In this document: piece by piece, positions 1 through 64,000 of the stretch
Layout of the letters: the number at the start of each line of letters is the position of its first letter
Position numbering within the stretch: position 1 is the stretch's first letter
From: a virus
Lineage: Duplodnaviria > Heunggongvirae > Uroviricota > Caudoviricetes
Virus record (IMG/VR): IMGVR_UViG_3300015177_000008
Span: 47,519-111,518 of that record
Length of the DNA: 64,000 nucleotides
Reading direction: 5' to 3' (one strand)
Position numbers and translations under genes: made by a program
The notes under the pieces: model-generated
Databases searched by the model: none
What the model was told of the DNA's origin: nothing
The model's input: the letters and a program-made list of their open reading frames with translations, nothing else

Positions 1-1537
1 CAGGTTTAAACGTCAGTTCAGTTTTGATCTGATCTTTCATTCCCGTGATTGGCTGTCCCTCGGCGTCTCGCAGAGACAGAACCAGCGGCTTTTGCGCACT
101 CCCGTTAGCAAGCATTTGGATACGGCTCTGGCCATCAAGCGTTAACGTAGTACGATCGGCGCTCATACCTGCTCCGGTAATGACCACCGCAGTCTGCACA
201 CGTTTCGAGGCATTGCCTTTGTTATCGTATGCAACCGCAGAGATCGCGTAATAATTGTCTTTGCCTGCACGATAAGCCGGGAGCGTTACTTGCCACTGGT
301 TACCCTGACCGGTAATTTTACCGCCTGCGGCCAGCAAAGACGGTGCTTCCCATTGCACATTTTTCAGGCCGTGAGTTGCTTTGCTGACCACGAGGCCAAG
401 AGACACCGTCTGCCCGCCCTTACCTTCAATACGGTCTGGCAAGGCAATACGGATCACCTCAGCTTTGCGATACTCAAGAACTATATTGTTATTACGTTCA
501 ACCAGATCATATCGGCTGCCTGCCAGTACCCGACGCTCGCGAATGCTGTCTGTATCGAGTTGTTTCTCCAGAGGCTCGCCAATCCGGTAGTTAACTTCCA
601 GGCCAAAGCGAGTGTCATTCTGACCGCTCTTGCCCTGTTTGTGCTCTGCACTCAGTGTCAGAAGAGGCACTGGCGTGTAATTCACTTCAGCGGTAATCGC
701 ATGTGGATCTTTCTGGCGTTTATCTTTACCAAACAGCCCAACTTCATCGCCATAATACTGTTCATACATCAGGCTTGCGCCAAGCTGCGGCCAGGCAGGT
801 AAATAACCCTCAGCACGAATATCCCAGCCATTCGCCGGGCGTTCCTGATAATCCTCAACATCCGGTGATTTTTTCCAGCCAGAAGCCCGGATATAACCAT
901 TGGCGCTCAGCTTAAGATAATCACGCCAGTATTCCGTACCAATACCAATGCGGGTATGACTACGAGATAAATCATGGTCAATAAAGGTATTCACCCCCGC
1001 CATCCAGTCATTACCTGAAAAATGACGCCAGCCAAAACCAATATTTGACTGAGTGCGATCGTCAGTGCGATGTATTGCCCCCTGAGTGAACAGCATATTT
1101 GTCGGCGTGTCATATATCGGATAAAGCATTTCCAGCGAAGAATCCTTCAGCGAGAAATCTTTATCGGCATTCAGTTTGACGCGCGCGGTGCCATATTTCC
1201 CGAGCCACTCCTGGATTTCCTGGGTGGCCTTAGCCGTAGCCATTCCGGTAACAAAGTTGCGAGTCGTATCGCTATCCGGCTGACTGCTTAAAAATTTACC
1301 GGCATTCGCGGCAACCGACGCGATATTTTTTTCTGTATTATTGTCAGTAGCAACCGCAGTATTTTCCGTACTTAGACGTGGCAAAGCCGCATTATGCGCT
1401 TGAGCTGTCATTGACGGTGTAAAAGTGACAGCTAATGGGAAAAGAACCTGAACAGAGATGTTTGCCCATGCCACACATCTAGCCAAGGCGGAATAGCGGA
1501 AACGTTGTTGTTTATAGGTTTTATTTAAACGTAACAT
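1..1537 (-). CDS. Intimin/invasin-family inverse autotransporter, N-terminal part; gene runs off the window start (partial)
   Basis: Minus-strand ORF from ATG at 1537 open to position 1 (not in track because no stop in window). Translation MLRLNKTYKQQRF... contains intimin/invasin beta-barrel-type motifs (YGTARVKLNADKDF, GIGTEYWRDYLKLSANGYIRASGW, GSRYDLVERNNNIVLEYRK). Confidence 0.7.
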   Translation of the reverse strand, partial: MLRLNKTYKQQRFRYSALARCVAWANISVQVLFPLAVTFTPSMTAQAHNAALPRLSTENTAVATDNNTEKNIASVAANAGKFLSSQPDSDTTRNFVTGMATAKATQEIQEWLGKYGTARVKLNADKDFSLKDSSLEMLYPIYDTPTNMLFTQGAIHRTDDRTQSNIGFGWRHFSGNDWMAGVNTFIDHDLSRSHTRIGIGTEYWRDYLKLSANGYIRASGWKKSPDVEDYQERPANGWDIRAEGYLPAWPQLGASLMYEQYYGDEVGLFGKDKRQKDPHAITAEVNYTPVPLLTLSAEHKQGKSGQNDTRFGLEVNYRIGEPLEKQLDTDSIRERRVLAGSRYDLVERNNNIVLEYRKAEVIRIALPDRIEGKGGQTVSLGLVVSKATHGLKNVQWEAPSLLAAGGKITGQGNQWQVTLPAYRAGKDNYYAISAVAYDNKGNASKRVQTAVVITGAGMSADRTTLTLDGQSRIQMLANGSAQKPLVLSLRDAEGQPITGMKDQIKTELTFKP

Positions 1538-2078
1538 TGACATAATTTCTTAATGAACGAGTTAACGAACATTTGCAACTGCGAGTAAAAGCATTTGCTT
1601 CCAGAAATATTTAGATTGGAGTGTCTATGCCCCCAACAGGGCCGCGAATGCTATCACAAACGAAAAAGTGCAACAACACATGAATTAACTGAGATTTAAT
1701 GATTGTTAGGCATCTATAACCAAAATGTTGCAACAACTTAAAATCAATGTTACTTGATAATGTATCCCAAATAACAGGAGGAGCTATTTCAGTACATGAG
1801 AGGATGATTATTCTAACAACATGGGAAGTAAAACATTTTTATTATTACATGATCCATAAATTAGAAATAAATGACCTAAGTCGTGAATAAAGCCTTTTAA
1901 GAAATAAAGTCAGCTCTATATCCAAAAAATAACTTTGAGATAATGAACACTATATCACATACCACATCAATTAATAACAACCTTCTACTTATATAACTTA
2001 GAAGTTGGTAGTTATTTATATAAATGCATTATAGTTTGCAAGTGTTTTTAAATGTTCATTTAACGATACTCATGATTT

Positions 2079-2567
2079 CTAATCAAAATTATTCAGTGCT
2101 TTTTTATTTATCATCTCGAACATTTTTAGTTCATCGTCAGATAATCCCTCCCAAACTTTCTTCATGATTATATTTTGCACACGTATCATTCTTTGTATAA
2201 ATAAAACTCCATCTGATGTTAAACATAAATTTTTACCTCGGCGATCGAGTTCATTATCAACACGTTTGATAAGGTTTTGCTTTTCTAAGATATCTGTAAT
2301 TCGCGTTATATTTGTTTTAGAAACCTGCAACAGGTTACTAATTTCAGATGGGGATAAACAATGACCATCAGTAAAATATAATAATGATAATGCCATAAAC
2401 ATGGTATTGTTTATTTTATGCTTCTCTAGCGCATCTGATATGACGTCCTGCATTTTATTGCTAATCCGGATACATAATTGCATTAGCAAATGCTCCTGAA
2501 CAGGATAATCTGTCTCTTTATTTTTTTGATAATCAAGTATTTTTTCTAGAAAAAGCACGTTTTTCAT
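2079..2567 (-). CDS. MarR-family transcriptional regulator
   Basis: 162 aa ORF with ATG at 2567; winged-helix MarR-like pattern (SPSEISNLLQVSKTNITRITDILEKQNLIKR...DRRGK); AT-rich gene flanked by AT-rich intergenic DNA. Confidence 0.55.
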   Translation of the reverse strand: MKNVLFLEKILDYQKNKETDYPVQEHLLMQLCIRISNKMQDVISDALEKHKINNTMFMALSLLYFTDGHCLSPSEISNLLQVSKTNITRITDILEKQNLIKRVDNELDRRGKNLCLTSDGVLFIQRMIRVQNIIMKKVWEGLSDDELKMFEMINKKALNNFD

Positions 2568-2741
2568 TGTTGTATCCGGTATTGAATAATCATCTCATAA
2601 AAACCATGTAGCCTGTGTGTGATATCTATGTCCCAATGAAACTGGTAAAATAAAGTATAGCAGTTCAAGATTCCTTGCGCCACCTGAATTTTCTACAGAT
2701 AATGCAAAACACATAGCAGTAAAACCTTTCGTTTATAAATT

Positions 2742-3041
2742 TTATTTTTTCCTATAAACATATAGTTCTCCATGCGCTTTCTTTCTGTCTCGGTGTATTC
2801 CCATTTCTTTTTCTATTCGTATCGTAGCTTTACGTAACTCTTTTGATGTGCTAACATCTTTGGCTGCAATGTTTTTTGGCACCGCCTGCTTCATGCAGCG
2901 GCGTATTTGTTCTCTAACATATATTCGTTGGTCTACCTGTCCTTCCTGTCGATAATCCATCAGTACTTCCTGCCAGCGAACAGCAGCCCTGCGCCATAGT
3001 CCTCTTTGCTCAAGATCTTCGGCCTTCTTGTCTCTAACCAT
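2742..3041 (-). CDS. PerC-like small transcriptional activator (putative)
   Basis: ATG at 3041 preceded by GGAGG; 99 aa basic protein with GLWRRAAVRW motif reminiscent of the PerC family. Track ORF 2742..3056 begins at an upstream TTG. Confidence 0.4.
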   Translation of the reverse strand: MVRDKKAEDLEQRGLWRRAAVRWQEVLMDYRQEGQVDQRIYVREQIRRCMKQAVPKNIAAKDVSTSKELRKATIRIEKEMGIHRDRKKAHGELYVYRKK

Positions 3042-3418
3042 TTCCCCTCCAAACAAACGTATGCTACAGATTAACTACCTAAAAATTGAGTTTAACACTA
3101 ACTCATGTAATTAATACTAATGCAAGAAAATATTCACTAATATTTTTATCTTTTAGTTATAAACTAAATTTACATGTGGCTGTTTTGCAAAATGTAGACT
3201 TCCTATATTTTTTATGAAATGATTAGGAAAATAAATTTATTTTATAGCCTTAACACTATGGTCAATACATTTCTTAACACCCAATGCCATCACGAATGAA
3301 CTAAGGAAAAGCGGAATGGCCTTTGACGTTAAAATGCTCTAACTGGAGGTTGTTCATGTGTTTTTCTCTTATCGTTTAGTTACTACATTCTTACACAAAC
3401 CAAGTAAGTGTTTACCTA

Positions 3419-5105
3419 TCATTTAACGCGTTTGAAAACGTATACGCTGACTGTGATCCCTGTGTCTTCAAACTCGTTGGTAAACGACTTCCCTCTGGCA
3501 TAAACGTAATTATCCATCGTCATCCAGTCCAGTATTGGCGCAGTGCCCGGCAATACTGCTACAAGACGCCCGCCGACTTTCAGATGCCCCAGCGCAGCCA
3601 GCGTGTGCTCTCTATGACGACCAAGCGAGTACGGCGGGTTCATAACGATTTTGTCGAACTGATAACCTGCGTTGTCCTCAGACCACTTTATGAAGTCGCA
3701 GCAAATCGTGTTCGTATACCCTTTTCCACGCAGGATATCAGCAAAGAGAGGTGCGATTTCTATGCAGGTAACATCTTCCAGATCGGCGTTAATATAGGCC
3801 AGAAGATCCCCACGTCCGGCTTGAGGCTCCAACAGCTTCTCACCAGGCTTCAATTCAGTGGCTCTTGCAACGTACTCAGCAATCAAGCGTGGGGTAGGGT
3901 AGAACTGGTGTGATTTTGTATCCGGTATTAAACCGGTAGCCACAATCGTATTTAGCGTATGGCCGATGTCATACGGGAACTGCCAGTGCTTTTTCTCCTG
4001 CACGCCGCCAATGAAGCTCAGTGTGCGCTCAAGCTCTTCCACCTGCGACTTCTGGAGAGCTGAATCAGAGAAGTACCATACTCCTTTGTCTTTGCTCAAT
4101 CGCCCGTCACGAAGCGCAGTGCGAACCGGGACGGAGATCGTCTTCTGGATTAGCCCGAACTGCTTTGGTGCCCGTGTTTTTTGGCGCTCTGCGGCATGGC
4201 GCGGGGATTGCTGCAGGCATACTGTAAGCCAGCACCTCATTCAACTTCCAGGCCACGTCAGGATGTATTTCAAAGTGAACGTTGCCGTTCTTGAACATCT
4301 TCACGCGCATCAGATTTCCATCGACGTTCATCCAGTCACCGGTCTGGCAGTCGTTTGCCCGATACGCAGCTGATAGCACCTCAGCAGTGCGGTTGATGGT
4401 AATAAATTCTTTGTGCGCGAAGAAATGAAGCAAAACACGCAGATCGTCGATATAGTCCTCTTTGCGATAGTTCACACTAACGCTGTCCCGCCAGAAATCA
4501 GAAATGCAGTCAGCGATTATCAGACGCTCGCTGAAACCGTTCGTCTTATTTGTCTTGTGCGCAGGACTCAGCGCCTTAAACAAGCCATACACGCGCTCGG
4601 AGAGATATTTGTGCCTGTCATTCAGCAAATTAAGCATCGTTGGTATGACCGTTTCTGCTTTGAACTCCGGTACACCAACGAACTCTTTAACCTTCATCTG
4701 ATAGCCGGTTCTGTCAGTTTTGATGACTTCCTGCTTGCCCTCGATAAATTGCTCACGCCACTCGTCGCGACGGGAAGCTGGCATGATCAGCAAAACGTTA
4801 GTCATATCCGTGACCTTCCTCCAGTACTCGGCCCAAATATTCTGTTTCACCCATTCCAGATCGACTTTATCCAACCAACCTCGATTTAAACGCGAGCGAT
4901 CTTCATCTGGTCGATGGTTTAGTCTCAGCAGGCGATTAATCATGTTGTGGCGTTCGTCGCCATAAACGAAGTCGTGTACCTGATACATGAAGTCGATCTC
5001 TTTCTCGCACTCGGCCACGATTTCGTGGATGACATTCATTTCCTGACGATAGTCGATAGCCGTGTTTGAGCTGGCATCGTCGATGATGGAAAGGGCTGTA
5101 TTCAT
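3419..5105 (-). pseudogene. SAM-dependent methyltransferase-like gene (NPPY motif, DUF4942-like), disrupted by a frameshift
   Basis: Two overlapping minus-strand ORFs in different frames (4107..5105 and 3419..4240). The downstream frame carries EPQAGRGDLL and IVMNPPYS motifs; the tail of the first and head of the second look like out-of-frame sequence. Confidence 0.5.
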
Positions 5106-5209
5106 AATTGCACCATTAAGAAAAGATTTGTTTAATAGTGCAATTATTTCAAAAAATGAAAAGGTACTAAATAGAAATTAACAGGCAATCCTTTAAATAA
5201 AGGTATTTG

Positions 5210-5824
5210 CTAATCATACTTTGAGGTATTTATAACCAGGATTTTGTTTGTATAAATCTTCTTAATATCCCATGTGACGTTACCGGAATACCATTGACCG
5301 TTATATACTTGGTTTCCAGTTGCACCGGTCATAGTTACATAGACAGGTCTGTCGTAATCGGTTCGTCTAAAGTTATAAACCCCAACCATAGCAGGCATTA
5401 CCGCACACGGATACCCCATATCTATTGTAAATTGAGGGTCAGAAATAGTGATAAGTTTCGCATCAAGGGGCATCATCTCACCGTGATACACCATTGCGCC
5501 TGCGCTGTTATACATGGCAATGCCATAGCCAGAATGTGGTAACACCATATCAGAAAAAGCATAAACTGTTATTGTTCCGGGGCTACCATTTACCTGATGC
5601 AATCTGAGAGCATTGTATCCGTTACTATGTTCATGAATAAACATCATGTTCGCCTTATTACTGCTTTTTATGAAGAAAAAGCATGATTTGTTTGATGGGA
5701 TTGATGTTTTAAAAACAGAACCTTTAGATGCAGACATTGTCCCTTTATTAATCAGATTTTGCGGAGTAAATTCAGGACTCATCCACAAACTTCCATCTGA
5801 TTGAGTAATTGACATCCCGAACAT
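5210..5824 (-). CDS. Hypothetical protein, AT-rich, Asn/Tyr/Gly-rich
   Basis: ATG at 5824 lies 2 nt after the stop of the upstream ORF; track ORF 5210..5881 starts at an upstream TTG. No recognisable motif. Confidence 0.4.
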   Translation of the reverse strand: MFGMSITQSDGSLWMSPEFTPQNLINKGTMSASKGSVFKTSIPSNKSCFFFIKSSNKANMMFIHEHSNGYNALRLHQVNGSPGTITVYAFSDMVLPHSGYGIAMYNSAGAMVYHGEMMPLDAKLITISDPQFTIDMGYPCAVMPAMVGVYNFRRTDYDRPVYVTMTGATGNQVYNGQWYSGNVTWDIKKIYTNKILVINTSKYD

Positions 5825-5826
5825 AA

Positions 5827-6108
5827 TTATCCCCAGTATGTGTATATGTAAGAACCAAGCCCCGTATATAAATTTGACCAACTAACCGTATTTCCATTAA
5901 TAGTAACATTTGGAACAGGTAAATTGATGTAGTTGTCGTTGTTAAGAGGCATTAATGACCACACGGCATGTAGTGATTTACCCGGTGGCGGATTAGAGTA
6001 CGTCTTAGAGCCTGATGATGCCGTAAACCGATCAAGAAAAAAAATAGGTGTAAGGAAGCCAGTAACGTTAATTCCTTTATTGTTGTAAATCCCTGTACCG
6101 TATGCCAT
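5827..6108 (-). CDS. Hypothetical protein, AT-rich, Asn/Gly/Thr-rich
   Basis: 93 aa ORF with ATG at 6108; directly followed by the 5210..5824 gene. Confidence 0.4.
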   Translation of the reverse strand: MAYGTGIYNNKGINVTGFLTPIFFLDRFTASSGSKTYSNPPPGKSLHAVWSLMPLNNDNYINLPVPNVTINGNTVSWSNLYTGLGSYIYTYWG

Positions 6109-6162
6109 TTTTCATCCTTGTTTTTATCAACATAATATGGCCGATCATGCGGCCATATCAGA

Positions 6163-6732
6163 TCAATTAGAGCTTTGAAAGGCTTTGTGTGGCTGTGTTG
6201 CGAGGTTATGTCGATGGCTTAACTCACGCATCATGTCTTCAAGGCGACTCTTTGTGTCGTCGAGCTGGTCGGCCATTGCTCCCAAAAGCTGACGAACGGC
6301 CATTGGATCGTCACTGTTTAGTGACGGCATTTTATAACCCGCCTTAGAAGACATCAGATTGAATGCAGACATCAACATTGTTAGAGAAAACTTAAGTCCG
6401 GCAATTTCACGATCTTTGCTGGCAATAATCGTCTCACTTTTGTTACCGTCATGAGTTCCTTGAGTCTCGCTCACCATATCCAAAGTCGCTTGCAACTTAT
6501 CAGCTCTCTCTTTTTCAGCAAGGTAATGAACGCCGAAATGATGTGCTAAAGCTACAACCTGAGTTGGTTCTTCAAAGGTGGAATTAAAATTAAGTACTGT
6601 AAACAGTCTCTCAAATATGGAAACGTCTTCTGTTCCCCGAACAATGCCTAACATTTTGACAAGTTCATTAGCATCCATTTCTTCGAATAGGGCGTTTTGT
6701 TCATCAGCTATTGCTTTGCATTTCTCGCACAT
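6163..6732 (-). CDS. Hypothetical protein (first gene with backbone-type 5' signals)
   Basis: 189 aa ORF; start in the conserved context AAGGAAAACACATG and preceded by a class-1 palindrome. Confidence 0.5.
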   Translation of the reverse strand: MCEKCKAIADEQNALFEEMDANELVKMLGIVRGTEDVSIFERLFTVLNFNSTFEEPTQVVALAHHFGVHYLAEKERADKLQATLDMVSETQGTHDGNKSETIIASKDREIAGLKFSLTMLMSAFNLMSSKAGYKMPSLNSDDPMAVRQLLGAMADQLDDTKSRLEDMMRELSHRHNLATQPHKAFQSSN

Positions 6733-6750
6733 GTGTTTTCCTTAATGCTT

Positions 6751-6764
6751 AAACAAGTTGTTTT
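6751..6764. promoter_or_regulatory. Class-1 palindrome AAACAA-N-TTGTTT (putative operator)
   Basis: aaacaagttgtttt, about 20 nt upstream of the 6163..6732 start on the minus strand. Confidence 0.45.
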
Positions 6765-6871
6765 CTTATGTGCTTTATTGTGATGTGGCATATAAGGGGA
6801 GCAAGCTAAACGTAAAGGTGCAAACTCTCTATTTTGGTCAACGAAACACAAGGGCCATTTGGCCCTTGTCA

Positions 6872-7030
6872 TTAACACGTTGCTTTACGGACTAGCGGAT
6901 AGGCGAAGTAGATCGCCAAACCAATGAGGACGCCATCAGAAATGACAGACATCATCTTTCCCGTGAAATCAACCAACACCGCCATCACCAGAAGAGCAAT
7001 GACGGTCACAAGCCGGAATCTCTCAAGCAT
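6872..7030 (-). CDS. Small membrane protein (52 aa)
   Basis: ATG overlaps the stop of the upstream gene (TAATG); hydrophobic MLERFRLVTVIALLVMAVLV...; below the track size cut-off. Confidence 0.3.
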   Translation of the reverse strand: MLERFRLVTVIALLVMAVLVDFTGKMMSVISDGVLIGLAIYFAYPLVRKATC

Positions 7031-7455
7031 TAGAGATAAGCATCCAGTGACAACTGAAGCGCCTGGGCGATCTTTTTCAGCGCCTGCTCTTCTTGTTCAC
7101 CAATGCCGTCCTGGTCGGCAATATCAAGGCACAGACACAGAACATCGACCGCCTCTGGAGTGCCCGCAATATCAGCCAGCTCACGCATAGCCTGTGCATT
7201 AGCGGAACGAGGGGACGCTTCGTAACGAGCACGGATATTGGCGCTCATTTGGGCAATTTCACCAGCAAACGGAGAAAACGCAGGCAGAGCTGCAATTGTT
7301 TTCTCAAGAATGGCAATTTCTTTTGCGTCACATGTGCCGTCGGCATAGGAGATCATGTACGCGCCCCACACGGTGGCCTCAACCGCATCACGGTTCTCCA
7401 TTTTTTTGACTTCAATAACAGCTTTACGAGTTTTCTTTTTGAAGAAACCTAACAT
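7030..7455 (-). CDS. Hypothetical protein
   Basis: 141 aa ORF; start context GGAAAACACATG; class-1 palindrome upstream. Confidence 0.5.
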   Translation of the reverse strand: MLGFFKKKTRKAVIEVKKMENRDAVEATVWGAYMISYADGTCDAKEIAILEKTIAALPAFSPFAGEIAQMSANIRARYEASPRSANAQAMRELADIAGTPEAVDVLCLCLDIADQDGIGEQEEQALKKIAQALQLSLDAYL

Positions 7456-7478
7456 GTGTTTTCCTTTTATTATTTGTC

Positions 7479-7493
7479 AAAACAAGTTGTTTT
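7479..7493. promoter_or_regulatory. Class-1 palindrome (putative operator)
   Basis: aaaacaagttgtttt upstream of the 7030..7455 start. Confidence 0.45.
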
Positions 7494-7548
7494 CTAGTTT
7501 CATATATTGCTTGCGCAAAGATGGTCAATGCATATGCACTAACAACCG

Positions 7549-7737
7549 TCAGAAATAACCAAGTACCGAACCGACTGGAAAAATAAAAATCCCAACTACA
7601 CGAGCCAAGGTCATGCCAGCCTGAAACTGGAGATCGCCAGAGCAAACAAGTTTTATAATGTTCGATACCCAACCGGCGGCCATGAGGGCCAGAATTGCCA
7701 GCCAAATTTTTCCAAAGTGATTTGAAAACCAGTTCAT
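7549..7737 (-). CDS. Small membrane protein (62 aa)
   Basis: Hydrophobic ORF; start overlaps the stop of 7734..7985 by 4 nt. Confidence 0.4.
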   Translation of the reverse strand: MNWFSNHFGKIWLAILALMAAGWVSNIIKLVCSGDLQFQAGMTLARVVGIFIFPVGSVLGYF

Positions 7738-7985
7738 ACAACCGCCTTAGTCACAGCATGATCCTGAGTAACTGGATGAACTTGAGGTATCGCATCCACC
7801 GCCATCCCATCCAGAGTGACAGGACGCTCCACTGGAGTGGTGGTAATTGTCGTCGACGAAGGTGTGGTGATGGATGAATCCGGCATCAAAAGGCTCTGAC
7901 CGGCTGGAACGGCTACCGTCGCCAGTGAAACTATAATGAGAACGTAGGCCATTGGTTTCAGCCTCTTTCTTTGAAAATTTTCCAT
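7734..7985 (-). CDS. Small secreted/membrane protein with Thr/Pro-rich tail (putative)
   Basis: N-terminal hydrophobic segment MAYVLIIVSLATVAVPAG; 4-nt overlap coupling to the next gene; lies entirely inside 7747..8241 in another frame. Confidence 0.35.
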   Translation of the reverse strand: MENFQRKRLKPMAYVLIIVSLATVAVPAGQSLLMPDSSITTPSSTTITTTPVERPVTLDGMAVDAIPQVHPVTQDHAVTKAVV

Positions 7986-8241
7986 CCGAACGGTCCTTGT
8001 TGTTTTTCTCCTTCACTAAAGGCCGTGCATTTTTCGCTTCACATGAAGAACTGGAGGTTACAATCGCCCCCACGTTCGCAACAACTGACGCTTGCTTATC
8101 TAAACGTGCCTTCAGCACCAGAACGGTAGTTTCCAATTCATCAAGACGTGACAGAAGGCGACCGCTAAATAATTCGGCCAAAATTTGACGTAAAGAACGA
8201 GGGCGTTTAGTTGCAGGAGTTAAAAAAAATTGACGTGCCAT
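7747..8241 (-). CDS. Hypothetical protein (C-terminal half possibly out of frame)
   Basis: N-terminal 85 aa look protein-like (coiled-coil); C-terminal part is low-complexity and overlaps 7734..7985. Confidence 0.35.
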   Translation of the reverse strand: MARQFFLTPATKRPRSLRQILAELFSGRLLSRLDELETTVLVLKARLDKQASVVANVGAIVTSSSSCEAKNARPLVKEKNNKDRSDGKFSKKEAETNGLRSHYSFTGDGSRSSRSEPFDAGFIHHHTFVDDNYHHSSGASCHSGWDGGGCDTSSSSSYSGSCCD

Positions 8242-8370
8242 GTGGACTCCATCCAGTGTCAGAAAGAGTTGCGGCTGGCGATTGCCAGCCGCCTTTCTCG
8301 TTCCATCCTGGAACTGTGTCTTACCGACACATTGTCATCCTGACGCCGATAAGATACATGATTTAACATA

Positions 8371-8390
8371 ATAGGTAAACACTTACTTAC
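8371..8390. promoter_or_regulatory. Class-2 AT-rich palindrome (ATARGTA...TACYTAT family)
   Basis: ataggtaaacacttacttac, overlapping the rnhA stop codon. Confidence 0.3.
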
Positions 8391-8980
8391 TGATTATTGT
8401 AAACAAAACCAATATCTTTCTTGTGAGGCGTATCTGCTGCGGAAAAAGCTGCGATCTTCGCCAGTCGATCACAGATTTCATTTTCACGATGCCCGGCGTG
8501 GCCTTTAACCCACTTCCAGCGAACATTATGTCGACTGGCAGCCTCATCCAGACGCTTCCACAGATCAACATTCTTTACTGGTTTTTTATCAGAAGTCATC
8601 CATCCATTACGTTTCCACCATTTCATCCACTGTGTCATGCCGTTTTTCAGATACTGGCTATCAGAGTGCAAAATAACGTTGCATGGATATTTCAAACGCT
8701 CCAGCCCGATAAGTGCCCCCATCATCTCCATGCGGTTATTGGTGGTGCTATGAAAACCATCTGAGAACTCGCGTTCCTCTCCACGATACTGGAGAACGAT
8801 ACCGTAACCGCCTGGGCCACCCGGATTTTTAAGGCAAGAGCCATCACTGAAGATTTTCACGGTTTTAAGCTGGGGATTGAACTCTACGACAGGCGTTGTG
8901 GGATTGGTGCGGGGAGAATTTTTGTTTTTGGCTTTTTTGCGAGTTTTTTCTTGCGATCGGGCTGGTGTCTTCGTCGTCAT
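8387..8980 (-). CDS. rnhA: Ribonuclease H
   Basis: ATG at 8980 with AGGAG upstream; RNase HI motifs ([32 protein letters not shown]). Track ORF extends upstream to 9034. Confidence 0.8.
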
Positions 8981-9039
8981 ATAAACTCCTGAATCAAGCG
9001 CCGCGCCGATTTTTTTCCTCGCGCGTGCGCACACGCGTG

Positions 9040-9560
9040 CGTGTTAATAATTATTAAAATAAACAAATTACTTCCCAGAACAGGTTTTTATAAACCTGAA
9101 CTGAACGAACGAAGTGAGTGAAGTTCACCTCGAACGAAGTGAGAGGTTGTCTTTTCAGGTAATACTCTCCCAGGGAGGTGAGTATAAAAATCCCTCACCA
9201 ACCTGGTCGTTTCATAACCTGAAAAGTTATGGCCTAAGTCTACTGCCAGCTTAGACTTGGGAAGTTATGGATGACAGCACCCCAGAACCGAGATCTTCCC
9301 ACACTTTATGAAGGGGAGTACTGGATTCAACCTCTCGAAACACCCCAGACTCGACAATCATAAAGTGACCCTTGTCTCCGCTCACTTTGGTTCCCCCTTC
9401 CCCGACACCTAAACGGCACCGGTTCTACGCTGGTAGTGAGCTTTTTTAAACCTGACGCCAGTGACGCTTACCCCCACCCATCAGGTCGAGTCTCCAGTCT
9501 ACGACTGGAAACTATCAGATCTTAGCACTTACAATTCATTTTATGAATAGTTTGTACTTA
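9040..9560. other. About 520-bp non-coding region with dense nested hairpins and short direct repeats (candidate structured RNA or origin-like region)
   Basis: No ORF of 60 aa or more; paired segments cttttcaggt/acctgaaaag, ggtgag/ctcacc, aagtcta/tagactt, ccagtc/gactgg; direct repeats gaacgaagtgag x2 and caccccaga x2; GC near 50 percent. Confidence 0.3.
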
Positions 9561-9564
9561 TCTA

Positions 9565-9795
9565 TCATTTCGATTGATTATTTTCTCGACCATGTAGTTG
9601 AACATTCAAGGCAAACACCTCGTTGATCAACTCACCTAAAAGCTGTTCAACAAGTTCGCGATGCTCCCCAAGATGCAAGCACTTAATTGCCCATTCGTAC
9701 AAGTTGAAAGCCTGCTCGCGGTCTTTCATCATTTCACGAGCCTTAGCCAGAAAATCGCTCTCTACGAGCGCAACAACATTGGTCGGGTATGGCAT
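9565..9795 (-). CDS. Hypothetical protein (76 aa)
   Basis: ORF in minus-strand gene array. Confidence 0.4.
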   Translation of the reverse strand: MPYPTNVVALVESDFLAKAREMMKDREQAFNLYEWAIKCLHLGEHRELVEQLLGELINEVFALNVQLHGRENNQSK

Positions 9796-9903
9796 GTTAG
9801 TTTTCCTTAAAGTGGTTCATAAAATCGATTTTAAAGCGTCTGGGAAGGGGTTCTAGTGGATTCTGTAGTGATGTTCAGGTCTGGAGTCTCTGATACAAAA
9901 CAG

Positions 9904-9958
9904 CCTGTTTCCGTATATTAATAATTAATATGTAGTTATTTATATATACAGAAGCAGG
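9904..9958. repeat. 55-bp element with 16-bp terminal inverted repeats (copy 1 of 2)
   Basis: cctgtttccgtatat ... tatatacagaagcagg around an AT-rich core; second copy at 57862..57916. Confidence 0.5.
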
Positions 9959-10488
9959 CTAATTACAGACGCCAGAACAAACTAAGCAGCCTTCTTTGAT
10001 GGTCTTTTTTTTTCTGACCACATTCGCAGGATCATACCCTCCCAGACTTTTCATGACGTCCAAAGGGATCTTGCTTATAGAGTGCCCAGCGTCCTGACAG
10101 AATCCTCGAAAAACAACGAGCATACTGCCACCGGGGTTGATGTTTACTTCTACCTGACCCAGATTGACGTCAGGCTCGACAAACGCTACGCGGCCACCAG
10201 ACAGAATAATCGTCTCATTCGCACACTCTGTTGCACGCTCATACCACTTTGTATCTAGGGATTGAGGAAGGCAATTGTACCTGGCTGTCCCCATTCAGAT
10301 TTCAAAGCATCACGCTCAACGCCTATGAAATTAGGCAGCTTTGCATTGTCCTTGTTGCAGGCAACGTCAACATCAAATGTCACTCCAAGATAACGTTGAA
10401 TGGCAGAAAACAGCCAGTCAGGTGTTCTCCAGAGGTCACGAAGAGAGTTGTCGCGCTTTCGCTGTTTGATTTTTTCGGCTGCAATCAT
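9959..10488 (-). pseudogene. Phage-type DNA N6-adenine methyltransferase (Dam family), disrupted
   Basis: Two ORFs in different frames: 10255..10488 ends ...GTIAFLNP-stop where NPPY/F is expected; 9959..10294 carries the downstream LPxxLDTKWY block. Apparent internal deletion plus frameshift. Confidence 0.5.
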
Positions 10489-10499
10489 CTTCTCTCTCG

Positions 10500-10519
10500 A
10501 TAGGTAAGTAAATACCTAT
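10500..10519. promoter_or_regulatory. Class-2 AT-rich palindrome
   Basis: ataggtaagtaaatacctat, just upstream of the Dam-like ORF start. Confidence 0.35.
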
Positions 10520-10551
10520 TTTTGCATTTGATTTTATGTCTGGCAATCAAA

Positions 10552-10598
10552 TAAAACGCGCCAGAAATGCAAACGAGAAGCTCTCTGGCGCGTTTTTG
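10552..10598. terminator. Bidirectional rho-independent terminator
   Basis: A-run, cgcgccaga ... tctggcgcg stem, then TTTTT; sits downstream of 10672..11481. Confidence 0.55.
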
Positions 10599-10671
10599 TG
10601 GTGCTGGGTATGTAATTGGCTTACCCAGCACTATAAAGCTCTCTATGGGCTTTATTTTCAGTAGGGGAACG

Positions 10672-11481
10672 TCATCCAATAGTGTACTCCGCGACAAACT
10701 TCTTAACGATCGGTGATTCTTCGTTCAATGTTAGATTTCCACCGTCTCTAACGGCAATTCCTGTCGCTGGAAATACAGCCATCATTTGCCCAGCCTGAGT
10801 TGACGCAGTGTTAAGCGGATACGGTTTTTCTGGATTGCTCATTAAAGCAATCTTAATACTATTACTTGTAGCCTTCTTTTCTGTGAGAAGGTGTCTCATG
10901 GAAATTACCGTGTAAACACTAATATCTGGACCTCCGCTAAACCAATTAAGAAGGTTTAATATCTTATCCTTTGCTTTGACAGGCGCGTTCTCATAAGCAT
11001 CTAAAAAAATATCTTTATCTAAACCCGCTTTATTGAAAAACGCATCATCTTTATCACTTAGAGTAAAACGAGGACCTCTTGCAGTACGCGCTTTTTTATT
11101 TGTGTTGCTATCATTTGACTGTTGAACTTTTAATTCATCATTAATCTCAACACACCCTTCAACCTCGATGATCCCCAACTGTTCTGGTTCGTTTTCGGCA
11201 GCTTCACCACTTTCAGCGTTAATTACGTTTATAGGCTCATGCGCTAACTCCAACTCATTTAAAGCTGAGCTGAAATCACCTGCTTTTTCTTCATTGAACA
11301 GTTCTTCGGCAACATCATCAGAACTCATGGCTACGCCAGCATCGAGGCCTAGAAGCAGATCGTCAATATCATCAGTATTTTCGACCTGTGCAGCTTTTTT
11401 TACCGGTTCATCAAGTGATTGCAACATAGCTGTCAGTTCGTCCAGATCATCATTTGTCATTACATTTTCAACCGAACTCAT
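10672..11481 (-). CDS. Hypothetical acidic protein
   Basis: 269 aa ORF rich in Asp/Glu. Confidence 0.5.
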   Translation of the reverse strand: MSSVENVMTNDDLDELTAMLQSLDEPVKKAAQVENTDDIDDLLLGLDAGVAMSSDDVAEELFNEEKAGDFSSALNELELAHEPINVINAESGEAAENEPEQLGIIEVEGCVEINDELKVQQSNDSNTNKKARTARGPRFTLSDKDDAFFNKAGLDKDIFLDAYENAPVKAKDKILNLLNWFSGGPDISVYTVISMRHLLTEKKATSNSIKIALMSNPEKPYPLNTASTQAGQMMAVFPATGIAVRDGGNLTLNEESPIVKKFVAEYTIG

Positions 11482-11639
11482 GTAAGTCTCCTTCTGTTTG
11501 GTTACATTTGCGTTTCGATGGCTACATTTTGACTAAACCTATCAGGCGGAAAAGTATTAAATACAGGCAGGAAATGATTGAAAGGCGACTGTTCTTTAAA
11601 AGAAAGCCTACTTTAAACTTTTTAAAGTAGGCTTTTGTT

Positions 11640-12188
11640 TTACACAATTTCAGAGGGTAATTTAAAAAATCCGTACTTATTACGTGCCTTAAAGAAGCAT
11701 TGCATCATTAAGTTTGTGTCATATAAGGCACTATGTGCTTTGGCATGATCGTATATAAAGCCAAGAGAGAAGGCCAACTCTTCAAGGCGGGGACGTTTAC
11801 CGTCTTCTGTGGCCCACAGGGAAAATAGAGTGTCAATCAATGGGATGTCTGGAAGCGAAAAACCGTAACTTTTCAGCTCATGCCTAATAAACGGAATATC
11901 GAACGCTTCGCCGTTGTGGGCTATCCAAATATCGGAAGAAGAGAGATACGAAGCGACAGATGAAGCGTGATCGGCTAGTAACGGCTCGGCGGCTAAATCT
12001 TCAAGACTGATGCCGTGTACCGCTTGCGCTTTCGGATCGATACTGCGACGCGGGTTGAACCGCATTACAAAACTATCAACCATTGTCTGTGTCTCAATTT
12101 CGTACTTCACCATTGCGATTTCAATGATTTTATGGCCTGAGAGGAAATCAAGACCTGTTGATTCGATGTCCACCCCTGTAGCAATCAC
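11640..12188 (-). CDS. DnaQ-like 3'-5' exonuclease (DEDDh)
   Basis: Exo motifs VDIESTGL, HNGEAFDIPF, HSALYDTNL. Confidence 0.7.
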   Translation of the reverse strand: MIATGVDIESTGLDFLSGHKIIEIAMVKYEIETQTMVDSFVMRFNPRRSIDPKAQAVHGISLEDLAAEPLLADHASSVASYLSSSDIWIAHNGEAFDIPFIRHELKSYGFSLPDIPLIDTLFSLWATEDGKRPRLEELAFSLGFIYDHAKAHSALYDTNLMMQCFFKARNKYGFFKLPSEIV

Positions 12189-12979
12189 TTTTTATCTCCT
12201 TTTACTGGTCGTTTGGACGGTGTGAAGATGGCAGCTTCAACATCCCACCCCCTCAAAATTCGCTGCGAGATAATGGTCGCAGTCAAGCCAACCTCTCTAG
12301 CCCATTCGGTAATTCGCTGAGTTCTGCCGCGACACTCGATCAGACGCTTACTATCTCGGTTGGCATACGTGTCGACGCTGGCGTTAAGCGCGCGATCTAA
12401 TGGCCACCCTTTCTTGATTCGATAGTGAAGAGTTGATGTCTGAATCCCGGCTCTTTTAGCCCATTGTGAGAGAGTCAGCTTTTCCCCCTTATGCTCCAAA
12501 ATTAAGTTTGAACGCGTGTTATTGGCCTGTTCTTCAAAAGTCGCCCATCTGCAATTTTCAGGTTCGTAGTCACCATTCACATCTTTGCGATCAAGAGACA
12601 TCCCCTCTGGTCGCTCTCCCATGTCAGCATAAAAGTTTTCAAATATTTGCCACCGCTCGCAGACTTTGATACCTCGGCCGCCATACCACTTATAGGCGTG
12701 ATGGGTTGGTTTTTCACATCGTTCCCGCATACCCAGCCATATACGATAAATTGGCGTTTTACTCATACCATGAGGCTTTACGCTACGGCGATGTGCGTTG
12801 TAGACACAGCCACACGATATTGTCGCCCCGTGATTTAGCTTCCCGTAACTAACCAGACAGGTGTTGCCGCAATCGCAGATGCAATCCCAAAGTCGCCCTT
12901 GTTTGTTTGAAATACCGGAATATTTAAGTGCAACCAACTTTCCAAAACGTTTACCTGTTATATCTACCGGTTGTCCCAT
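12185..12979 (-). CDS. HNH homing endonuclease
   Basis: Cys-rich N-terminus, HNH-type motif (VNGDYEPENCRWAT), two C-terminal helix-turn-helix-like repeats (TLSQWAKRAGIQTSTLHYRIKKGW / ITEWAREVGLTATIISQRILRGW). Confidence 0.65.
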   Translation of the reverse strand: MGQPVDITGKRFGKLVALKYSGISNKQGRLWDCICDCGNTCLVSYGKLNHGATISCGCVYNAHRRSVKPHGMSKTPIYRIWLGMRERCEKPTHHAYKWYGGRGIKVCERWQIFENFYADMGERPEGMSLDRKDVNGDYEPENCRWATFEEQANNTRSNLILEHKGEKLTLSQWAKRAGIQTSTLHYRIKKGWPLDRALNASVDTYANRDSKRLIECRGRTQRITEWAREVGLTATIISQRILRGWDVEAAIFTPSKRPVKGDKK

Positions 12980-12988
12980 TACTACTCC

Positions 12989-13408
12989 TTACAACTTCTT
13001 AGCGCCCTTGAGTAGTGCACTACGTACAAATTGAGCCGCTTTTTTCAAAGTTTCTTCACTGGTTTCACAGACAATCGGATCTTTCCACTTACCTGACGCA
13101 GTATTGAGAATATTGATTTGGTTGCTATCCAGACAAACAGAGATATAAAGCACCGTGCCACCAGCCAGCATCAAATGCATAGGAAACAGAGGCTTTTTAC
13201 TGTCTTCACTGAACTGAGACATGGCGATGTTAATGGCTTCACCCACTTGTGTACCAACAAGCCCCTGCGCAGTTTCGAATATGGCACGAATAGCCAGACG
13301 AGCCTCTCGATCGCTCATAAGCGACCGGGAATGTTCGTCCGCTACACGAATCAAAGCCTCTGTTGTTTTCCGATCCAGTTCATCTTCAAGCAACATTTCA
13401 CTAAACAT
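12989..13408 (-). CDS. Hypothetical protein
   Basis: 139 aa ORF. Confidence 0.45.
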   Translation of the reverse strand: MFSEMLLEDELDRKTTEALIRVADEHSRSLMSDREARLAIRAIFETAQGLVGTQVGEAINIAMSQFSEDSKKPLFPMHLMLAGGTVLYISVCLDSNQINILNTASGKWKDPIVCETSEETLKKAAQFVRSALLKGAKKL

Positions 13409-13469
13409 TTTTTATCCTTAACCCATTTTGAGAGTTTTATTGTCGCAATGTCGAAGAGGCGAACAATTT

Positions 13470-14114
13470 CTAATGAACGGTCACTCGGCCACAGAACCGG
13501 TTTTCTATCTTTTCTACAGCGTTATCTAGCATTCTCATCACTGATCTGGCTCTTGCTTCAACCGTGCGATATCGGTTGGAAACGACGAAGGTTTGCAGAT
13601 CCCCCCTTTGCGGATGCAGGTGAATTTTTGTCAGTTCCCCGCACATCAACGCATCAATACGAGCGACATACAGACGGTCTAATGATGCTCGTTGTGATCG
13701 CAAGTAATCTCGCTCTGAGAGAGCGACTCCCGGGCGTAGGCCAGCAATGGCGTTAAAGTTTGAAATAGCAGTTTTGTGGCAAAACTTTTCGATATCGAGG
13801 GCTAACTCAATACATCGATCTTCATTGGTATGGCCGACCAAATCCAACGTGTAGGCCATAACATCAGCAGGTGTGCGATCGATAACAAAGCCTTCAACAC
13901 CACGCGTAAGTAGCTCTATATGCTTTGCTATTTCCATTTGAATCTGAAGCCGCTCATATAGAGACATAGACTCACCTACTCGAACACCGAGTCGGCTCAT
14001 CAAACTTCCGACACCAGCATCCACGTAAGGGATTCCGTAATGTTTGTCGATATATTTTGCCAGGGTTGTTTTCCCACTGCCCTGAGCACCAGTGATCCCA
14101 ATCCGGTAATCCAT
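13470..14114 (-). CDS. P-loop NTPase, possible nucleotide kinase
   Basis: Walker A GITGAQGSGKTT near the N-terminus; position next to folA/thyA fits a nucleotide-metabolism role. Confidence 0.45.
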   Translation of the reverse strand: MDYRIGITGAQGSGKTTLAKYIDKHYGIPYVDAGVGSLMSRLGVRVGESMSLYERLQIQMEIAKHIELLTRGVEGFVIDRTPADVMAYTLDLVGHTNEDRCIELALDIEKFCHKTAISNFNAIAGLRPGVALSERDYLRSQRASLDRLYVARIDALMCGELTKIHLHPQRGDLQTFVVSNRYRTVEARARSVMRMLDNAVEKIENRFCGRVTVH

Positions 14115-14590
14115 TACGACCTTCTGTATACGATCTGCGAAAAGCCAGGCTCTTCCTCGCTGGCTCGTTGGGTATAAGCTGTTTCAACAGGCACAAAGCC
14201 TAAATTACGCATCATGCTTGCCGGGAAGAATGCATCGGCGTTTGGCACATCAACGCCGATGTGGGAGAGCCAAATCTCTTCAACATGCGGCATGAATAGC
14301 GAGTAAATTTGTTCCCCGCCAATCACCCACACAGGCTCTGGTAATCGCAACACATCATCCACACCAGCAGGGTAGAATCCATTTGGTACAAAGCCATGAG
14401 AGCGCGTCAAAACGAGGTTATGACGCTCTGGAAGAGGGCGTTTGAGACTTTCCATCGTTTTACGCCCCATAACGACAGTGGCGTTTTTGGTGAGTCTCTT
14501 AAATAGCTTCAGATCGGTAGAACAACGCCAGGGCAGTTCGTTCGCTATGCCGATCTCATAGTTACGGCCAACAGCAGCTATCATCTTCAT
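14114..14590 (-). CDS. folA: Dihydrofolate reductase
   Basis: DHFR pattern MIAAVGRNYEIG...LPW...VVMGRKT...LPER.N.VLTR; stop/start overlap with neighbours. Confidence 0.85.
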   Translation of the reverse strand: MKMIAAVGRNYEIGIANELPWRCSTDLKLFKRLTKNATVVMGRKTMESLKRPLPERHNLVLTRSHGFVPNGFYPAGVDDVLRLPEPVWVIGGEQIYSLFMPHVEEIWLSHIGVDVPNADAFFPASMMRNLGFVPVETAYTQRASEEEPGFSQIVYRRS

Positions 14591-15000
14591 TTGCTCACCT
14601 CATAGATGACCGGTCTATGATGAGAGTCAGCTAAGGCGGCACGGAGTCGAGGATCGTGCACCAGCGCAGCGATAAGCAGATCGCCTTTATGCTCCGCTAA
14701 TGTGCGCTTAATATGCTTCTCATAACTGGTGCCATTCGGTACGAGATGAAGCCAGTCATAATCAACGCCAAAATCTTTCAGCCATCGTTTAGTTGGCGCT
14801 TCAAGAGTTTCAGAGCGGCTACTGATAAGCACCACTTCAGCCCCTGAGCGAGCAAAACCACGCAACATACGGCTGGTGGGGAAAATGAGTTCATCACCGG
14901 CAATGAGCTGGCCTGCATCCGCGTCAGATACTGATTTACGATGGCTGGCATTTGCCAGCACACCTTCAATTTCGCATAAGACATACATACCTCTTGCCAT
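14587..15000 (-). CDS. Hypothetical protein
   Basis: ATG at 15000, 1 nt after the thyA stop; track ORF extends to 15048. Confidence 0.4.
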   Translation of the reverse strand: MARGMYVLCEIEGVLANASHRKSVSDADAGQLIAGDELIFPTSRMLRGFARSGAEVVLISSRSETLEAPTKRWLKDFGVDYDWLHLVPNGTSYEKHIKRTLAEHKGDLLIAALVHDPRLRAALADSHHRPVIYEVSK

Positions 15001-15001
15001 A

Positions 15002-16132
15002 TCACACCGCCACTGGAACCTTGATCCACGGTAGAGGGTCATAGCCAAGAATTAAAACCTCGTCCCATTTGAAATCATCCAACTCTGACCATTCATGAGG
15101 GAAAATAACGACCGGATCTGAATGCTCTGGAGCCTGTCGTTTCATTAGCTCACACACACCTTCCATGTGGTTGTTGTACAAATGCACGTCAAAGCCAAAA
15201 TGCACAAATGCACCGGCCATGTGACCCGTAATCTTCGCGAGAAAATGAGTGAGAATGCCATAGCCAGCAATATTGAATGGCATACCAACAAAAGTGTCTA
15301 CGCTACGCTGTACGAGGCAGGAGTTGAGGATGCGTTTGGGGATTCCAAGTTCATCCAGTTCAGCTTCAGTAACACTGCCGTCCATCTCCAGATCGTATAG
15401 CATCTTGGTGTAGATAGACTCGTAACCGAGGCGACTGTGTTGAAGACCAATGTCAGTTGCCATCGTTAAACGGGTTTCAAAATCCAGCTCACGACTCCAC
15501 AAAGAGAAGACAAAGTGGCAAGGTGGCAGTTTCATATCCTCAAGCTCGCCTACGTTCCATGCGTTAAGCATGATGCGACGATCGGTAGGGTTCGTGCGCA
15601 GTGTATCGACAATACGCTGTAGCTGATCGATTTCACGGGACAGCACTACGCGATCTTCACTGATACCCAGGTATCCCTCGACTTTGTACCCGCGTTCACG
15701 GAAAGTAGCGATCTTGCTCAGATATTCACTATGGCTCACGATGCGGGTATCTTCCCATCGACGCCACTGCTTACCGGAAACCGGCCCCAAATCGCCATTC
15801 TCATCGGCCCATGCATCCCAAATCTTAACGCCGTTATCCTTGAGAAATTGGATGTTGCCCGTGCCTTTCAGATACCACTCAAGTTCGACAAGCAGTGGCT
15901 TAAGATTTACCGCCTTTCCAGAAATAAGCGGCACAGTCCCACCAGTAAGCATGTAGTAAGAGGGAACGTAGCAGGTGCTTAAAGTACCAGTGCCTGTGCG
16001 ATCATCAGCCTGCACGCCGCTTTTAAGCACCGTCTCAATAACTTTTGCATACGATGCGTTTGTTACCTGACCGTTCGTATGCTCACGATTCAAAAGGAGT
16101 GACACAAAAACCTCACAAAGATAAGTAATCAC
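15002..16132 (-). CDS. thyA: Thymidylate synthase (with two insertions relative to ThyA as I recall it)
   Basis: DRTGTGT, WADENGDLGPV, RRIMLNAWNVGEL, LPPCH, PFNIAGYG motifs; true start uncertain because the annotated ATG lies inside a class-2 palindrome. Confidence 0.85.
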   Translation of the reverse strand: MITYLCEVFVSLLLNREHTNGQVTNASYAKVIETVLKSGVQADDRTGTGTLSTCYVPSYYMLTGGTVPLISGKAVNLKPLLVELEWYLKGTGNIQFLKDNGVKIWDAWADENGDLGPVSGKQWRRWEDTRIVSHSEYLSKIATFRERGYKVEGYLGISEDRVVLSREIDQLQRIVDTLRTNPTDRRIMLNAWNVGELEDMKLPPCHFVFSLWSRELDFETRLTMATDIGLQHSRLGYESIYTKMLYDLEMDGSVTEAELDELGIPKRILNSCLVQRSVDTFVGMPFNIAGYGILTHFLAKITGHMAGAFVHFGFDVHLYNNHMEGVCELMKRQAPEHSDPVVIFPHEWSELDDFKWDEVLILGYDPLPWIKVPVAV

Positions 16133-16138
16133 TTATTC
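16120..16138. promoter_or_regulatory. Class-2 AT-rich palindrome
   Basis: gataagtaatcacttattc, overlapping the thyA 5' end. Confidence 0.35.
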
Positions 16139-16275
16139 ATTAAGTGAGTTTACATTTATTGAGGGAACAAGGCCAGATAGATAAAAAATGGTGGCCTATG
16201 GCCACCAAAAACGAATAGTTGCTTCAGGAATTTAACGCGCCAACACAATATACATAGATAGATAACTACCTACAA

Positions 16276-17145
16276 TTATTTTTTGATCATTCCGTACATT
16301 GCTGAGGCTTTAGCTTGCTCAACAAAGGAGGATAAATCGACATCACTATAGGTTGGAGACTTCAGAATCTTTCCATCGGAAATTCGAAAACCGATCATCT
16401 TATCGGTACCATCAGCATGGCGAAATCCCAGGTCTGAAGAGTCGTATTTGCAGTTGGCCACAGCCTGGCGACGTTCCTCGACATCAGCAGGCCATAATTT
16501 TGTCATGTTAGACCGATGAATTTCGCCAACCAGCTCGACTACATTGATGCCGAGGAAATCAGCCAGTCGATAGGTCATCATGCACGCCACATAGATTTTG
16601 TTCATGACACGGCGCAGTTCCTGAATCAGCTCAGAATCCTTAACAGTCTTGTTCTCAAGTTTATCTGCCAGCTCTTCGAGCATACATGACGCCTCACGAG
16701 CTTCCTGAAATGGCATTGCCATATCATCGAAAACAGTGTTACCGGGCACAAAAATTGTCTGAATAAAGCGATCAATGCTCTGTTCCTGCGTGTAATAGGT
16801 CATGCCGGTAGAAATACCACCTTTGATGGCGACCATCGTACCAACACCAACGTATAAAAAGTCGGCCATTGCATCCAGCAGTTGCTCAATATCCCCATTC
16901 ATTGCGGCTGGAATACCTTCCACTACAGCTTCTTCATGAATCAGGCTTGCACGGAGACGAAGCAGCTCTGGTGTCGGCATAACGCGTCTCGGATGCTGGA
17001 AGAGTTCATGAAACTGATCGACCATCTTGTAAATACTTTCAGTAGCTACACCATGACCTTCATGCAACTCATATGGTTCTGGCTTAAATCCAATGAGTCG
17101 CTCGGTGGCAAGTTTCAGGTGGTCAGTCAGTTTGGTAAAGTTCAT
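16276..17145 (-). CDS. Hypothetical protein, possibly tandem MazG-like nucleotide pyrophosphohydrolase
   Basis: Two helical segments with EE...E...D-type acidic patterns; weak assignment. Confidence 0.3.
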   Translation of the reverse strand: MNFTKLTDHLKLATERLIGFKPEPYELHEGHGVATESIYKMVDQFHELFQHPRRVMPTPELLRLRASLIHEEAVVEGIPAAMNGDIEQLLDAMADFLYVGVGTMVAIKGGISTGMTYYTQEQSIDRFIQTIFVPGNTVFDDMAMPFQEAREASCMLEELADKLENKTVKDSELIQELRRVMNKIYVACMMTYRLADFLGINVVELVGEIHRSNMTKLWPADVEERRQAVANCKYDSSDLGFRHADGTDKMIGFRISDGKILKSPTYSDVDLSSFVEQAKASAMYGMIKK

Positions 17146-17222
17146 GCTAGTTTTGTTCCTTCTTAATTCTTGTGATCCATTGTGGCCCAGCGTTGCCAGG
17201 CCACATAATGCTTTGTATCGGT

Positions 17223-18365
17223 TTACAGGTCTGCAAACTGGCTTAGAGAAGCCTTATCCACGGTAGAATCGATCTGACCTACCAGATATGTGCTTTGCTC
17301 TGCCTCTTGTGGTGCAATTTGCAGTGTGTCGGTTAACAACCACTTGTTCATCCAGACCAGCGGATCTGTGGTAACTTCTGGAAATAAAGCCTTCAGGCCA
17401 AGACGATTCATAGCCAGATTGGTTCGGTATTTTACATAGGTCTTCAGAATATCCGCGTTTAAACCAATCATCGAACCGTCTTTGAAGAGATAGTCTGCCC
17501 AGTTCATTTCTTGTTCGGCGACTGATTTCATGGTGTCGTAAATGACGCTTTCTTCATCAGCAGCAATCTCTTTCCACAATAAACCTTCGCGACCGGTACG
17601 CATGAAGCGGATCATGCGTTCAGTTCCTTCGCAATGCAGAGCTTCATCACGAGCAATAAAGCGCATAATTTTGGTGTTACCCTCAAGCAACTTCCGTTCG
17701 CCAAAGGCAAACGTACATGCAAAACTTACATAGAAACGGATCGCCTCAAGCGCATTAATGGACACCAACGTGCGGAAAAGCTGACGGTGCAAAGGGTATG
17801 GCTCCCAGCCATATTCATTTACGTACAGACGTTCAAACTCTTTCTCACCTAACGACTGGCGCTCGCAGGTCATCCCATAAAGCCTGTCATATTCAGCAGA
17901 GATACTGATCGCTCGGTTGATGATTTCTTCATCCGTAACAATACCGTCAAAAACAATGCTCGGATCGTCCACCATGCCACGAATAATGTGGGTGTAGCTG
18001 CGGCTATGGATAGTCTCAGAGAAAGACCATGTTTCAACCCACGTTTCCAGTTCAGGAATAGAGATAAGCGGCAGCAGCGTTGCATTTGGGCTACGTCCCT
18101 GAACTGAGTCGAGTAACGTTTGATAACGGAGATTGCTCAGAAAAATGTGACGTTCGTGGTCCCGCAGCTTCGTGTTGAAGTCGATACGATCGCTCGAAAT
18201 ATCAACTTCTTCCGGCCGCCAGAAGAAAGACAATTGACGTTCAATCAACTTTTCAAAATCACGGTATTTTTGCTGATCGTAACGTGCCACGTTGACAGAT
18301 TGTCCGAGGAACATAGGCTCTTTGGTTGCATCATTAGCACCCAAACGGAACGTTGAATATGACAT
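17223..18365 (-). CDS. nrdB: Ribonucleotide reductase class Ia beta subunit
   Basis: ATG at 18365 in context GGAAAAACACATG; [34 protein letters not shown]... closely resembles E. coli NrdB as I recall it, including the iron-ligand regions. Confidence 0.9.
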
Positions 18366-18395
18366 GTGTTTTTCCTTTTGCTTTTTGATGTGTTT

Positions 18396-18407
18396 AAACA
18401 AGTTGTT
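18396..18407. promoter_or_regulatory. Class-1 palindrome (putative operator)
   Basis: aaacaagttgtt about 30 nt upstream of the nrdB start, followed by a second short palindrome ttgtttaaacaa. Confidence 0.45.
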
Positions 18408-18469
18408 ATCTTATTTGTTTAAACAAGGCTTACAAATCAAAGAGAAGGTGGGATACACCCCACCATATG

Positions 18470-20785
18470 TCAGATTTTGCAGGCTCCGTCGCACTCATCT
18501 TCTGGCTCGACGGCTACAGCTTGCGTCATTGGATTCTGCGGTTCGTCGTCATCACGCTTTCCTGCCCCATCTCTGGTGTTGTGGTAGTAAAGCGTTTTAA
18601 CTCCCATCTTGTAGGCGAGAAGCAAATCTGACAGTAGCGTCATCATTGGGACTTTATCGCCTTCAAAGCGAGAAGGGTCATAGTTGGTATTGGCTGAAAT
18701 AGCCTGGTCAAAGAACTTCTGGATGATCGCCACCTTTGTCAGATAGCCGCGGTTGTCCGGCATATCCCACAGGTATTCATACTGTTCCTTCAGTTTTTCA
18801 AACTCAGGCACGACCATCTTAACGATGCCGTCCTTAGAAGATTTCACCGACACCGGGCCACGAGGCGGTTCGATGCCGTTGGTGGAATTAGTGATCTGGC
18901 TGGAAGTCTCGCATGGCATTTGTGCCGTCAGTGTGGAGTTGCGAAGACCGTATTTTGCAATACGTTCACGCAGTTCTTCCCACGGCATCTTTAACTCAAA
19001 GTTGGTTTCGCCACTTTCGTCTAATGAAGAACGATAATGGTCGATCGGCAACTGACCAATTGCGTACTTGGTCTGCTCAAACCAGTCACACTCACCTTTT
19101 GCTTCAGCAAGTCGGCAGCTGGCATCAAGAAGGTAATACTGGATAGCTTCGAACGTTTCATGCACCAGTTTATTGCCAGCGGTATCAGAATAACGAACGC
19201 CATTCTTTGCCAGGTAATAAGCAAAGTTGGTTACACCGATTCCCAGGCTACGGCGAGCTTTGGCTGGCACTTCGGCTGCCTCCATCGGATAGTCTTGATA
19301 ATCCAGTAACGAATCCAGTGCAGCAACGGCATAGAACGCCACCTCTTTAAGAGACTCCAGTGAACGGATGGCTCCGAGGTTAAAAGCGGATAAAGTGCAA
19401 AGCGCGATCTCACCGTTCGGGTCGTCGGTAAATGCCAGTGGACGAGTGGGTAGAGTGATCTCCATGCACAGGTTTGACTGGCGAACAGGTGCAAGAGCAG
19501 GAATGAAAGCGCCATGCTCGTTAATATGATCGACGTTCGCAATATAAATTCGGCCCGTGGACGCTCGTTCCTGCATCAGAGATGAGAACAGCTCAATGGC
19601 AGGTACTGACTTCTTGCGAATTGAATCATCGGCTTCGTATTTATGGTACAGCTTTTCAAACAGATCCTGGTCTGTGAAGAAGGCTTCGTACATATCAGGC
19701 ACATCACGCGGGCTGAACAGAGTGATGTTCTCGCTTCTGACGAGTCGACGGTACATTAGACGGTTACTCATGACGCCGTAATCAAGATGGCGAACGCGGT
19801 TTTCATCAATACCACGGTTATTTTTCACCACCAGCAGACTTTCAACTTCAAGATGCCAGATCGGGTAAAACGCTGTTGCTGCGCCACCACGAACACCACC
19901 TTGCGAACAAGATTTAACAGCCGTCTGGAAATGCTTCAGGAATGGAATAACTCCGGTATGGGTGGCTTCACCATTGCGGATCTCGCTGCCCAGCGCACGG
20001 ATACGGCCAAAACCAATACCAATTCCAGCACGACGTGAAACGTAGTCGATAATTGCGGCTGAAGCTGCACTAATCCCTTTCAGACTATCGCCAGACTCAA
20101 TCAGCACACAACTGGAGAACTGACGGGTTGGAGTACGGACGCCGGCCATGATTGGTGTGGGCAGAGACAGTTTGAACGTACTTGTAACGTCATAGAAACC
20201 TTTGACCATCTCCATACGTGTTTTGCCAGCGCAGTCGTCTTCCCAATTCTGGAACAGACACATGCCTACCAGCATATAGATATGTTGCGGCCCCTCATGA
20301 ATCTCACCAGTAACGCGGTTTTGAACGAGGTATTTGCTTTGCAATTGCACCGTAGCTGCATAGCCAAAAAGATCGTCACGTTTAGGCTTAATGTAATTGC
20401 CGAGTTCTTCGATCTCTTCAAATGAATAATGTGTCAGCAAATCCTTGTCATAAACGCCCTTGTTAACGTTCTTGACAATGTGTTGGTAGAAGTTCGGATA
20501 GTCGTAACGACCGAAGGCATCTTTGCGGATTTTAAAAATGTTCAGGCGGGCAGCCACCTGTGAGTAATTTGGTGCTTCTGGTGAGATCAAATCAGCGGCA
20601 GATTTAACCAAAGCCTCATGCAACTGGCTGGTGGTAATCCCATCAAAAATGCTGGCCGCAGCTCCCATTGCTACAGCGGATGCGCTTACGCCACGAATGT
20701 CTTCTACGCCATACATTACGACGCGGTTGTATTTATCTTCGGATAACGGCTCTGTTTGGCCGTTACGTTTTACGATGCTTATCAT
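18470..20785 (-). CDS. nrdA: Ribonucleotide reductase class Ia alpha subunit
   Basis: 771 aa; catalytic-site regions (SNLCMEI, C-terminal YxxxxxY-like tail) typical of NrdA. Confidence 0.9.
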   Translation of the reverse strand: MISIVKRNGQTEPLSEDKYNRVVMYGVEDIRGVSASAVAMGAAASIFDGITTSQLHEALVKSAADLISPEAPNYSQVAARLNIFKIRKDAFGRYDYPNFYQHIVKNVNKGVYDKDLLTHYSFEEIEELGNYIKPKRDDLFGYAATVQLQSKYLVQNRVTGEIHEGPQHIYMLVGMCLFQNWEDDCAGKTRMEMVKGFYDVTSTFKLSLPTPIMAGVRTPTRQFSSCVLIESGDSLKGISAASAAIIDYVSRRAGIGIGFGRIRALGSEIRNGEATHTGVIPFLKHFQTAVKSCSQGGVRGGAATAFYPIWHLEVESLLVVKNNRGIDENRVRHLDYGVMSNRLMYRRLVRSENITLFSPRDVPDMYEAFFTDQDLFEKLYHKYEADDSIRKKSVPAIELFSSLMQERASTGRIYIANVDHINEHGAFIPALAPVRQSNLCMEITLPTRPLAFTDDPNGEIALCTLSAFNLGAIRSLESLKEVAFYAVAALDSLLDYQDYPMEAAEVPAKARRSLGIGVTNFAYYLAKNGVRYSDTAGNKLVHETFEAIQYYLLDASCRLAEAKGECDWFEQTKYAIGQLPIDHYRSSLDESGETNFELKMPWEELRERIAKYGLRNSTLTAQMPCETSSQITNSTNGIEPPRGPVSVKSSKDGIVKMVVPEFEKLKEQYEYLWDMPDNRGYLTKVAIIQKFFDQAISANTNYDPSRFEGDKVPMMTLLSDLLLAYKMGVKTLYYHNTRDGAGKRDDDEPQNPMTQAVAVEPEDECDGACKI

Positions 20786-20833
20786 GTATCACCAAATAAA
20801 GAGGGCCACTATATTTAGTGGCCCATATTAATA

Positions 20834-20851
20834 GATAAGCACTTACCTATC
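20834..20851. promoter_or_regulatory. Class-2 AT-rich palindrome
   Basis: gataagcacttacctatc upstream of nrdA. Confidence 0.35.
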
Positions 20852-20858
20852 AATGAGA

Positions 20859-21428
20859 TCAAATGAGAGACTTGAGAACATCGCGCACCTGGCGAAACTG
20901 ATCTGTTTGCATACCGGTATGGATGGCAGCCACCGCATCAGCCAAATGTTCGTTTTTGTTCACGAGAACATCCTGTCCAGATTGCTTACGACGCAGCCAC
21001 GGTGCTTTAGGGTGTTTTTTCGTAGCCCACTGGATAATCTCTTCTTTCGATGTTGTAAGTTTATTGCCGATAAAATGTTTAATTTCGTTTGGAGTAACCT
21101 GGATCAATGGCTTATCTACGCACGCAAGTACACCGATGCAAATACCGTAAGACGTCTGCGAACGAGAGTTTTGGCTCCCAACCGGTAGCTCACAAAAAAC
21201 CATATTTGCCTTATCAATGATTGGCTTCGCAACACGCCATATTTCACTGGCACGGCGCAGATCGTCACTGTTCACACGAACGGTCTTTTTGTTACTCCCC
21301 GCTTTAGTCTCAACAAGAGTAAGGCCGTGAATCTCAAGTTCGTCCGTTTCAAGGTCTAAAGTGCCCACAGCAAGCCCAAAGTTGCTCATTGAGGGATCAA
21401 CACCAACTACGCTGATTTTTTTACTCAT
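20859..21428 (-). CDS. RuvC-like Holliday junction resolvase (putative)
   Basis: N-terminal VVGVDPSMSNFGLAV and C-terminal EHLADAVAAIHTG resemble RuvC-fold catalytic motifs. Confidence 0.55.
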   Translation of the reverse strand: MSKKISVVGVDPSMSNFGLAVGTLDLETDELEIHGLTLVETKAGSNKKTVRVNSDDLRRASEIWRVAKPIIDKANMVFCELPVGSQNSRSQTSYGICIGVLACVDKPLIQVTPNEIKHFIGNKLTTSKEEIIQWATKKHPKAPWLRRKQSGQDVLVNKNEHLADAVAAIHTGMQTDQFRQVRDVLKSLI

Positions 21429-21437
21429 ATAGTCTCC

Positions 21438-22181
21438 TTACCATGTTCCCCATATAGGGTTTTCCAATAATCTCGCCTCCAACGAATTGGTTACTATTGC
21501 CGTTTGCAACGTTGGTTGGGGATAGTTTGCAAAGTCTGAATACTCATTTTCCTGCGTGACACGTTTATCTACGGCATGTTTAACGCCACTTGCTATGAAA
21601 TGACGCATGATGCCCAACAGCCTCCGACTGTCTGCACTATCGTTTGCTAAAACATGAGGGAGCTGAAGTTCGATTTCCACCATTTCCCCATACTTACCAA
21701 CAAACTGTAGTTTGTCCGCACTGTACTTTTTATCCCTCCTTTGGATAAGGAAACCAGTAAAAGCATCACCTGGCGATGCCAAACTATCCACCCGCTTATT
21801 GGCAAGTCGAATAAGGTTCGTGAAAGCCATACAGTGATGCGCACCCATTCCCCCAAAGAACCCTTCGCTATTAATGTTAAGATCTTCAGTTTCATGGGAT
21901 GCAATAAACCCAGGCCCGACGTTGGGAAGATACCCCCCCTCAACAAAAGGATTAATCAGGATCGGCGCAATACATCCAGGTGGTAGTGATTTCAAACTTT
22001 GCATCAATGGTGTCTCGGATATTAGACCAAGCAACGCGGCGAATTGTACTCCGTCAATATTGTTGCTGCCCCACAGAATACGTGGAGCCGCACCATTGGA
22101 AGTATGCCCATTGATCAGTTTTATCGACTGCATCACTGCAAATACCTGCAAAAACTGCGAGCGGCTTAATTTAAACGACAT
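21438..22181 (-). CDS. Hypothetical protein
   Basis: 247 aa ORF; stop/start overlap with sbcC. Confidence 0.45.
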   Translation of the reverse strand: MSFKLSRSQFLQVFAVMQSIKLINGHTSNGAAPRILWGSNNIDGVQFAALLGLISETPLMQSLKSLPPGCIAPILINPFVEGGYLPNVGPGFIASHETEDLNINSEGFFGGMGAHHCMAFTNLIRLANKRVDSLASPGDAFTGFLIQRRDKKYSADKLQFVGKYGEMVEIELQLPHVLANDSADSRRLLGIMRHFIASGVKHAVDKRVTQENEYSDFANYPQPTLQTAIVTNSLEARLLENPIWGTW

Positions 22182-24087
22182 AGCTGCGCCCCTCTTTAAC
22201 TTCCAGCGTAATAGTTTCCCGGAACCATGACTTCATCTCTTTATGGGAGATAATCAGCACAGTACCTCGCTCGCGAGCTTTGGACTCCAGAATACCCATG
22301 AGGCGTTCAAGACCGGCTGTATCGAGTGCATCGTCAATTTCGTCGCCGATAAACAAATCGATGTTTTTACTCGCCCGGTTACTAACCAGATCCTGCAATG
22401 CCAAAGAACACGCAATGCGAACCTTCCGCTTCTCACCACCAGAGAGGGTTTGGAACGACTTACTTGAACCTTTCTTCTGCACACTAATGTTGAATTTGTC
22501 GCGATACTCACCTTTTTTAGTGACATCCATCGTCGACCACTCAGCAGTAATGTTCCCGTCAGACAACGTATTGAGATATTCGGCTGTGCGTGTATTCAGG
22601 AAAGGCGTAACAGACGTCAAAATATGAGAACGCACCCCGGCAGGAGAGTAGACCTGACGAGCTTTTTCCAATAGCAACGTTTGTTCCTGAATAGCCTTCA
22701 ACTCATCTTTTAAGGACTTGAAGGTAGACTTACTGGATACCAGGTTATCTTCGTGTCTGGCGATAAGAGCAATAAACGGATTAATCTCTTTTGATATACG
22801 ATCGACCTCAGTGCGAGCACGAGTCACAAGAGACTCAATAGCAACAACCTCCTTCTCACGATGACGCAAAGATGAGAGTTGTTTCGTAAGCTCTTCAATC
22901 CGGGCAATGATAGCAGTTACATCAGGTGTCGTTTTAACAAGGGCAGACTCAATGCTTAACGCTTTCTCAAGATTCGTTTTGTGTTTAGCCATTGCCTCTG
23001 CAAGTGTCTTCGCCTGACCAATTTCCTGACGTGCTTGTTCAATGAAATTCTCCTTCACCGTTGATAGATCTTCTTCGCAGTAGGCTTTGCCACAAGTAGG
23101 GCATGGTGATCCCACTTTAGTACCAACCTCTTCTGCTTTGGTCTTAAAATTACGCGCGCGGTTCATTGCATCAGCCTGACTATTTTCTGTAGCTTTGATG
23201 CTTGCCCGAATATCAGTTATCGCACCACGAACTTTGAGCAACTTGGCGTCATGTTCTTCTTTTGAGGCTAACTTTTTGCGCTCCCTTTCGATTGCCTTCT
23301 CGGTATCACGTATCTGTTCGGGAAGAGTGCGGATCTCAAGTTCAACTTCCGTTAACTCAACTTCGGCACTGGCCAGCCCAGCCTGGGCATCGTCATAACG
23401 TTTAGAACGCTCTTGCTCCCATGATTCAGAGGAGGCTTTCGCTGACTCAATTTCTGACTGTGTTGCCTCAATGGTCGAGATTGTCGACTCCAATTTGGTT
23501 TTAACCACATCCATACGTGCGGCAGCTGCATTAGCTCGCTCACGAGCAATAGCGTAGGCGCGTGTCAGTCTGTCAACGCCAGCGGCTTCTTCTACGATGG
23601 TTTTGAGGTTTTTGTCGGACATTCCAGGTAAATCTGGCATAGCTTCTTGGCTCGCATAGATGGAAGCCATGAAAACCTCTTTAGATGCACCGATCAGACG
23701 CTCGACGAACTCCTGCGTCAGCGCATCTTTGCCTTTCGTCATATCGCCATCTTCACCACGAACGATAAGACGATTTTTGAACTCTTTGTGTTTACGGTGA
23801 CGAATGATTGCGTATCTCTTGCCTTCATCCTCGATGGTTACTGCAACACGACAGTTCTTTTCATGGTCGGTAGACAACACATCGTCACCCTTCACACCAT
23901 GAGCTGTTTCGCCATAAAGACACCACATCAGGCTATTCATTAGAGTTGACTTTCCAGAGCCATTACTTGATGCGGAACTATCATCACTATTAACACCCTG
24001 AATGAGCACTAAACCACGCTGATCTAACTCGACCTCCGCGCTGGCGATAGCCATAAAATTCTCAACCTGGAGCTTTAAAAACTTCAT
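22171..24087 (-). CDS. sbcC: SbcC/Rad50-like ATPase
   Basis: Walker A SNGSGKST, long coiled-coil with zinc-hook CPTCG, signature LSGGEKRK and Walker B LFIGDEID; GAGGTG before the ATG. Confidence 0.8.
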   Translation of the reverse strand: MKFLKLQVENFMAIASAEVELDQRGLVLIQGVNSDDSSASSNGSGKSTLMNSLMWCLYGETAHGVKGDDVLSTDHEKNCRVAVTIEDEGKRYAIIRHRKHKEFKNRLIVRGEDGDMTKGKDALTQEFVERLIGASKEVFMASIYASQEAMPDLPGMSDKNLKTIVEEAAGVDRLTRAYAIARERANAAAARMDVVKTKLESTISTIEATQSEIESAKASSESWEQERSKRYDDAQAGLASAEVELTEVELEIRTLPEQIRDTEKAIERERKKLASKEEHDAKLLKVRGAITDIRASIKATENSQADAMNRARNFKTKAEEVGTKVGSPCPTCGKAYCEEDLSTVKENFIEQARQEIGQAKTLAEAMAKHKTNLEKALSIESALVKTTPDVTAIIARIEELTKQLSSLRHREKEVVAIESLVTRARTEVDRISKEINPFIALIARHEDNLVSSKSTFKSLKDELKAIQEQTLLLEKARQVYSPAGVRSHILTSVTPFLNTRTAEYLNTLSDGNITAEWSTMDVTKKGEYRDKFNISVQKKGSSKSFQTLSGGEKRKVRIACSLALQDLVSNRASKNIDLFIGDEIDDALDTAGLERLMGILESKARERGTVLIISHKEMKSWFRETITLEVKEGRSYVV

Positions 24088-24316
24088 ATAACACCTCTGA
24101 TACCGTGTGTTAGCTTTTGGCCTTCTTTCAATCTGAACTCCGTATGCGCCGGGAAGGATCTGCGCCTCAATACGCCTTTTCTTGTTAACCTTCCAAGATA
24201 AAACGCTACGGGATTTCCTTGTGGGGGGTAGGGCTTGTGAAACATCACCGTCTGGCCTCGTTCAAGTCTTTTCATCGTGATGGCAAAGTCTCGAAAGCTC
24301 CCATAACGACTTTGCT

Positions 24317-25402
24317 TCACACAGCCTCCGAACTCTCCGCTTCGGTGAGGATTTCCTGACACAAAATATCCAATTTGCTCAGATCAAATCCGCCGTCAGT
24401 ATCGTGGACAATCTTGCAATAAGCAGATACCGACTCTCCCAGGCTATCGATTTTGCTGGTTTCAGTTGTGCTGGCTGTCCCTTCCATCATTGATGACTTA
24501 CGGATGAAGTTGCACACGACACCTTTTGCACCCATTGTTTTGAGGATGTTCTGGTACTTAATGCCTTCTTCATCGTTCTCAATTACGGCGCGGAAACGCA
24601 CGTAGTTGCCGCGAATTTGGTCATCAGCAACATCATCTTCCAGGTTAATGAATTTAGGCGCACTGGTTTCGTAGTGACTGAAACTGCCGTCCGGGTTTAC
24701 GATCATGTAGCCAGCCAGAGATCCAACATCTCCCCAATTTTGATGAGTCAGTGCACCGACACTGATAACTCCAGGAATGACCTCTTTGTGGTTGTGGTAA
24801 TGCCCACTAAGCACGAGACGAAAGCCGATATCCTTTAACTCCTGCGCATCGATACCGACGTCAGGCATTGTTGGAATGGCTTTGTTAATGGATGTATGGA
24901 TAACAACGTCATGGTTATCACCTTCTACGCTCTTACGTAATGCTTTCAGATCGCTGATAAGCTCCGCATGATTGTTACGCCAGCTAATCAGGTGGACAGT
25001 CACATCACCAATTTTTATTGAGTGTGGGCGCTTGCCACATACGATTACCACGCCGATAGAACTCAGCGATGCTGCTGCGTTGGCGCTATATACTGAATCG
25101 TTGGTTTCAAGATCGTGATTACCGGCCAGCATTACTACTGTCAGATCAAGCTCGTTGATAATCCACTTGTACGTTTCAGTTACGTAATGCAAAACAGAAG
25201 GGGACACAGTTCCTCGGACGTGAAATGTATCACCGGCAACCAACATGTACTTACAACCGGCCTTCTTCATGGCGATGGCTGCTTCTTTCGTTGCTTCCAA
25301 CTGTATTTCAAGTCTGGAGTTAAGCCCCTCAGCGTTCGTCGTGGAGAACGCATCCCATTTGTGGTAGTGGCAGTCAGAAATGACGCCGTATGGCAAAGTC
25401 AT
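24317..25402 (-). CDS. sbcD: SbcD/Mre11-like nuclease
   Basis: Calcineurin-like phosphoesterase motifs DCHYH, AGDTFH, GNHD. Confidence 0.8.
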   Translation of the reverse strand: MTLPYGVISDCHYHKWDAFSTTNAEGLNSRLEIQLEATKEAAIAMKKAGCKYMLVAGDTFHVRGTVSPSVLHYVTETYKWIINELDLTVVMLAGNHDLETNDSVYSANAAASLSSIGVVIVCGKRPHSIKIGDVTVHLISWRNNHAELISDLKALRKSVEGDNHDVVIHTSINKAIPTMPDVGIDAQELKDIGFRLVLSGHYHNHKEVIPGVISVGALTHQNWGDVGSLAGYMIVNPDGSFSHYETSAPKFINLEDDVADDQIRGNYVRFRAVIENDEEGIKYQNILKTMGAKGVVCNFIRKSSMMEGTASTTETSKIDSLGESVSAYCKIVHDTDGGFDLSKLDILCQEILTEAESSEAV

Positions 25403-25514
25403 GTATTTTTCCTTTGTGGTTATTTTGATACAAATTCTAAGAGCAATGAGGAGGTAAACAACTATGCATAACGGTATGTTAGGAATGAAACGAGTGCCTT
25501 AATATACAAAATTT

Positions 25515-25534
25515 ATAAGTAAGTATATACCTAT
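25515..25534. promoter_or_regulatory. Class-2 AT-rich palindrome
   Basis: ataagtaagtatatacctat upstream of sbcD. Confidence 0.35.
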
Positions 25535-25656
25535 TTATTTTGGCGTGAAGTTGCTTGTCTATATGGCTAAAAATAAGACAACGTCACTGTAGAACGAAAT
25601 GAGAGCGATTTTGAGGAGGCGTAGATTCTATCTACGCCAATATGCGATCTGGAGGG

Positions 25657-26301
25657 TTACAGCGCGTCAGTGGTCTTTTTACGCGCTGCGTTTATGCTTA
25701 TGACGCCAGCTTTTGGACGTGGGTCAACAAGGTTAAGTTCTTCTTCACTGTGGTATTCGAGGTCGAACTCACGTTTTACATGTCTGATGTAGATTGCGGT
25801 GAGCAGGCTATCTTTGGTCAGAAAGTGTCCGTAGGATTTGCGGATCACTTCTTCTACCTTCTCGATTTTCTCACCACCCATACAGAGATGATTAAACCGG
25901 CTGTGTTTCCGCAACATTTCGTCTACTGGGCCTGAGTAAACCTTGTCTACTTTCCCAAAACGGATGATTTTTCCTGTGTCTGCGGATACGAGGCAAATCA
26001 GCTTGTCTGGTGATAAACGATCTCGCCACGTCACACCTGAACGGAGTGTGTTGAAGTAGGGGGCATCCAATCCGATGATCGGTTTACGAAATGCGAGTAA
26101 TGGAACGTACCTGATGCAACTGTTTAAATGAAAATTCACACCAGCCTTATCAAGTTTAATTCTGGTTTCGTAGATCGGGCACTTCGCCGCTATACCGCAG
26201 ATGTCACAAAGCAACTTCTGCTTATTCAGGTTGGAATTTGATTCGATAGTGTAGGAGCCGTCTTCAAGACGACGAACCCAGCGCGTGCGTTTTAGATCCA
26301 T
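25657..26301 (-). CDS. Hypothetical protein
   Basis: 214 aa ORF. Confidence 0.45.
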   Translation of the reverse strand: MDLKRTRWVRRLEDGSYTIESNSNLNKQKLLCDICGIAAKCPIYETRIKLDKAGVNFHLNSCIRYVPLLAFRKPIIGLDAPYFNTLRSGVTWRDRLSPDKLICLVSADTGKIIRFGKVDKVYSGPVDEMLRKHSRFNHLCMGGEKIEKVEEVIRKSYGHFLTKDSLLTAIYIRHVKREFDLEYHSEEELNLVDPRPKAGVISINAARKKTTDAL

Positions 26302-26384
26302 ATGTCATTTTTCTGTGATTGTTAGCCGAGGCAACGATAACCCACCAGGTGCGCCGAAGGTAGTAAATGCCTGTTTTAATTATT

Positions 26385-26460
26385 CACATATCCACAGGAT
26401 AGATCCTAATAAAGAGATCCATAGATAGATCCTTGTATAGATCAAATAAGATCCCCGATC
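26385..26460. promoter_or_regulatory. Origin-like segment: DnaA-box-like site plus dense GATC cluster
   Basis: atatccaca (8/9 match to TTATCCACA) followed by six GATC sites within about 60 bp, immediately upstream of the iterons and repA. Confidence 0.45.
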
Positions 26461-26496
26461 GCTGTAAGCCGCGCCACGACTGGTCTGAAGCCATGT

Positions 26497-26605
26497 TCAT
26501 GTATGCTGTCAGCGGTAATTGATAGTCTGTCAGCGGTTCACCGTATGCTGCCAACTGTTTTTGGTATTCTGTCAGCGGCAAATCAAGTATGCTGTCAGCG
26601 GTTGA
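26497..26605. repeat. Iterons, upstream set (about 5 copies of TATGCTGTCAGCGGT and variants)
   Basis: Direct repeats tatgctgtcagcggt, gtctgtcagcggt, tattctgtcagcggc with irregular spacing. Confidence 0.7.
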
Positions 26606-26622
26606 ATGACAAAGGTGTCCAC

Positions 26623-27717
26623 ATGTCCACAAAAAATAAAAAAGGTAAAAATAACAAAGAAGTAGAAGATAATCTCGACAACTTTGAAGAAGGTTCCCTT
26701 GAATTGTACACAGGGGAACTTGTCCCTAATAGCAACAATACAGTCCAACCAATTGCGTTGATGCGGCTGGGATTGTTCGTGCCCACGCTCAAGGGGACAA
26801 AATACAGCAAGCGTAACAAGCCAAATGAGATCGATGCTTCAAAGGAGCTTGTTCAGCTCGAAGTAGCCCGTTCTGAAGGCTATTCCGATATCAAGATAAC
26901 CGGTCCTCGTCTCGACATGGATCATGATTTCAAAACGTGGGTGGGCGTTGTGCGTTCGCTGGCAGAATACGGCGAACCTAACGGTCGTGTCGAGTTAAGC
27001 ATCACGAAATTTGCGAAGTTTTGTGGCTATCCATCGTCACAGATCCGCAAAACACTCCGCGACCGGCTTACAAACAGTCTTTTGAAGATCATGCGTACAA
27101 CTCTGTCTTTCCAGAGAACATATGAAGAAAAGAACGTCGACGGCTCTAACAAGATCTCGCTTCTGATGGTGCACCTCATCAATAGCGTGGACTACAACGA
27201 GCAGAAAGATACGGTGGTGTTCTATGCAGAACCGAAGCTGGCCGAACTATATCGCTTTGACCATAAGGTTCTTTTGCAGTTAAAGGTTATCAATAAGCTA
27301 CCACGCAAAGAAACAGCACAGGCTCTGTACACCTTCATCGAAAGTCTTCCAACCAAGCCTGCGCCGGTGTCGCTTGCTCGATTGCGTGCGCGACTCAATT
27401 TGAGTAGCAGGAATGTCAGCTCGCAGAATCAGACTATACGCAACGGCTTAAAAGCTCTCCAAGATTTGGGCTATCTCGAATACAGCGAGATTAAGCGAGG
27501 GCGGTCGATCTATATCCAGATTCACAGCCGTAATCCAAAACTTAAAGTCGCACCGCCAAAACCTGAAGACATCGAACCCAAAAAAACAGATGAGAAAGCC
27601 GGGGAAATTGATGCTAAACAGAACATTATCAACAAGATAACTGAGCTTTCGCAGAATTTGACGCCTGAAAATATCAAGATGATTGAGATCCTTTCCAATA
27701 GTCTCAAACTGCTTTGA
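26623..27717 (+). CDS. repA: Iteron-type plasmid replication initiator (RepFIB-like)
   Basis: ATG at 26623 after AAGGTG; motifs TVQPIALMRLGLFVPTLK, ITGPRLDMDHDFKTWVG, LYTFIESLP, SLARLRARLNL match RepFIB-type RepA as I recall it; flanked by iterons. Track ORF starts upstream inside the iterons. Confidence 0.8.
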   Translation: MSTKNKKGKNNKEVEDNLDNFEEGSLELYTGELVPNSNNTVQPIALMRLGLFVPTLKGTKYSKRNKPNEIDASKELVQLEVARSEGYSDIKITGPRLDMDHDFKTWVGVVRSLAEYGEPNGRVELSITKFAKFCGYPSSQIRKTLRDRLTNSLLKIMRTTLSFQRTYEEKNVDGSNKISLLMVHLINSVDYNEQKDTVVFYAEPKLAELYRFDHKVLLQLKVINKLPRKETAQALYTFIESLPTKPAPVSLARLRARLNLSSRNVSSQNQTIRNGLKALQDLGYLEYSEIKRGRSIYIQIHSRNPKLKVAPPKPEDIEPKKTDEKAGEIDAKQNIINKITELSQNLTPENIKMIEILSNSLKLL

Positions 27718-27718
27718 T

Positions 27719-28250
27719 ATGCTGTCAGCGGTGAAATGTATGCTATCAGCGGCTATTTTTCTGAAAAGTATGCTGTGAACGGTTAAAGATATGCTACCAG
27801 CGGTATAGTGAGATGAACGTATGCTGTGAGCGGTAAATCATCTATCACCACTCAATGCTCTGTCATACCTCCCCAGTGGTTACTAACCTCGAAGAGTGCA
27901 TTCCATATAGGTTTGCGCTCACTAACATTCTATTGCTATTGCGCTGATTGCTTGTAGTGAAAGGCATTTATTGCCTGCTGCTCCCTGATAGAACGTATGC
28001 TGTCAGCGGTGTTTTATTGAGGAATTTTTGTTTGGATATGCTATCAGCGGTAATTAATGGTATATGTCAGACCTTCGTATGCTGCCAGCGGTAATTTTGT
28101 TCTGGTTATACCCATACCGGTACACATTATTCATGCAATGTCTTAAGTATGCTGTCAGCGGTAAAAAATCGAGTAAAGTATGCTGTGAGCGGTGAGATAG
28201 ACTCTCGATATGCTATCAGCGGTAGTTGATTGTGTATGCTGTCAGCGGTG
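27719..28250. repeat. Iterons, downstream set (at least 11 copies)
   Basis: tatgctgtcagcggt and variants (tatgctatcagcgg, tatgctgtgagcggt, tatgctgccagcggt) spaced about 20-35 bp apart, with a 160-bp gap. Confidence 0.75.
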
Positions 28251-28296
28251 ACGACTATGAAATATGACTGCGGAACGTGCCGCAGTCAGTTTGCAT

Positions 28297-28509
28297 TTAG
28301 TGTATTTTCTTTAACAGACCCCAAAGTGTTCCGGCTTTTGTAGTCAGTTTTCCTGTTTCTGGATCGTACATACGCCATTCACGCCGCTGGTGGACGATAT
28401 ACCCATCTTCACGTTCCAGACGCTCAAGAATGCCAGGTTGCTTGAAACCCTTAGCACGCCAGTAGCCGCTTGTTTTCTCGATTTCCAGACCTGCCAGTGT
28501 TAATGCCAT
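28297..28509 (-). CDS. Hypothetical protein (70 aa)
   Basis: ORF; start overlaps the upstream stop. Confidence 0.4.
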   Translation of the reverse strand: MALTLAGLEIEKTSGYWRAKGFKQPGILERLEREDGYIVHQRREWRMYDPETGKLTTKAGTLWGLLKKIH

Positions 28510-28844
28510 TATTCAACCTCCTTGCAGTCATCGAAAAGGTAGCTTTGCTGAGAAGCGTGAACGCCATAGAAGCCCTTGTATTTGTTGTATACGAAGTGGT
28601 CTTCTCCGACGCCGGTTAATTTGCCATTACGGTTTGTGAGATATGGGGATGACAACACTCGATCGTCACGCACAACATAGAACTGGTCGCCGCTGTCTAC
28701 GACCATCGCTCCATATGGTGCTTTTATGACGTCGGTAAGAGCGCCATTCTTAACGTCGGCTACAGACATTTCACACTGATAAACAGTGGTGTCGGCCACA
28801 ACGATCGAAGAAAGGAACAACAGCGCGAATGGGATGGCCTTCAT
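28509..28844 (-). CDS. Hypothetical secreted protein
   Basis: N-terminal signal-peptide-like MKAIPFALLFLSSIVVA. Confidence 0.45.
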   Translation of the reverse strand: MKAIPFALLFLSSIVVADTTVYQCEMSVADVKNGALTDVIKAPYGAMVVDSGDQFYVVRDDRVLSSPYLTNRNGKLTGVGEDHFVYNKYKGFYGVHASQQSYLFDDCKEVE

Positions 28845-29020
28845 GCTGCCACCTCTTTGATTACATCAAATGCTGAATTAAATACGAGCACGATAGCCAA
28901 AGCGTTTATGACTACGTCGTTCACCGGGGAAAAGACTTTACGAATGACACCGGTGAAAATGCAGTCGATGACAAAAGCTATTGAAACGATGAGTAACAAG
29001 TATTCAATAAAAATCTTCAT
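28841..29020 (-). CDS. Small membrane protein (59 aa)
   Basis: ATGA overlap with the downstream gene; two hydrophobic segments; below track cut-off. Confidence 0.3.
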   Translation of the reverse strand: MKIFIEYLLLIVSIAFVIDCIFTGVIRKVFSPVNDVVINALAIVLVFNSAFDVIKEVAA

Positions 29021-29059
29021 GATAGGTAGATACTAACTTATATAAATTTTACTGTAAAC

Positions 29060-29335
29060 TCACTCAAAAGTGCTGATGCTTAAAATACGCTCAAGATGTG
29101 CGGCATCTTCATCACTGATTTGTTGAGTCTCTTCTACGTACCAACAGTTGCCGTTATGCCAACAAACACCATCATCATCAACCATCACTGAATCAGCGTC
29201 ATGACCTGTATATTCAACGAGAATACGCTGGATCAGCGCGTCAGTTTCTTCGTCGTTAAGGCCATCGGCTTTGACCATAAAAACCGGAAACACGTCATAG
29301 ACAGTGCTGGTAACGATTCGAACTAAAACTCTCAT
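29060..29335 (-). CDS. Hypothetical protein
   Basis: 91 aa; start context GGAAAAACACATG. Confidence 0.4.
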   Translation of the reverse strand: MRVLVRIVTSTVYDVFPVFMVKADGLNDEETDALIQRILVEYTGHDADSVMVDDDGVCWHNGNCWYVEETQQISDEDAAHLERILSISTFE

Positions 29336-29390
29336 GTGTTTTTCCTTTTGTGGTTAGTGTTTACTTATTTTGTTAGTTATGAATAGGCGA

Positions 29391-29816
29391 TCAATCTTCT
29401 TGTTTAGGGAAAAACTGTTCAATAACTCTGTCAACGGCTGTGTCTATATGGAGTAGATGCCACACAACCATATCTTTGCTTCCCATGCCTTGTGTGAATA
29501 TCACGTCATACTTACGCCATGCGCAGTGGAACCAATATGCTGAGTCATCAATTGGTAAATCCTCTCCCGCCTCTTTGAAGTATTTCAGCAGCATTGCCTG
29601 CTCTGCCGTTGGCGTTGGGCCTATTTCCTGAGCGTACATACGGATGAATCGCTGCCAGTCTGTCTCGTCGGGAGTTGGATCTGGTGGATTCATTTCGGCG
29701 ATAGCTTTTCGCAGCTGATGCGCCCAATCAGGTTCAGGAAAGCCTTTTGCTACTTCATCATCAATAACATCCAGAGCCACGTTTGCGGCATCGTAGAGTT
29801 TCTTAATAGCTGTCAT
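29391..29816 (-). CDS. Hypothetical protein
   Basis: 141 aa; class-1 palindrome and a terminator upstream. Confidence 0.45.
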   Translation of the reverse strand: MTAIKKLYDAANVALDVIDDEVAKGFPEPDWAHQLRKAIAEMNPPDPTPDETDWQRFIRMYAQEIGPTPTAEQAMLLKYFKEAGEDLPIDDSAYWFHCAWRKYDVIFTQGMGSKDMVVWHLLHIDTAVDRVIEQFFPKQED

Positions 29817-29832
29817 GTTTTCTTAACCCTTT

Positions 29833-29846
29833 AAACAAGTTGTTTT
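29833..29846. promoter_or_regulatory. Class-1 palindrome (putative operator)
   Basis: aaacaagttgtttt between the terminator and the 29391..29816 start. Confidence 0.45.
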
Positions 29847-29864
29847 CTTAATAGGATAATTGCG

Positions 29865-29890
29865 ATAAAAAAGGCGTCCAACTGGACGCC
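29865..29890 (-). terminator. Rho-independent terminator
   Basis: Minus-strand GGCGTCCAGTTGGACGCC followed by TTTTTTAT, downstream of the SPFH gene. Confidence 0.6.
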
Positions 29891-29907
29891 TGAACTTTTA
29901 AGGGGAG

Positions 29908-30738
29908 TTATTTCACTGTAATGAAAGGAGTGTTAGCCCCTTGAGTCATGTACTGCGGTAACTGGCCATTCCATTTATTGATGGCTTCCAGCTCCATAAC
30001 GTTCGGGTTTTGACGCAGAGCTTCACCGCGCAGACGAATGGCGTCTGCTTCTGCTTGCGCACGAGCACGGATAGCATCAGCTTCACCATTAGCCTGTTCA
30101 CGCAGCATATTCGCCTCAGCTTTACGTTGTTCAACTTCCTGCTGACGTTGCAGAGTACGCTGGTTAGCCGTTACTTTGGCGTTAATAGATTCAATGACGG
30201 TTTTTGGGTAATCAGGCTTTCCAACCCATGACAAGCTCAGTACCTCAATACCAACCGGAGACATCTCTTTCTGAATATCTTTCAGTGCGTTGTCCAGCAA
30301 TTGTGCCTTACCACCGTCGATAAATGAGTCAGTGGTCATACGGCTGGCCAAACGGTTTAGAGAGTCGGCAATTTTCTGACGCAGATCTGATTCGGTGATA
30401 TCGTCTACGCCTTTGCGATAGGTCTGGAACACCGTCGTTACCTTGTCACGATTAACCAGATACGCAACGCCAATTTTGTGACCAATAGCAGTACCGTCAC
30501 TCATCTGGAATGTGAACGGCTCGTCGTAGGTCTTCATTTGTTTGAAGGTCGGGAATACGTAAAGTTCGGTGTTAAGACCTGTCCATTGGCGACCAACGCC
30601 AACCACTTCACCAATCCCTTTGTCTTCACCTAATTTGTTTACTTTGATGCCAACGTATCCAGACTCCACGCGATCGCAGCCAGTAAGACCCATTGTGCAA
30701 ATAGCCGCCAGAGCAACTGCAAGTAAACCTTTCTTCAT
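29908..30738 (-). CDS. SPFH/band-7 (stomatin-prohibitin-like) lipoprotein
   Basis: Lipobox LTGC after a signal peptide; SPFH-like core and Ala/Glu/Arg-rich coiled-coil C-terminus. Confidence 0.6.
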   Translation of the reverse strand: MKKGLLAVALAAICTMGLTGCDRVESGYVGIKVNKLGEDKGIGEVVGVGRQWTGLNTELYVFPTFKQMKTYDEPFTFQMSDGTAIGHKIGVAYLVNRDKVTTVFQTYRKGVDDITESDLRQKIADSLNRLASRMTTDSFIDGGKAQLLDNALKDIQKEMSPVGIEVLSLSWVGKPDYPKTVIESINAKVTANQRTLQRQQEVEQRKAEANMLREQANGEADAIRARAQAEADAIRLRGEALRQNPNVMELEAINKWNGQLPQYMTQGANTPFITVK

Positions 30739-30741
30739 TAC

Positions 30742-30942
30742 TTATTTCCCCTTTGCTTTGATTAATGAGTTGATAAACTTACGACCAGCAATAAGACCGA
30801 TTACAGGAGCACCAAAACCAACGATAACTCCAAACATGACGGCTAAATCACTCTTGGTAGAAATCAGCGACGGAACCAGTAATCCGTAGATGAGAGCCAC
30901 TGAAAGGCCTGTGGCTACTGCCAATAGATAGATTTTGATCAT
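30742..30942 (-). CDS. Small two-TM membrane protein
   Basis: 66 aa hydrophobic ORF immediately upstream of the SPFH gene in the same operon. Confidence 0.4.
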   Translation of the reverse strand: MIKIYLLAVATGLSVALIYGLLVPSLISTKSDLAVMFGVIVGFGAPVIGLIAGRKFINSLIKAKGK

Positions 30943-30973
30943 GTGTTTTCCTATGTGGTTGTTATGTGAAAAT

Positions 30974-30990
30974 GATAAGTAAGTACTTAT
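30974..30990. promoter_or_regulatory. Class-2 AT-rich palindrome
   Basis: gataagtaagtacttat upstream of the 30742..30942 start. Confidence 0.35.
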
Positions 30991-31034
30991 ATATTTTCAA
31001 GAAATAAAAAAGGCGTCCTGTGGACGCCTTGTGT

Positions 31035-33374
31035 TTACTCTTCTACTGACTCGGTGGGATTGTCTTTTGATCTCCGGTCGTCGATTGCCTGTAAAGCCGC
31101 AATGATTTCAGCTAGTGGCTTCTCCCGATACATCTCGACGATCTGTGATTTGGTGTATTTCTTGTCACCAATTTCTACTCGACCGCTGGCGTTCTTTGGC
31201 AGGTATCCTTCTTCCAGCATGTACTCGACGAGCGACTCGATAACGTCGAGGCCACGAGTAGGATCGAAGTAGAATTTCCAGGTGCATTTGCCATACGGTG
31301 GTGCAACTTTGTTTTTGATGCACTCTGCGCCTACGTCCTGACCGATCTTCTCTTTCCCATCCTTCATCACCGATGCACCGAGACGGATGCGCACAGAAGC
31401 GTAAAACTTCGGTGAATCGCCGCCTGGAGACGTAGTAGGGTCGCCAAACATTACACCGATTTTTGTGCGAACCTGATTCAAGAAGATGATGCAGGCGTTG
31501 TATTTGCGTGCCCACAAAGCCAGAGTGGGGAAGTTCGCACTCGTCGCACGAGCCAGCGCCGTATTGTCGTTCATGTTTAGCTGATCTTTGTCTTTGGCAG
31601 TGCCTTCAGCCATCTTTTCGAACTTCTCGGCTTTGGAGTTCGGAACCATAGACGCAAGTGAGTCAGCCACGATACAGATAGGTGCTGATTCAGGAATAAG
31701 CTCTTCATCACGTACCAATTTAAGAATTGTGCCGATCAACTCTACAGAGTCTTCGAAGGTATCAGGCTGCTTGTATACCCACTGACCGTCATCCTCATCT
31801 GCATTCAAACCATTGGCTACAGCCAGGCCAACGTCAAAACTGTTTTCATGATCGAGGAATACCGCCAGACCATCTTGTTTTTGAGCGGAGATCATCGCTG
31901 CTGTTGCAAGGAATGTGTTGTGGCTGATAATCCCGTTAGACCAGAAAGAGTGTGTTTCCGGCATCGCTACGTCGAACGTTGGTGCTTCACCTTCCTCAAT
32001 AGCCACGACTTCGTCGTAGAACAAGTTAGAGCCAATTACCGCTGCCAGTTGTGCAAACAGATGCTCGTTAAAACGATTCTTTCTGCCAATGAAGGAGACA
32101 TAGATTTCTCGCAGTTTGTCTATTCCGACACGATCGCCGCGGCCAATAACGTGGTCTACCAGAGCGTAGTCTTCACGGGTGGTCTTGGTGAGCGACTCGT
32201 AGAGTGATTTCACTAAGCCGCTGATGTGCGGAACATAGCCTGAGTAAGTGCGGTCAAAACCAATGTCCCGTTTGGTTGCCACTGATAAACGTGCCGGAGA
32301 TTCGAAACCAATCGTTGACAGAAAAAGGTCGTAATTAGAGCCACTGAATGACAGCCGGTAATATGTATTTTCATAACCCGCGACGTGTTTTTCAGAGATA
32401 GTTGACGTAATCCCCAGATTCAGGAGCATGAGGCGAATTTGCTGTAGCAGCAGCCCACTCGCGCTCACAACCTCAATGCAGCGACCATCATTGACGTGGC
32501 ATTCCAGCTCAAAGTAGCCGCGAAGGAATGCAATTTGAGCCTCGCTATTGGCGCGACGCACACTCAACGGAACCTGCTTGCCAGCAGCTTTCTCATACTC
32601 CAGACCATATTCTTTAAAAAGCAGCGAACGCACCTCTTTGCTAAACAGCACATGGTCTTCCGAGCCGTTATGTTTTCTCGTAACTGGCATCTTGTCTGAT
32701 ACCAGCGAAATGAGGCGGTAGTACTCATCCTTGATGAAAGGATCTGTGTTAGAAAAATTCACTGAATTTTCAGAGGCCACGTATCCGTCAGCAATTAAAT
32801 AGCCCATCAGTTTTGCGATATTGGCATCCAGGTGCTGATCGCCGAATTGATGTGTGCCAACCATTGAAGGAATCGTGTCGCCTACACTGATTTTTTCAGC
32901 ATGTCGCCAGACGACATTACCTAAGTCGTCAACCACACGGATTGGGTGACGGAACGTAGCCTCGATATAACCGCCTGATGCCAGCTTAATACGCTTGAAT
33001 TTGCGACGGTTGTTCCATGTCAGGTGTGAGGTCTTCTCTATCACGCCATTTTCATTGATGAGTCCAACGTTATGCTCTACATCGCGAGTAGTGCATGTCG
33101 CTTTGTACCCTTCAATCTCAAACAACTCTTTCACTGTTACCATTCCACGCTCCGTCAGCAGCATGGTGTCTGCGGTAACACATTTCCCCGCACTTGGAGG
33201 ACCGAATACTTCGACGATACGACCACATGGGAAGCCGCCATCGTAACGACCAGAAATAGCTTTGTTTAACGGTGGAAAGCCTGTATCAATCCAATGAGTT
33301 ACTTTCTGAATTTCGTCGTTGCTACCGATTTTCTTTTTCAGAGCAAGTGCCAGTGCGGATTTTCCTTTTGCCAT
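31035..33374 (-). CDS. recA: RecA-family recombinase interrupted by an intein
   Basis: Exteins GRIVEVFGPPSAGK...TFLATAAM and FLNQVRTKIGVMFGDPTTSPGGDSPKFYASVRIRLGA resemble RecA; a 422-aa insertion splits the Walker A motif. Confidence 0.8.
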   Translation of the reverse strand: MAKGKSALALALKKKIGSNDEIQKVTHWIDTGFPPLNKAISGRYDGGFPCGRIVEVFGPPSAGKCVTADTMLLTERGMVTVKELFEIEGYKATCTTRDVEHNVGLINENGVIEKTSHLTWNNRRKFKRIKLASGGYIEATFRHPIRVVDDLGNVVWRHAEKISVGDTIPSMVGTHQFGDQHLDANIAKLMGYLIADGYVASENSVNFSNTDPFIKDEYYRLISLVSDKMPVTRKHNGSEDHVLFSKEVRSLLFKEYGLEYEKAAGKQVPLSVRRANSEAQIAFLRGYFELECHVNDGRCIEVVSASGLLLQQIRLMLLNLGITSTISEKHVAGYENTYYRLSFSGSNYDLFLSTIGFESPARLSVATKRDIGFDRTYSGYVPHISGLVKSLYESLTKTTREDYALVDHVIGRGDRVGIDKLREIYVSFIGRKNRFNEHLFAQLAAVIGSNLFYDEVVAIEEGEAPTFDVAMPETHSFWSNGIISHNTFLATAAMISAQKQDGLAVFLDHENSFDVGLAVANGLNADEDDGQWVYKQPDTFEDSVELIGTILKLVRDEELIPESAPICIVADSLASMVPNSKAEKFEKMAEGTAKDKDQLNMNDNTALARATSANFPTLALWARKYNACIIFLNQVRTKIGVMFGDPTTSPGGDSPKFYASVRIRLGASVMKDGKEKIGQDVGAECIKNKVAPPYGKCTWKFYFDPTRGLDVIESLVEYMLEEGYLPKNASGRVEIGDKKYTKSQIVEMYREKPLAEIIAALQAIDDRRSKDNPTESVEE
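31917..33182 (-). mobile_element. Intein with LAGLIDADG homing-endonuclease domain inside recA
   Basis: Starts with Cys directly after GPPSAGK, ends ...SHN followed by Thr; LAGLIDADG-type blocks LMGYLIADGYV and LRGYFELECHV. Confidence 0.7.
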
Positions 33375-33376
33375 GA

Positions 33377-33649
33377 TCAGGCTCCTTTTGTTTCGTTGAT
33401 TCGTTTTAAAGCGGCGGATTCATCGAATACAATCGCATCGTGGTTAAGGAGTCTGGATACACGAGCGAGGATTTTTACGACTTGCTCGCTGACTAATCCA
33501 AACTCGCGATCTGTCGCTTTCATTCCGACAGCGCCCAGAATTGACGGCAGTGCGATGACAGCGTACTCACCGTGATAAAAGACAATCTCTTTTGCCAGTT
33601 GGGCAGGGGTGGTTGTAGCGCCATTGATAATCGATTTAAGCATTAGCAA
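33377..33649 (-). CDS. Hypothetical protein
   Basis: 90 aa ORF; overlaps neighbours by a few nt. Confidence 0.4.
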   Translation of the reverse strand: MLMLKSIINGATTTPAQLAKEIVFYHGEYAVIALPSILGAVGMKATDREFGLVSEQVVKILARVSRLLNHDAIVFDESAALKRINETKGA

Positions 33650-34638
33650 TACCTTTCGAATGGAAGAACAAACACTTCAAGGTCTTCAAGGAACGAACGG
33701 AAATTCAGCTCGTAGCACAGTTGCTCGAATGCTTTCACGTCACGATTGCCTTTGATTGTTTCGATTTCGGTAGGCGGAAACTTCGTCTCAATCAGGTTCA
33801 TTAGCGTGATGTTTCTCTTGAACGCTTCGAGCATTCGACAGCCTGTTTTCTCGTTGAAGGCATTCTTCGCTAGTTTGTTGAAGGCGGTCTTATGACGCCC
33901 TTTATTAACCACGATTGAGCCGTCGTTGATGCCGCGTACCATCGTTGCGACACTTCCCCATTCATGCAGCAGCTCTTTCGCACCGCCAGCACCAATGCCA
34001 CCAACACCGCTAATGTTGTCCGAGTTATCGCCTTGTAATGCTTTTGCTTCCAAAAATGCGCGAGGCGTGGCGAATCCTGTCAGCTCCGCAAATTGCTCAA
34101 AATTAACCTGCTTGTTTTTGGCGTCTTCACGCAGGCTTACCCAGCTTACGTTTTCACGAACTAACTGAAGCCAGTCGCTATCGCCTGTTAACAGATAGAT
34201 GTGTTCAACGGTTGGCTGCGGTGCCATGCGGGATACCAGCAGCCCGGCCAGATCATCCGCTTCTGCATCTTTTGCAATGAGTTGGGTAACTCCAAGCGCG
34301 GTCATCATTTTGAGGATGTATGGCTTCTGGATAGCAAAGCCTTCCTTCATCTTTTTCATATCAGGATCGCCGTCGCGATTTGCTTTGTAGTCCGGGTAAA
34401 AGTCGCGACGCTTGTCACTAAATCCATCCCAAAGAATCATAGGTCGGGCATGGAGGATGGAGGCATAACGACGGACGTTCTTAACAAAGCCGAAAGCAGC
34501 CTGTACTTCCATTTCGCCGTTGTGCAATTTGTCAGATTGTTGATGGTAATAACCCAGGCTATTGCCATCTACGAAGAGATAATTCACCGGTACATTCCTT
34601 CCAAAAAGTAAGGCGTCCGTAGACGCCTTACTGGTCAC
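33643..34638 (-). CDS. 5'-3' exonuclease / flap endonuclease
   Basis: FEN-type motifs VDGNSL, EADDLAG, GDSDWLQL and a helix-hairpin-helix-like GVGGIGAGGA. Confidence 0.8.
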   Translation of the reverse strand: MTSKASTDALLFGRNVPVNYLFVDGNSLGYYHQQSDKLHNGEMEVQAAFGFVKNVRRYASILHARPMILWDGFSDKRRDFYPDYKANRDGDPDMKKMKEGFAIQKPYILKMMTALGVTQLIAKDAEADDLAGLLVSRMAPQPTVEHIYLLTGDSDWLQLVRENVSWVSLREDAKNKQVNFEQFAELTGFATPRAFLEAKALQGDNSDNISGVGGIGAGGAKELLHEWGSVATMVRGINDGSIVVNKGRHKTAFNKLAKNAFNEKTGCRMLEAFKRNITLMNLIETKFPPTEIETIKGNRDVKAFEQLCYELNFRSFLEDLEVFVLPFERYC

Positions 34639-34647
34639 GTAATGGGA

Positions 34648-35676
34648 TTACAGAGAGTCCAGCTCTCTCAGTAGGTCATCCAGACCTTCATCTTCCGTCG
34701 CAGATGCGGTTGCTACAGATGTCGCTGCGACTGCTTCAGACTCTTTGACTGATACGGCAACGGCAGCGGAACTTGCCTCTGGTTTAAATTCAGTTTCAAC
34801 GGCACGGAGGATTTCTTCATCAACCAGACTGGTTGGTTCAGAAGCCGGTGTGTGCGCGGTTGCTACAGCCGTCGCTCCTTCTGTATGACCAGTGACAGAG
34901 CCAAATCCAGGTAGTGCCGCAGCCGATGTTTTCGCGGTTGAGGAAATTGCTGGTGCAGATGCTGCGGCAGTTGGTGCAGCGATGCCAATCAGACGACCCA
35001 TAGTGCGAACTGTCGACAGAAGACGAGTTTCATCAGCCTGATTTGCGTATGCGATCAGATCATGCTGGGTGTTCCAGAATTTATCTTCGATATCGCCTTT
35101 GTAGACTTTACGCTTAGGCGAGACGTCATATTTGGTATCGCGACCAGAGCCAGTACGTTTAATCAGGAATGCGTAGCCTTCCTCTTTGCTCAGTGGATTG
35201 CCGATATCATCAGCGATGTCTTCGGTGATTGCTTTGCAGATATCATCGAATACAGTAGACGGCAGCTCGATTAACTGGCATTTCTCAGCATCTGCGAAAT
35301 CCTCACGAGCAGAAAGAATGCCGTTGACCAGGTAGCGAGGAGTGGCACGCATTTGACCGATGCGTTCTTCCATTGCTTTGTTACCCTTGTGACGAGCGCG
35401 ACCTTCCATAACCATTTCGCATAGCTGACAAGCGCGACCGTGAGTATGTTGCTCACAAATATAAGCGTTGGTTGCTTCTTTACCTTCCTCGTTCTGATAC
35501 TTAACGTAGTGCATACCGAAAGTCTGGAAGAACTTACCGTTTGGGTCGTCTTTATTCGGGAAGATGCGGATATAGTTGACGCCGTCTTTTAAGCGAGTCA
35601 GATCAACGTTGTTGCCACGTTTGGCGGCAATGTCTTCACGAGTTTTGTTAAGCAAATCAAGTAATGTCTTAGACAT
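34648..35676 (-). CDS. Single-stranded DNA-binding protein-like (putative)
   Basis: Cys/His cluster (CEQHTHGRACQLCE), Ala/Ser/Thr-rich linker and acidic C-terminal tail DEGLDDLLRELDSL. Confidence 0.4.
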   Translation of the reverse strand: MSKTLLDLLNKTREDIAAKRGNNVDLTRLKDGVNYIRIFPNKDDPNGKFFQTFGMHYVKYQNEEGKEATNAYICEQHTHGRACQLCEMVMEGRARHKGNKAMEERIGQMRATPRYLVNGILSAREDFADAEKCQLIELPSTVFDDICKAITEDIADDIGNPLSKEEGYAFLIKRTGSGRDTKYDVSPKRKVYKGDIEDKFWNTQHDLIAYANQADETRLLSTVRTMGRLIGIAAPTAAASAPAISSTAKTSAAALPGFGSVTGHTEGATAVATAHTPASEPTSLVDEEILRAVETEFKPEASSAAVAVSVKESEAVAATSVATASATEDEGLDDLLRELDSL

Positions 35677-35759
35677 GTGTTTCTCCTTGTTGTGATTTGG
35701 CCGATGGCGCTATGCGCGTTGGGCTTTCGTTCATTCGTGGCTCTTTCGAGCTGTTAAAT

Positions 35760-35788
35760 GATAGATCAGTACTTACTTATTATCTATC
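35760..35788. promoter_or_regulatory. Class-2 AT-rich palindrome
   Basis: gatagatcagtacttacttattatctatc upstream of the SSB-like gene. Confidence 0.35.
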
Positions 35789-35793
35789 AAAAA

Positions 35794-36225
35794 TCAACGG
35801 GGAGTAATAAAGCGTTCAGAGCCTAATCGCTCTAATTCAACGATGGCCATCTTTGACGCCTGAACGATCATGTCTCGGCGATGCGAAAAGGCGGCGACAG
35901 CATGTTTGTATATGTCTGCGATGTGCCGTGCTTCATCCAACTTCTGCCGTTTAGACAGATACTGTGGGTTTGTTTTAACCTTAGCGTCCAGTACAGACTC
36001 GTTGAACTTAATGCCGTTCATACTCAAGTTCTTACGCTCTGTGTCGTATAGCTTTGCTTCAACAGCTTCAAGGTTAAGTTTTGCCTCTGCGACATCTCGA
36101 TCTGCCTGCGCTAGTTTTGACCCATACTCCATTAAAAGCCGTGGCTGTTTACGCCATACTTCCTCAAGGTTGTCGCGGTCGAACTCCAGATCGGCCATGA
36201 TTTTAGAAAAAATATCAGTGTTCAC
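35794..36225 (-). CDS. Hypothetical protein
   Basis: 143 aa ORF. Confidence 0.4.
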   Translation of the reverse strand: MNTDIFSKIMADLEFDRDNLEEVWRKQPRLLMEYGSKLAQADRDVAEAKLNLEAVEAKLYDTERKNLSMNGIKFNESVLDAKVKTNPQYLSKRQKLDEARHIADIYKHAVAAFSHRRDMIVQASKMAIVELERLGSERFITPR

Positions 36226-36433
36226 TCTAATAGGTTCCTACTTATAAAATCTGTATCAATTATATCAAACAGAGAACGGGTTTATGGCGTCATGTCAACT
36301 TTGTTCAGGGGAAAATATTGAGATCACCGAAGATAATTAGTTGTCTTATTTTGGTAAGCTGTGCTGACCATCTTTAGGTCACATACATGAGATGGATGGG
36401 GGTGTGGCATGAACGGATGAAATTCAGTCGCCG

Positions 36434-36462
36434 TTGACAGATGTCAACACTGTGAATAGAAT
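36434..36462 (+). promoter_or_regulatory. Sigma70-like promoter with palindrome over the -35
   Basis: TTGACA - 17 nt - TAGAAT; the -35 sits inside the palindrome ttgacagatgtcaa; GGAGG and ATG follow at 36480. Confidence 0.5.
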
Positions 36463-36479
36463 ACTATTATCGGAGGCGA

Positions 36480-36704
36480 ATGAAGCAACATCCGAATAAG
36501 CATATTCAAGCAGCCATTGACTATGCATTAAGTAAAGGCTGGATCTGGGTAGCAGCTGGTGGTGCTGCACATTGTTTTTGCAGACTGCGATGCGGTAATC
36601 CAGAAGGTGAACACAAAACTCACCAAATGAGCGTATGGTCGACTCCGGGTAATCCCGAAAACCATGCCAAACAGATCAAACGAATGGTTGATCGTTGTAA
36701 ATGA
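36480..36704 (+). CDS. Small basic protein, possible HicA-like toxin
   Basis: 74 aa; KGW...AH...HKTH pattern loosely like HicA; first gene of a two-gene plus-strand insert. Confidence 0.3.
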   Translation: MKQHPNKHIQAAIDYALSKGWIWVAAGGAAHCFCRLRCGNPEGEHKTHQMSVWSTPGNPENHAKQIKRMVDRCK

Positions 36705-36764
36705 TTTCAAGGCGGCATTAGCCGCCTTTTGCAGAAACTGTCCAACTATCTTCAAAGGAAAACT

Positions 36765-37328
36765 ATGGCGCTTTATAACTTCACTCTGACGCTCTCAGGC
36801 GTATCGTATGAGACGGAAGGACTGGAAGACGCGCTGTACCAAAACGGCTGTGACGATGCGCTAATTTGCGCATATGGAAACTCCGTCTATGTAGAATTTG
36901 ACCGCGAAGCACAATCACTTGATGCAGCTATCGCATCTGCGGTCGACAATATTGAATCAGCCGGTATCGGTGCAATTGTTGAATCCGTCGACTCGGCTCT
37001 TGTGGGCTTAAGCGATATCGCGGAACTGACAGACCTGTCTCGCCAGGCAGTGGCGTTGCTCAAAGACGGTAAGCGCGGAAGCGGCGACTTCCCTTGCCCT
37101 GTACAACGCATAAAAGGCCAGTCTCCTCTCTGGGATTGGGCTGATGTGGCTGAATGGCTCATGAATAACGGACGACTTAAAGAGGGCGATCAAATTGTCC
37201 AAAATGCCCGAACTTTGAGTAAATGGAATCTGGCGCTTCGAAACAGCGTCTCGAAAGATTTCAACGAAATAGAGCAAATTGCGGAGAAACTGATTAAACG
37301 CCGCAAAGATATTGCGAAATGCGCATAA
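36765..37328 (+). CDS. HTH-containing protein, possible HicB-like antitoxin
   Basis: ATG at 36765 after AAGGAAAA; helix-turn-helix LSDIAELTDLSRQAVALLKDGKRG; terminator-like hairpin atgcccgccaattggcgggcat follows. Confidence 0.35.
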   Translation: MALYNFTLTLSGVSYETEGLEDALYQNGCDDALICAYGNSVYVEFDREAQSLDAAIASAVDNIESAGIGAIVESVDSALVGLSDIAELTDLSRQAVALLKDGKRGSGDFPCPVQRIKGQSPLWDWADVAEWLMNNGRLKEGDQIVQNARTLSKWNLALRNSVSKDFNEIEQIAEKLIKRRKDIAKCA

Positions 37329-37657
37329 TGATGCCCGCCAATTGGCGGGCATCTGTTCTCTGTAAAGGTGTCTGGCATCGTCTGGTTCGTTAACGTTTAC
37401 TAAACCAATGGTGACAAAAATTAGTTATCTTTGAAAAATAAAGGTTGCATGAAAAGAAGGGGTATGCGTTAATAGCATCGTTGGTTTGCAAGACAGACCT
37501 TATGTAAGCAGTTTTAGTAAAGCAGTCTCAGTTCAGTGTTATCTTCTGATTTCCCTTCTTCGTGAGTCTCCTCCTTAAGTGCCTAAGTAAGTCCCAATCT
37601 ATACAGATCAAATTCTCGCCGCACTATGTGGCTCACAAAATTAAGAAGGTAATATCT

Positions 37658-37873
37658 ATGTCTAATAAAATGACTGGTTTAGTAAAATGGTTTAACTCTG
37701 ATAAAGGCTTTGGCTTTATTTCTCCTGCTGATGGCAGTAAAGATGTTTTTGTACATTTTTCGGCAATTCAGAGTAATAATTTCCGCACTTTGGAAGAAGG
37801 CCAGCAGGTCGAATTCTCTATCGAGAATGGGGCTAAAGGCCCAGCAGCAGCAAATGTCGTTGCTCTAAGCTGA
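37658..37873 (+). CDS. Cold-shock protein, CspA family
   Basis: [38 protein letters not shown]... (RNP1/RNP2 motifs); long 5' leader of about 160 nt; track ORF starts upstream. Confidence 0.85.
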
Positions 37874-38151
37874 TTCAACGCTGATGATCCTCATTTCTAC
37901 AATAACGAAGACGGTGTAAGCCTGAGTGGATAGATTTGTAGGATTGTACAAGTTGAATAAATTAGCATGGTAAGGCCATGCTAATTAAATCGACACAACG
38001 GCCAGTTTATTCCATAAAAGTGAATTGCCCATTGTGGCGAAATGCGGGGTTGCCGCATGAATAGTCAAAGGCAGAAGCTAACTGCCGGCATGGCAAAACA
38101 AAGTGCGTAAGAGGAGTGACTTCCTCAACAAGCGCCATAATTCTTTATAAA

Positions 38152-38178
38152 CCCGCCAACAGGCGGGTTTTCTTTATT
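38152..38178 (+). terminator. Rho-independent terminator
   Basis: cccgcc aaca ggcggg followed by ttttctttatt; abuts the dnaE stop on the other strand. Confidence 0.5.
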
Positions 38179-41100
38179 ACTTATTTATTGTCTCCGCGAT
38201 ATCAGCCAGAATGGCCTCCAGTCGCTCTCCTTCTTCCGGTCGGAAGTACAGGATATTCGGGTTAAATCCGTAGAAGACGGTTGCATCAAGCTCTGGGAAG
38301 TACTCCTTACGACCAATCAGATCTGATGGTTTACTCTTATTGTTAAATAGTGCGGTTGAACGACTACCACACGTCAAAATGTAGGTTGGTCGTACAAGAT
38401 TAATTTCTTCCCGCATAAAGTCTGTGAACTGGCCTATCTCGTCTTTGGTATAGTCTTTCTCTTTGTCCTTAACCTTCTTACAAACACCCGTGACATAAAG
38501 ATCGCCCATGCGCAGATCTCCAACTGTCAGTAGTTTTGCCTTAAAGTCGTCGTATCCGTTCTCCATGAAGTAGCCGGTACGAGCGTCATTGCCGTTCGCA
38601 TTGTCCAGAATGATCATGATTTTGGGTTTAATACCAATAGTCGGGCGTATCAACTCCTCACCCAAGCCCATTTCAGCCGCCATACGTGTCATGAGTACGT
38701 TGATTTCGGCAGAACGCTTAGGATTCATTTCGAACGGACGTGATGCTTTAACAGCGTCAATGATGAGATTGCCCATCAGCTCAGCCTGGTCGCGCAGTCG
38801 TTCAGGATCAGTTGCTGGCAGACTGCCTGGCTCAATTGACGCAAAAGCCCCTACTTTATGAAGCGACTCGCGTACACGACTGTTACATGCACGCTTCTCG
38901 ACCGCTTCATCGAATTGTGCCACTGACTCGAATTTGCCACCAACTTTCTCACGCGCACGCATAATTGCCTGACAACCATTTTCAGAACAGCCTTTCACAG
39001 CAGAGAATGGCGCATACAGTGCCTGACTGCCGTCTTCGAGTGTGCGGATCTCAATTCGGTTAGATGACACATTAACGTCTGGTGGCAATACGCGAATGCC
39101 ATAGGTCAGCGCATCCTTCACCAGCCCCTGATGCTTATCCTCGCCCAGAATGGTGAGCGCAGCTGCGAAGAACTCAGCAGGGTAGTGCGTCTTTAGCCAC
39201 ATAGACTGATAACTGATTAAAGAATAAGCAACGGAGTGTGATTTATTGAACTGATAGGCTCCGTTTTTCTCAAATGCGGTCCAGATCTCCTTCGCTTTCA
39301 TCTCTGATAGCCCTGGATGTGACGCTGTAACGCGTACTGCGTTTATAGGTAGTTTTGCGCCGTGCTCAAGTGCCTCTTCGACAGTTTTCAGAGTTCCGTC
39401 TTCGCATTTAAAATGTTCCGCACGGTGAATGCGCTGTGTAGTGCCATCTTCCAGCTCAACGTCTATCCAGCCAGCTTGAGCCTGAACGATGAACTTCTCG
39501 CCCATGCTCTTCATTTTTTCCATGTTCTTCTTACCGATTGCGGAACGCACAGCGTCAGCTTCAGCCATTGTGAAGCCGGCAAGCAATCGAGTCGCGTTCA
39601 TCGTCTGTTCCTGATAGAGAATCACGCCATTTGTTTCCGCGGTAAGTTTATCAAGAACGGGGTGTAATGATTCCGGCGTCATAAAGCCTTTGGCGACAGA
39701 AACATAGTCATCCAACATGCCTGATTGAATTGGCCCCGGCCGGAAGAGCGCAGTTGTAGCGACGACCGTTTTAAAGCTCATTGGCTCAATTCCACCACCT
39801 AAATCTTTAAGCAGCTTGCGCATTGGGCCTGATTCAAGCTGGAAAACACCTTGAGTGTACCCAGCAGCAAAACCATCCAGCACCTTGCGATCTTCAAGAG
39901 AAATGGCATCAAGATTGATATCTTCACCTGTGTTCTCTTTTATGTAGCGTTTTGCACTATCGAGCAAATCGAGAGTTGCCAGGCCAAGCACGTCCAGCTT
40001 AATTAGGCCCATAGCCTCGCAGTAACGCTTGTCAAATGCGATACAACGCGCGTCACCACGGCGCTCAACCGGTGTACGTTCTGTCAGAGGAACACCTGCT
40101 ACGATCATCCCTGCCGCATGTCTACCAAAGCCACGCATAAGGCTTTGTAACTTGCAGGCTGCATTGAATGCATCAGGATATTTTGTTGCGTATTTGTCGA
40201 GACTTGCCAGTTGTTCGCGCAGTTCTTCCAATGGAAGGCTATCATCCTCAGCGTTCTTCAGTTCTTTTGATACCGCCATATCTGCGGACTCCACACCATA
40301 AATACGAGCGGTGTCACGTAGTGCAGAGGCTGCGCCCAGGTAGGTGAAGTTCGGAATGCCTGCAACGTAATCTTCGCCGTAGCGTTCATTCAGATACTCG
40401 ATCACCTCATGGCGACGTGCCTGGCTGAAGTCCAAATCCGCATCTGGCAAGTCGAGACGCTCAGGGTTGATGAAACGCTCAAACAGAAGACCGTGACGGA
40501 TTGGGTCGACGTTGGTTATGCCTATGCACCACGCCACCAGAGAACCGGCAGAGGAACCACGACCAGGCCCAACGGGAATGCCAGTTTCACGACTATGATT
40601 CATCAGATCGCGCACCATCAGGAAGTAACCACAGAATCCCAGGCGAGTCAGCGTGTCCATTTCGTACTTTAGCCGCTCAACATAAACCCTGTTCTCAGAA
40701 GCAGGTGGTGTGTATCCAAACTCTTTTGTGGTAAGACGTTTACGCAGCCCTGCAACAGCCAGTTTCATAAGCGTTGCAGGCTCGTCGTCTGCCATCTTTG
40801 GCAGTGCTGGCGGCAATTCATGCCAGCGCCATGTGCAGGCATCGATAATGGTATCCTGCGTTGTTGAGGCCATTGCAGCTGTTACCGGCACATCCATGCG
40901 AACGGAGAAGGCTTTAAGCGCCTCAAGGAGATGGCGGCGACCATTGACGGCGTTATCTCGCTGGTGGGGGATACGCAGACGATGCGGCTGGTCGATTTTG
41001 ATGTTGTTCGTAACCATGTGCGCAATGTCTTTAATGTCTGCATCGTCGATCGATTCGTAATAAGCGGGATAGAACGCCACTGGCTCTATTTTCAATGCGC

Positions 41101-41695
41101 TGGCGACTTTCATCGCCCGGACGTTAATCTGGTCGTAGAATGGGGTAGGGTGCGGATAAACCACACTATAGAAGTTGTCTTTTCCACCCGCTGTAATCAG
41201 TGTGCTTATGATTTTTGCAAAATCGTTGCGTTGGAACACGCTACCGATGTCGGAAGTAAGCAGGATGATGTTGCCTTTGGCATATGTAGAAACCAACTGT
41301 TCGAGCGAGAGACGCGGTACAAAGTAGAACTGTTCTCGTGTGTTGGCCGCCGTCATTAGTTCGCAGATGTCGCGATATCCTTGCTCATTTTTAATTAGAG
41401 CGGTAAACGAGTAGTTACGTCCCCGCTCTAATGATTCCATACATCTCATAGATTCTTTAGCAAGTTTAGCCCGGTGCTCGTATGTGGGATCATCAACAAT
41501 GTTTAGTTTCACACCACAAATAACCGCCATGTCGTCACCAGCGGCACGTTGTAGTGGAATAACGCTCGCAATATTCATGCTATCTGCTGAAATTACAGCG
41601 GTGTAGCCAGCTTCTCTGGCAATCTTCACCGCGTTTTCTGCTTTTAGAGCCGACTCCCCAAGTGAGAAGTCAGTTCGAACCATCAGTGCCTTCAT
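38177..41695 (-). CDS. dnaE: DNA polymerase III alpha subunit (DnaE family)
   Basis: 1172 aa; N-terminal PHP-like region and polymerase-core motif GRGSSAGSLVAWCIGIT; start context GGTAAAAACACATG. Confidence 0.85.
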   Translation of the reverse strand: MKALMVRTDFSLGESALKAENAVKIAREAGYTAVISADSMNIASVIPLQRAAGDDMAVICGVKLNIVDDPTYEHRAKLAKESMRCMESLERGRNYSFTALIKNEQGYRDICELMTAANTREQFYFVPRLSLEQLVSTYAKGNIILLTSDIGSVFQRNDFAKIISTLITAGGKDNFYSVVYPHPTPFYDQINVRAMKVASALKIEPVAFYPAYYESIDDADIKDIAHMVTNNIKIDQPHRLRIPHQRDNAVNGRRHLLEALKAFSVRMDVPVTAAMASTTQDTIIDACTWRWHELPPALPKMADDEPATLMKLAVAGLRKRLTTKEFGYTPPASENRVYVERLKYEMDTLTRLGFCGYFLMVRDLMNHSRETGIPVGPGRGSSAGSLVAWCIGITNVDPIRHGLLFERFINPERLDLPDADLDFSQARRHEVIEYLNERYGEDYVAGIPNFTYLGAASALRDTARIYGVESADMAVSKELKNAEDDSLPLEELREQLASLDKYATKYPDAFNAACKLQSLMRGFGRHAAGMIVAGVPLTERTPVERRGDARCIAFDKRYCEAMGLIKLDVLGLATLDLLDSAKRYIKENTGEDINLDAISLEDRKVLDGFAAGYTQGVFQLESGPMRKLLKDLGGGIEPMSFKTVVATTALFRPGPIQSGMLDDYVSVAKGFMTPESLHPVLDKLTAETNGVILYQEQTMNATRLLAGFTMAEADAVRSAIGKKNMEKMKSMGEKFIVQAQAGWIDVELEDGTTQRIHRAEHFKCEDGTLKTVEEALEHGAKLPINAVRVTASHPGLSEMKAKEIWTAFEKNGAYQFNKSHSVAYSLISYQSMWLKTHYPAEFFAAALTILGEDKHQGLVKDALTYGIRVLPPDVNVSSNRIEIRTLEDGSQALYAPFSAVKGCSENGCQAIMRAREKVGGKFESVAQFDEAVEKRACNSRVRESLHKVGAFASIEPGSLPATDPERLRDQAELMGNLIIDAVKASRPFEMNPKRSAEINVLMTRMAAEMGLGEELIRPTIGIKPKIMIILDNANGNDARTGYFMENGYDDFKAKLLTVGDLRMGDLYVTGVCKKVKDKEKDYTKDEIGQFTDFMREEINLVRPTYILTCGSRSTALFNNKSKPSDLIGRKEYFPELDATVFYGFNPNILYFRPEEGERLEAILADIAETINK

Positions 41696-41873
41696 GTGTT
41701 TTTACCTTTCTGGTTTTTTTGATTTTGTCATTGGGGAAGCCTACGAACTTCCCATGCATCGAAATCGCAACTTCTTTTGCTGATTGGTGACAATCGGGCT
41801 TGTCTGGACACACCAGACAAGCCTTACCAGTTTCAGAAGCAGCGATAAGAGAGCCGAAACATCCTTTACGCAC
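41670..41873 (-). CDS. Small Cys-rich protein (possible zinc ribbon)
   Basis: 67 aa with C-x-x-CPDKPDC; overlaps the dnaE start by 26 nt. Confidence 0.3.
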   Translation of the reverse strand: MRKGCFGSLIAASETGKACLVCPDKPDCHQSAKEVAISMHGKFVGFPNDKIKKTRKVKTHEGTDGSN

Positions 41874-41875
41874 GA

Positions 41876-43111
41876 TTAACCAAATATTTTTTGAACAACT
41901 TCACGAGCCGCTTGTGCAGAAGCTGAAGGGAGTTTGTTAATGAAAGAACGCTCAATACCTGTCACAAAGTCGCCTCGCATCATTCCAATCTTGGCCGACA
42001 ACAAAAGTTCACGAGGGCCAATTGGCTGACTAATAAGGTGTTCTTCGTATCCATCGCGAACGATACCGGCAAACTTAACCATCTTTTCAGCGTATTCATC
42101 CACGATGCCTGCATTTATCAACATGTTGATCTCTGCGTCTTTGCTCATGTATTTCACATTCGAAACGATGCCAAAACGCGAAAAGTTCGCGGCGTTCTGG
42201 ATGTTTGTACCCTGGTACAAGCCGGTTTCATCACCAGATCCGTTCGTGTTGCCAGTGCCAATGAAAGCAAACCGTTCATGCGGAGTAATGCGACGCCATT
42301 CTGGAGTCGCCTCTTTGATGACCAACGCCTCACCTTCCAGCACTGGCTGATACACGCCAAGAATTTGTGGAAACGCAAAGTCGTATTCATCCGCGAGGTA
42401 AACCCAGCCATGCTTCATTGCGAGCGCAAGCAAGCCAGGCTCGAAATACGTAGAGCCATCACGCGCCAGAATTTGCCCCGTAACATGTGCCTCTTCCATT
42501 GATGCTGTATGTTGGGCACGGATCAACGGACGATTGAGCAAAGCACATAGCTGTGTAGGCAATGACGATTTGCCTGTTCCTGCATGACCCCACAAATAGC
42601 CAGGTATGCCAAGTTCAAGCATCATGAAAATATCTTTGATCAGTTCGAAGTCGCCATATACGTAGCCCTTCTTCACTTCTGGAACGAACTCTGGATACGG
42701 CGTATTGACGTTGACGCTAACCATGAGCGGCGTCCCACGTTTTGTTCCGAGTTCTTCCACCGTTACGTTTAGCAGTTCGTGAGCTGCGACCAGATCTGTC
42801 TTGTACTCAACTGTGCCTGTGTAACCAGGGCTACTGGTCAAGCCAGAAGATTTGGCCATTTCGCTTTTTTGCTCGGCACGTTTAGCTTGAATTGCATCAA
42901 GTGCCTTTTTCGATAGCGTTGGCTCATCTGGAAACTGCGTTGTGTACATTTTCAGTACGGTGTCAGGATCGGCATCTTTTACTGACTCAGGAATGCCCTC
43001 GCAATTACCATTGGCTACATGGGACTTAAAATAGTGAAATGATTTGCCGCACCACTTGCAAACAAGGTAATCAGAATGATTTTTTTCATTTTGCAGTGCA
43101 GTAGTCGTCAT
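41876..43111 (-). CDS. CobS-like AAA+ ATPase (MoxR family)
   Basis: Walker A GHAGTGKSS and Walker B LADEYDFA; paired with a VWA-domain protein. Confidence 0.65.
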   Translation of the reverse strand: MTTTALQNEKNHSDYLVCKWCGKSFHYFKSHVANGNCEGIPESVKDADPDTVLKMYTTQFPDEPTLSKKALDAIQAKRAEQKSEMAKSSGLTSSPGYTGTVEYKTDLVAAHELLNVTVEELGTKRGTPLMVSVNVNTPYPEFVPEVKKGYVYGDFELIKDIFMMLELGIPGYLWGHAGTGKSSLPTQLCALLNRPLIRAQHTASMEEAHVTGQILARDGSTYFEPGLLALAMKHGWVYLADEYDFAFPQILGVYQPVLEGEALVIKEATPEWRRITPHERFAFIGTGNTNGSGDETGLYQGTNIQNAANFSRFGIVSNVKYMSKDAEINMLINAGIVDEYAEKMVKFAGIVRDGYEEHLISQPIGPRELLLSAKIGMMRGDFVTGIERSFINKLPSASAQAAREVVQKIFG

Positions 43112-43172
43112 GCGTTTTTCCTTTGTTCTCTAATGAGCGTTCAACTTCTTATATAAATATACCATTAACTAT

Positions 43173-43190
43173 CGTAAGTGCTTACTTATC
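43173..43190. promoter_or_regulatory. Class-2 AT-rich palindrome
   Basis: cgtaagtgcttacttatc upstream of the CobS-like gene. Confidence 0.35.
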
Positions 43191-43206
43191 ATTAAGGCTG
43201 TTTTAT

Positions 43207-45315
43207 TCACTTCAAAATGATACGAGATAGTTCAGTAACTACAGATGAACCAAGACTATCAACGCTCGTTACCAGGGCATGATTTGAGTAAAATCTCTCC
43301 GGTGCGTCAGTCATGATGCCAATTGCCATCAAATCAATGTCAGTCTGCGTTTCAATTTGCTTCGCAACCGAACGCAAATGAGCGTCAAAACCTCTCCCAA
43401 CAGCCCACGGCGCGCCATCGCTCAGAACAAGCATGATCTTCCTGTCCTCCAAGCGACCGGAAAATAACGATGCAAGGCTGGCTATGCTTTCACCATCCAC
43501 GTTATTAAGAAGTGGGAATGTGTAGCCTACGCACCCCATACGTGAGCGAACTTCGCGAGAATTTGCTTTTTCATTCCAATTTTTGATGATAGGTAGCATT
43601 AAAGATTCAAAGCGAGAGAACTCATATTTGATAGCCTTAAGTTCTCCTGCTGCCATATGACTGCCAAATGTAGTGAAGCCGGTGATAATGTTGGGAACAT
43701 TTATTCGATCAAGTGCATCGGCGATGGTATATGCACTTGCAAGAGCTAGTTTTATCGTTTCGCCACTCATTGAACCCGATAAATCAATCACTTGTTGAAC
43801 ACAGGCGTTAACGGCTTTAGATTCTTCTTTTTTACGAAACACGCGATCATCATTCATTGTTAATCTGTAGATACTTGAACCATGAATGCGCCCCCGACGC
43901 TGGCCAGGTATAAACTGAACTCTGTTTCTGCTTGCTATTGCACGTTCCAGGTCTTTTGCCAGCGTCGACGAAACACCTGACGAAAGGTGCTTTTCAATAT
44001 ATTTGTCGAAGAGTTGGTTGCCTTCAGGAACGATGCGATAACGGCTGATTGGATATCCACCTAAATCAATATCGGAGAATGTTTTAATAAGCCGTTTGAT
44101 ATGGGCTTCTGCCTGATCAATCGAGCCGATGAAGTCGTATGAGCGATTGTATGGCCTGTATTCGCTTTTCGAGCTTTCTGTTAACTCGCTTTTAATCGTT
44201 TCGGATAGCGCATCTTCTGTCATGCCTCCGACTTCATCTTCCATGCTATCCAACTCCTCTAAAGCCTCTTCCAGACTCATTTTTGACGGAGTTGGAATGT
44301 CTGAAGAGCCGTCTTCTGTCGATTTTCTTTTTTCGTGGTCAGTGGTAAATGATTCTGACGCCGCGTTATCAGAAGCACCAGAATCTGATACCTCTTTATC
44401 ATTTTCTGTATCATCGAATATTGTTTCTGATGATTCAGAATTATCTGAATCATCACTGTCGTTATTATCATGTTTGTGCTTACTGTGTGATTCTGATTTG
44501 ATAGATTTGTGATTATCTAACGCTGGGGGTGTCTCATGATCTTCGTTGTCTTCATTGTTTTCTCCAGAGGCATCCGTCTGGTCAGCGTCTGAAGGATCGG
44601 AAGTTTTTCCCGGAGCTGACTCCTTACCTTTGCTTTCACTTTCAGTGTCTTTGAGGATCTTAGCTATGGTCGCAGCCACCTTTACACAATCCTCGGTGCA
44701 AGACATGTTACGCACGGCCACATCGATACCATGTTCTTTTAATAATGAAATTGGTTTCTCAATGACAGGCCAATATTCATCCATGAAATCTACGAACGGT
44801 GCTTGGCCATCCCAGGCTCTTACAACCGGACAGAGAAAGAAGTTTAGAAAAAGCGCGCGCTGATCTTTACCACAATAAGCAATAGCCTCTGAAGCCTTTG
44901 GTTTAAAGACTTTTTCGATTATAAGGCGCTGAGTTGCCATCAGATTACGTCTTGTTCCGTTAAAGACCTGACCCATTTTTCGCTCGATGAACACGTCTTC
45001 TAAGGCATTCCATAGCGACCAGGAAGGAACGCGTCCTTTTTCTCTCATTTTGTTGGACACACGAATATCGGTAAACAAAATGTGAGCAACCTCATGATCG
45101 AGAAATCCGCGCACAGCATTCATCAATGCCGGTGTTGCGTTATCCGGGATTGATGGGATGTTTACGAGAATTGGCTCTCCATCATCGTTATAGCGTACAT
45201 AAGCGTCGTCCCCTCGTTCTGCAACAGGGATGTTTTTACCTGAAAGGAGAGCGACTACTCGTTTTACACTGTCACGGAAGTCCTGAACCTCTTTGATGGA
45301 ATGTTTTTTAGACAT
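43207..45315 (-). CDS. CobT-like protein with von Willebrand A domain
   Basis: MIDAS-type DLSGSM; long acidic Ser/Asp/Glu-rich low-complexity insert; degenerate class-1-like site upstream. Confidence 0.6.
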   Translation of the reverse strand: MSKKHSIKEVQDFRDSVKRVVALLSGKNIPVAERGDDAYVRYNDDGEPILVNIPSIPDNATPALMNAVRGFLDHEVAHILFTDIRVSNKMREKGRVPSWSLWNALEDVFIERKMGQVFNGTRRNLMATQRLIIEKVFKPKASEAIAYCGKDQRALFLNFFLCPVVRAWDGQAPFVDFMDEYWPVIEKPISLLKEHGIDVAVRNMSCTEDCVKVAATIAKILKDTESESKGKESAPGKTSDPSDADQTDASGENNEDNEDHETPPALDNHKSIKSESHSKHKHDNNDSDDSDNSESSETIFDDTENDKEVSDSGASDNAASESFTTDHEKRKSTEDGSSDIPTPSKMSLEEALEELDSMEDEVGGMTEDALSETIKSELTESSKSEYRPYNRSYDFIGSIDQAEAHIKRLIKTFSDIDLGGYPISRYRIVPEGNQLFDKYIEKHLSSGVSSTLAKDLERAIASRNRVQFIPGQRRGRIHGSSIYRLTMNDDRVFRKKEESKAVNACVQQVIDLSGSMSGETIKLALASAYTIADALDRINVPNIITGFTTFGSHMAAGELKAIKYEFSRFESLMLPIIKNWNEKANSREVRSRMGCVGYTFPLLNNVDGESIASLASLFSGRLEDRKIMLVLSDGAPWAVGRGFDAHLRSVAKQIETQTDIDLMAIGIMTDAPERFYSNHALVTSVDSLGSSVVTELSRIILK

Positions 45316-45413
45316 GGCTAATCCTTTGTTATGAAAACAAATTATTTACTAGTGTGTTTAATGTAGCACTGCGCGAACAGGGAACTAAGCCATTCGCGCA
45401 GGGAGAAGAGGGG

Positions 45414-45626
45414 TTAACAGATTCTGACGGCTAAAGACCCGGAGCCGGTATTGAGAAGCGTGAAGCGTTTGTTGTTAAGTTCGAATATAAAGCCAGTTGT
45501 GTCATTCACACCAACCTGAATCTGCTCATTCGGTAGATCGGTGAGGATGTCAGCCACATACTCATCAGCTAATTTCTGTACGTGTCCGATCTCAAGAGCG
45601 ATTAGACTGGAAATAGTGGTTTTCAT
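45414..45626 (-). CDS. Hypothetical protein (70 aa)
   Basis: ORF. Confidence 0.35.
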   Translation of the reverse strand: MKTTISSLIALEIGHVQKLADEYVADILTDLPNEQIQVGVNDTTGFIFELNNKRFTLLNTGSGSLAVRIC

Positions 45627-45804
45627 TCAATCAATCCATTCTAACTTATACTATGGTAAGGAATACTACTAAAATTTGTATCAATACTGAATACATCTAT
45701 ATCAGATGCAAGTTAATTTTCTTACCTATTTTGGGCTGGTTTTTCTCCATGCATGGACCTTTGCTCGGTCTTACAAGTGCCTGCCGAAAAAAAATGATAA
45801 TAGC

Positions 45805-45832
45805 TTTACAACCCTAACCTTTGATGTAATAT
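45805..45832 (+). promoter_or_regulatory. Sigma70-like promoter of the HTH regulator gene
   Basis: TTTACA - 16 nt - TAATAT, immediately followed by the class-2-type palindrome ggtaagcacttacc. Confidence 0.45.
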
Positions 45833-45833
45833 C

Positions 45834-45847
45834 GGTAAGCACTTACC
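45834..45847. promoter_or_regulatory. Class-2-type palindrome at the regulator's transcription start region
   Basis: ggtaagcacttacc directly downstream of the -10 (autoregulatory position). Confidence 0.4.
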
Positions 45848-45878
45848 AGAGAGAATTAAACGCGCAAAGGTTGTAACA

Positions 45879-46265
45879 ATGTCTGACAACAAGATTGAAT
45901 TTATAGAAAGTCGCTATGCTGCTTTTATCGCAGGGCTGATTGAATCCTCACCTATGAGTCAGGCCCAAATAGCCAGACTTATTGGTTATAAAAATGCCAA
46001 CAACCTTTCTTTAATTAAAAGTGGCAAAATTCCTTTGCCTATCGATAAGGTTCGTCCGCTGGCGCTGGCACTGGGTATTGAGCCAAGTCGTCTTATGATG
46101 ATGGTGCTGGAAGAACGCCAACCCGAACTTGCAGCATTTTTATACAAAGAAGGCACTGCTCCTCTTAACGAGGACGAAAAACAGGTTCTTGCTGCATATA
46201 ACGAGCGATTCGGTAAAGAGAAAGGCGCATCACAAAAGGTTGTTGAGGCCATAAAGTCTCTATGA
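45879..46265 (+). CDS. XRE-family helix-turn-helix transcriptional regulator (candidate repressor)
   Basis: HTH MSQAQIARLIGYKNANNLSLIKSG; plus-strand gene convergent with the recombinase. Confidence 0.65.
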   Translation: MSDNKIEFIESRYAAFIAGLIESSPMSQAQIARLIGYKNANNLSLIKSGKIPLPIDKVRPLALALGIEPSRLMMMVLEERQPELAAFLYKEGTAPLNEDEKQVLAAYNERFGKEKGASQKVVEAIKSL

Positions 46266-47363
46266 AAAATTTACACGAATAAGCTCTGTTGATAGACGAT
46301 CTCCCTTAAATTTGTGGTCAATTTCGTCTAAATCCGGTTGCTCTACGATTGATGCGATGTACGTCGAGAAACTTTCTAAGGCGTCTCGCATCTCGTCCAT
46401 ATAATCGTGCCGGTCGTAGACCCGATCTATCCCCTCAAGACTGTGGTTCATGATTTTGCGTGATACCTCCTGGCTTATGCCTAATGCTGGGAAGTAACTA
46501 CGCGCAGTACGGCGCAAATCTCGGGGTGTAAATGGCTCAAGCTCCATCAGTTCTGGTCGTTCCAGAATACGACGTAATGCCTGGGCTATTGCCACTTTAG
46601 ACATAGGAAGGTCTTTCCCGATTTTTTTATTCGAAGGCACGAGCCACTGGCTGTCTTTACCGTATTCGAACAACTCTTCAATGCATGTGCGCATTAATGT
46701 GCTTAAAGGCAGAGAATGCTCACGGGCAGATTTGTTCCTCTTGCCTTGATTCCAAACCCCACGCTTAAGATTGAACTCACTTTTTTTAGCCCGCAGTACT
46801 TCGTCAGGTCGTCTTGCGGATACAAGACATAGCCTGGCCGCCCATTTTGTACCAGCGCACACATTGAAGTAGTCCCATATATTCCAGAACACCCATACCT
46901 CTGCGTCAGTCAGCTTCCGCTCGCGGGGCGTGGGCTTTGCGCCACCGGCAACTTTGTTAAGTGACATATCGTTTAACGGTGACACGTCTATCATCCCCTG
47001 GAAGGCGCACCAGCTAAGGAACTGCTTCATTAGAGAGAAAACGCGGCGGCCCATAACAATTTTGCCATCCAGTATTAGTGGGTTGACCAGTTGGTTCACC
47101 ATGAACCTATTAATGTCACTTACTTTTACATCGGCAATGTGCGGCAAAACATGTATCAAAATACAATGAACAGCGATCTCTGGCCGACGTCTGGTTATCA
47201 GCAGAGATAAGCGAGTGAATAACATGAATGCGTCCGAGAATCTCAAGTCATTGCTGACCTGGGAGATCATAACGGCCTGCATTTGAGATGCTCTTTCGAG
47301 ATACTCTATCGCCTCTTTTGAGGTGTTCTCCGCAGCGCGTGCTCTGTCAAAGCTATTTTTCAT
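46260..47363 (-). CDS. Tyrosine recombinase/integrase
   Basis: C-terminal catalytic region PFTPRDLRRTARSYF...NHSLEGIDRVYDRHDY (R, H-x-x-R and Y signature). Confidence 0.7.
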   Translation of the reverse strand: MKNSFDRARAAENTSKEAIEYLERASQMQAVMISQVSNDLRFSDAFMLFTRLSLLITRRRPEIAVHCILIHVLPHIADVKVSDINRFMVNQLVNPLILDGKIVMGRRVFSLMKQFLSWCAFQGMIDVSPLNDMSLNKVAGGAKPTPRERKLTDAEVWVFWNIWDYFNVCAGTKWAARLCLVSARRPDEVLRAKKSEFNLKRGVWNQGKRNKSAREHSLPLSTLMRTCIEELFEYGKDSQWLVPSNKKIGKDLPMSKVAIAQALRRILERPELMELEPFTPRDLRRTARSYFPALGISQEVSRKIMNHSLEGIDRVYDRHDYMDEMRDALESFSTYIASIVEQPDLDEIDHKFKGDRLSTELIRVNFS

Positions 47364-47573
47364 ATGACAATCACCGAGTTACGCCGATGCACTGTATAAG
47401 TAAACAGTATATTAGGCATAGATTCTTATAGGATCAAGAGTAAAAGTAACTCATTTTCAGCAATGATTCCATACATAGTAGGTATGGAATCATTTTGACG
47501 TTGTTTTTTGAATTTTAAGGGAAATGGGAGTGAGTTTGGTGGGAATAAAAACGGCTCCTGTGAGCCGTTAAAA

Positions 47574-47819
47574 TCAGAGGGTGCTGACGTATGCAGCCAG
47601 TTCTGTGTATCCGCCAATCGGCTGGCCTTCGATCAGCACCTGGGGGATAGTCTCTACCGGTTTACCAACAATTTCACTTAGTTTTTCCTTGTCGATACCG
47701 GCAGTGGTGATGTCGATGTACTCATAATCACCGTAGCCATGTCCCTTTAGTTGCTTCGCTAGCTCGACCGCACGTTTGCAGTATGAGCAGTTATCTCGTC
47801 CGTAGATAGTGATCGTCAT
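47574..47819 (-). CDS. Glutaredoxin (NrdC/NrdH-like)
   Basis: ATG at 47819 after GAGGT; active site CSYC in MTITIYGRDNCSYCKRA. Track ORF extends upstream. Confidence 0.75.
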   Translation of the reverse strand: MTITIYGRDNCSYCKRAVELAKQLKGHGYGDYEYIDITTAGIDKEKLSEIVGKPVETIPQVLIEGQPIGGYTELAAYVSTL

Positions 47820-47861
47820 TGTTACCTCATAGAATTGATATGCAACTTTACTCACAAAGAA

Positions 47862-47883
47862 GATAGGTATGTGCATACTTATC
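47862..47883. promoter_or_regulatory. Class-2 AT-rich palindrome
   Basis: gataggtatgtgcatacttatc between the glutaredoxin gene and the plus-strand membrane protein gene. Confidence 0.35.
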
Positions 47884-47993
47884 TTTGCAGTCTGCATTAT
47901 AAAGCTATTAAAGCCTCGATCAATCTATTAATTAAGGCATTGTTTGGTTAACATTACCCTAATATTTTATAGTTAGTAGAGTGAAATACATAC

Positions 47994-49256
47994 ATGCCTT
48001 TTTTAATTTTCATTATTATACTACTGCTCACCGTGATTTTTTGGGATTGGGTTGTTTTAAATGGTCAAATTGTTGGAACATTGGCTACAGCATTTGCTTT
48101 TATAGCAACAGCATGGAATGCCTACGAAGCGAGAAAAAGTGCAAAAGCAGCTTTTTCAGCCCTTCAATTAACAACAGAATCATTGTTCGAAATGCGAAAG
48201 AGTGCATTTAAACAATGGTTTGATTCCTTATTAAATCAACATGATGAGCTATGTCTTCTTGCAAAACAAATTATCGATAAACGCAAAATTAATTTAAACA
48301 GCGATGAGTTACATAGACTATATTACCCATTGGTAAAACAGCATGAGGTAATACAGTATGTGAAGCATATTATTAATATTTTTGAGTATGTGGATAGTTC
48401 ATTTTATATTGATGGGGAATGTCTAAAGGAAAAAAGAGCGTATGTGTCACAATTAATTTTCAAAATCCCACCTCAGATGAAGTTGATTATTGCTATCTTT
48501 GGATTAAAGATCGATTATTGTGAACATATTAATTCGGGAAAACTGTGTTGTTTATTAAATAAATATGATTTTTTCAATGATGAAATATTTTTTGATGATG
48601 CTTATTCAGATATGCCTTATCTGGATGCATTCATAAACCTTAGATTCAACAAAATATTCAAATCTCGAATGATAAATTATTTTGATAATATCATTAAAAG
48701 TTATTATGTTCCATCGGACGTTAAAAGGGACTGGATGTTTCGAGACCCAAAGCTCGTACCGTCGGTTCTTATGAATTATAAAACTCCTTGTTCTCCTATA
48801 ATTAATGATTACTTTGAGAAGTTGCCTTTACATGTAAGAGACTACTTTGAGAAAGTACTTAAAACTGCGCATGATAGAGTTACTAATTTTGATGCTTACA
48901 TCCCACGCCTTATTGGTTGTTCAATCGTACAACGTTACGAAGATGTACCTTCCGAAAAAAACAGGTTAAATGACAGGAACGATGTAATAGCTATGGCTGA
49001 AGATTACATCGAGAAAAGGAGATCTAATCAACTAGATTACAGACTTGAAAATATATACTTTAAGAGTGACAAAGATATAATCCCAGGCCACAATTTGATT
49101 GTGGCATTTGATGACTATGAATATAAATTAGCACTAATTAAGATAAATGAAAATAAAGATAACGGCAGTCTTTTACATCGAATTTACATTGAATCTTGTG
49201 ACATGGTTAAAGAATATAAGCGCGAAATATTAAAACTGGGCGACTATGTAAAGTAA
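47994..49256 (+). CDS. AT-rich membrane-anchored protein of unknown function
   Basis: 420 aa; two N-terminal TM helices then an Ile/Lys/Asn/Tyr/Phe/Asp-rich domain; GC clearly lower than the backbone; followed by a strong terminator. Confidence 0.5.
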   Translation: MPFLIFIIILLLTVIFWDWVVLNGQIVGTLATAFAFIATAWNAYEARKSAKAAFSALQLTTESLFEMRKSAFKQWFDSLLNQHDELCLLAKQIIDKRKINLNSDELHRLYYPLVKQHEVIQYVKHIINIFEYVDSSFYIDGECLKEKRAYVSQLIFKIPPQMKLIIAIFGLKIDYCEHINSGKLCCLLNKYDFFNDEIFFDDAYSDMPYLDAFINLRFNKIFKSRMINYFDNIIKSYYVPSDVKRDWMFRDPKLVPSVLMNYKTPCSPIINDYFEKLPLHVRDYFEKVLKTAHDRVTNFDAYIPRLIGCSIVQRYEDVPSEKNRLNDRNDVIAMAEDYIEKRRSNQLDYRLENIYFKSDKDIIPGHNLIVAFDDYEYKLALIKINENKDNGSLLHRIYIESCDMVKEYKREILKLGDYVK

Positions 49257-49271
49257 ATTGCACTGTTCAAC

Positions 49272-49302
49272 AAAAAAGGGGCCGAAGCCCCTTTGAATTT
49301 TG
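49272..49302. terminator. Bidirectional rho-independent terminator
   Basis: AAAAAA ggggc cgaa gcccc TTTGAATTTT. Confidence 0.7.
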
Positions 49303-49368
49303 CGCTGAAAAAAGTGTTGCTAGGATGTTAGCAAGCTATGGTTAAGAACGTCTGCCGTAATTGTCTAT

Positions 49369-49446
49369 CACAGCGTTGAGCGGTCTGGTTTATGTTAGCG
49401 GAGTCTTAATCGAGTTGATTAAAAGGCCAAACCGCTCAACGCTGTG
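49369..49446. repeat. Long hairpin A (16-bp perfect stem, 46-nt loop), 2 nt after tRNA-Ser
   Basis: cacagcgttgagcggt ... accgctcaacgctgtg. Confidence 0.55.
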
Positions 49447-49448
49447 TC

Positions 49449-49535
49449 TGGCGGAGAGTAATGGAATCGAACCATCATCGCTTGCGCAATGGGACGGTTT
49501 TCAAGACCGCTTGAGCACCATGCTCCCTACTCTCC
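49449..49535 (-). tRNA. tRNA-Ser (anticodon UGA), type II
   Basis: Manual fold: acceptor GGAGAGT/ACTCTCC, anticodon loop CTTGAAA, long variable arm, T-loop TTCGATT, discriminator G, encoded CCA. Confidence 0.7.
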
Positions 49536-49679
49536 GGCCGTTGTGGTGGCCGGTACTGAATCTCCGGCATACGGTGCAGCCAATTAGGACTACGGACGAT
49601 CACCGCTCGCGAAAGGGAAGATTTGCGGCCGCATTTCCCTAACATCCAAGAAAGCTATCGCATCAGTCTGCGAATCCAC

Positions 49680-49759
49680 CACAACGGTAAGATCACTACC
49701 TTTCGACCAGTCATTGTGCACATGAACGACGATTAACCGTAATGATCTTATCGTTGTGT
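49680..49759. repeat. Long hairpin B (16-bp stem, 1 mismatch)
   Basis: cacaacggtaagatca ... tgatcttatcgttgtg. Confidence 0.5.
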
Positions 49760-49809
49760 TGTGAAGCCAGATGCTTATCTTCTGGTTGCTTCAAAGAGCT
49801 GCACTTCCT

Positions 49810-49897
49810 CACAACGGTAAGAGCACTGGTCTGACTCTATCGATTTACGGGCTTGTGGGTCAGTATCGCCGATTCGCCCAATGCTCTTACCTGTTGT
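49810..49897. repeat. Long hairpin C (16-bp stem, 1-nt bulge), 2 nt after tRNA-Thr
   Basis: cacaacggtaagagca ... tgctcttacctgttgtg. Confidence 0.5.
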
Positions 49898-49899
49898 GT

Positions 49900-49975
49900 T
49901 GGTGCCGGTTAACGGGATCGAACCGCTGACATCCTGCTTACAAGGCAGGCGCTCTACCAACTGAGCTAAACCGGC
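49900..49975 (-). tRNA. tRNA-Thr (anticodon UGU)
   Basis: Manual fold: acceptor GCCGGTT/AACCGGC, D-arm GCTC..GAGC, anticodon stem CCTGC/GCAGG with loop CTTGTAA, T-loop TTCGATC, encoded CCA. Confidence 0.8.
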
Positions 49976-49977
49976 AT

Positions 49978-50052
49978 TGGCGATGGTGGGTGGATTCGAA
50001 CCACCGACCAGTTGGTTAACAGCCAACTGCTCTACCGCTGAGCTACACCATC
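49978..50052 (-). tRNA. tRNA-Asn (anticodon GUU)
   Basis: Manual fold: acceptor GATGGTG/CACCATC, anticodon stem GTTGG/CCAAC with loop CTGTTAA, T-arm GGTGG TTCGAAT CCACC, encoded CCA. Confidence 0.8.
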
Positions 50053-50319
50053 AATTCAGCACTGACAGTATTTATTACTCAACAGTGCCAATCGCGGCGG
50101 TGTTAGTTTCTGCCAGGAAACGCACCGCTACTTGCACTTTTCGTTAGTGCCAGACGCTTTCGACTTCGCTCAATAGTAGAAGGCAAAATCTTTAAGTAGA
50201 TGATGTTTCTGAGGACAGCACCTACTTTGTAATTTATACAATGTGATGTATGGAATCATTTGTTGTGAAAACAGGCACCAATGGCAACAGTGGTTAAACC
50301 TACACAACAATCCTGTCTT

Positions 50320-50441
50320 CACAACGTTGAGGCCACTACTCCGATTGAATGTTTGCCCAACATGTTACATATCAACGCTCGCCGGTATCTCTGTGAATAG
50401 AACCTTAGAATTGATAAAAATGTAATGGCCTCAACGTTGTG
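50320..50441. repeat. Long hairpin D (15-bp perfect stem, 92-nt loop)
   Basis: cacaacgttgaggcc ... ggcctcaacgttgtg. Confidence 0.5.
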
Positions 50442-50800
50442 TGCTGGCTAACCATACCAGCCGGGCTACGTCGCCGCTTTTTAACCCAGTATAAACGACA
50501 TAATTGAACAAAATGACGTAACAGGATGGGCGGTCAGTGGCTAAGAATCCGGGAGTCATATGGAGTTGAAAATATACCAACCGCCCATTCTGTTACTTCA
50601 TCGGAGGGAACATTCATGTTCCCTCCTGCGTTCTGCAATCACACTCGCTCAGTGTGTCCCATTTCGGTAACGAGGCTGGAAACTGACCTCGCTGGTGTTT
50701 GGCTTATTAGGCTACTGCCAGATAGACTTCTTCGTTTGCACTTGTATTTAAGTTCAAACAGTCGCGTCTCAACGAAAACAAAGTCATCTTATACACAAAA

Positions 50801-50822
50801 GATAAGTAAGTAAATACTTATC
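50801..50822. promoter_or_regulatory. Class-2 AT-rich palindrome (perfect 8-bp arms)
   Basis: gataagtaagtaaatacttatc. Confidence 0.4.
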
Positions 50823-50831
50823 AATATGTTT

Positions 50832-51122
50832 TTATTCGGTTGTGACTTTTTTGATCAAGGCCACGCTGCGACTAGGTGTTCTTGTAATGGTGGCAGTGAA
50901 TCGTTTCGCTTGGATAGTAATGGTTTCGTTCTCCTTAAGTTGCCCGTAGCGAGTTTCCACCAGGGTGCCAAGACGCCACAGACCATCATCGATACGTTTA
51001 TGACTAGCAAATTTAATCAGCAACAGTTTTACGACTAACTGACCTACGTAAAAGGCGAATGCGACTCCGGCCGCTAAGAAATAGGTGGCCAACCACCATT
51101 CCCAAGAAGTTAAATTGCTCAT
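50832..51122 (-). CDS. Hypothetical membrane protein
   Basis: 96 aa with N-terminal hydrophobic segment. Confidence 0.4.
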   Translation of the reverse strand: MSNLTSWEWWLATYFLAAGVAFAFYVGQLVVKLLLIKFASHKRIDDGLWRLGTLVETRYGQLKENETITIQAKRFTATITRTPSRSVALIKKVTTE

Positions 51123-51271
51123 TTTTTCACCTTTGTTTCATGAACTACCCGATACACACGCTTTCCGATGCACAGTGTTTTGGTTTTAAGTTCCTGCTTA
51201 ATTAAATCACGACAGATGCCGAAGCCGATAAGGAAGCCACCCATAAAAGCTAATGAGATGTATGGAATCAT
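51119..51271 (-). CDS. Small membrane protein (50 aa)
   Basis: MIPYISLAFMGGFLIGFGIC...; ATGA overlaps at both ends; GGAG before the ATG. Confidence 0.3.
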   Translation of the reverse strand: MIPYISLAFMGGFLIGFGICRDLIKQELKTKTLCIGKRVYRVVHETKVKK

Positions 51272-51483
51272 TTTAACGCTCCTGATTCTACTAATTGCTG
51301 TAGCAATACTTTCCCTTTATCAGTTAACTGGTAGTTGGCCGAACACCACGTTTCAGAAACGTTTGCAACCAACCCTAAACGCTCTAACTTAGCTCGCGTT
51401 TTAGGCTTCCAGTACTCAGGGAACTCCGGCCACTTACTGATTTCATGAAGCGTTTCCTTCTCCCGTTTACTTAATACGATCAT
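51268..51483 (-). CDS. Hypothetical protein (71 aa)
   Basis: ORF in overlap-coupled chain. Confidence 0.4.
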   Translation of the reverse strand: MIVLSKREKETLHEISKWPEFPEYWKPKTRAKLERLGLVANVSETWCSANYQLTDKGKVLLQQLVESGALK

Positions 51484-51646
51484 CCTTAATCTCCTTCAGG
51501 GTGTTGGTTATTTCTACAATGCGATAAATACGACCGCGTCTTTCTATAACACCGCTTTTAATGTAGTCATTGATGCAACTGGACATCACCACAATACCTA
51601 TGAAAAAACCAACTGCTAAAAATGCAATCATCCAGCCGAGCATCAT
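51467..51646 (-). CDS. Small membrane protein (59 aa)
   Basis: MMLGWMIAFLAVGFFIGIVVM...; overlaps both neighbours. Confidence 0.3.
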   Translation of the reverse strand: MMLGWMIAFLAVGFFIGIVVMSSCINDYIKSGVIERRGRIYRIVEITNTLKEIKDDRIK

Positions 51647-52965
51647 TCTTTATCTCCGATTCGATCTTCTGTATCGCGTAAGCAACGCGGCCATTTCAGT
51701 CGTGGGTGGCGTAAGCTGCCGTCCGGTGTTTTCTCGTGACAATGAACCTCGACAATACGACCACGGTACTTCTCTTTGTTGTTCCAGATCTCATCCAGAT
51801 ATTTATGCTTAATGCCGCTCGCACGAACGATGACGCCGTTTTCAAGACGAATAACAATTTTTCCAAGTGTGTTGGCAAAACCAGAGTCCGGGTCGCCCGG
51901 CTCAAAGTCGATAATTTCACCATCTTCGGAATCTTCGTCTTTTAACTTCCACCAGCTGCGGGTACGTTTAAACTCGTAAACAGAGTTCGGATCTTTGCCC
52001 ATCTCCCCTTCTTCGTTATCGTCCAGGCGTTTCATGAAGCGTTCGATGAAGTCTTCGTGGCTATGGATGATATAGAACGGATGCAGGTGAATGTCTTGTG
52101 TGTAGCCTTCACTGCGATCGTTTTTGAACAACGCCACCAGCATAGCCAGGCGCTCTTTCAGCTTCATACCTGTCTTTGCATACTCTTTGGATTTAGCCTG
52201 TGCTCGCCATTCCGGTAGGAAGAAGTCGAAAACATGATAAATAGCGCCAATTGCCTGCACGTTCTTTTTGCGCAATGCAGATACGGACTGGTTAAATGAA
52301 CCGGCAGTTCCTTCACCATCGAAGAAGATGTGTTTGTGGCCTGAAAGTTTGCCTAATTCGAGCATTGCTGGCTTTAGGTGATCGAGAGACGTGATTGGAT
52401 TACCAGTACGAGAAAGGAAGTTAACCTCTTCCTCGTCAACAATAACCTCGCAAATTACTCGCAAACCATCGAGCTTAAGACTGCCAATCATCGGCCATTT
52501 TGCTTTAGGATTTGGCTTGAAGGGGTATTTGTCGCCTTTTTCTTTATACGGTGACGCCAGCTGCACCTCGAATTTCGGAATGGGATTTTCAAAAACCTTG
52601 TTGCATAGGCTAATCCCAACACCTGCTTTCGGGTCTTTTAAGAGGAAACGACGGAACACGTCCTGCCCATCGGCGCACATTGACGCCACGATAGACTCAA
52701 CAGCTGCTATTGCTGCGTTCCCCGTTAGCTCGCGAGAGGCCAGCTTATTCAGTACATCAATGGCTTTTTCGTCACTTGGGATGGACTCACTAAGCGGCTC
52801 TGCCACTTTGTATTTCTTTACCCCAAAACGGATGAAAGGGTTGAGCATCAATGAAACCATGCTTTGCTCGAAGTCATCCATGTTGGCCAATGCCTCTTTT
52901 TTTGCATTGGTTCCCATAGCTTTCATTTCGTCCAGCTTATGCTTAAGTGCGATCAACTTTTTCAT
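51643..52965 (-). CDS. ATP-dependent DNA ligase
   Basis: Adenylation motif I KLDGLR and downstream nucleotidyltransferase motifs. Confidence 0.8.
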   Translation of the reverse strand: MKKLIALKHKLDEMKAMGTNAKKEALANMDDFEQSMVSLMLNPFIRFGVKKYKVAEPLSESIPSDEKAIDVLNKLASRELTGNAAIAAVESIVASMCADGQDVFRRFLLKDPKAGVGISLCNKVFENPIPKFEVQLASPYKEKGDKYPFKPNPKAKWPMIGSLKLDGLRVICEVIVDEEEVNFLSRTGNPITSLDHLKPAMLELGKLSGHKHIFFDGEGTAGSFNQSVSALRKKNVQAIGAIYHVFDFFLPEWRAQAKSKEYAKTGMKLKERLAMLVALFKNDRSEGYTQDIHLHPFYIIHSHEDFIERFMKRLDDNEEGEMGKDPNSVYEFKRTRSWWKLKDEDSEDGEIIDFEPGDPDSGFANTLGKIVIRLENGVIVRASGIKHKYLDEIWNNKEKYRGRIVEVHCHEKTPDGSLRHPRLKWPRCLRDTEDRIGDKE

Positions 52966-53444
52966 TGTTGTTTTACCTCCATATGTTGATCGATTTGCTC
53001 ATGTGTTTCTTTTGTTGTTTCTTCAAGCAACGCCGCATACACGTCAGTGATCGCTGTTTGTGATGTGGTGCTCTTCTTAACCATGCTATTAATCGTTACA
53101 CTGTCACGTTTTCGTTTTAAAGTTCTGGCTTGTTTATTCCGTTCTTCAACCTCCTTAATGAGCGCGGTCATATCTTCGAAATACAGAGATTCTCCTTTAC
53201 GAATCTCTTCAACCATCATTTTTAACGCCTTGCATTTGCCTGCTTTGATAGCGGTTGCGCACGACTGGAATGAAGTTCGAGGAAGACGGTTTTCTTTGAA
53301 GGCAAGAATGGTGTGCTGGCAAACGGAGTAGCTGCAATATGCCGACTCACCGTTTATCTTTACTTCCTCACAACGAAGTGAATAACCATTATTTCCTGAA
53401 ATAGAGGGGATTTTTGACAAATCAGCTTTCACAACTACCGCCAT
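52962..53444 (-). CDS. Hypothetical protein (Cys-rich N-terminal region)
   Basis: 160 aa ORF. Confidence 0.4.
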   Translation of the reverse strand: MAVVVKADLSKIPSISGNNGYSLRCEEVKINGESAYCSYSVCQHTILAFKENRLPRTSFQSCATAIKAGKCKALKMMVEEIRKGESLYFEDMTALIKEVEERNKQARTLKRKRDSVTINSMVKKSTTSQTAITDVYAALLEETTKETHEQIDQHMEVKQQ

Positions 53445-53454
53445 AAATAATCTT

Positions 53455-53467
53455 GTACTTACCTATC
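53455..53467. promoter_or_regulatory. Class-2 AT-rich palindrome (partial)
   Basis: gtacttacctatc. Confidence 0.25.
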
Positions 53468-53499
53468 GTTATTTGCGTAAAAAACGACGCGCGGAGAGA

Positions 53500-54282
53500 T
53501 TACCAACTTCCCCAGCTAATCATCTTGCGCTGATTGCTTTCTAAGCGATAGGGGACAAGAAGCTCTGTGACATGATTGATGGCGTATGATTTAGCCTCTT
53601 GCTCTATCATCGGTAATTCGTTAGCAATCCTGACCATCTTCCCAGCAAATTCCGCCATTACGCCATCACATGCCTTCCCAGCATCAATAACGATATGCAC
53701 CAGATCCAACTGGCTTTTGCACATGTCGCAAAGAGACGCATACTCACTCTCTCTGATTACATTTACGGCATCATTAGCCCCTTTATTAAGCAAGACTTCC
53801 AACAGGTTTGTCGGGGTAACGAAATCGGCTTTAAGTGACAATGTTCTCTCACCTTTTATCGACCGTAAGTACTCTTCGTAGTTTTGCTTGTCTTCCAGCA
53901 AAACTAAGCTATGCATAGTTAGAAGTGATTCTTGAATAGCCTCTTCAATAATACTGTCATTTGACGCACAAAAAACGGTATTTGTGTAGATCACTTTGCC
54001 ATCCATCCATGCCCCAACCTGCACTTTAAGACTGATCGGGTTTTCTTTGCTAATAAAAACAACTAATGCAGAACGCCGTGCACAAGAAGGTTCACCCCAT
54101 ACGTGTAACTCAACTTTCAGATAAGGTAGCCCTGGTAGCGGGATCTCAACCAAACGAGTGGCGATATGATCCATTGCTGTTTTTACGGCTTTTTCAATGA
54201 TGTCTAGCCGATTGCTCTCGCTGATTTCTAAACCAGTTTTATCAATGATGTCGCAGGCTAATTTCTGAATTTCGTCTTTCAT
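53500..54282 (-). CDS. Hypothetical protein
   Basis: 260 aa ORF. Confidence 0.45.
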   Translation of the reverse strand: MKDEIQKLACDIIDKTGLEISESNRLDIIEKAVKTAMDHIATRLVEIPLPGLPYLKVELHVWGEPSCARRSALVVFISKENPISLKVQVGAWMDGKVIYTNTVFCASNDSIIEEAIQESLLTMHSLVLLEDKQNYEEYLRSIKGERTLSLKADFVTPTNLLEVLLNKGANDAVNVIRESEYASLCDMCKSQLDLVHIVIDAGKACDGVMAEFAGKMVRIANELPMIEQEAKSYAINHVTELLVPYRLESNQRKMISWGSW

Positions 54283-54323
54283 ACCAACTCCTAGCTAACA
54301 GATGAAAGTATTCTTACAGAAAG

Positions 54324-54343
54324 ATAAGTAGTCATCTACTTAT
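54324..54343. promoter_or_regulatory. Class-2 AT-rich palindrome
   Basis: ataagtagtcatctacttat (8-bp arms). Confidence 0.35.
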
Positions 54344-54357
54344 TTTATCGGCGTTTG

Positions 54358-55539
54358 TTACGATAGAGCCTTAATGCCTAAAACCTTGCTTTGCAACTCC
54401 AACTGTTTGGTATACGGTTTTGCCCGATAATAGGCTTTGATAATTTGTTCTGGCGTTGCATCGCCGGGGTCGAGTCCTTCCTCGCCCAAACACGCTACTT
54501 TGACATTAAGACCAATACTGGTCAGTCGCCTGGCTGCGGCCATAGTGTTTCGTATAGCTTGCTTTTCACTATCCCACATCATGATCACATTACGTAATCC
54601 ACGCGCCTTGAGCGTCAGGAACGCGCCTAACTGATCTTCTGCATCCTGAGTGGTGTTACCAGATAGATGCATCCCGAACGTTCCTATCGGCTCCACGTAA
54701 TGACGTAATGTTTCTTCATCAAAAATAGCTCGTTTAACCCCCATAACATCGAACGCCCCCTCACAGACAACTACAGTCTGTTTGCCGACCGCATTATGGC
54801 CGTTGTAGAGAAATTTACCTGAAGCTGGAAGCTGCATAGGAAAGAGGTAGCGGCGTTCTGCTGTACCGGTAATGTCTCGTCCCTGAAATGTCTTCATTAC
54901 CCCATCCAGATCGTAAACCGGTATCAGTATTCGCATATCGAATATCTGCCCTTTGACCTGGTCTGTGTACGGATCGACGTATGCGTGCTTGCCTTCGACG
55001 CAGTAACGCAGATCAAAGTATTTGGCCAGATCCGGGGAGATATGGCGCTCCACCAGATAATCAGGAAGACGACCGTCAATGGGGAGTTCGTAATGTCGAG
55101 GGAGAGCTACTGGCCCTTCGAGTTCAACCTTGCTGGCCAGCACGACCTCTTCCTTCTTCGGCGCCCATCCTTGTGAGATCAGCGCGTTCTGCACATATTC
55201 CTCGAACTGTCGTCGTGATTTACCGCTGTAGTGCTTGAGGAAGACCAGCTTATTGAACTGAATCTCTTCGGGATGATCACCAGCAAAGCATTTGCCGACG
55301 CCACTGGTCAGATTGAAATATACCTTCCAGTTGGAGCTGCCACATACCGGACACTCCTTGATATTCACTTCACGACCGCGAGCACTCACGCCTCCACGTC
55401 GATAAACGATACCTTCAGTGTCCAACCATTGTTCAAAATCTAATTCGGTAATTAGCTCTTTCAGCTCGCTCACGATAATTCCACTTTTAATAGGCAATAT
55501 TGTGACCAACCTAAATGTTGATATAATATAAAGGTTCAT
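54358..55539 (-). CDS. DnaG-like DNA primase
   Basis: ATG at 55539 in context GAAAAACACATG; zinc-binding CPVCGSS...C..GDH and TOPRIM VVVCEGAFDVMG. Track ORF extends upstream into a hairpin. Confidence 0.75.
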   Translation of the reverse strand: MNLYIISTFRLVTILPIKSGIIVSELKELITELDFEQWLDTEGIVYRRGGVSARGREVNIKECPVCGSSNWKVYFNLTSGVGKCFAGDHPEEIQFNKLVFLKHYSGKSRRQFEEYVQNALISQGWAPKKEEVVLASKVELEGPVALPRHYELPIDGRLPDYLVERHISPDLAKYFDLRYCVEGKHAYVDPYTDQVKGQIFDMRILIPVYDLDGVMKTFQGRDITGTAERRYLFPMQLPASGKFLYNGHNAVGKQTVVVCEGAFDVMGVKRAIFDEETLRHYVEPIGTFGMHLSGNTTQDAEDQLGAFLTLKARGLRNVIMMWDSEKQAIRNTMAAARRLTSIGLNVKVACLGEEGLDPGDATPEQIIKAYYRAKPYTKQLELQSKVLGIKALS

Positions 55540-55591
55540 GTGTTTTTCTTTTGTGGTTTGGCAAAAGAAAAGTTGTTTCACCAATGAATCA

Positions 55592-55622
55592 AGCGTGGAG
55601 GTGTTCTCCACGCTTATTTTTT
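55592..55622 (+). terminator. Terminator-like hairpin oriented for the plus strand
   Basis: agcgtggag gtgtt ctccacgct then TATTTTTT; lies between the helicase stop and the primase start. Confidence 0.35.
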
Positions 55623-56961
55623 AGGTAACGTCTAAGATTCGCTCAATGAAGCGCATTTGTTCGAGGTTTTGTTTAACGCGAATGCTGATCCCTCCCTGCT
55701 GGTTACGAGAACCAGCAAAGTAGAGACGAGCCTCTCCTTTCGCTTCTTCTTCTTCGGTTTTGTTGATCGTTATTACCAGGTCAGCAATACGTACTTTTTC
55801 GATGTTGTCGGCGGCGTGCATCATTGTGGCAACTTCTGACGCGCCACCTTCACGGTTTGTCTGCGATGCCGTGATCCCAGCAACGTTATGCTTGTCATAA
55901 AGAGCACGTAAATCGGTGTAGATACTACGAATGTTAGCGCGATCATCACGAAGGTCATAACTGGCACGCATCAAATCTGCGTAGTCGACAACAACCATAT
56001 CAGGCACCATGCCATTGGCTTTCATGCTGTTAAGCATACGGTCCAGATCTGCCGGTGACATACTTCCTGACGGACGCTCAACCACCCACAAACTACCAAT
56101 CCCCTTCGTGGCTCCCAACTCTGCCAACTTACGATGAACCTCATCGCGCCGTTCCACCAGCTTGGACATTTCCGTCTCCGACAATCTTGCATCAAAACGG
56201 TCGGATAAAATGGTGGTGTGAACCTCCAGCGAGAGATACAGAACATTGTAGCCAGCAAGCGTAGCGTTTATGGAAAACTCACCCATTGCGGTCGATTTAC
56301 CGGATTTAGCGAACCCCATGAAGAGCACCATTTCACGCTTCGCCCAGCCTTTTTGGTACAGCAACCTATCGAGCAGAGGGAGTCCAGTTGTAATGCTGTT
56401 TGGCACATACTCCTCTGAAGCCTCATATTCACGCGCTTTCAATCGCTCACTTGCGGAGGTGTAGTAGTCATAGATTCCGGTCGCTTCGTTCGATCCAATC
56501 TGCTGAACCTTGGCCATTATTGACATCGCCCCCTGAAAGTCGCCTTTCTCTTTCAGTTCAGCAGCCTTAATCAGAGCATCATCAAACGCTACGCTTTTTG
56601 CGAAGGTTGATACCTGGTCAATCATGTACGAGGTATCGGACAATTTTTCTGCAAGGATGCGCTTAAACGCAGCAACAACATCGGCGAATAGTTCCTCACG
56701 GATAGTCTTATCGCGTTTCGCACGCTTAAGCATATCCAGAATCGCAGATGAAGAGGGCGCGCTCTTGTACATACGGTAATAGCCCGAAACCATATTAACC
56801 AATATGGCATTGGCCGCATTGGCAAATTGACTAGGCACAACAAGATCTCCCGCACGAGTAAGAAACTCGTGATCACGACAAAAATAGGCCGTCAATCTGT
56901 TCTGAAAATCTTCATCAAACTCTTCGGACAGCCCGCGTCCTGTATGGCAAAGTTCGGTCAT
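55621..56961 (-). CDS. DnaB-family replicative helicase
   Basis: Walker A GFAKSGKST and RecA-like C-terminal domain; start context GGAAAGCACATG; class-1 palindrome upstream. Confidence 0.85.
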   Translation of the reverse strand: MTELCHTGRGLSEEFDEDFQNRLTAYFCRDHEFLTRAGDLVVPSQFANAANAILVNMVSGYYRMYKSAPSSSAILDMLKRAKRDKTIREELFADVVAAFKRILAEKLSDTSYMIDQVSTFAKSVAFDDALIKAAELKEKGDFQGAMSIMAKVQQIGSNEATGIYDYYTSASERLKAREYEASEEYVPNSITTGLPLLDRLLYQKGWAKREMVLFMGFAKSGKSTAMGEFSINATLAGYNVLYLSLEVHTTILSDRFDARLSETEMSKLVERRDEVHRKLAELGATKGIGSLWVVERPSGSMSPADLDRMLNSMKANGMVPDMVVVDYADLMRASYDLRDDRANIRSIYTDLRALYDKHNVAGITASQTNREGGASEVATMMHAADNIEKVRIADLVITINKTEEEEAKGEARLYFAGSRNQQGGISIRVKQNLEQMRFIERILDVT

Positions 56962-56980
56962 GTGCTTTCCTTTATTTTTT

Positions 56981-56994
56981 AAACAAATTGTTTT
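56981..56994. promoter_or_regulatory. Class-1 palindrome (putative operator)
   Basis: aaacaaattgtttt about 20 nt upstream of the helicase start. Confidence 0.45.
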
Positions 56995-57004
56995 CTAGTG
57001 TTAG

Positions 57005-57745
57005 TTAATTAGATAGGGAATCAATAAACCGCCGTGCTTCTTCCAGTTCTTCTGGAAAGTGGGCGGAAATAAGGCGCTCTGGAACGATTTCCATTAGCCA
57101 GGTAGCGGAGAAAATTGCGCGTATGCGCTTGCTGCGGGGGATGGCGCGTAAACGCTCCAGAATCCACTCAAAATAGCTTTCCTGAATCGGGTTGAACTGC
57201 ATGTCTCCCATATGCTTAAAGCTAACCAGAGAGTCATCCAGACGGGTTGTTGCGCGTCTGGCTAATTTCTCTTCAAATATCTCAATCAGTTCTGGCTGCC
57301 ACAAATGCTGTGGGCGAGGCAGCTTGTCCCACAAACGTCGTGCAGCTGCGGAAAGCACGGTGGAGATAAAGTAGTCGTATGAGCAGCAATAGCGATCCGC
57401 AAACTGGCGTGCTTTCCATAGCGACGTTTTATTGGCAGTCGACAACTCCTGATAAGGCAGGCGTTTTAACCCGGTGGTGAACGGAGCTGTTTCAAAGTGT
57501 TCGCGACCGTGCGTCAGCATGATATTTGAGTACTGACGTTTGTATGCCTCCGTAAAAAGGCAGGTGGCCATGAGAGGATGCATGTCGCGGTAATCAAACC
57601 ACTTCGTCTCGAAGAGTTCAGCCTCGTCTTTACAGCGCGACAAACCAATGTTTTCAGCGACCCACTTGTCCATAACAGCGGTATTCCACTCTGTCATGAA
57701 GTCGTACTGGTCGTTGTCGATGGTATCGAAAAAGATTTGGCTCAT
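57005..57745 (-). CDS. Hypothetical protein
   Basis: ATG at 57745; track ORF starts at an upstream GTG. Confidence 0.45.
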   Translation of the reverse strand: MSQIFFDTIDNDQYDFMTEWNTAVMDKWVAENIGLSRCKDEAELFETKWFDYRDMHPLMATCLFTEAYKRQYSNIMLTHGREHFETAPFTTGLKRLPYQELSTANKTSLWKARQFADRYCCSYDYFISTVLSAAARRLWDKLPRPQHLWQPELIEIFEEKLARRATTRLDDSLVSFKHMGDMQFNPIQESYFEWILERLRAIPRSKRIRAIFSATWLMEIVPERLISAHFPEELEEARRFIDSLSN

Positions 57746-57756
57746 GTGGCTCACCT

Positions 57757-57778
57757 GGTAGGTAGTTACTTACTTATC
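57757..57778. promoter_or_regulatory. Class-2 AT-rich palindrome
   Basis: ggtaggtagttacttacttatc. Confidence 0.3.
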
Positions 57779-57861
57779 ACAATGAGCGGATGATAGCGAC
57801 TGGTGGCAGTTTTTGGAAGTGGAAACGGAAGGGAGTTGTTCTGGTGGTGTCTTTTAAAAGA

Positions 57862-57916
57862 CCTGCTTCCGTATATATTTAATAAGTTACTTATTATTTA
57901 TATATACAGAAGCAGG
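57862..57916. repeat. 55-bp element with 16-bp terminal inverted repeats (copy 2 of 2)
   Basis: cctgcttccgtatata ... tatatacagaagcagg; core contains ataagttacttat. Confidence 0.5.
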
Positions 57917-58027
57917 CATAACTTGTCGTCTTAGACGCCCAGAAGCTCTACACTTTGAGCCTGTTAAATTGATTAAAAACTTATGTGTAAAATAGAACGC
58001 ATTAGTCAGTAGCTAAGAGATGCAATA

Positions 58028-58795
58028 ATGGACGATTTATCGGTATACGCGAGATCATTGGATAAGGCTAAATACTATGTTTATTGTCTCTATGATACAG
58101 AAGACAAGATGAAAAGACCGTTTTACATAGGAAAAGGCAAATCGACTCGTTGTCTCGATCACATCAAGTATCCCGATGACTCTCCCAAATCCATGCGGAT
58201 CAAAGAACTTTTGGCTAATAAAAAATTAGGCATAGATATTCTTCGTCATGGTATGGATGAAACCACAGCCAAACTTGTTGAGGCGACATGCATCGACCTT
58301 ATGGGGGTCGGAGAGCTTACGAATAAGGTACGAGGAAGTGGTTCCATGATGGGCAGAATATCACTGGACGCCTACCATCACTTAGTGCTGCAAGAGGAAA
58401 CTGAAATTGCTCCTGAGCACGCCGGTCTTGCCTTCCTGCTAAACAGCACCTACAAGTCAGGAATGTCCGCTCTGGCATTATATGAAGCTACGCGTGGCGT
58501 ATGGGCAAAGGTTCCAAGAGACGAGAATCTCAAATATGCCTACGCTACATATGGTGGGCTGATAATGGAAGTTTATCAGATTGAATGCTGGGTCAAAGCC
58601 GGTTCTCAGCAGTACTTTACAAGGGATATAGCTCTTGGCCCCGACACAAAACGTTATGAATTTGTTGGCAGAATAGCCGATGAGCATATTAGAAAACTGT
58701 ATGTAGGCAAATTAATCAAGAAGCCACCAAGCTACGGTAGCCCTTTTGTGAAGGTTGGGGTGGTTAGGACTGAACATAGTGTTAGTGCGGCATAA
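58028..58795 (+). CDS. GIY-YIG endonuclease (free-standing, homing-endonuclease-like)
   Basis: GIY-YIG-like N-terminus YYVYCLYD...PFYIGKGKSTRCLDH; isolated plus-strand gene with its own terminator. Confidence 0.55.
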   Translation: MDDLSVYARSLDKAKYYVYCLYDTEDKMKRPFYIGKGKSTRCLDHIKYPDDSPKSMRIKELLANKKLGIDILRHGMDETTAKLVEATCIDLMGVGELTNKVRGSGSMMGRISLDAYHHLVLQEETEIAPEHAGLAFLLNSTYKSGMSALALYEATRGVWAKVPRDENLKYAYATYGGLIMEVYQIECWVKAGSQQYFTRDIALGPDTKRYEFVGRIADEHIRKLYVGKLIKKPPSYGSPFVKVGVVRTEHSVSAA

Positions 58796-58811
58796 AGCTG
58801 ACACTGTAGTT

Positions 58812-58849
58812 ATGCATTGGCGCAATATACGCGCCAATGCATGATTTTT
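58812..58849. terminator. Bidirectional rho-independent terminator
   Basis: atgcattggcgc aatata gcgccaatgcat then gaTTTTTaa, between convergent genes. Confidence 0.6.
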
Positions 58850-59207
58850 AACCTTTCTTCATCAACTCTCGTTTGATTTCATCGGTACGCATCGTGACAT
58901 CGGCAGCGGTGATCGCCTCATTCAATTTCACGATGTCCTCGATTTCCTGCGGTGACTTCTCTGCCAGATGGAAAATGGCTGCTCGAATCACGTCAGAACG
59001 AGTGAACTTCTCGAAGCGAGGGATGAACTTCATCATCTCCAGCAGTTCGAAGTATTCGTCCTCCAGTGACATTGTGCGGCTTTTAATTTTCTCTTTGCCA
59101 CGAGTCGGGCGTCCCTGTGGTCTGACTGGTTGGCGCAAAGGAGTTGTGTTCTTAGCCGGTGCATCAGGCTCTTTGCGCTTTGCTAGGTCACCCATTTTCA
59201 TGGACAT
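58848..59207 (-). CDS. Small partition protein, ParG-like (putative)
   Basis: 119 aa basic protein immediately downstream of parA; RHH assignment not checked against sequence. Confidence 0.45.
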   Translation of the reverse strand: MSMKMGDLAKRKEPDAPAKNTTPLRQPVRPQGRPTRGKEKIKSRTMSLEDEYFELLEMMKFIPRFEKFTRSDVIRAAIFHLAEKSPQEIEDIVKLNEAITAADVTMRTDEIKRELMKKG

Positions 59208-59875
59208 TATTCTTCTTCCTCCAGACTCAACAGATAATCTACAAATTCTTCAAACTCGGCTTCCGCCTTTTTGTCGCGCTCGCTACCGGTCATTTCAAAG
59301 ATAGAACGACCAGACTCTTCCGCATCATCATAGACGTTGCGGTTATATAGATTGACTGGCGCAGACTCGATTCCAAACGTCTCAACAATCTCTTTAGCCG
59401 CCAGAATGCGAGACACTTGTGATGGCAAAGCCGGGCACTGGTTCATGACCGCGCGGACCTTCACTTTATCGTTTACATTGCGAACATTGTCGATAATAGG
59501 ATCGATGTCACGTAAAGATTTCAAATCACGACGCTTAGGACGCAGCGGGATAATGATAACGTCAGCCATCAGCATCGCTTGTCGCTGAATTTCGGAGTCG
59601 AAGCCACCAGCATCTACCACTACAAACTCAGCTCTACCCTGAAGCGATTTTAGGTGCTTAATGATGTCATCCTGAACGTATGCAAAAGGAATCAGCTCAA
59701 GGTCTTCGTTCTGTCGACGGTCTTCACACCAGCTCGTTGTCGTGCGCTGAATATCTATATCGGTAATATAAACCTTCTTCTTCTTATTGACTTTCAGGCA
59801 AACGGCAATTTGCTGGGCAACGGTGGATTTGCCAGGCCCGCCCTTTGTGCCGCCAACCACAAAGATCTTGGTCAT
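59207..59875 (-). CDS. parA: ParA-family partition ATPase (small, type Ib-like)
   Basis: Deviant Walker A GGTKGGPGKST; class-1 palindrome in its upstream region. Confidence 0.8.
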   Translation of the reverse strand: MTKIFVVGGTKGGPGKSTVAQQIAVCLKVNKKKKVYITDIDIQRTTTSWCEDRRQNEDLELIPFAYVQDDIIKHLKSLQGRAEFVVVDAGGFDSEIQRQAMLMADVIIIPLRPKRRDLKSLRDIDPIIDNVRNVNDKVKVRAVMNQCPALPSQVSRILAAKEIVETFGIESAPVNLYNRNVYDDAEESGRSIFEMTGSERDKKAEAEFEEFVDYLLSLEEEE

Positions 59876-59910
59876 TGGAGAGTTCCCTTTGCGTATATAA
59901 TTATCGTCTG

Positions 59911-59924
59911 AAACAACTTGTTTT
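59911..59924. promoter_or_regulatory. Class-1 palindrome (putative operator) upstream of parA
   Basis: aaacaacttgtttt preceded by TATAAG. Confidence 0.45.
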
Positions 59925-60021
59925 CTTATATGTGATATAGCCTAAATGCCTACGGCTACGGTGTAAAGGTTAAATGGTAGGTTGTGGTTAACAATTGGCA
60001 ATCATTGCTTGTATTTGCCTG

Positions 60022-60073
60022 TTGAAAAAAGTAACAATGACCTCTATATTACAAGTACGGTGATATGCCGTAC
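60022..60073 (+). promoter_or_regulatory. Sigma70-like promoter plus palindromic operator of the toxin-antitoxin operon
   Basis: TTGAAA - 17 nt - TATATT followed by palindrome gtacgg tgatat gccgtac. Confidence 0.5.
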
Positions 60074-60193
60074 ACAATTTGATAATGCACACGTAATGGG
60101 CTATAGCCTTTTAAAGTAATTTTTGAGTCGAAAACTCAGTTTGAACAGAGGAGATTGATGGCCTTCCTACATCACGGCCATCAGGAGGAATAC

Positions 60194-60463
60194 ATGTCAG
60201 CACTAAAAAAGCAGCGCATCGATTTGAGATTAACCGATGACGATAAAAGCATCATCGAGGAAGCTGCCGCAATGTCTAACCAGAGCATTACTCAGTTTAT
60301 GGTTAGCAGTGCATCTGAACGTGCCGTGAAAGTTATAGAGCAACACCGTAGACTAGTTCTGAATGAAGAATCCTGGAATCTGGTTATGGACGCTATAAGC
60401 AATCCTCCGGCACCGAACGATAAGCTGAAACGAGCTGCTAATCGTCTGAAAAGCATGGAGTAG
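60194..60463 (+). CDS. DUF1778-type antitoxin (TacA-like)
   Basis: ATG at 60194 after AGGAGG; 89 aa MSALKKQRIDLRLTDDDKSIIEEAA...; directly upstream of a GNAT gene. Track ORF starts upstream. Confidence 0.65.
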   Translation: MSALKKQRIDLRLTDDDKSIIEEAAAMSNQSITQFMVSSASERAVKVIEQHRRLVLNEESWNLVMDAISNPPAPNDKLKRAANRLKSME

Positions 60464-60470
60464 TTTACTC

Positions 60471-60992
60471 GTGAGCAATACGACGATAGAGATTTTCTCT
60501 GGAGAGAAAGATTATGATCTAAACGGTTTTGATTGCGGCGAAGAGTCACTAAACGCCTTTTTAGCCAACCACTTAAAAAGGCAGCATGAGGGAAAAATTC
60601 TTCGTGCTTATGTGCTTTGCACTCAAGAAGAAAGGCCAAAAGTGTTAGGGTATTACACTTTGTCAGGTAGTTGTTTTGAAAAGGAGTCCTTACCTTCACG
60701 AAGCAAACAAAAGAAGGTTCCTTATCGGAATGTTCCAAGTGTTACTTTGGGTAGGCTGGCTTTGGACAAGTCCCTTCAAGGTCAAGGATTTGGCTCAATG
60801 CTTGTAACACATGCAATGCGCGTTGTGTACAATGCATCTCTTGCTGTAGGCATTCATGGACTTTTCGTTGAGGCGTTAAATGACAAAGCCAAGGCGTTTT
60901 ATAAAAGTTTAGGCTTTATCCAGCTGGTTGGTAACAACGAGCGTTCTTTGTTCTATCCTACAAAATCTATCGAAAAATTGTTCGAAGAATAA
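60471..60992 (+). CDS. GNAT-family acetyltransferase toxin (TacT-like)
   Basis: 173 aa with GNAT core (QGQGFGSMLVTHAM...); GTG start 8 nt after the antitoxin stop; hairpin gttcccctca tt tgaggggaac follows. Confidence 0.7.
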   Translation: MSNTTIEIFSGEKDYDLNGFDCGEESLNAFLANHLKRQHEGKILRAYVLCTQEERPKVLGYYTLSGSCFEKESLPSRSKQKKVPYRNVPSVTLGRLALDKSLQGQGFGSMLVTHAMRVVYNASLAVGIHGLFVEALNDKAKAFYKSLGFIQLVGNNERSLFYPTKSIEKLFEE

Positions 60993-61160
60993 TGTGTTCC
61001 CCTCATTTGAGGGGAACTTCGACATCACCAACCACAAACCCTCTCTCCCATCGTATTGTGAAAAAGGATTTGGCGTTCGGTTTCTTCAGTCATTACATCA
61101 TTATTGCTGATATAGATAGGCTCAGCTCCATCGCAGAACAATACGCTGGCGGTTTGTGGT

Positions 61161-61412
61161 TTAATGACGCACCCACTTATCATACAACTCACGATGAACG
61201 GCAGAAGCATCTTTCTGACGTATTTTATTGCTCGTCTCATTCACCACTTCCACTGTGCTTTGAAGTCGTTTTCTGTCTTCCTGTTTTGCCTTCTCTTCCA
61301 TTGCTCGTCGCGCCGCATTTCCGCCCATCGTGTAAGCGCCGACCAGAACGAAAAGAACGGCAGCCAGCGTAATCAAAGCAACTTTTAGCTTTGTCATCAG
61401 GCTGCCTAGCAT
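61161..61412 (-). CDS. Membrane protein with N-terminal TM helix and charged coiled region
   Basis: 83 aa; architecture like an i-spanin or Rz-type protein but short. Confidence 0.35.
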   Translation of the reverse strand: MLGSLMTKLKVALITLAAVLFVLVGAYTMGGNAARRAMEEKAKQEDRKRLQSTVEVVNETSNKIRQKDASAVHRELYDKWVRH

Positions 61413-61413
61413 A

Positions 61414-62106
61414 TTAGACCATCCCTTTCTGGTGTTTTCTTACCTGCGACCAGGCAATGAATCCTGCCACAACAATAGTGGCAATACCGAAGATGATGCG
61501 TACTGTATCCCCGCTAGAGATATGACCTTGTGCCTTATCCATAGCAGCGGAAACCTGCGGCATAACATCGGCAAGCTGCGCCAGACCAATACCTGCTGTA
61601 ACAGTTGCGCCAGCGGTTTCTTTAGTTACAGGAACAGCCTTCACGGTTTTCACCGGCTTAACGACGCCAGCTCGACGCAGACCTTCCTCAATAACTTCTG
61701 CCGTATACCAGGTGTTCAGCGTTTTTAGCGGGCCTCGGCCATTCTCGTGGCGAATGATTGCCTCAACCAAAGGTCGAAGGATGTCGTAATCATGCAGATC
61801 GATGATCATGTCTGCGGTTACACCAACGGCTTTAGACACCTCATTAATGTAGGCGTCAGTATTGTTTTCATTCGGCGGTGCCCAGCGTTCAATAACTTCA
61901 CGAATGGTATCGATACTTGAGCCGTCTTTTGCGCGACGTTTATCGTGGTAGGTAATTAGAGTCACCGCCAGCGCACGAATCCCCCAAACAGGGTCTTTAA
62001 ACGTGCAAAAGCGCGGTTCGTCTGGATTCGCAACCAGACCTTGCCACGGTGATCCTTTATCCAGATTACCGGGGTTATTATTACGAATGCCTCTCGGAGT
62101 CTTCAT
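61414..62106 (-). CDS. Hypothetical protein with C-terminal TM helix
   Basis: ATG at 62106 after AGGAGAT; N-terminal motif GIRNNNPGNL; C-terminal hydrophobic anchor. Confidence 0.4.
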   Translation of the reverse strand: MKTPRGIRNNNPGNLDKGSPWQGLVANPDEPRFCTFKDPVWGIRALAVTLITYHDKRRAKDGSSIDTIREVIERWAPPNENNTDAYINEVSKAVGVTADMIIDLHDYDILRPLVEAIIRHENGRGPLKTLNTWYTAEVIEEGLRRAGVVKPVKTVKAVPVTKETAGATVTAGIGLAQLADVMPQVSAAMDKAQGHISSGDTVRIIFGIATIVVAGFIAWSQVRKHQKGMV

Positions 62107-62119
62107 CCTTGATCTCCTG

Positions 62120-62455
62120 TTATTGCAGTCCACTTTTTACGCCATACGCGGCTAACCCCAAAAGCAGTGCGGTAATAATGAACGACGTTATTTTAGAAAC
62201 AATGCCGCCAAAGAACCCACTTGAGATGGAGTCCAACCGGTTAAGGAGTTTGTCCAGATTGGAGTGTTGAATACTATGTTGCGCCGGGGTCATATCACCA
62301 AAGTAGGTTTTCAGCTGATCGTTGACCTCCTGGCCAATTTCTTCACGTAGCTCTTTACCTAATTTGCCGACAACCTCCCGAGCAACGATCGCGGCAATGC
62401 GCTCAACTTGCTCTGTTGTTACGCCCGCCATCTCGTTCGACATATTTTCCTCCAT
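62120..62455 (-). CDS. Hypothetical protein with C-terminal TM helix
   Basis: 111 aa ORF. Confidence 0.35.
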   Translation of the reverse strand: MEENMSNEMAGVTTEQVERIAAIVAREVVGKLGKELREEIGQEVNDQLKTYFGDMTPAQHSIQHSNLDKLLNRLDSISSGFFGGIVSKITSFIITALLLGLAAYGVKSGLQ

Positions 62456-62505
62456 GAAAAGTCAAATCGGGATGGCGGATTTATATCACATTTTATCTTT
62501 TTTGT

Positions 62506-62526
62506 ATAGGTATGCACTTACCTATC
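62506..62526. promoter_or_regulatory. Class-2 AT-rich palindrome
   Basis: ataggtatgcacttacctatc. Confidence 0.35.
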
Positions 62527-62624
62527 TGTAAATAAACTTAAACACCAACAATAAATTACCTCAGAACATCTCTCTTTATATTTATTGCCTTCTTTGCGTA
62601 AGCTATATCTCAGTTAATCTTATA

Positions 62625-62909
62625 TTAAATAAAAATATATAATAATGTGCACGCTAAAAGTGGAATCGCAAAATCCATCAGGCTTGCCACATCCCAAGCG
62701 CGCGGATCAAAACCGCCCCACCACGGCATATTCATTCGCTTGCCATGCCCAAACATTTCAATCCAGCGATATTCTGCCTGGGTGTGTTCACGCGCAATGA
62801 AGAACGTACAACCAGCTATCGCCCCGTAAGCCCAGTTTCCGGTAAAAAGACCAACCAGTACCTGCGCAGCCACAGCACAAAGTGCATGAAGGAAAGGTGT
62901 TATATCCAT
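62625..62909 (-). CDS. Hypothetical membrane protein
   Basis: 94 aa with two hydrophobic segments. Confidence 0.35.
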   Translation of the reverse strand: MDITPFLHALCAVAAQVLVGLFTGNWAYGAIAGCTFFIAREHTQAEYRWIEMFGHGKRMNMPWWGGFDPRAWDVASLMDFAIPLLACTLLYIFI

Positions 62910-62919
62910 TACGCCTCCT

Positions 62920-63624
62920 TTATCCGATATCGCTTCGGGAAACGGATAACAACTTTAATTCTGACTCAAGTTCATCAACTCTTTCAGTCAGCTTCTGGAT
63001 ATGGTGAATCAGTGGAACAACCAGACGTTCGTACATTACACCTTCGGCAACAAGGCCATTGCTGGAAATGGTTTCCGGTGCATCATCTTCGTTGGCTGGT
63101 CGCCAGTGAACAAACTGAGGGGCAATTTCTCCAACTTCCTCGGCAATCAATCCATAGAATCCCCAGTCACGCCTGTCATTTTCGCATTGCGACCTGTACC
63201 ACACAGGGCGCATCCTGAAAATGAGATCGGCGTGCTCTGAATCTATCGTCTCTACTGAATGTTTATAGCGGATAGACGATGTTGACCGCAGCACAGACGA
63301 AATTGCAGGGTCAGGATTAAGATAAAGATTTGCCGCCGCTGTAGTTGTGCCCAATCCCCATAAATAAAACGCTTCACGACCTGTCAGTGGATAAAAATCT
63401 CCGCCATAACGACCGCTTTCCAGATCGTTCACTTCCACTTTGTTTTTCAGCTTATTATCCACTTCTGTTTTTGTGTATCTGGTACTGATATCCTGCTTTG
63501 CACTGTCCATATCAGTCTGAAGCGTTGATACTTTTCCGCTAATTGATGAAATATCTTCCTTAGCTTTACTGACATCCCCCTTTAGCTTGGTGATATCTCC
63601 TGGAATTACTGTCGATGTAGCCAT
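62920..63624 (-). CDS. Tail-fibre-like protein with C-terminal intramolecular-chaperone (peptidase S74-like) domain
   Basis: N-terminal coiled-coil repeats (DISSISGKVSTLQTDMDSAKQDIS) and C-terminal WGFYGLIAEEVGEIAPQFV block; short for a complete fibre. Confidence 0.45.
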   Translation of the reverse strand: MATSTVIPGDITKLKGDVSKAKEDISSISGKVSTLQTDMDSAKQDISTRYTKTEVDNKLKNKVEVNDLESGRYGGDFYPLTGREAFYLWGLGTTTAAANLYLNPDPAISSVLRSTSSIRYKHSVETIDSEHADLIFRMRPVWYRSQCENDRRDWGFYGLIAEEVGEIAPQFVHWRPANEDDAPETISSNGLVAEGVMYERLVVPLIHHIQKLTERVDELESELKLLSVSRSDIG

Positions 63625-63633
63625 TTCTCTACC

Positions 63634-63915
63634 TCACATCCAGCCACGAAGTTGATGCTCAACAACAACCGCGTATTTATCGAATATTGACGATTTTTTT
63701 GCATCATTAATGATGCGCACGTTTACAAAATATCCGTCTTCCTTAACACATACCGGCTCGCCATCTTCAGTAAGTTCTCCGGTTTCTTTGTACACGTTAC
63801 CTATCACATCAATGAGAACATTGTTCTGCATCGACTCGTCATCATAATAGCTAATACTCTCCATAAAGGCCGAAAAGTCGGCCCTGTCGGCAAATTTGAG
63901 TGTTAAATCTTTCAT
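63634..63915 (-). CDS. Hypothetical protein
   Basis: 93 aa ORF. Confidence 0.4.
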   Translation of the reverse strand: MKDLTLKFADRADFSAFMESISYYDDESMQNNVLIDVIGNVYKETGELTEDGEPVCVKEDGYFVNVRIINDAKKSSIFDKYAVVVEHQLRGWM

Positions 63916-64000
63916 TAGATTGACTCCCCCACCTGAGCATCAGTCAATGCCTTGTGCCATATTCTGAAATTCCTGACATGACCAAATAAATGACGTAACC

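What the first reader, a model, noticed from the sequence alone, without database searches (positions are those of the whole stretch)
60022..61017. DUF1778 antitoxin plus GNAT acetyltransferase toxin operon with palindromic operator
A canonical TacAT/AtaRT-type addiction module next to the partition operon, consistent with plasmid-style maintenance of the element.
Basis: partly seen in the sequence, partly recalled or inferred. Interest (0 to 1): 0.4.

Follow-up and report, generated by a model that had tools for sequence, protein, structure and literature searches.

The report
AtaRT/KacAT-type toxin-antitoxin cassette on phage-plasmid
This is an ordinary two-gene toxin-antitoxin module with its own self-repressing promoter, closely related to the well-studied AtaR-AtaT and KacA-KacT pairs and already annotated in public records, sitting as an optional cassette between the partition gene and the lysis genes of an SSU5-like E. 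coli phage-plasmid.

Summary
Window 60022-61017 holds a sigma-70-like promoter (60022-50), a palindrome GTACGG-N7-CCGTAC (60055-73), an 89-aa DUF1778/RHH antitoxin gene (60194-60463), a 173-aa GNAT toxin gene (60471-60992, GTG start) and a stable hairpin (60996-61017).

The proteins are 76% and 69% identical to E. coli O157 AtaR and AtaT, and match KacA and KacT about as well. Catalytic, acetyl-CoA, tRNA-contact and DNA-reading residues are kept. The palindrome has the half-sites and spacing of the DNA crystallised with KacAT, and also occurs upstream of ataRT. It lies where transcription should start.

The window is an SSU5-like phage-plasmid, 99.3% identical to phage Cyrano/pLF82. Compared with SSU5, the module is a 1,050-bp accessory cassette (59983-61032) between parA and the spanin genes. 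145 PLSDB plasmids (140 Escherichia) and 152 of 5,426 complete E. coli genomes carry it. Both genes are under purifying selection.

Cyrano's record already calls it a "KacT acetyltransferase-type toxin" with an antitoxin, and a 2023 paper lists the pair as expressed in the lysogen. Family and mechanism are secure. The addiction role is inferred, not shown. It is more precisely AtaRT/KacAT (clade A) than TacAT. Novelty is nil and interest is low.

The parts
59983..61032 (+). The whole accessory cassette (promoter, operator, leader, antitoxin, toxin, hairpin). SSU5 has no counterpart to this stretch.
   Evidence: blastn of the window against the SSU5 locus L002: homology runs 58850-59982 (86%) and resumes at 61033-62197 (81%). 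SSU5 has two unrelated hypothetical genes in between.
60022..60050 (+). Sigma-70-like promoter, TTGAAA (-35), 17-nt spacer, TATATT (-10).
   Evidence: 10 of 12 matches. Both hexamers are invariant across cassette alleles that are 90-100% identical overall (alignment A1). The function as a promoter is inferred.
60055..60074 (.). Palindromic operator GTACGG-N7-CCGTAC(A), lying over the expected transcription start.
   Evidence: Unique in the window, with 0 expected by chance. It has the same half-sites and 7-bp spacer as the KacAT crystal DNA AAATGTACGGTTATTAACCGTACATGA (PMC6698736). The same motif is found upstream of O157 ataRT, of a plasmid homologue, and of the Cyrano and ET350 copies. The arms are invariant while the spacer varies among alleles.
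60075..60193 (+). Long 5' leader (about 135 nt from the predicted start site) containing three conserved islands: palindrome GGCTATAGCC (60099-60108), small hairpin TGAGT-N5-ACTCA (60124-60138), and hairpin TGATGGCC-N12-GGCCATCA (60156-60183) abutting the Shine-Dalgarno AGGAGG (60183-60188).
   Evidence: The leader as a whole does not fold better than shuffles (z = -0.48). The function of the islands is unknown. Chromosomal ataRT has only about 27 nt between operator and start codon.
60194..60463 (+). Antitoxin gene, 89 aa, ribbon-helix-helix DUF1778/TacA1 family, an AtaR/KacA orthologue-like protein.
   Evidence: Pfam PF08681 6.3e-26. KacA 5zgn_A 4.6e-42 and AtaR 6ajm_C 9.6e-41. 76% identical to AtaR. 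DNA-reading residues R8, D10 and R12 are kept. dN/dS = 0.02 against the 90% alleles. A 1-nt indel in the 90% alleles rules out the upstream ATG at 60158 as a conserved start.
60471..60992 (+). Toxin gene, 173 aa, GNAT aminoacyl-tRNA acetyltransferase of the AtaT/KacT type, GTG start.
   Evidence: AtaT 6gts_A 1.4e-79 and KacT 5zgn_C 3.9e-75. 69% identical to AtaT without gaps. G108 and Y144 are kept, as are 14 of 17 AtaT residues named as tRNA-contacting, acetyl-CoA-binding or catalytic, most of them tested by mutagenesis. dN/dS = 0.07-0.15.
60996..61017 (.). GC-rich hairpin between the convergent toxin gene and the Rz1 spanin gene. It is the likely transcription stop for one or both units.
   Evidence: flags it as terminator-like on the minus strand; 9-bp stem, -17.3 kcal/mol, z = -3.9. 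There is no U-run after it on the plus strand, so termination of the TA transcript here is inferred only.
59207..59875 (-). Neighbour, not part of the module: parA partition ATPase, transcribed divergently.
   Evidence: Pfam MipZ/AAA_31/CbiA/ParA. NCBIfam ParA_partition 2.6e-33, below its cut-off. PHROG 164 ParA-like 4.3e-51.

Best explanation
This is a type II toxin-antitoxin operon of the GNAT/DUF1778 family, AtaRT/KacAT branch, carried as an optional cassette by an SSU5-like E. coli phage-plasmid.

By homology, the toxin homodimer uses acetyl-CoA to acetylate the alpha-amino group of charged tRNAs. For this clade that means Gly-tRNA and tRNAs carrying hydrophobic amino acids, including Met-tRNAfMet. 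The result is a block of translation and arrest of growth.

The antitoxin dimerises through its N-terminal ribbon-helix-helix. Its C-terminus wraps the toxin, blocking the acetyl-CoA site and toxin dimerisation. The toxin-antitoxin2-antitoxin2-toxin hexamer sits on the GTACGG-N7-CCGTAC palindrome over the transcription start and represses the operon. Excess toxin is expected to lift that repression (conditional cooperativity, as shown for KacAT).

While the phage-plasmid is present, antitoxin is replenished. In a cell that loses it, the less stable antitoxin would decay and the toxin would stop growth. This would favour retention of the low-copy prophage-plasmid alongside its ParA system.

Shown here: gene content, family membership at residue level, operator identity, cassette boundaries, distribution and purifying selection. 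Taken from the literature: expression in a lysogen. Inferred: toxicity, tRNA targets, hexamer formation, autoregulation and the maintenance role.
For: - Sequence matches to solved AtaT, AtaR, KacT and KacA. 69% and 76% identity to the O157 AtaT and AtaR over full length without gaps.
- Toxin residues kept: acetyl-CoA glycine G108, catalytic Y144, and F30, H34, R37, S76, S78, K79, K81, K82, P84, Y85, R95 and K165. R71K and K77R are conservative changes (one search read against PMC7595197).
- Antitoxin residues kept: R8, D10, R12, which read the operator in KacA (one search read against PMC6698736).
- Operator: same half-sites and spacing as the KacAT crystal DNA and as the palindrome upstream of ataRT and of a plasmid homologue. 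It is unique in the window, placed 4 nt after the -10 hexamer, and its arms are invariant while its spacer varies.
- The element is extrachromosomal. The cassette is found in 145 PLSDB plasmids, mostly about 105-115 kb and non-mobilizable, and the window is 99.3% identical to phage Cyrano/pLF82.
- Purifying selection on both genes.
- CYRAN_26 and CYRAN_27 are transcribed 35- and 60-fold above the prophage background in LF82 (PMC9928086).
- AtaT and KacT acetylate similar sets of aa-tRNAs in vivo (PMC9177977; PMC7595197).
Against: - No experiment on this exact module was found in the searched literature, so toxicity, neutralisation and plasmid stabilisation are untested.
- Two AtaT residues that contact tRNA differ (R40E, N41G), so the tRNA range could differ from AtaT.
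- The hairpin after the toxin gene has no U-tract on the plus strand.
- SSU5 and many relatives do without the cassette, so it is not essential for maintenance. The element also carries ParA and, according to the Cyrano annotation, other TA pairs.
- A toxin allele with G148D, four residues after the catalytic Tyr, occurs in two related plasmids. That could mean toxicity is sometimes attenuated.
Confidence: 0.9

Rival explanations
1. Same molecular machine, different biological role. The cassette is a lysogenic-conversion ('moron') gene pair that protects the host-plus-prophage against other phages or competing elements by abortive infection, or that promotes stress tolerance or persistence. 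It would not serve mainly as a post-segregational killer.
For: - The cassette sits in a variable accessory slot, not in the conserved backbone.
- On the other side of the par genes lies a GIY-YIG protein that matches the PADLOC defence model PD-T4-3 at 1.3e-23, so the par operon is flanked by accessory or defence cargo.
- The pair is listed among expressed morons of Cyrano.
- KacT is reported to give antibiotic tolerance (abstracts).
Against: - Neither protein matches any PADLOC defence model.
- No evidence was found that AtaRT/KacAT-type modules defend against phage.
- The location on a low-copy plasmid next to parA is the classic setting for addiction modules.
Confidence: 0.3
2. The GNAT protein is not a toxin. 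It would be a small-molecule or protein acetyltransferase, for example a resistance or housekeeping enzyme, and the DUF1778 protein would merely be its transcriptional regulator.
For: - GNAT is a very broad superfamily, and NCBIfam gives only sub-threshold hits to RimI, MshD and similar.
- In one related plasmid (pTIC, MF554642) the same slot carries aac(6')-Ib-cr, a drug-acetylating GNAT, in place of most of the module.
Against: - 69% full-length identity to AtaT, including the residues whose mutation abolishes AtaT toxicity and tRNA binding.
- The partner is 76% identical to AtaR, including the C-terminal toxin-wrapping segment.
- The operator is shared with two experimentally proven TA operons.
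- The aac gene of pTIC is a replacement, not a homologue of the toxin (only 34% of the query is covered, by the flanks).
Confidence: 0.03
3. The module is a decaying or attenuated remnant. It would be autoregulated and expressed, but with a toxin too weak or too poorly translated (GTG start, distant GGAG) to have any effect.
For: - The toxin has a GTG start with a weak, distant ribosome-binding site.
- The G148D allele in two relatives.
Against: - dN/dS is 0.07-0.15 for the toxin over dS up to 0.47, and all seven copies examined have intact ORFs with the same GTG start.
- Low toxin translation is normal for type II TA operons (general knowledge).
- The window's own allele has G148 and all key residues.
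Confidence: 0.07

Closest known systems
AtaR-AtaT of E. coli O157:H7 (chromosomal, between livJ and panM; PDB 6gts, 6ajm, 6ajn)
   Same: - Gene order and sizes match (88/175 aa against 89/173 aa).
- Antitoxin is 76% and toxin 69% identical, without gaps.
- G108, Y144 and most tRNA-contact residues are kept.
- The GTACGG-N7-CCGTAC palindrome lies just upstream.
   Different: - DNA identity is only 66%, so this is a distinct allele family and not a recent copy.
- It is located on a phage-plasmid, not the chromosome.
- The distance from operator to start codon is about 120 nt here against about 27 nt in ataRT.
- Toxin residues R40 and N41 of AtaT are E and G here.
- The left arm of the palindrome is 6 bp rather than 7 bp in this allele (AGTACGG against TGTACGG).
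KacA-KacT of Klebsiella pneumoniae HS11286 (PDB 5zgn complex with operator DNA; 5xun)
   Same: - KacA is the best PDB match for the antitoxin (4.6e-42). The toxin matches KacT at 3.9e-75.
- R8, D10, R12 and M65, I68 of KacA are kept.
- The operator half-sites and spacing equal those of the crystallised 27-mer.
- KacAT's palindrome also spans the transcription start.
   Different: - KacA R77 and Q70 are K77 and N70 here, as in AtaR.
- KacAT is chromosomal in Klebsiella; this cassette is on an Escherichia phage-plasmid.
- The spacer sequence differs (TGATATG against TTATTAA).
TacA-TacT (Salmonella) and other clade B/D GNAT-DUF1778 pairs (ItaRT, AtaT2, GmvAT)
   Same: Same superfamily and the same two-gene architecture. 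The antitoxin matches the same Pfam family (TacA1/DUF1778).
   Different: - They are much more distant. TacT-type structures match only at about 1e-19 to 1e-20, against 1e-79 for AtaT.
- Those clades have narrow (Gly) or Ile/Leu-biased tRNA specificity (PMC9177977), whereas the AtaT/KacT clade is broad.
CYRAN_26/CYRAN_27 of Escherichia phage Cyrano (= pLF82) and the RefSeq 'GNAT family N-acetyltransferase / DUF1778 domain-containing protein' pairs on SSU5-like plasmids
   Same: - This is the same cassette at 99.3% DNA identity (100% in NZ_CP117002.1), in the same position between parA and Rz1.
- It is already annotated as a KacT-type toxin plus putative antitoxin, and reported as expressed in the lysogen.
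   Different: The Cyrano record starts the antitoxin at the upstream ATG (window 60158; 101 aa). RefSeq, homology and a frame-breaking indel in related alleles support 60194 (89 aa).

Membership tests
GNAT/DUF1778 type II toxin-antitoxin, AtaRT/KacAT branch (clade A) | Bicistronic operon: a small antitoxin gene first, the toxin gene immediately downstream on the same strand. | tested here: met
   Antitoxin 60194-60463 and toxin 60471-60992 are both on the plus strand with a 7-nt gap.
GNAT/DUF1778 type II toxin-antitoxin, AtaRT/KacAT branch (clade A) | The antitoxin belongs to DUF1778/TacA1, with an N-terminal ribbon-helix-helix and a C-terminal toxin-binding segment. | tested here: met
   PF08681 at 90.6 bits against a cut-off of 21, covering residues 8-86. 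Full-length alignment to KacA and AtaR.
GNAT/DUF1778 type II toxin-antitoxin, AtaRT/KacAT branch (clade A) | GNAT toxin with the acetyl-CoA-binding glycine (AtaT G108) and the catalytic tyrosine (AtaT Y144). | tested here: met
   G108 and Y144 are present and invariant in alignment A2. Their roles are from PMC7595197.
GNAT/DUF1778 type II toxin-antitoxin, AtaRT/KacAT branch (clade A) | Basic tRNA acceptor-stem binding surface (AtaT helices alpha1 and alpha3, Y85, R95, K165). | tested here: met
   14 of 17 named residues are identical, 2 are conservative changes (R71K, K77R), and R40E and N41G differ (one search read).
GNAT/DUF1778 type II toxin-antitoxin, AtaRT/KacAT branch (clade A) | Closest relatives are AtaT/KacT rather than TacT, ItaT or AtaT2. 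| tested here: met
   E = 1e-79 and 4e-75 for AtaT and KacT. The next group of solved GNAT toxins matches at 1e-21 or weaker.
GNAT/DUF1778 type II toxin-antitoxin, AtaRT/KacAT branch (clade A) | Palindromic operator over the transcription start, read by antitoxin R8, D10 and R12. | tested here: met
   GTACGG-N7-CCGTAC at 60055-60073, 4 nt after the -10 hexamer. It has the half-sites and spacing of the KacAT crystal DNA and of the ataRT upstream palindrome. R8, D10 and R12 are kept. Binding itself was not tested.
GNAT/DUF1778 type II toxin-antitoxin, AtaRT/KacAT branch (clade A) | The toxin arrests growth, the cognate antitoxin neutralises it, and aminoacyl-tRNAs become N-acetylated. | not testable with these tools
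   This needs expression assays and LC/MS. No published test of this exact pair was found.
GNAT/DUF1778 type II toxin-antitoxin, AtaRT/KacAT branch (clade A) | Toxin-antitoxin2-antitoxin2-toxin heterohexamer. | not tested
   Expected from 70-76% identity to the crystallised complexes. No complex modelling was run.
Plasmid addiction (post-segregational killing) module | Carried on an extrachromosomal, low-copy replicon. | tested here: met
   The window is 99-100% identical to plasmids of about 108 kb and to phage Cyrano/pLF82. 145 PLSDB plasmids hold the cassette.
Plasmid addiction (post-segregational killing) module | The antitoxin is less stable than the toxin, and loss of the replicon kills or arrests segregants and so raises apparent stability. 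| not testable with these tools
   This needs plasmid-loss and protein-stability assays.
Known anti-phage defence systems (PADLOC-DB 2.0) | The proteins match a model of a catalogued defence system. | tested here: not met
   No PADLOC hit for either protein at E <= 0.01.

The most novel reading that the evidence does not exclude
The phage-plasmid cassette and the chromosomal ataRT may cross-talk. A matching chromosomal locus was found in about 30% of complete E. coli genomes (1,626 chromosomal places in 5,426 genomes; all sampled ones were annotated ataRT).

Both loci share the GTACGG-N7-CCGTAC operator and the DNA-reading residues R8, D10 and R12, and the antitoxins are 76% identical. Chromosomal AtaR could therefore repress the phage-plasmid module, or even neutralise its toxin, acting as an anti-addiction locus. 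The reverse is also possible, so acquiring or losing an SSU5-like phage-plasmid could modulate a host toxin.

Separately, the unusually long, partly conserved leader with a hairpin abutting the ribosome-binding site could add a post-transcriptional control that chromosomal ataRT lacks.

Cross-neutralisation between chromosomal and plasmid GNAT-RHH pairs has a precedent in Klebsiella (PMC9431474).
Probability: 0.2. Interest if true: 0.4.

Novelty: already known. Interest (0 to 1): 0.12.

Why it matters
It matters little beyond correct annotation.

- The module helps explain how SSU5-like phage-plasmids such as pLF82/Cyrano of the Crohn's-associated strain LF82 may persist as low-copy plasmids.
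- It marks the parA-to-lysis junction as an exchangeable cargo slot. The same slot holds unrelated genes in SSU5 and a fluoroquinolone/aminoglycoside acetyltransferase gene in one plasmid.
- The family, its structure, its operator logic and its tRNA-acetylating chemistry are already established. This exact cassette is already annotated and was reported as expressed.

Tried and rejected
- **Upstream start codon.** ATG 60158 has its own GAGGAG and is used in the Cyrano record for a 101-aa antitoxin. I rejected it as the conserved start. The 90-92% alleles carry a 1-nt insertion between 60158 and 60194 that breaks the frame and they have a degraded Shine-Dalgarno. AtaR and KacA align from M1 at 60194, and RefSeq uses 60194.
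- **Structured RNA in the leader or cassette.** The Rfam E-value scan of 59800-61200 gave only sub-threshold chance hits. The leader fold has z = -0.48.
- **Conserved islands in the leader.** With effectively two allele groups, the longest substitution-free runs (21-29 nt at about 15% divergence) are only marginally longer than chance by my rough estimate. They are recorded as unexplained, not claimed.
- **A second operator.** There is no other GTACGG-N7-CCGTAC site with up to 2 mismatches anywhere in the window. The CTACGGCTACGG at about 59950 lies in SSU5-conserved backbone that exists without the module, so it is not taken as an AtaR-type site.
- **Defence-system membership.** No PADLOC hit for either TA protein.
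- **Pfam on the two SSU5 genes that fill the same slot.** No hits.
- **Not run, as unnecessary.** Structure prediction and the large protein-database searches were skipped, given about 70% identity to solved structures.
Full report
**What is there.**

- Promoter scan: the best site is TTGAAA-17-TATATT at 60022-60050 on the plus strand.
- Palindrome: four bases after the -10 hexamer lies GTACGG-TGATATG-CCGTAC at 60055-60073. The seventh base of the right arm, A at 60074, also matches the known consensus. The exact pattern GTACGG-N7-CCGTAC occurs once in the 64-kb window and in none of 100 dinucleotide-preserving shuffles. Even with two mismatches allowed there is no second site.
- Antitoxin ORF: after a leader of about 120 nt comes AGGAGG, then ATG at 60194, opening an 89-codon ORF that ends at 60463.
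- Toxin ORF: seven bases later a GTG at 60471 opens a 173-codon ORF that ends at 60992.
- Hairpin: a 9-bp GC-rich hairpin occupies 60996-61017 (-17.3 kcal/mol, z = -3.9).

**What the proteins are.** The 89-aa protein matches Pfam TacA1/DUF1778 at 6.3e-26, 90.6 bits against a cut-off of 21. Among solved structures it matches KacA (5zgn_A, 4.6e-42) and AtaR (6ajm_C, 9.6e-41) over its full length.

The 173-aa protein matches four GNAT Pfam families. Among solved structures it matches AtaT (6gts_A, 1.4e-79) and KacT (5zgn_C, 3.9e-75). The next group of GNAT toxins, including the TacT-type structures, matches at 1e-21 or weaker.

I fetched the E. coli O157:H7 chromosomal ataRT locus. Against it, the antitoxin is 76% identical and the toxin 69% identical, with no gaps.

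I then read the alignment against published mutagenesis of AtaT (PMC7595197).
- Kept: G108 (acetyl-CoA), Y144 (catalysis), F30, H34, R37, S76, S78, K79, K81, K82, P84, Y85, R95 and K165.
- Conservative changes: R71K and K77R.
- Different: R40E and N41G.

For KacA, R8, D10 and R12 read the operator bases, and R8A or R12A abolish binding (PMC6698736). All three are kept here. Of the KacA residues needed for neutralisation (M65, I68, Q70, R77), M65 and I68 are kept. Positions 70 and 77 are N and K, as in AtaR.

**The operator.** The DNA crystallised with the KacA4KacT2 hexamer is 5'-AAATGTACGGTTATTAACCGTACATGA-3' (PMC6698736), that is TGTACGG-N7-CCGTACA. The window has aGTACGG-N7-CCGTACA, which is the same half-sites and the same spacing.

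The same motif lies upstream of three other loci:
- O157 ataRT, TGTACGGTGACATACCGTACA;
- a more distant GNAT/DUF1778 pair on plasmid p98201;
- the Cyrano and ET350 copies of this cassette.

Cassette alleles are 90-100% identical overall. Across them the -35, the -10 and both arms are invariant while the 7-bp spacer changes (TGATATG against TAAATTG). In one allele the left arm is the full TGTACGG (alignment A1).

The KacAT palindrome is reported to span the transcription start. Here the arms begin 4 nt after the -10 hexamer, which is the same arrangement. I therefore accept the palindrome as the autoregulatory operator by homology. Binding itself is untested.

**Context.** The window is an SSU5-like phage-plasmid. 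The region is 99.3% identical to Escherichia phage Cyrano (OV696614), which shares its 108,379-bp length with the LF82 plasmid NC_011917. It is 100% identical to plasmid NZ_CP117002.1.

The gene order is as follows:
- helicase and hypothetical genes;
- a 119-aa gene and parA on the minus strand (58848-59875);
- the TA pair on the plus strand;
- convergent Rz1, Rz, endolysin, holin and tail-fibre genes on the minus strand.

SSU5 itself lacks the module. Homology to SSU5 runs up to 59982 and resumes at 61033, and SSU5 has two unrelated hypothetical genes in between. So 59983-61032 is a self-contained accessory cassette holding the promoter, operator, both genes and the hairpin.

In PLSDB, 368 plasmids match a query that includes the parA-proximal backbone. 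Only 145 hold the cassette. Of these, 140 are Escherichia and 131 are non-mobilizable; the listed ones are mostly 105-115 kb.

Among 5,426 complete E. coli genomes, 152 carry at least 80% of the cassette. A further 1,626 chromosomal places match at only about 66% DNA identity, and all the sampled ones were annotated ataRT. The cassette is thus a distinct lineage and not a recent copy of ataRT.

**Selection and allele structure.** Comparing the window with alleles from six other loci:
- the antitoxin shows dN/dS of about 0.02 (12-13 synonymous against 1 non-synonymous change);
- the toxin shows 0.07-0.15, with dS up to 0.47;
- all copies are intact and all use the GTG start.

Alleles are mosaic. 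ESBL242 pairs the '90%' antitoxin allele with the '99%' toxin allele, and pLAO7 does the reverse, which indicates recombination within the cassette.

**Prior knowledge.** The Cyrano record already annotates CYRAN_26 as 'KacT Acetyltransferase-type toxin' and CYRAN_27 as 'putative antitoxin'. Misson et al. 2023 (PMC9928086) list both among expressed 'morons' of the LF82 prophages, at 35- and 60-fold above the local prophage background. They name the pair KacT-CYRAN27. RefSeq annotates the pair as a GNAT family N-acetyltransferase and a DUF1778 or TacA-family antitoxin. I found no functional study of this particular pair.

**Mechanism.** This is inferred by homology. AtaT and KacT belong to clade A of GNAT toxins and acetylate similar, fairly broad sets of aminoacyl-tRNAs in vivo: Gly plus hydrophobic residues, including Met (PMC9177977; PMC7595197). 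The antitoxin blocks acetyl-CoA binding and toxin dimerisation, and the T-A2-A2-T hexamer binds the operator. Excess toxin releases the DNA, which is conditional cooperativity (PMC6698736).

The likely role is post-segregational arrest of cells that lose the element, complementing ParA. The reasons are that the cassette sits on a low-copy phage-plasmid next to parA, is expressed in the lysogen and is under purifying selection. That role is not shown.

A defence or tolerance role is a live alternative. The cassette is optional cargo, and a PD-T4-3-like defence gene lies on the other side of the par genes. Against this, neither TA protein matches any PADLOC model.

**Differences from the textbook loci.**
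1. The replicon is a phage-plasmid, not the chromosome.
2. The leader is long. The operator lies about 120 nt from the start codon, against about 27 nt in ataRT. It contains three islands that are invariant between the diverged alleles: GGCTATAGCC, TGAGT-N5-ACTCA, and TGATGGCC-N12-GGCCATCA abutting the Shine-Dalgarno. The leader as a whole does not fold unusually well (z = -0.48), and Rfam finds nothing.
3. The hairpin after the toxin gene lacks a plus-strand U-tract and may mainly serve the convergent lysis operon.

**Verdict.** The module is already known and annotated, so interest is low.

Noticed in passing
window 58028-58795 (+): A 255-aa GIY-YIG protein (Pfam LEM-3-like GIY-YIG) matches the PADLOC anti-phage defence model PD-T4-3 at 1.3e-23 over nearly its full length. 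It lies just beyond the par genes. SSU5 has different genes in that position, so the par operon is flanked on both sides by exchangeable cargo.
   Followed up: partly
window 58848-59207 (-): The 119-aa gene directly downstream of parA (start and stop codons overlap) is annotated 'RelE/ParE putative toxin' in the Cyrano record. It has no Pfam, NCBIfam or PADLOC support for that label, only PHROG 5111 of unknown function. Its position suggests the centromere-binding partner of ParA instead.
   Followed up: partly
window 60158-60193; L001 4259-4564: The Cyrano record starts the antitoxin at an upstream in-frame ATG (101 aa, with the extension MAFLHHGHQEEY). A 1-nt insertion in the 90-92% alleles breaks that frame, so the extension is not conserved. 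RefSeq uses 60194.
   Followed up: yes
window 60095-60183 (leader of the operon): Three sequence islands are invariant between alleles that otherwise differ by about 15% in the leader: AATGGGCTATAGCC (a perfect 10-bp palindrome GGCTATAGCC), TTTGAGTCGAAAACTCAGTTT (a small hairpin), and TGATGGCC-N12/13-GGCCATCA next to the Shine-Dalgarno. Chromosomal ataRT has no such leader. Their function is unknown, and the statistics are weak because there are only two effective allele groups.
   Followed up: partly
L008 (MF554642.1 pTIC) 2501-3550, equivalent to window 59983-61032: In this SSU5-like plasmid the same slot keeps the cassette's promoter, leader and first 38 codons of the antitoxin. The rest of the module is replaced by aac(6')-Ib-cr, a fluoroquinolone/aminoglycoside acetyltransferase, presumably driven by the TA promoter. 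The record is labelled as a clone of an uncultured bacterium, so an engineered origin cannot be excluded.
   Followed up: no
L006 789-1310 and L010 589-1110 (toxin genes of pLAO7 and MINF_8D plasmid 3): The '96%' toxin allele carries G148D, four residues after the catalytic Tyr144, at a position that is glycine in AtaT and in the other cassette alleles (the p98201 homologue L005 also has G). It may be an attenuated toxin variant.
   Followed up: no
L009, L006, L007 compared with window 60194-60992: Alleles of the two genes are shuffled between plasmids. ESBL242 has the divergent antitoxin allele with the window-type toxin, and pLAO7 has the opposite combination. This implies recombination between the antitoxin and toxin genes within the cassette.
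   Followed up: partly
E. coli genome search: 1,925 matching records fall in 1,854 genomes. Up to about 70 genomes therefore carry two matching loci, for example chromosomal ataRT plus the phage-plasmid cassette. The two share operator half-sites and DNA-reading residues, so cross-regulation is conceivable. Exact co-occurrence was not counted.
   Followed up: no
L004 (NZ_CP100967.1, 324-kb plasmid) 1-9021: The cassette and its SSU5-type neighbours (helicase, parA, lysis genes, tail genes) lie inside a 324-kb plasmid. This suggests a cointegrate of a phage-plasmid with a larger plasmid. A macro-domain protein gene sits among the tail genes there.
   Followed up: no
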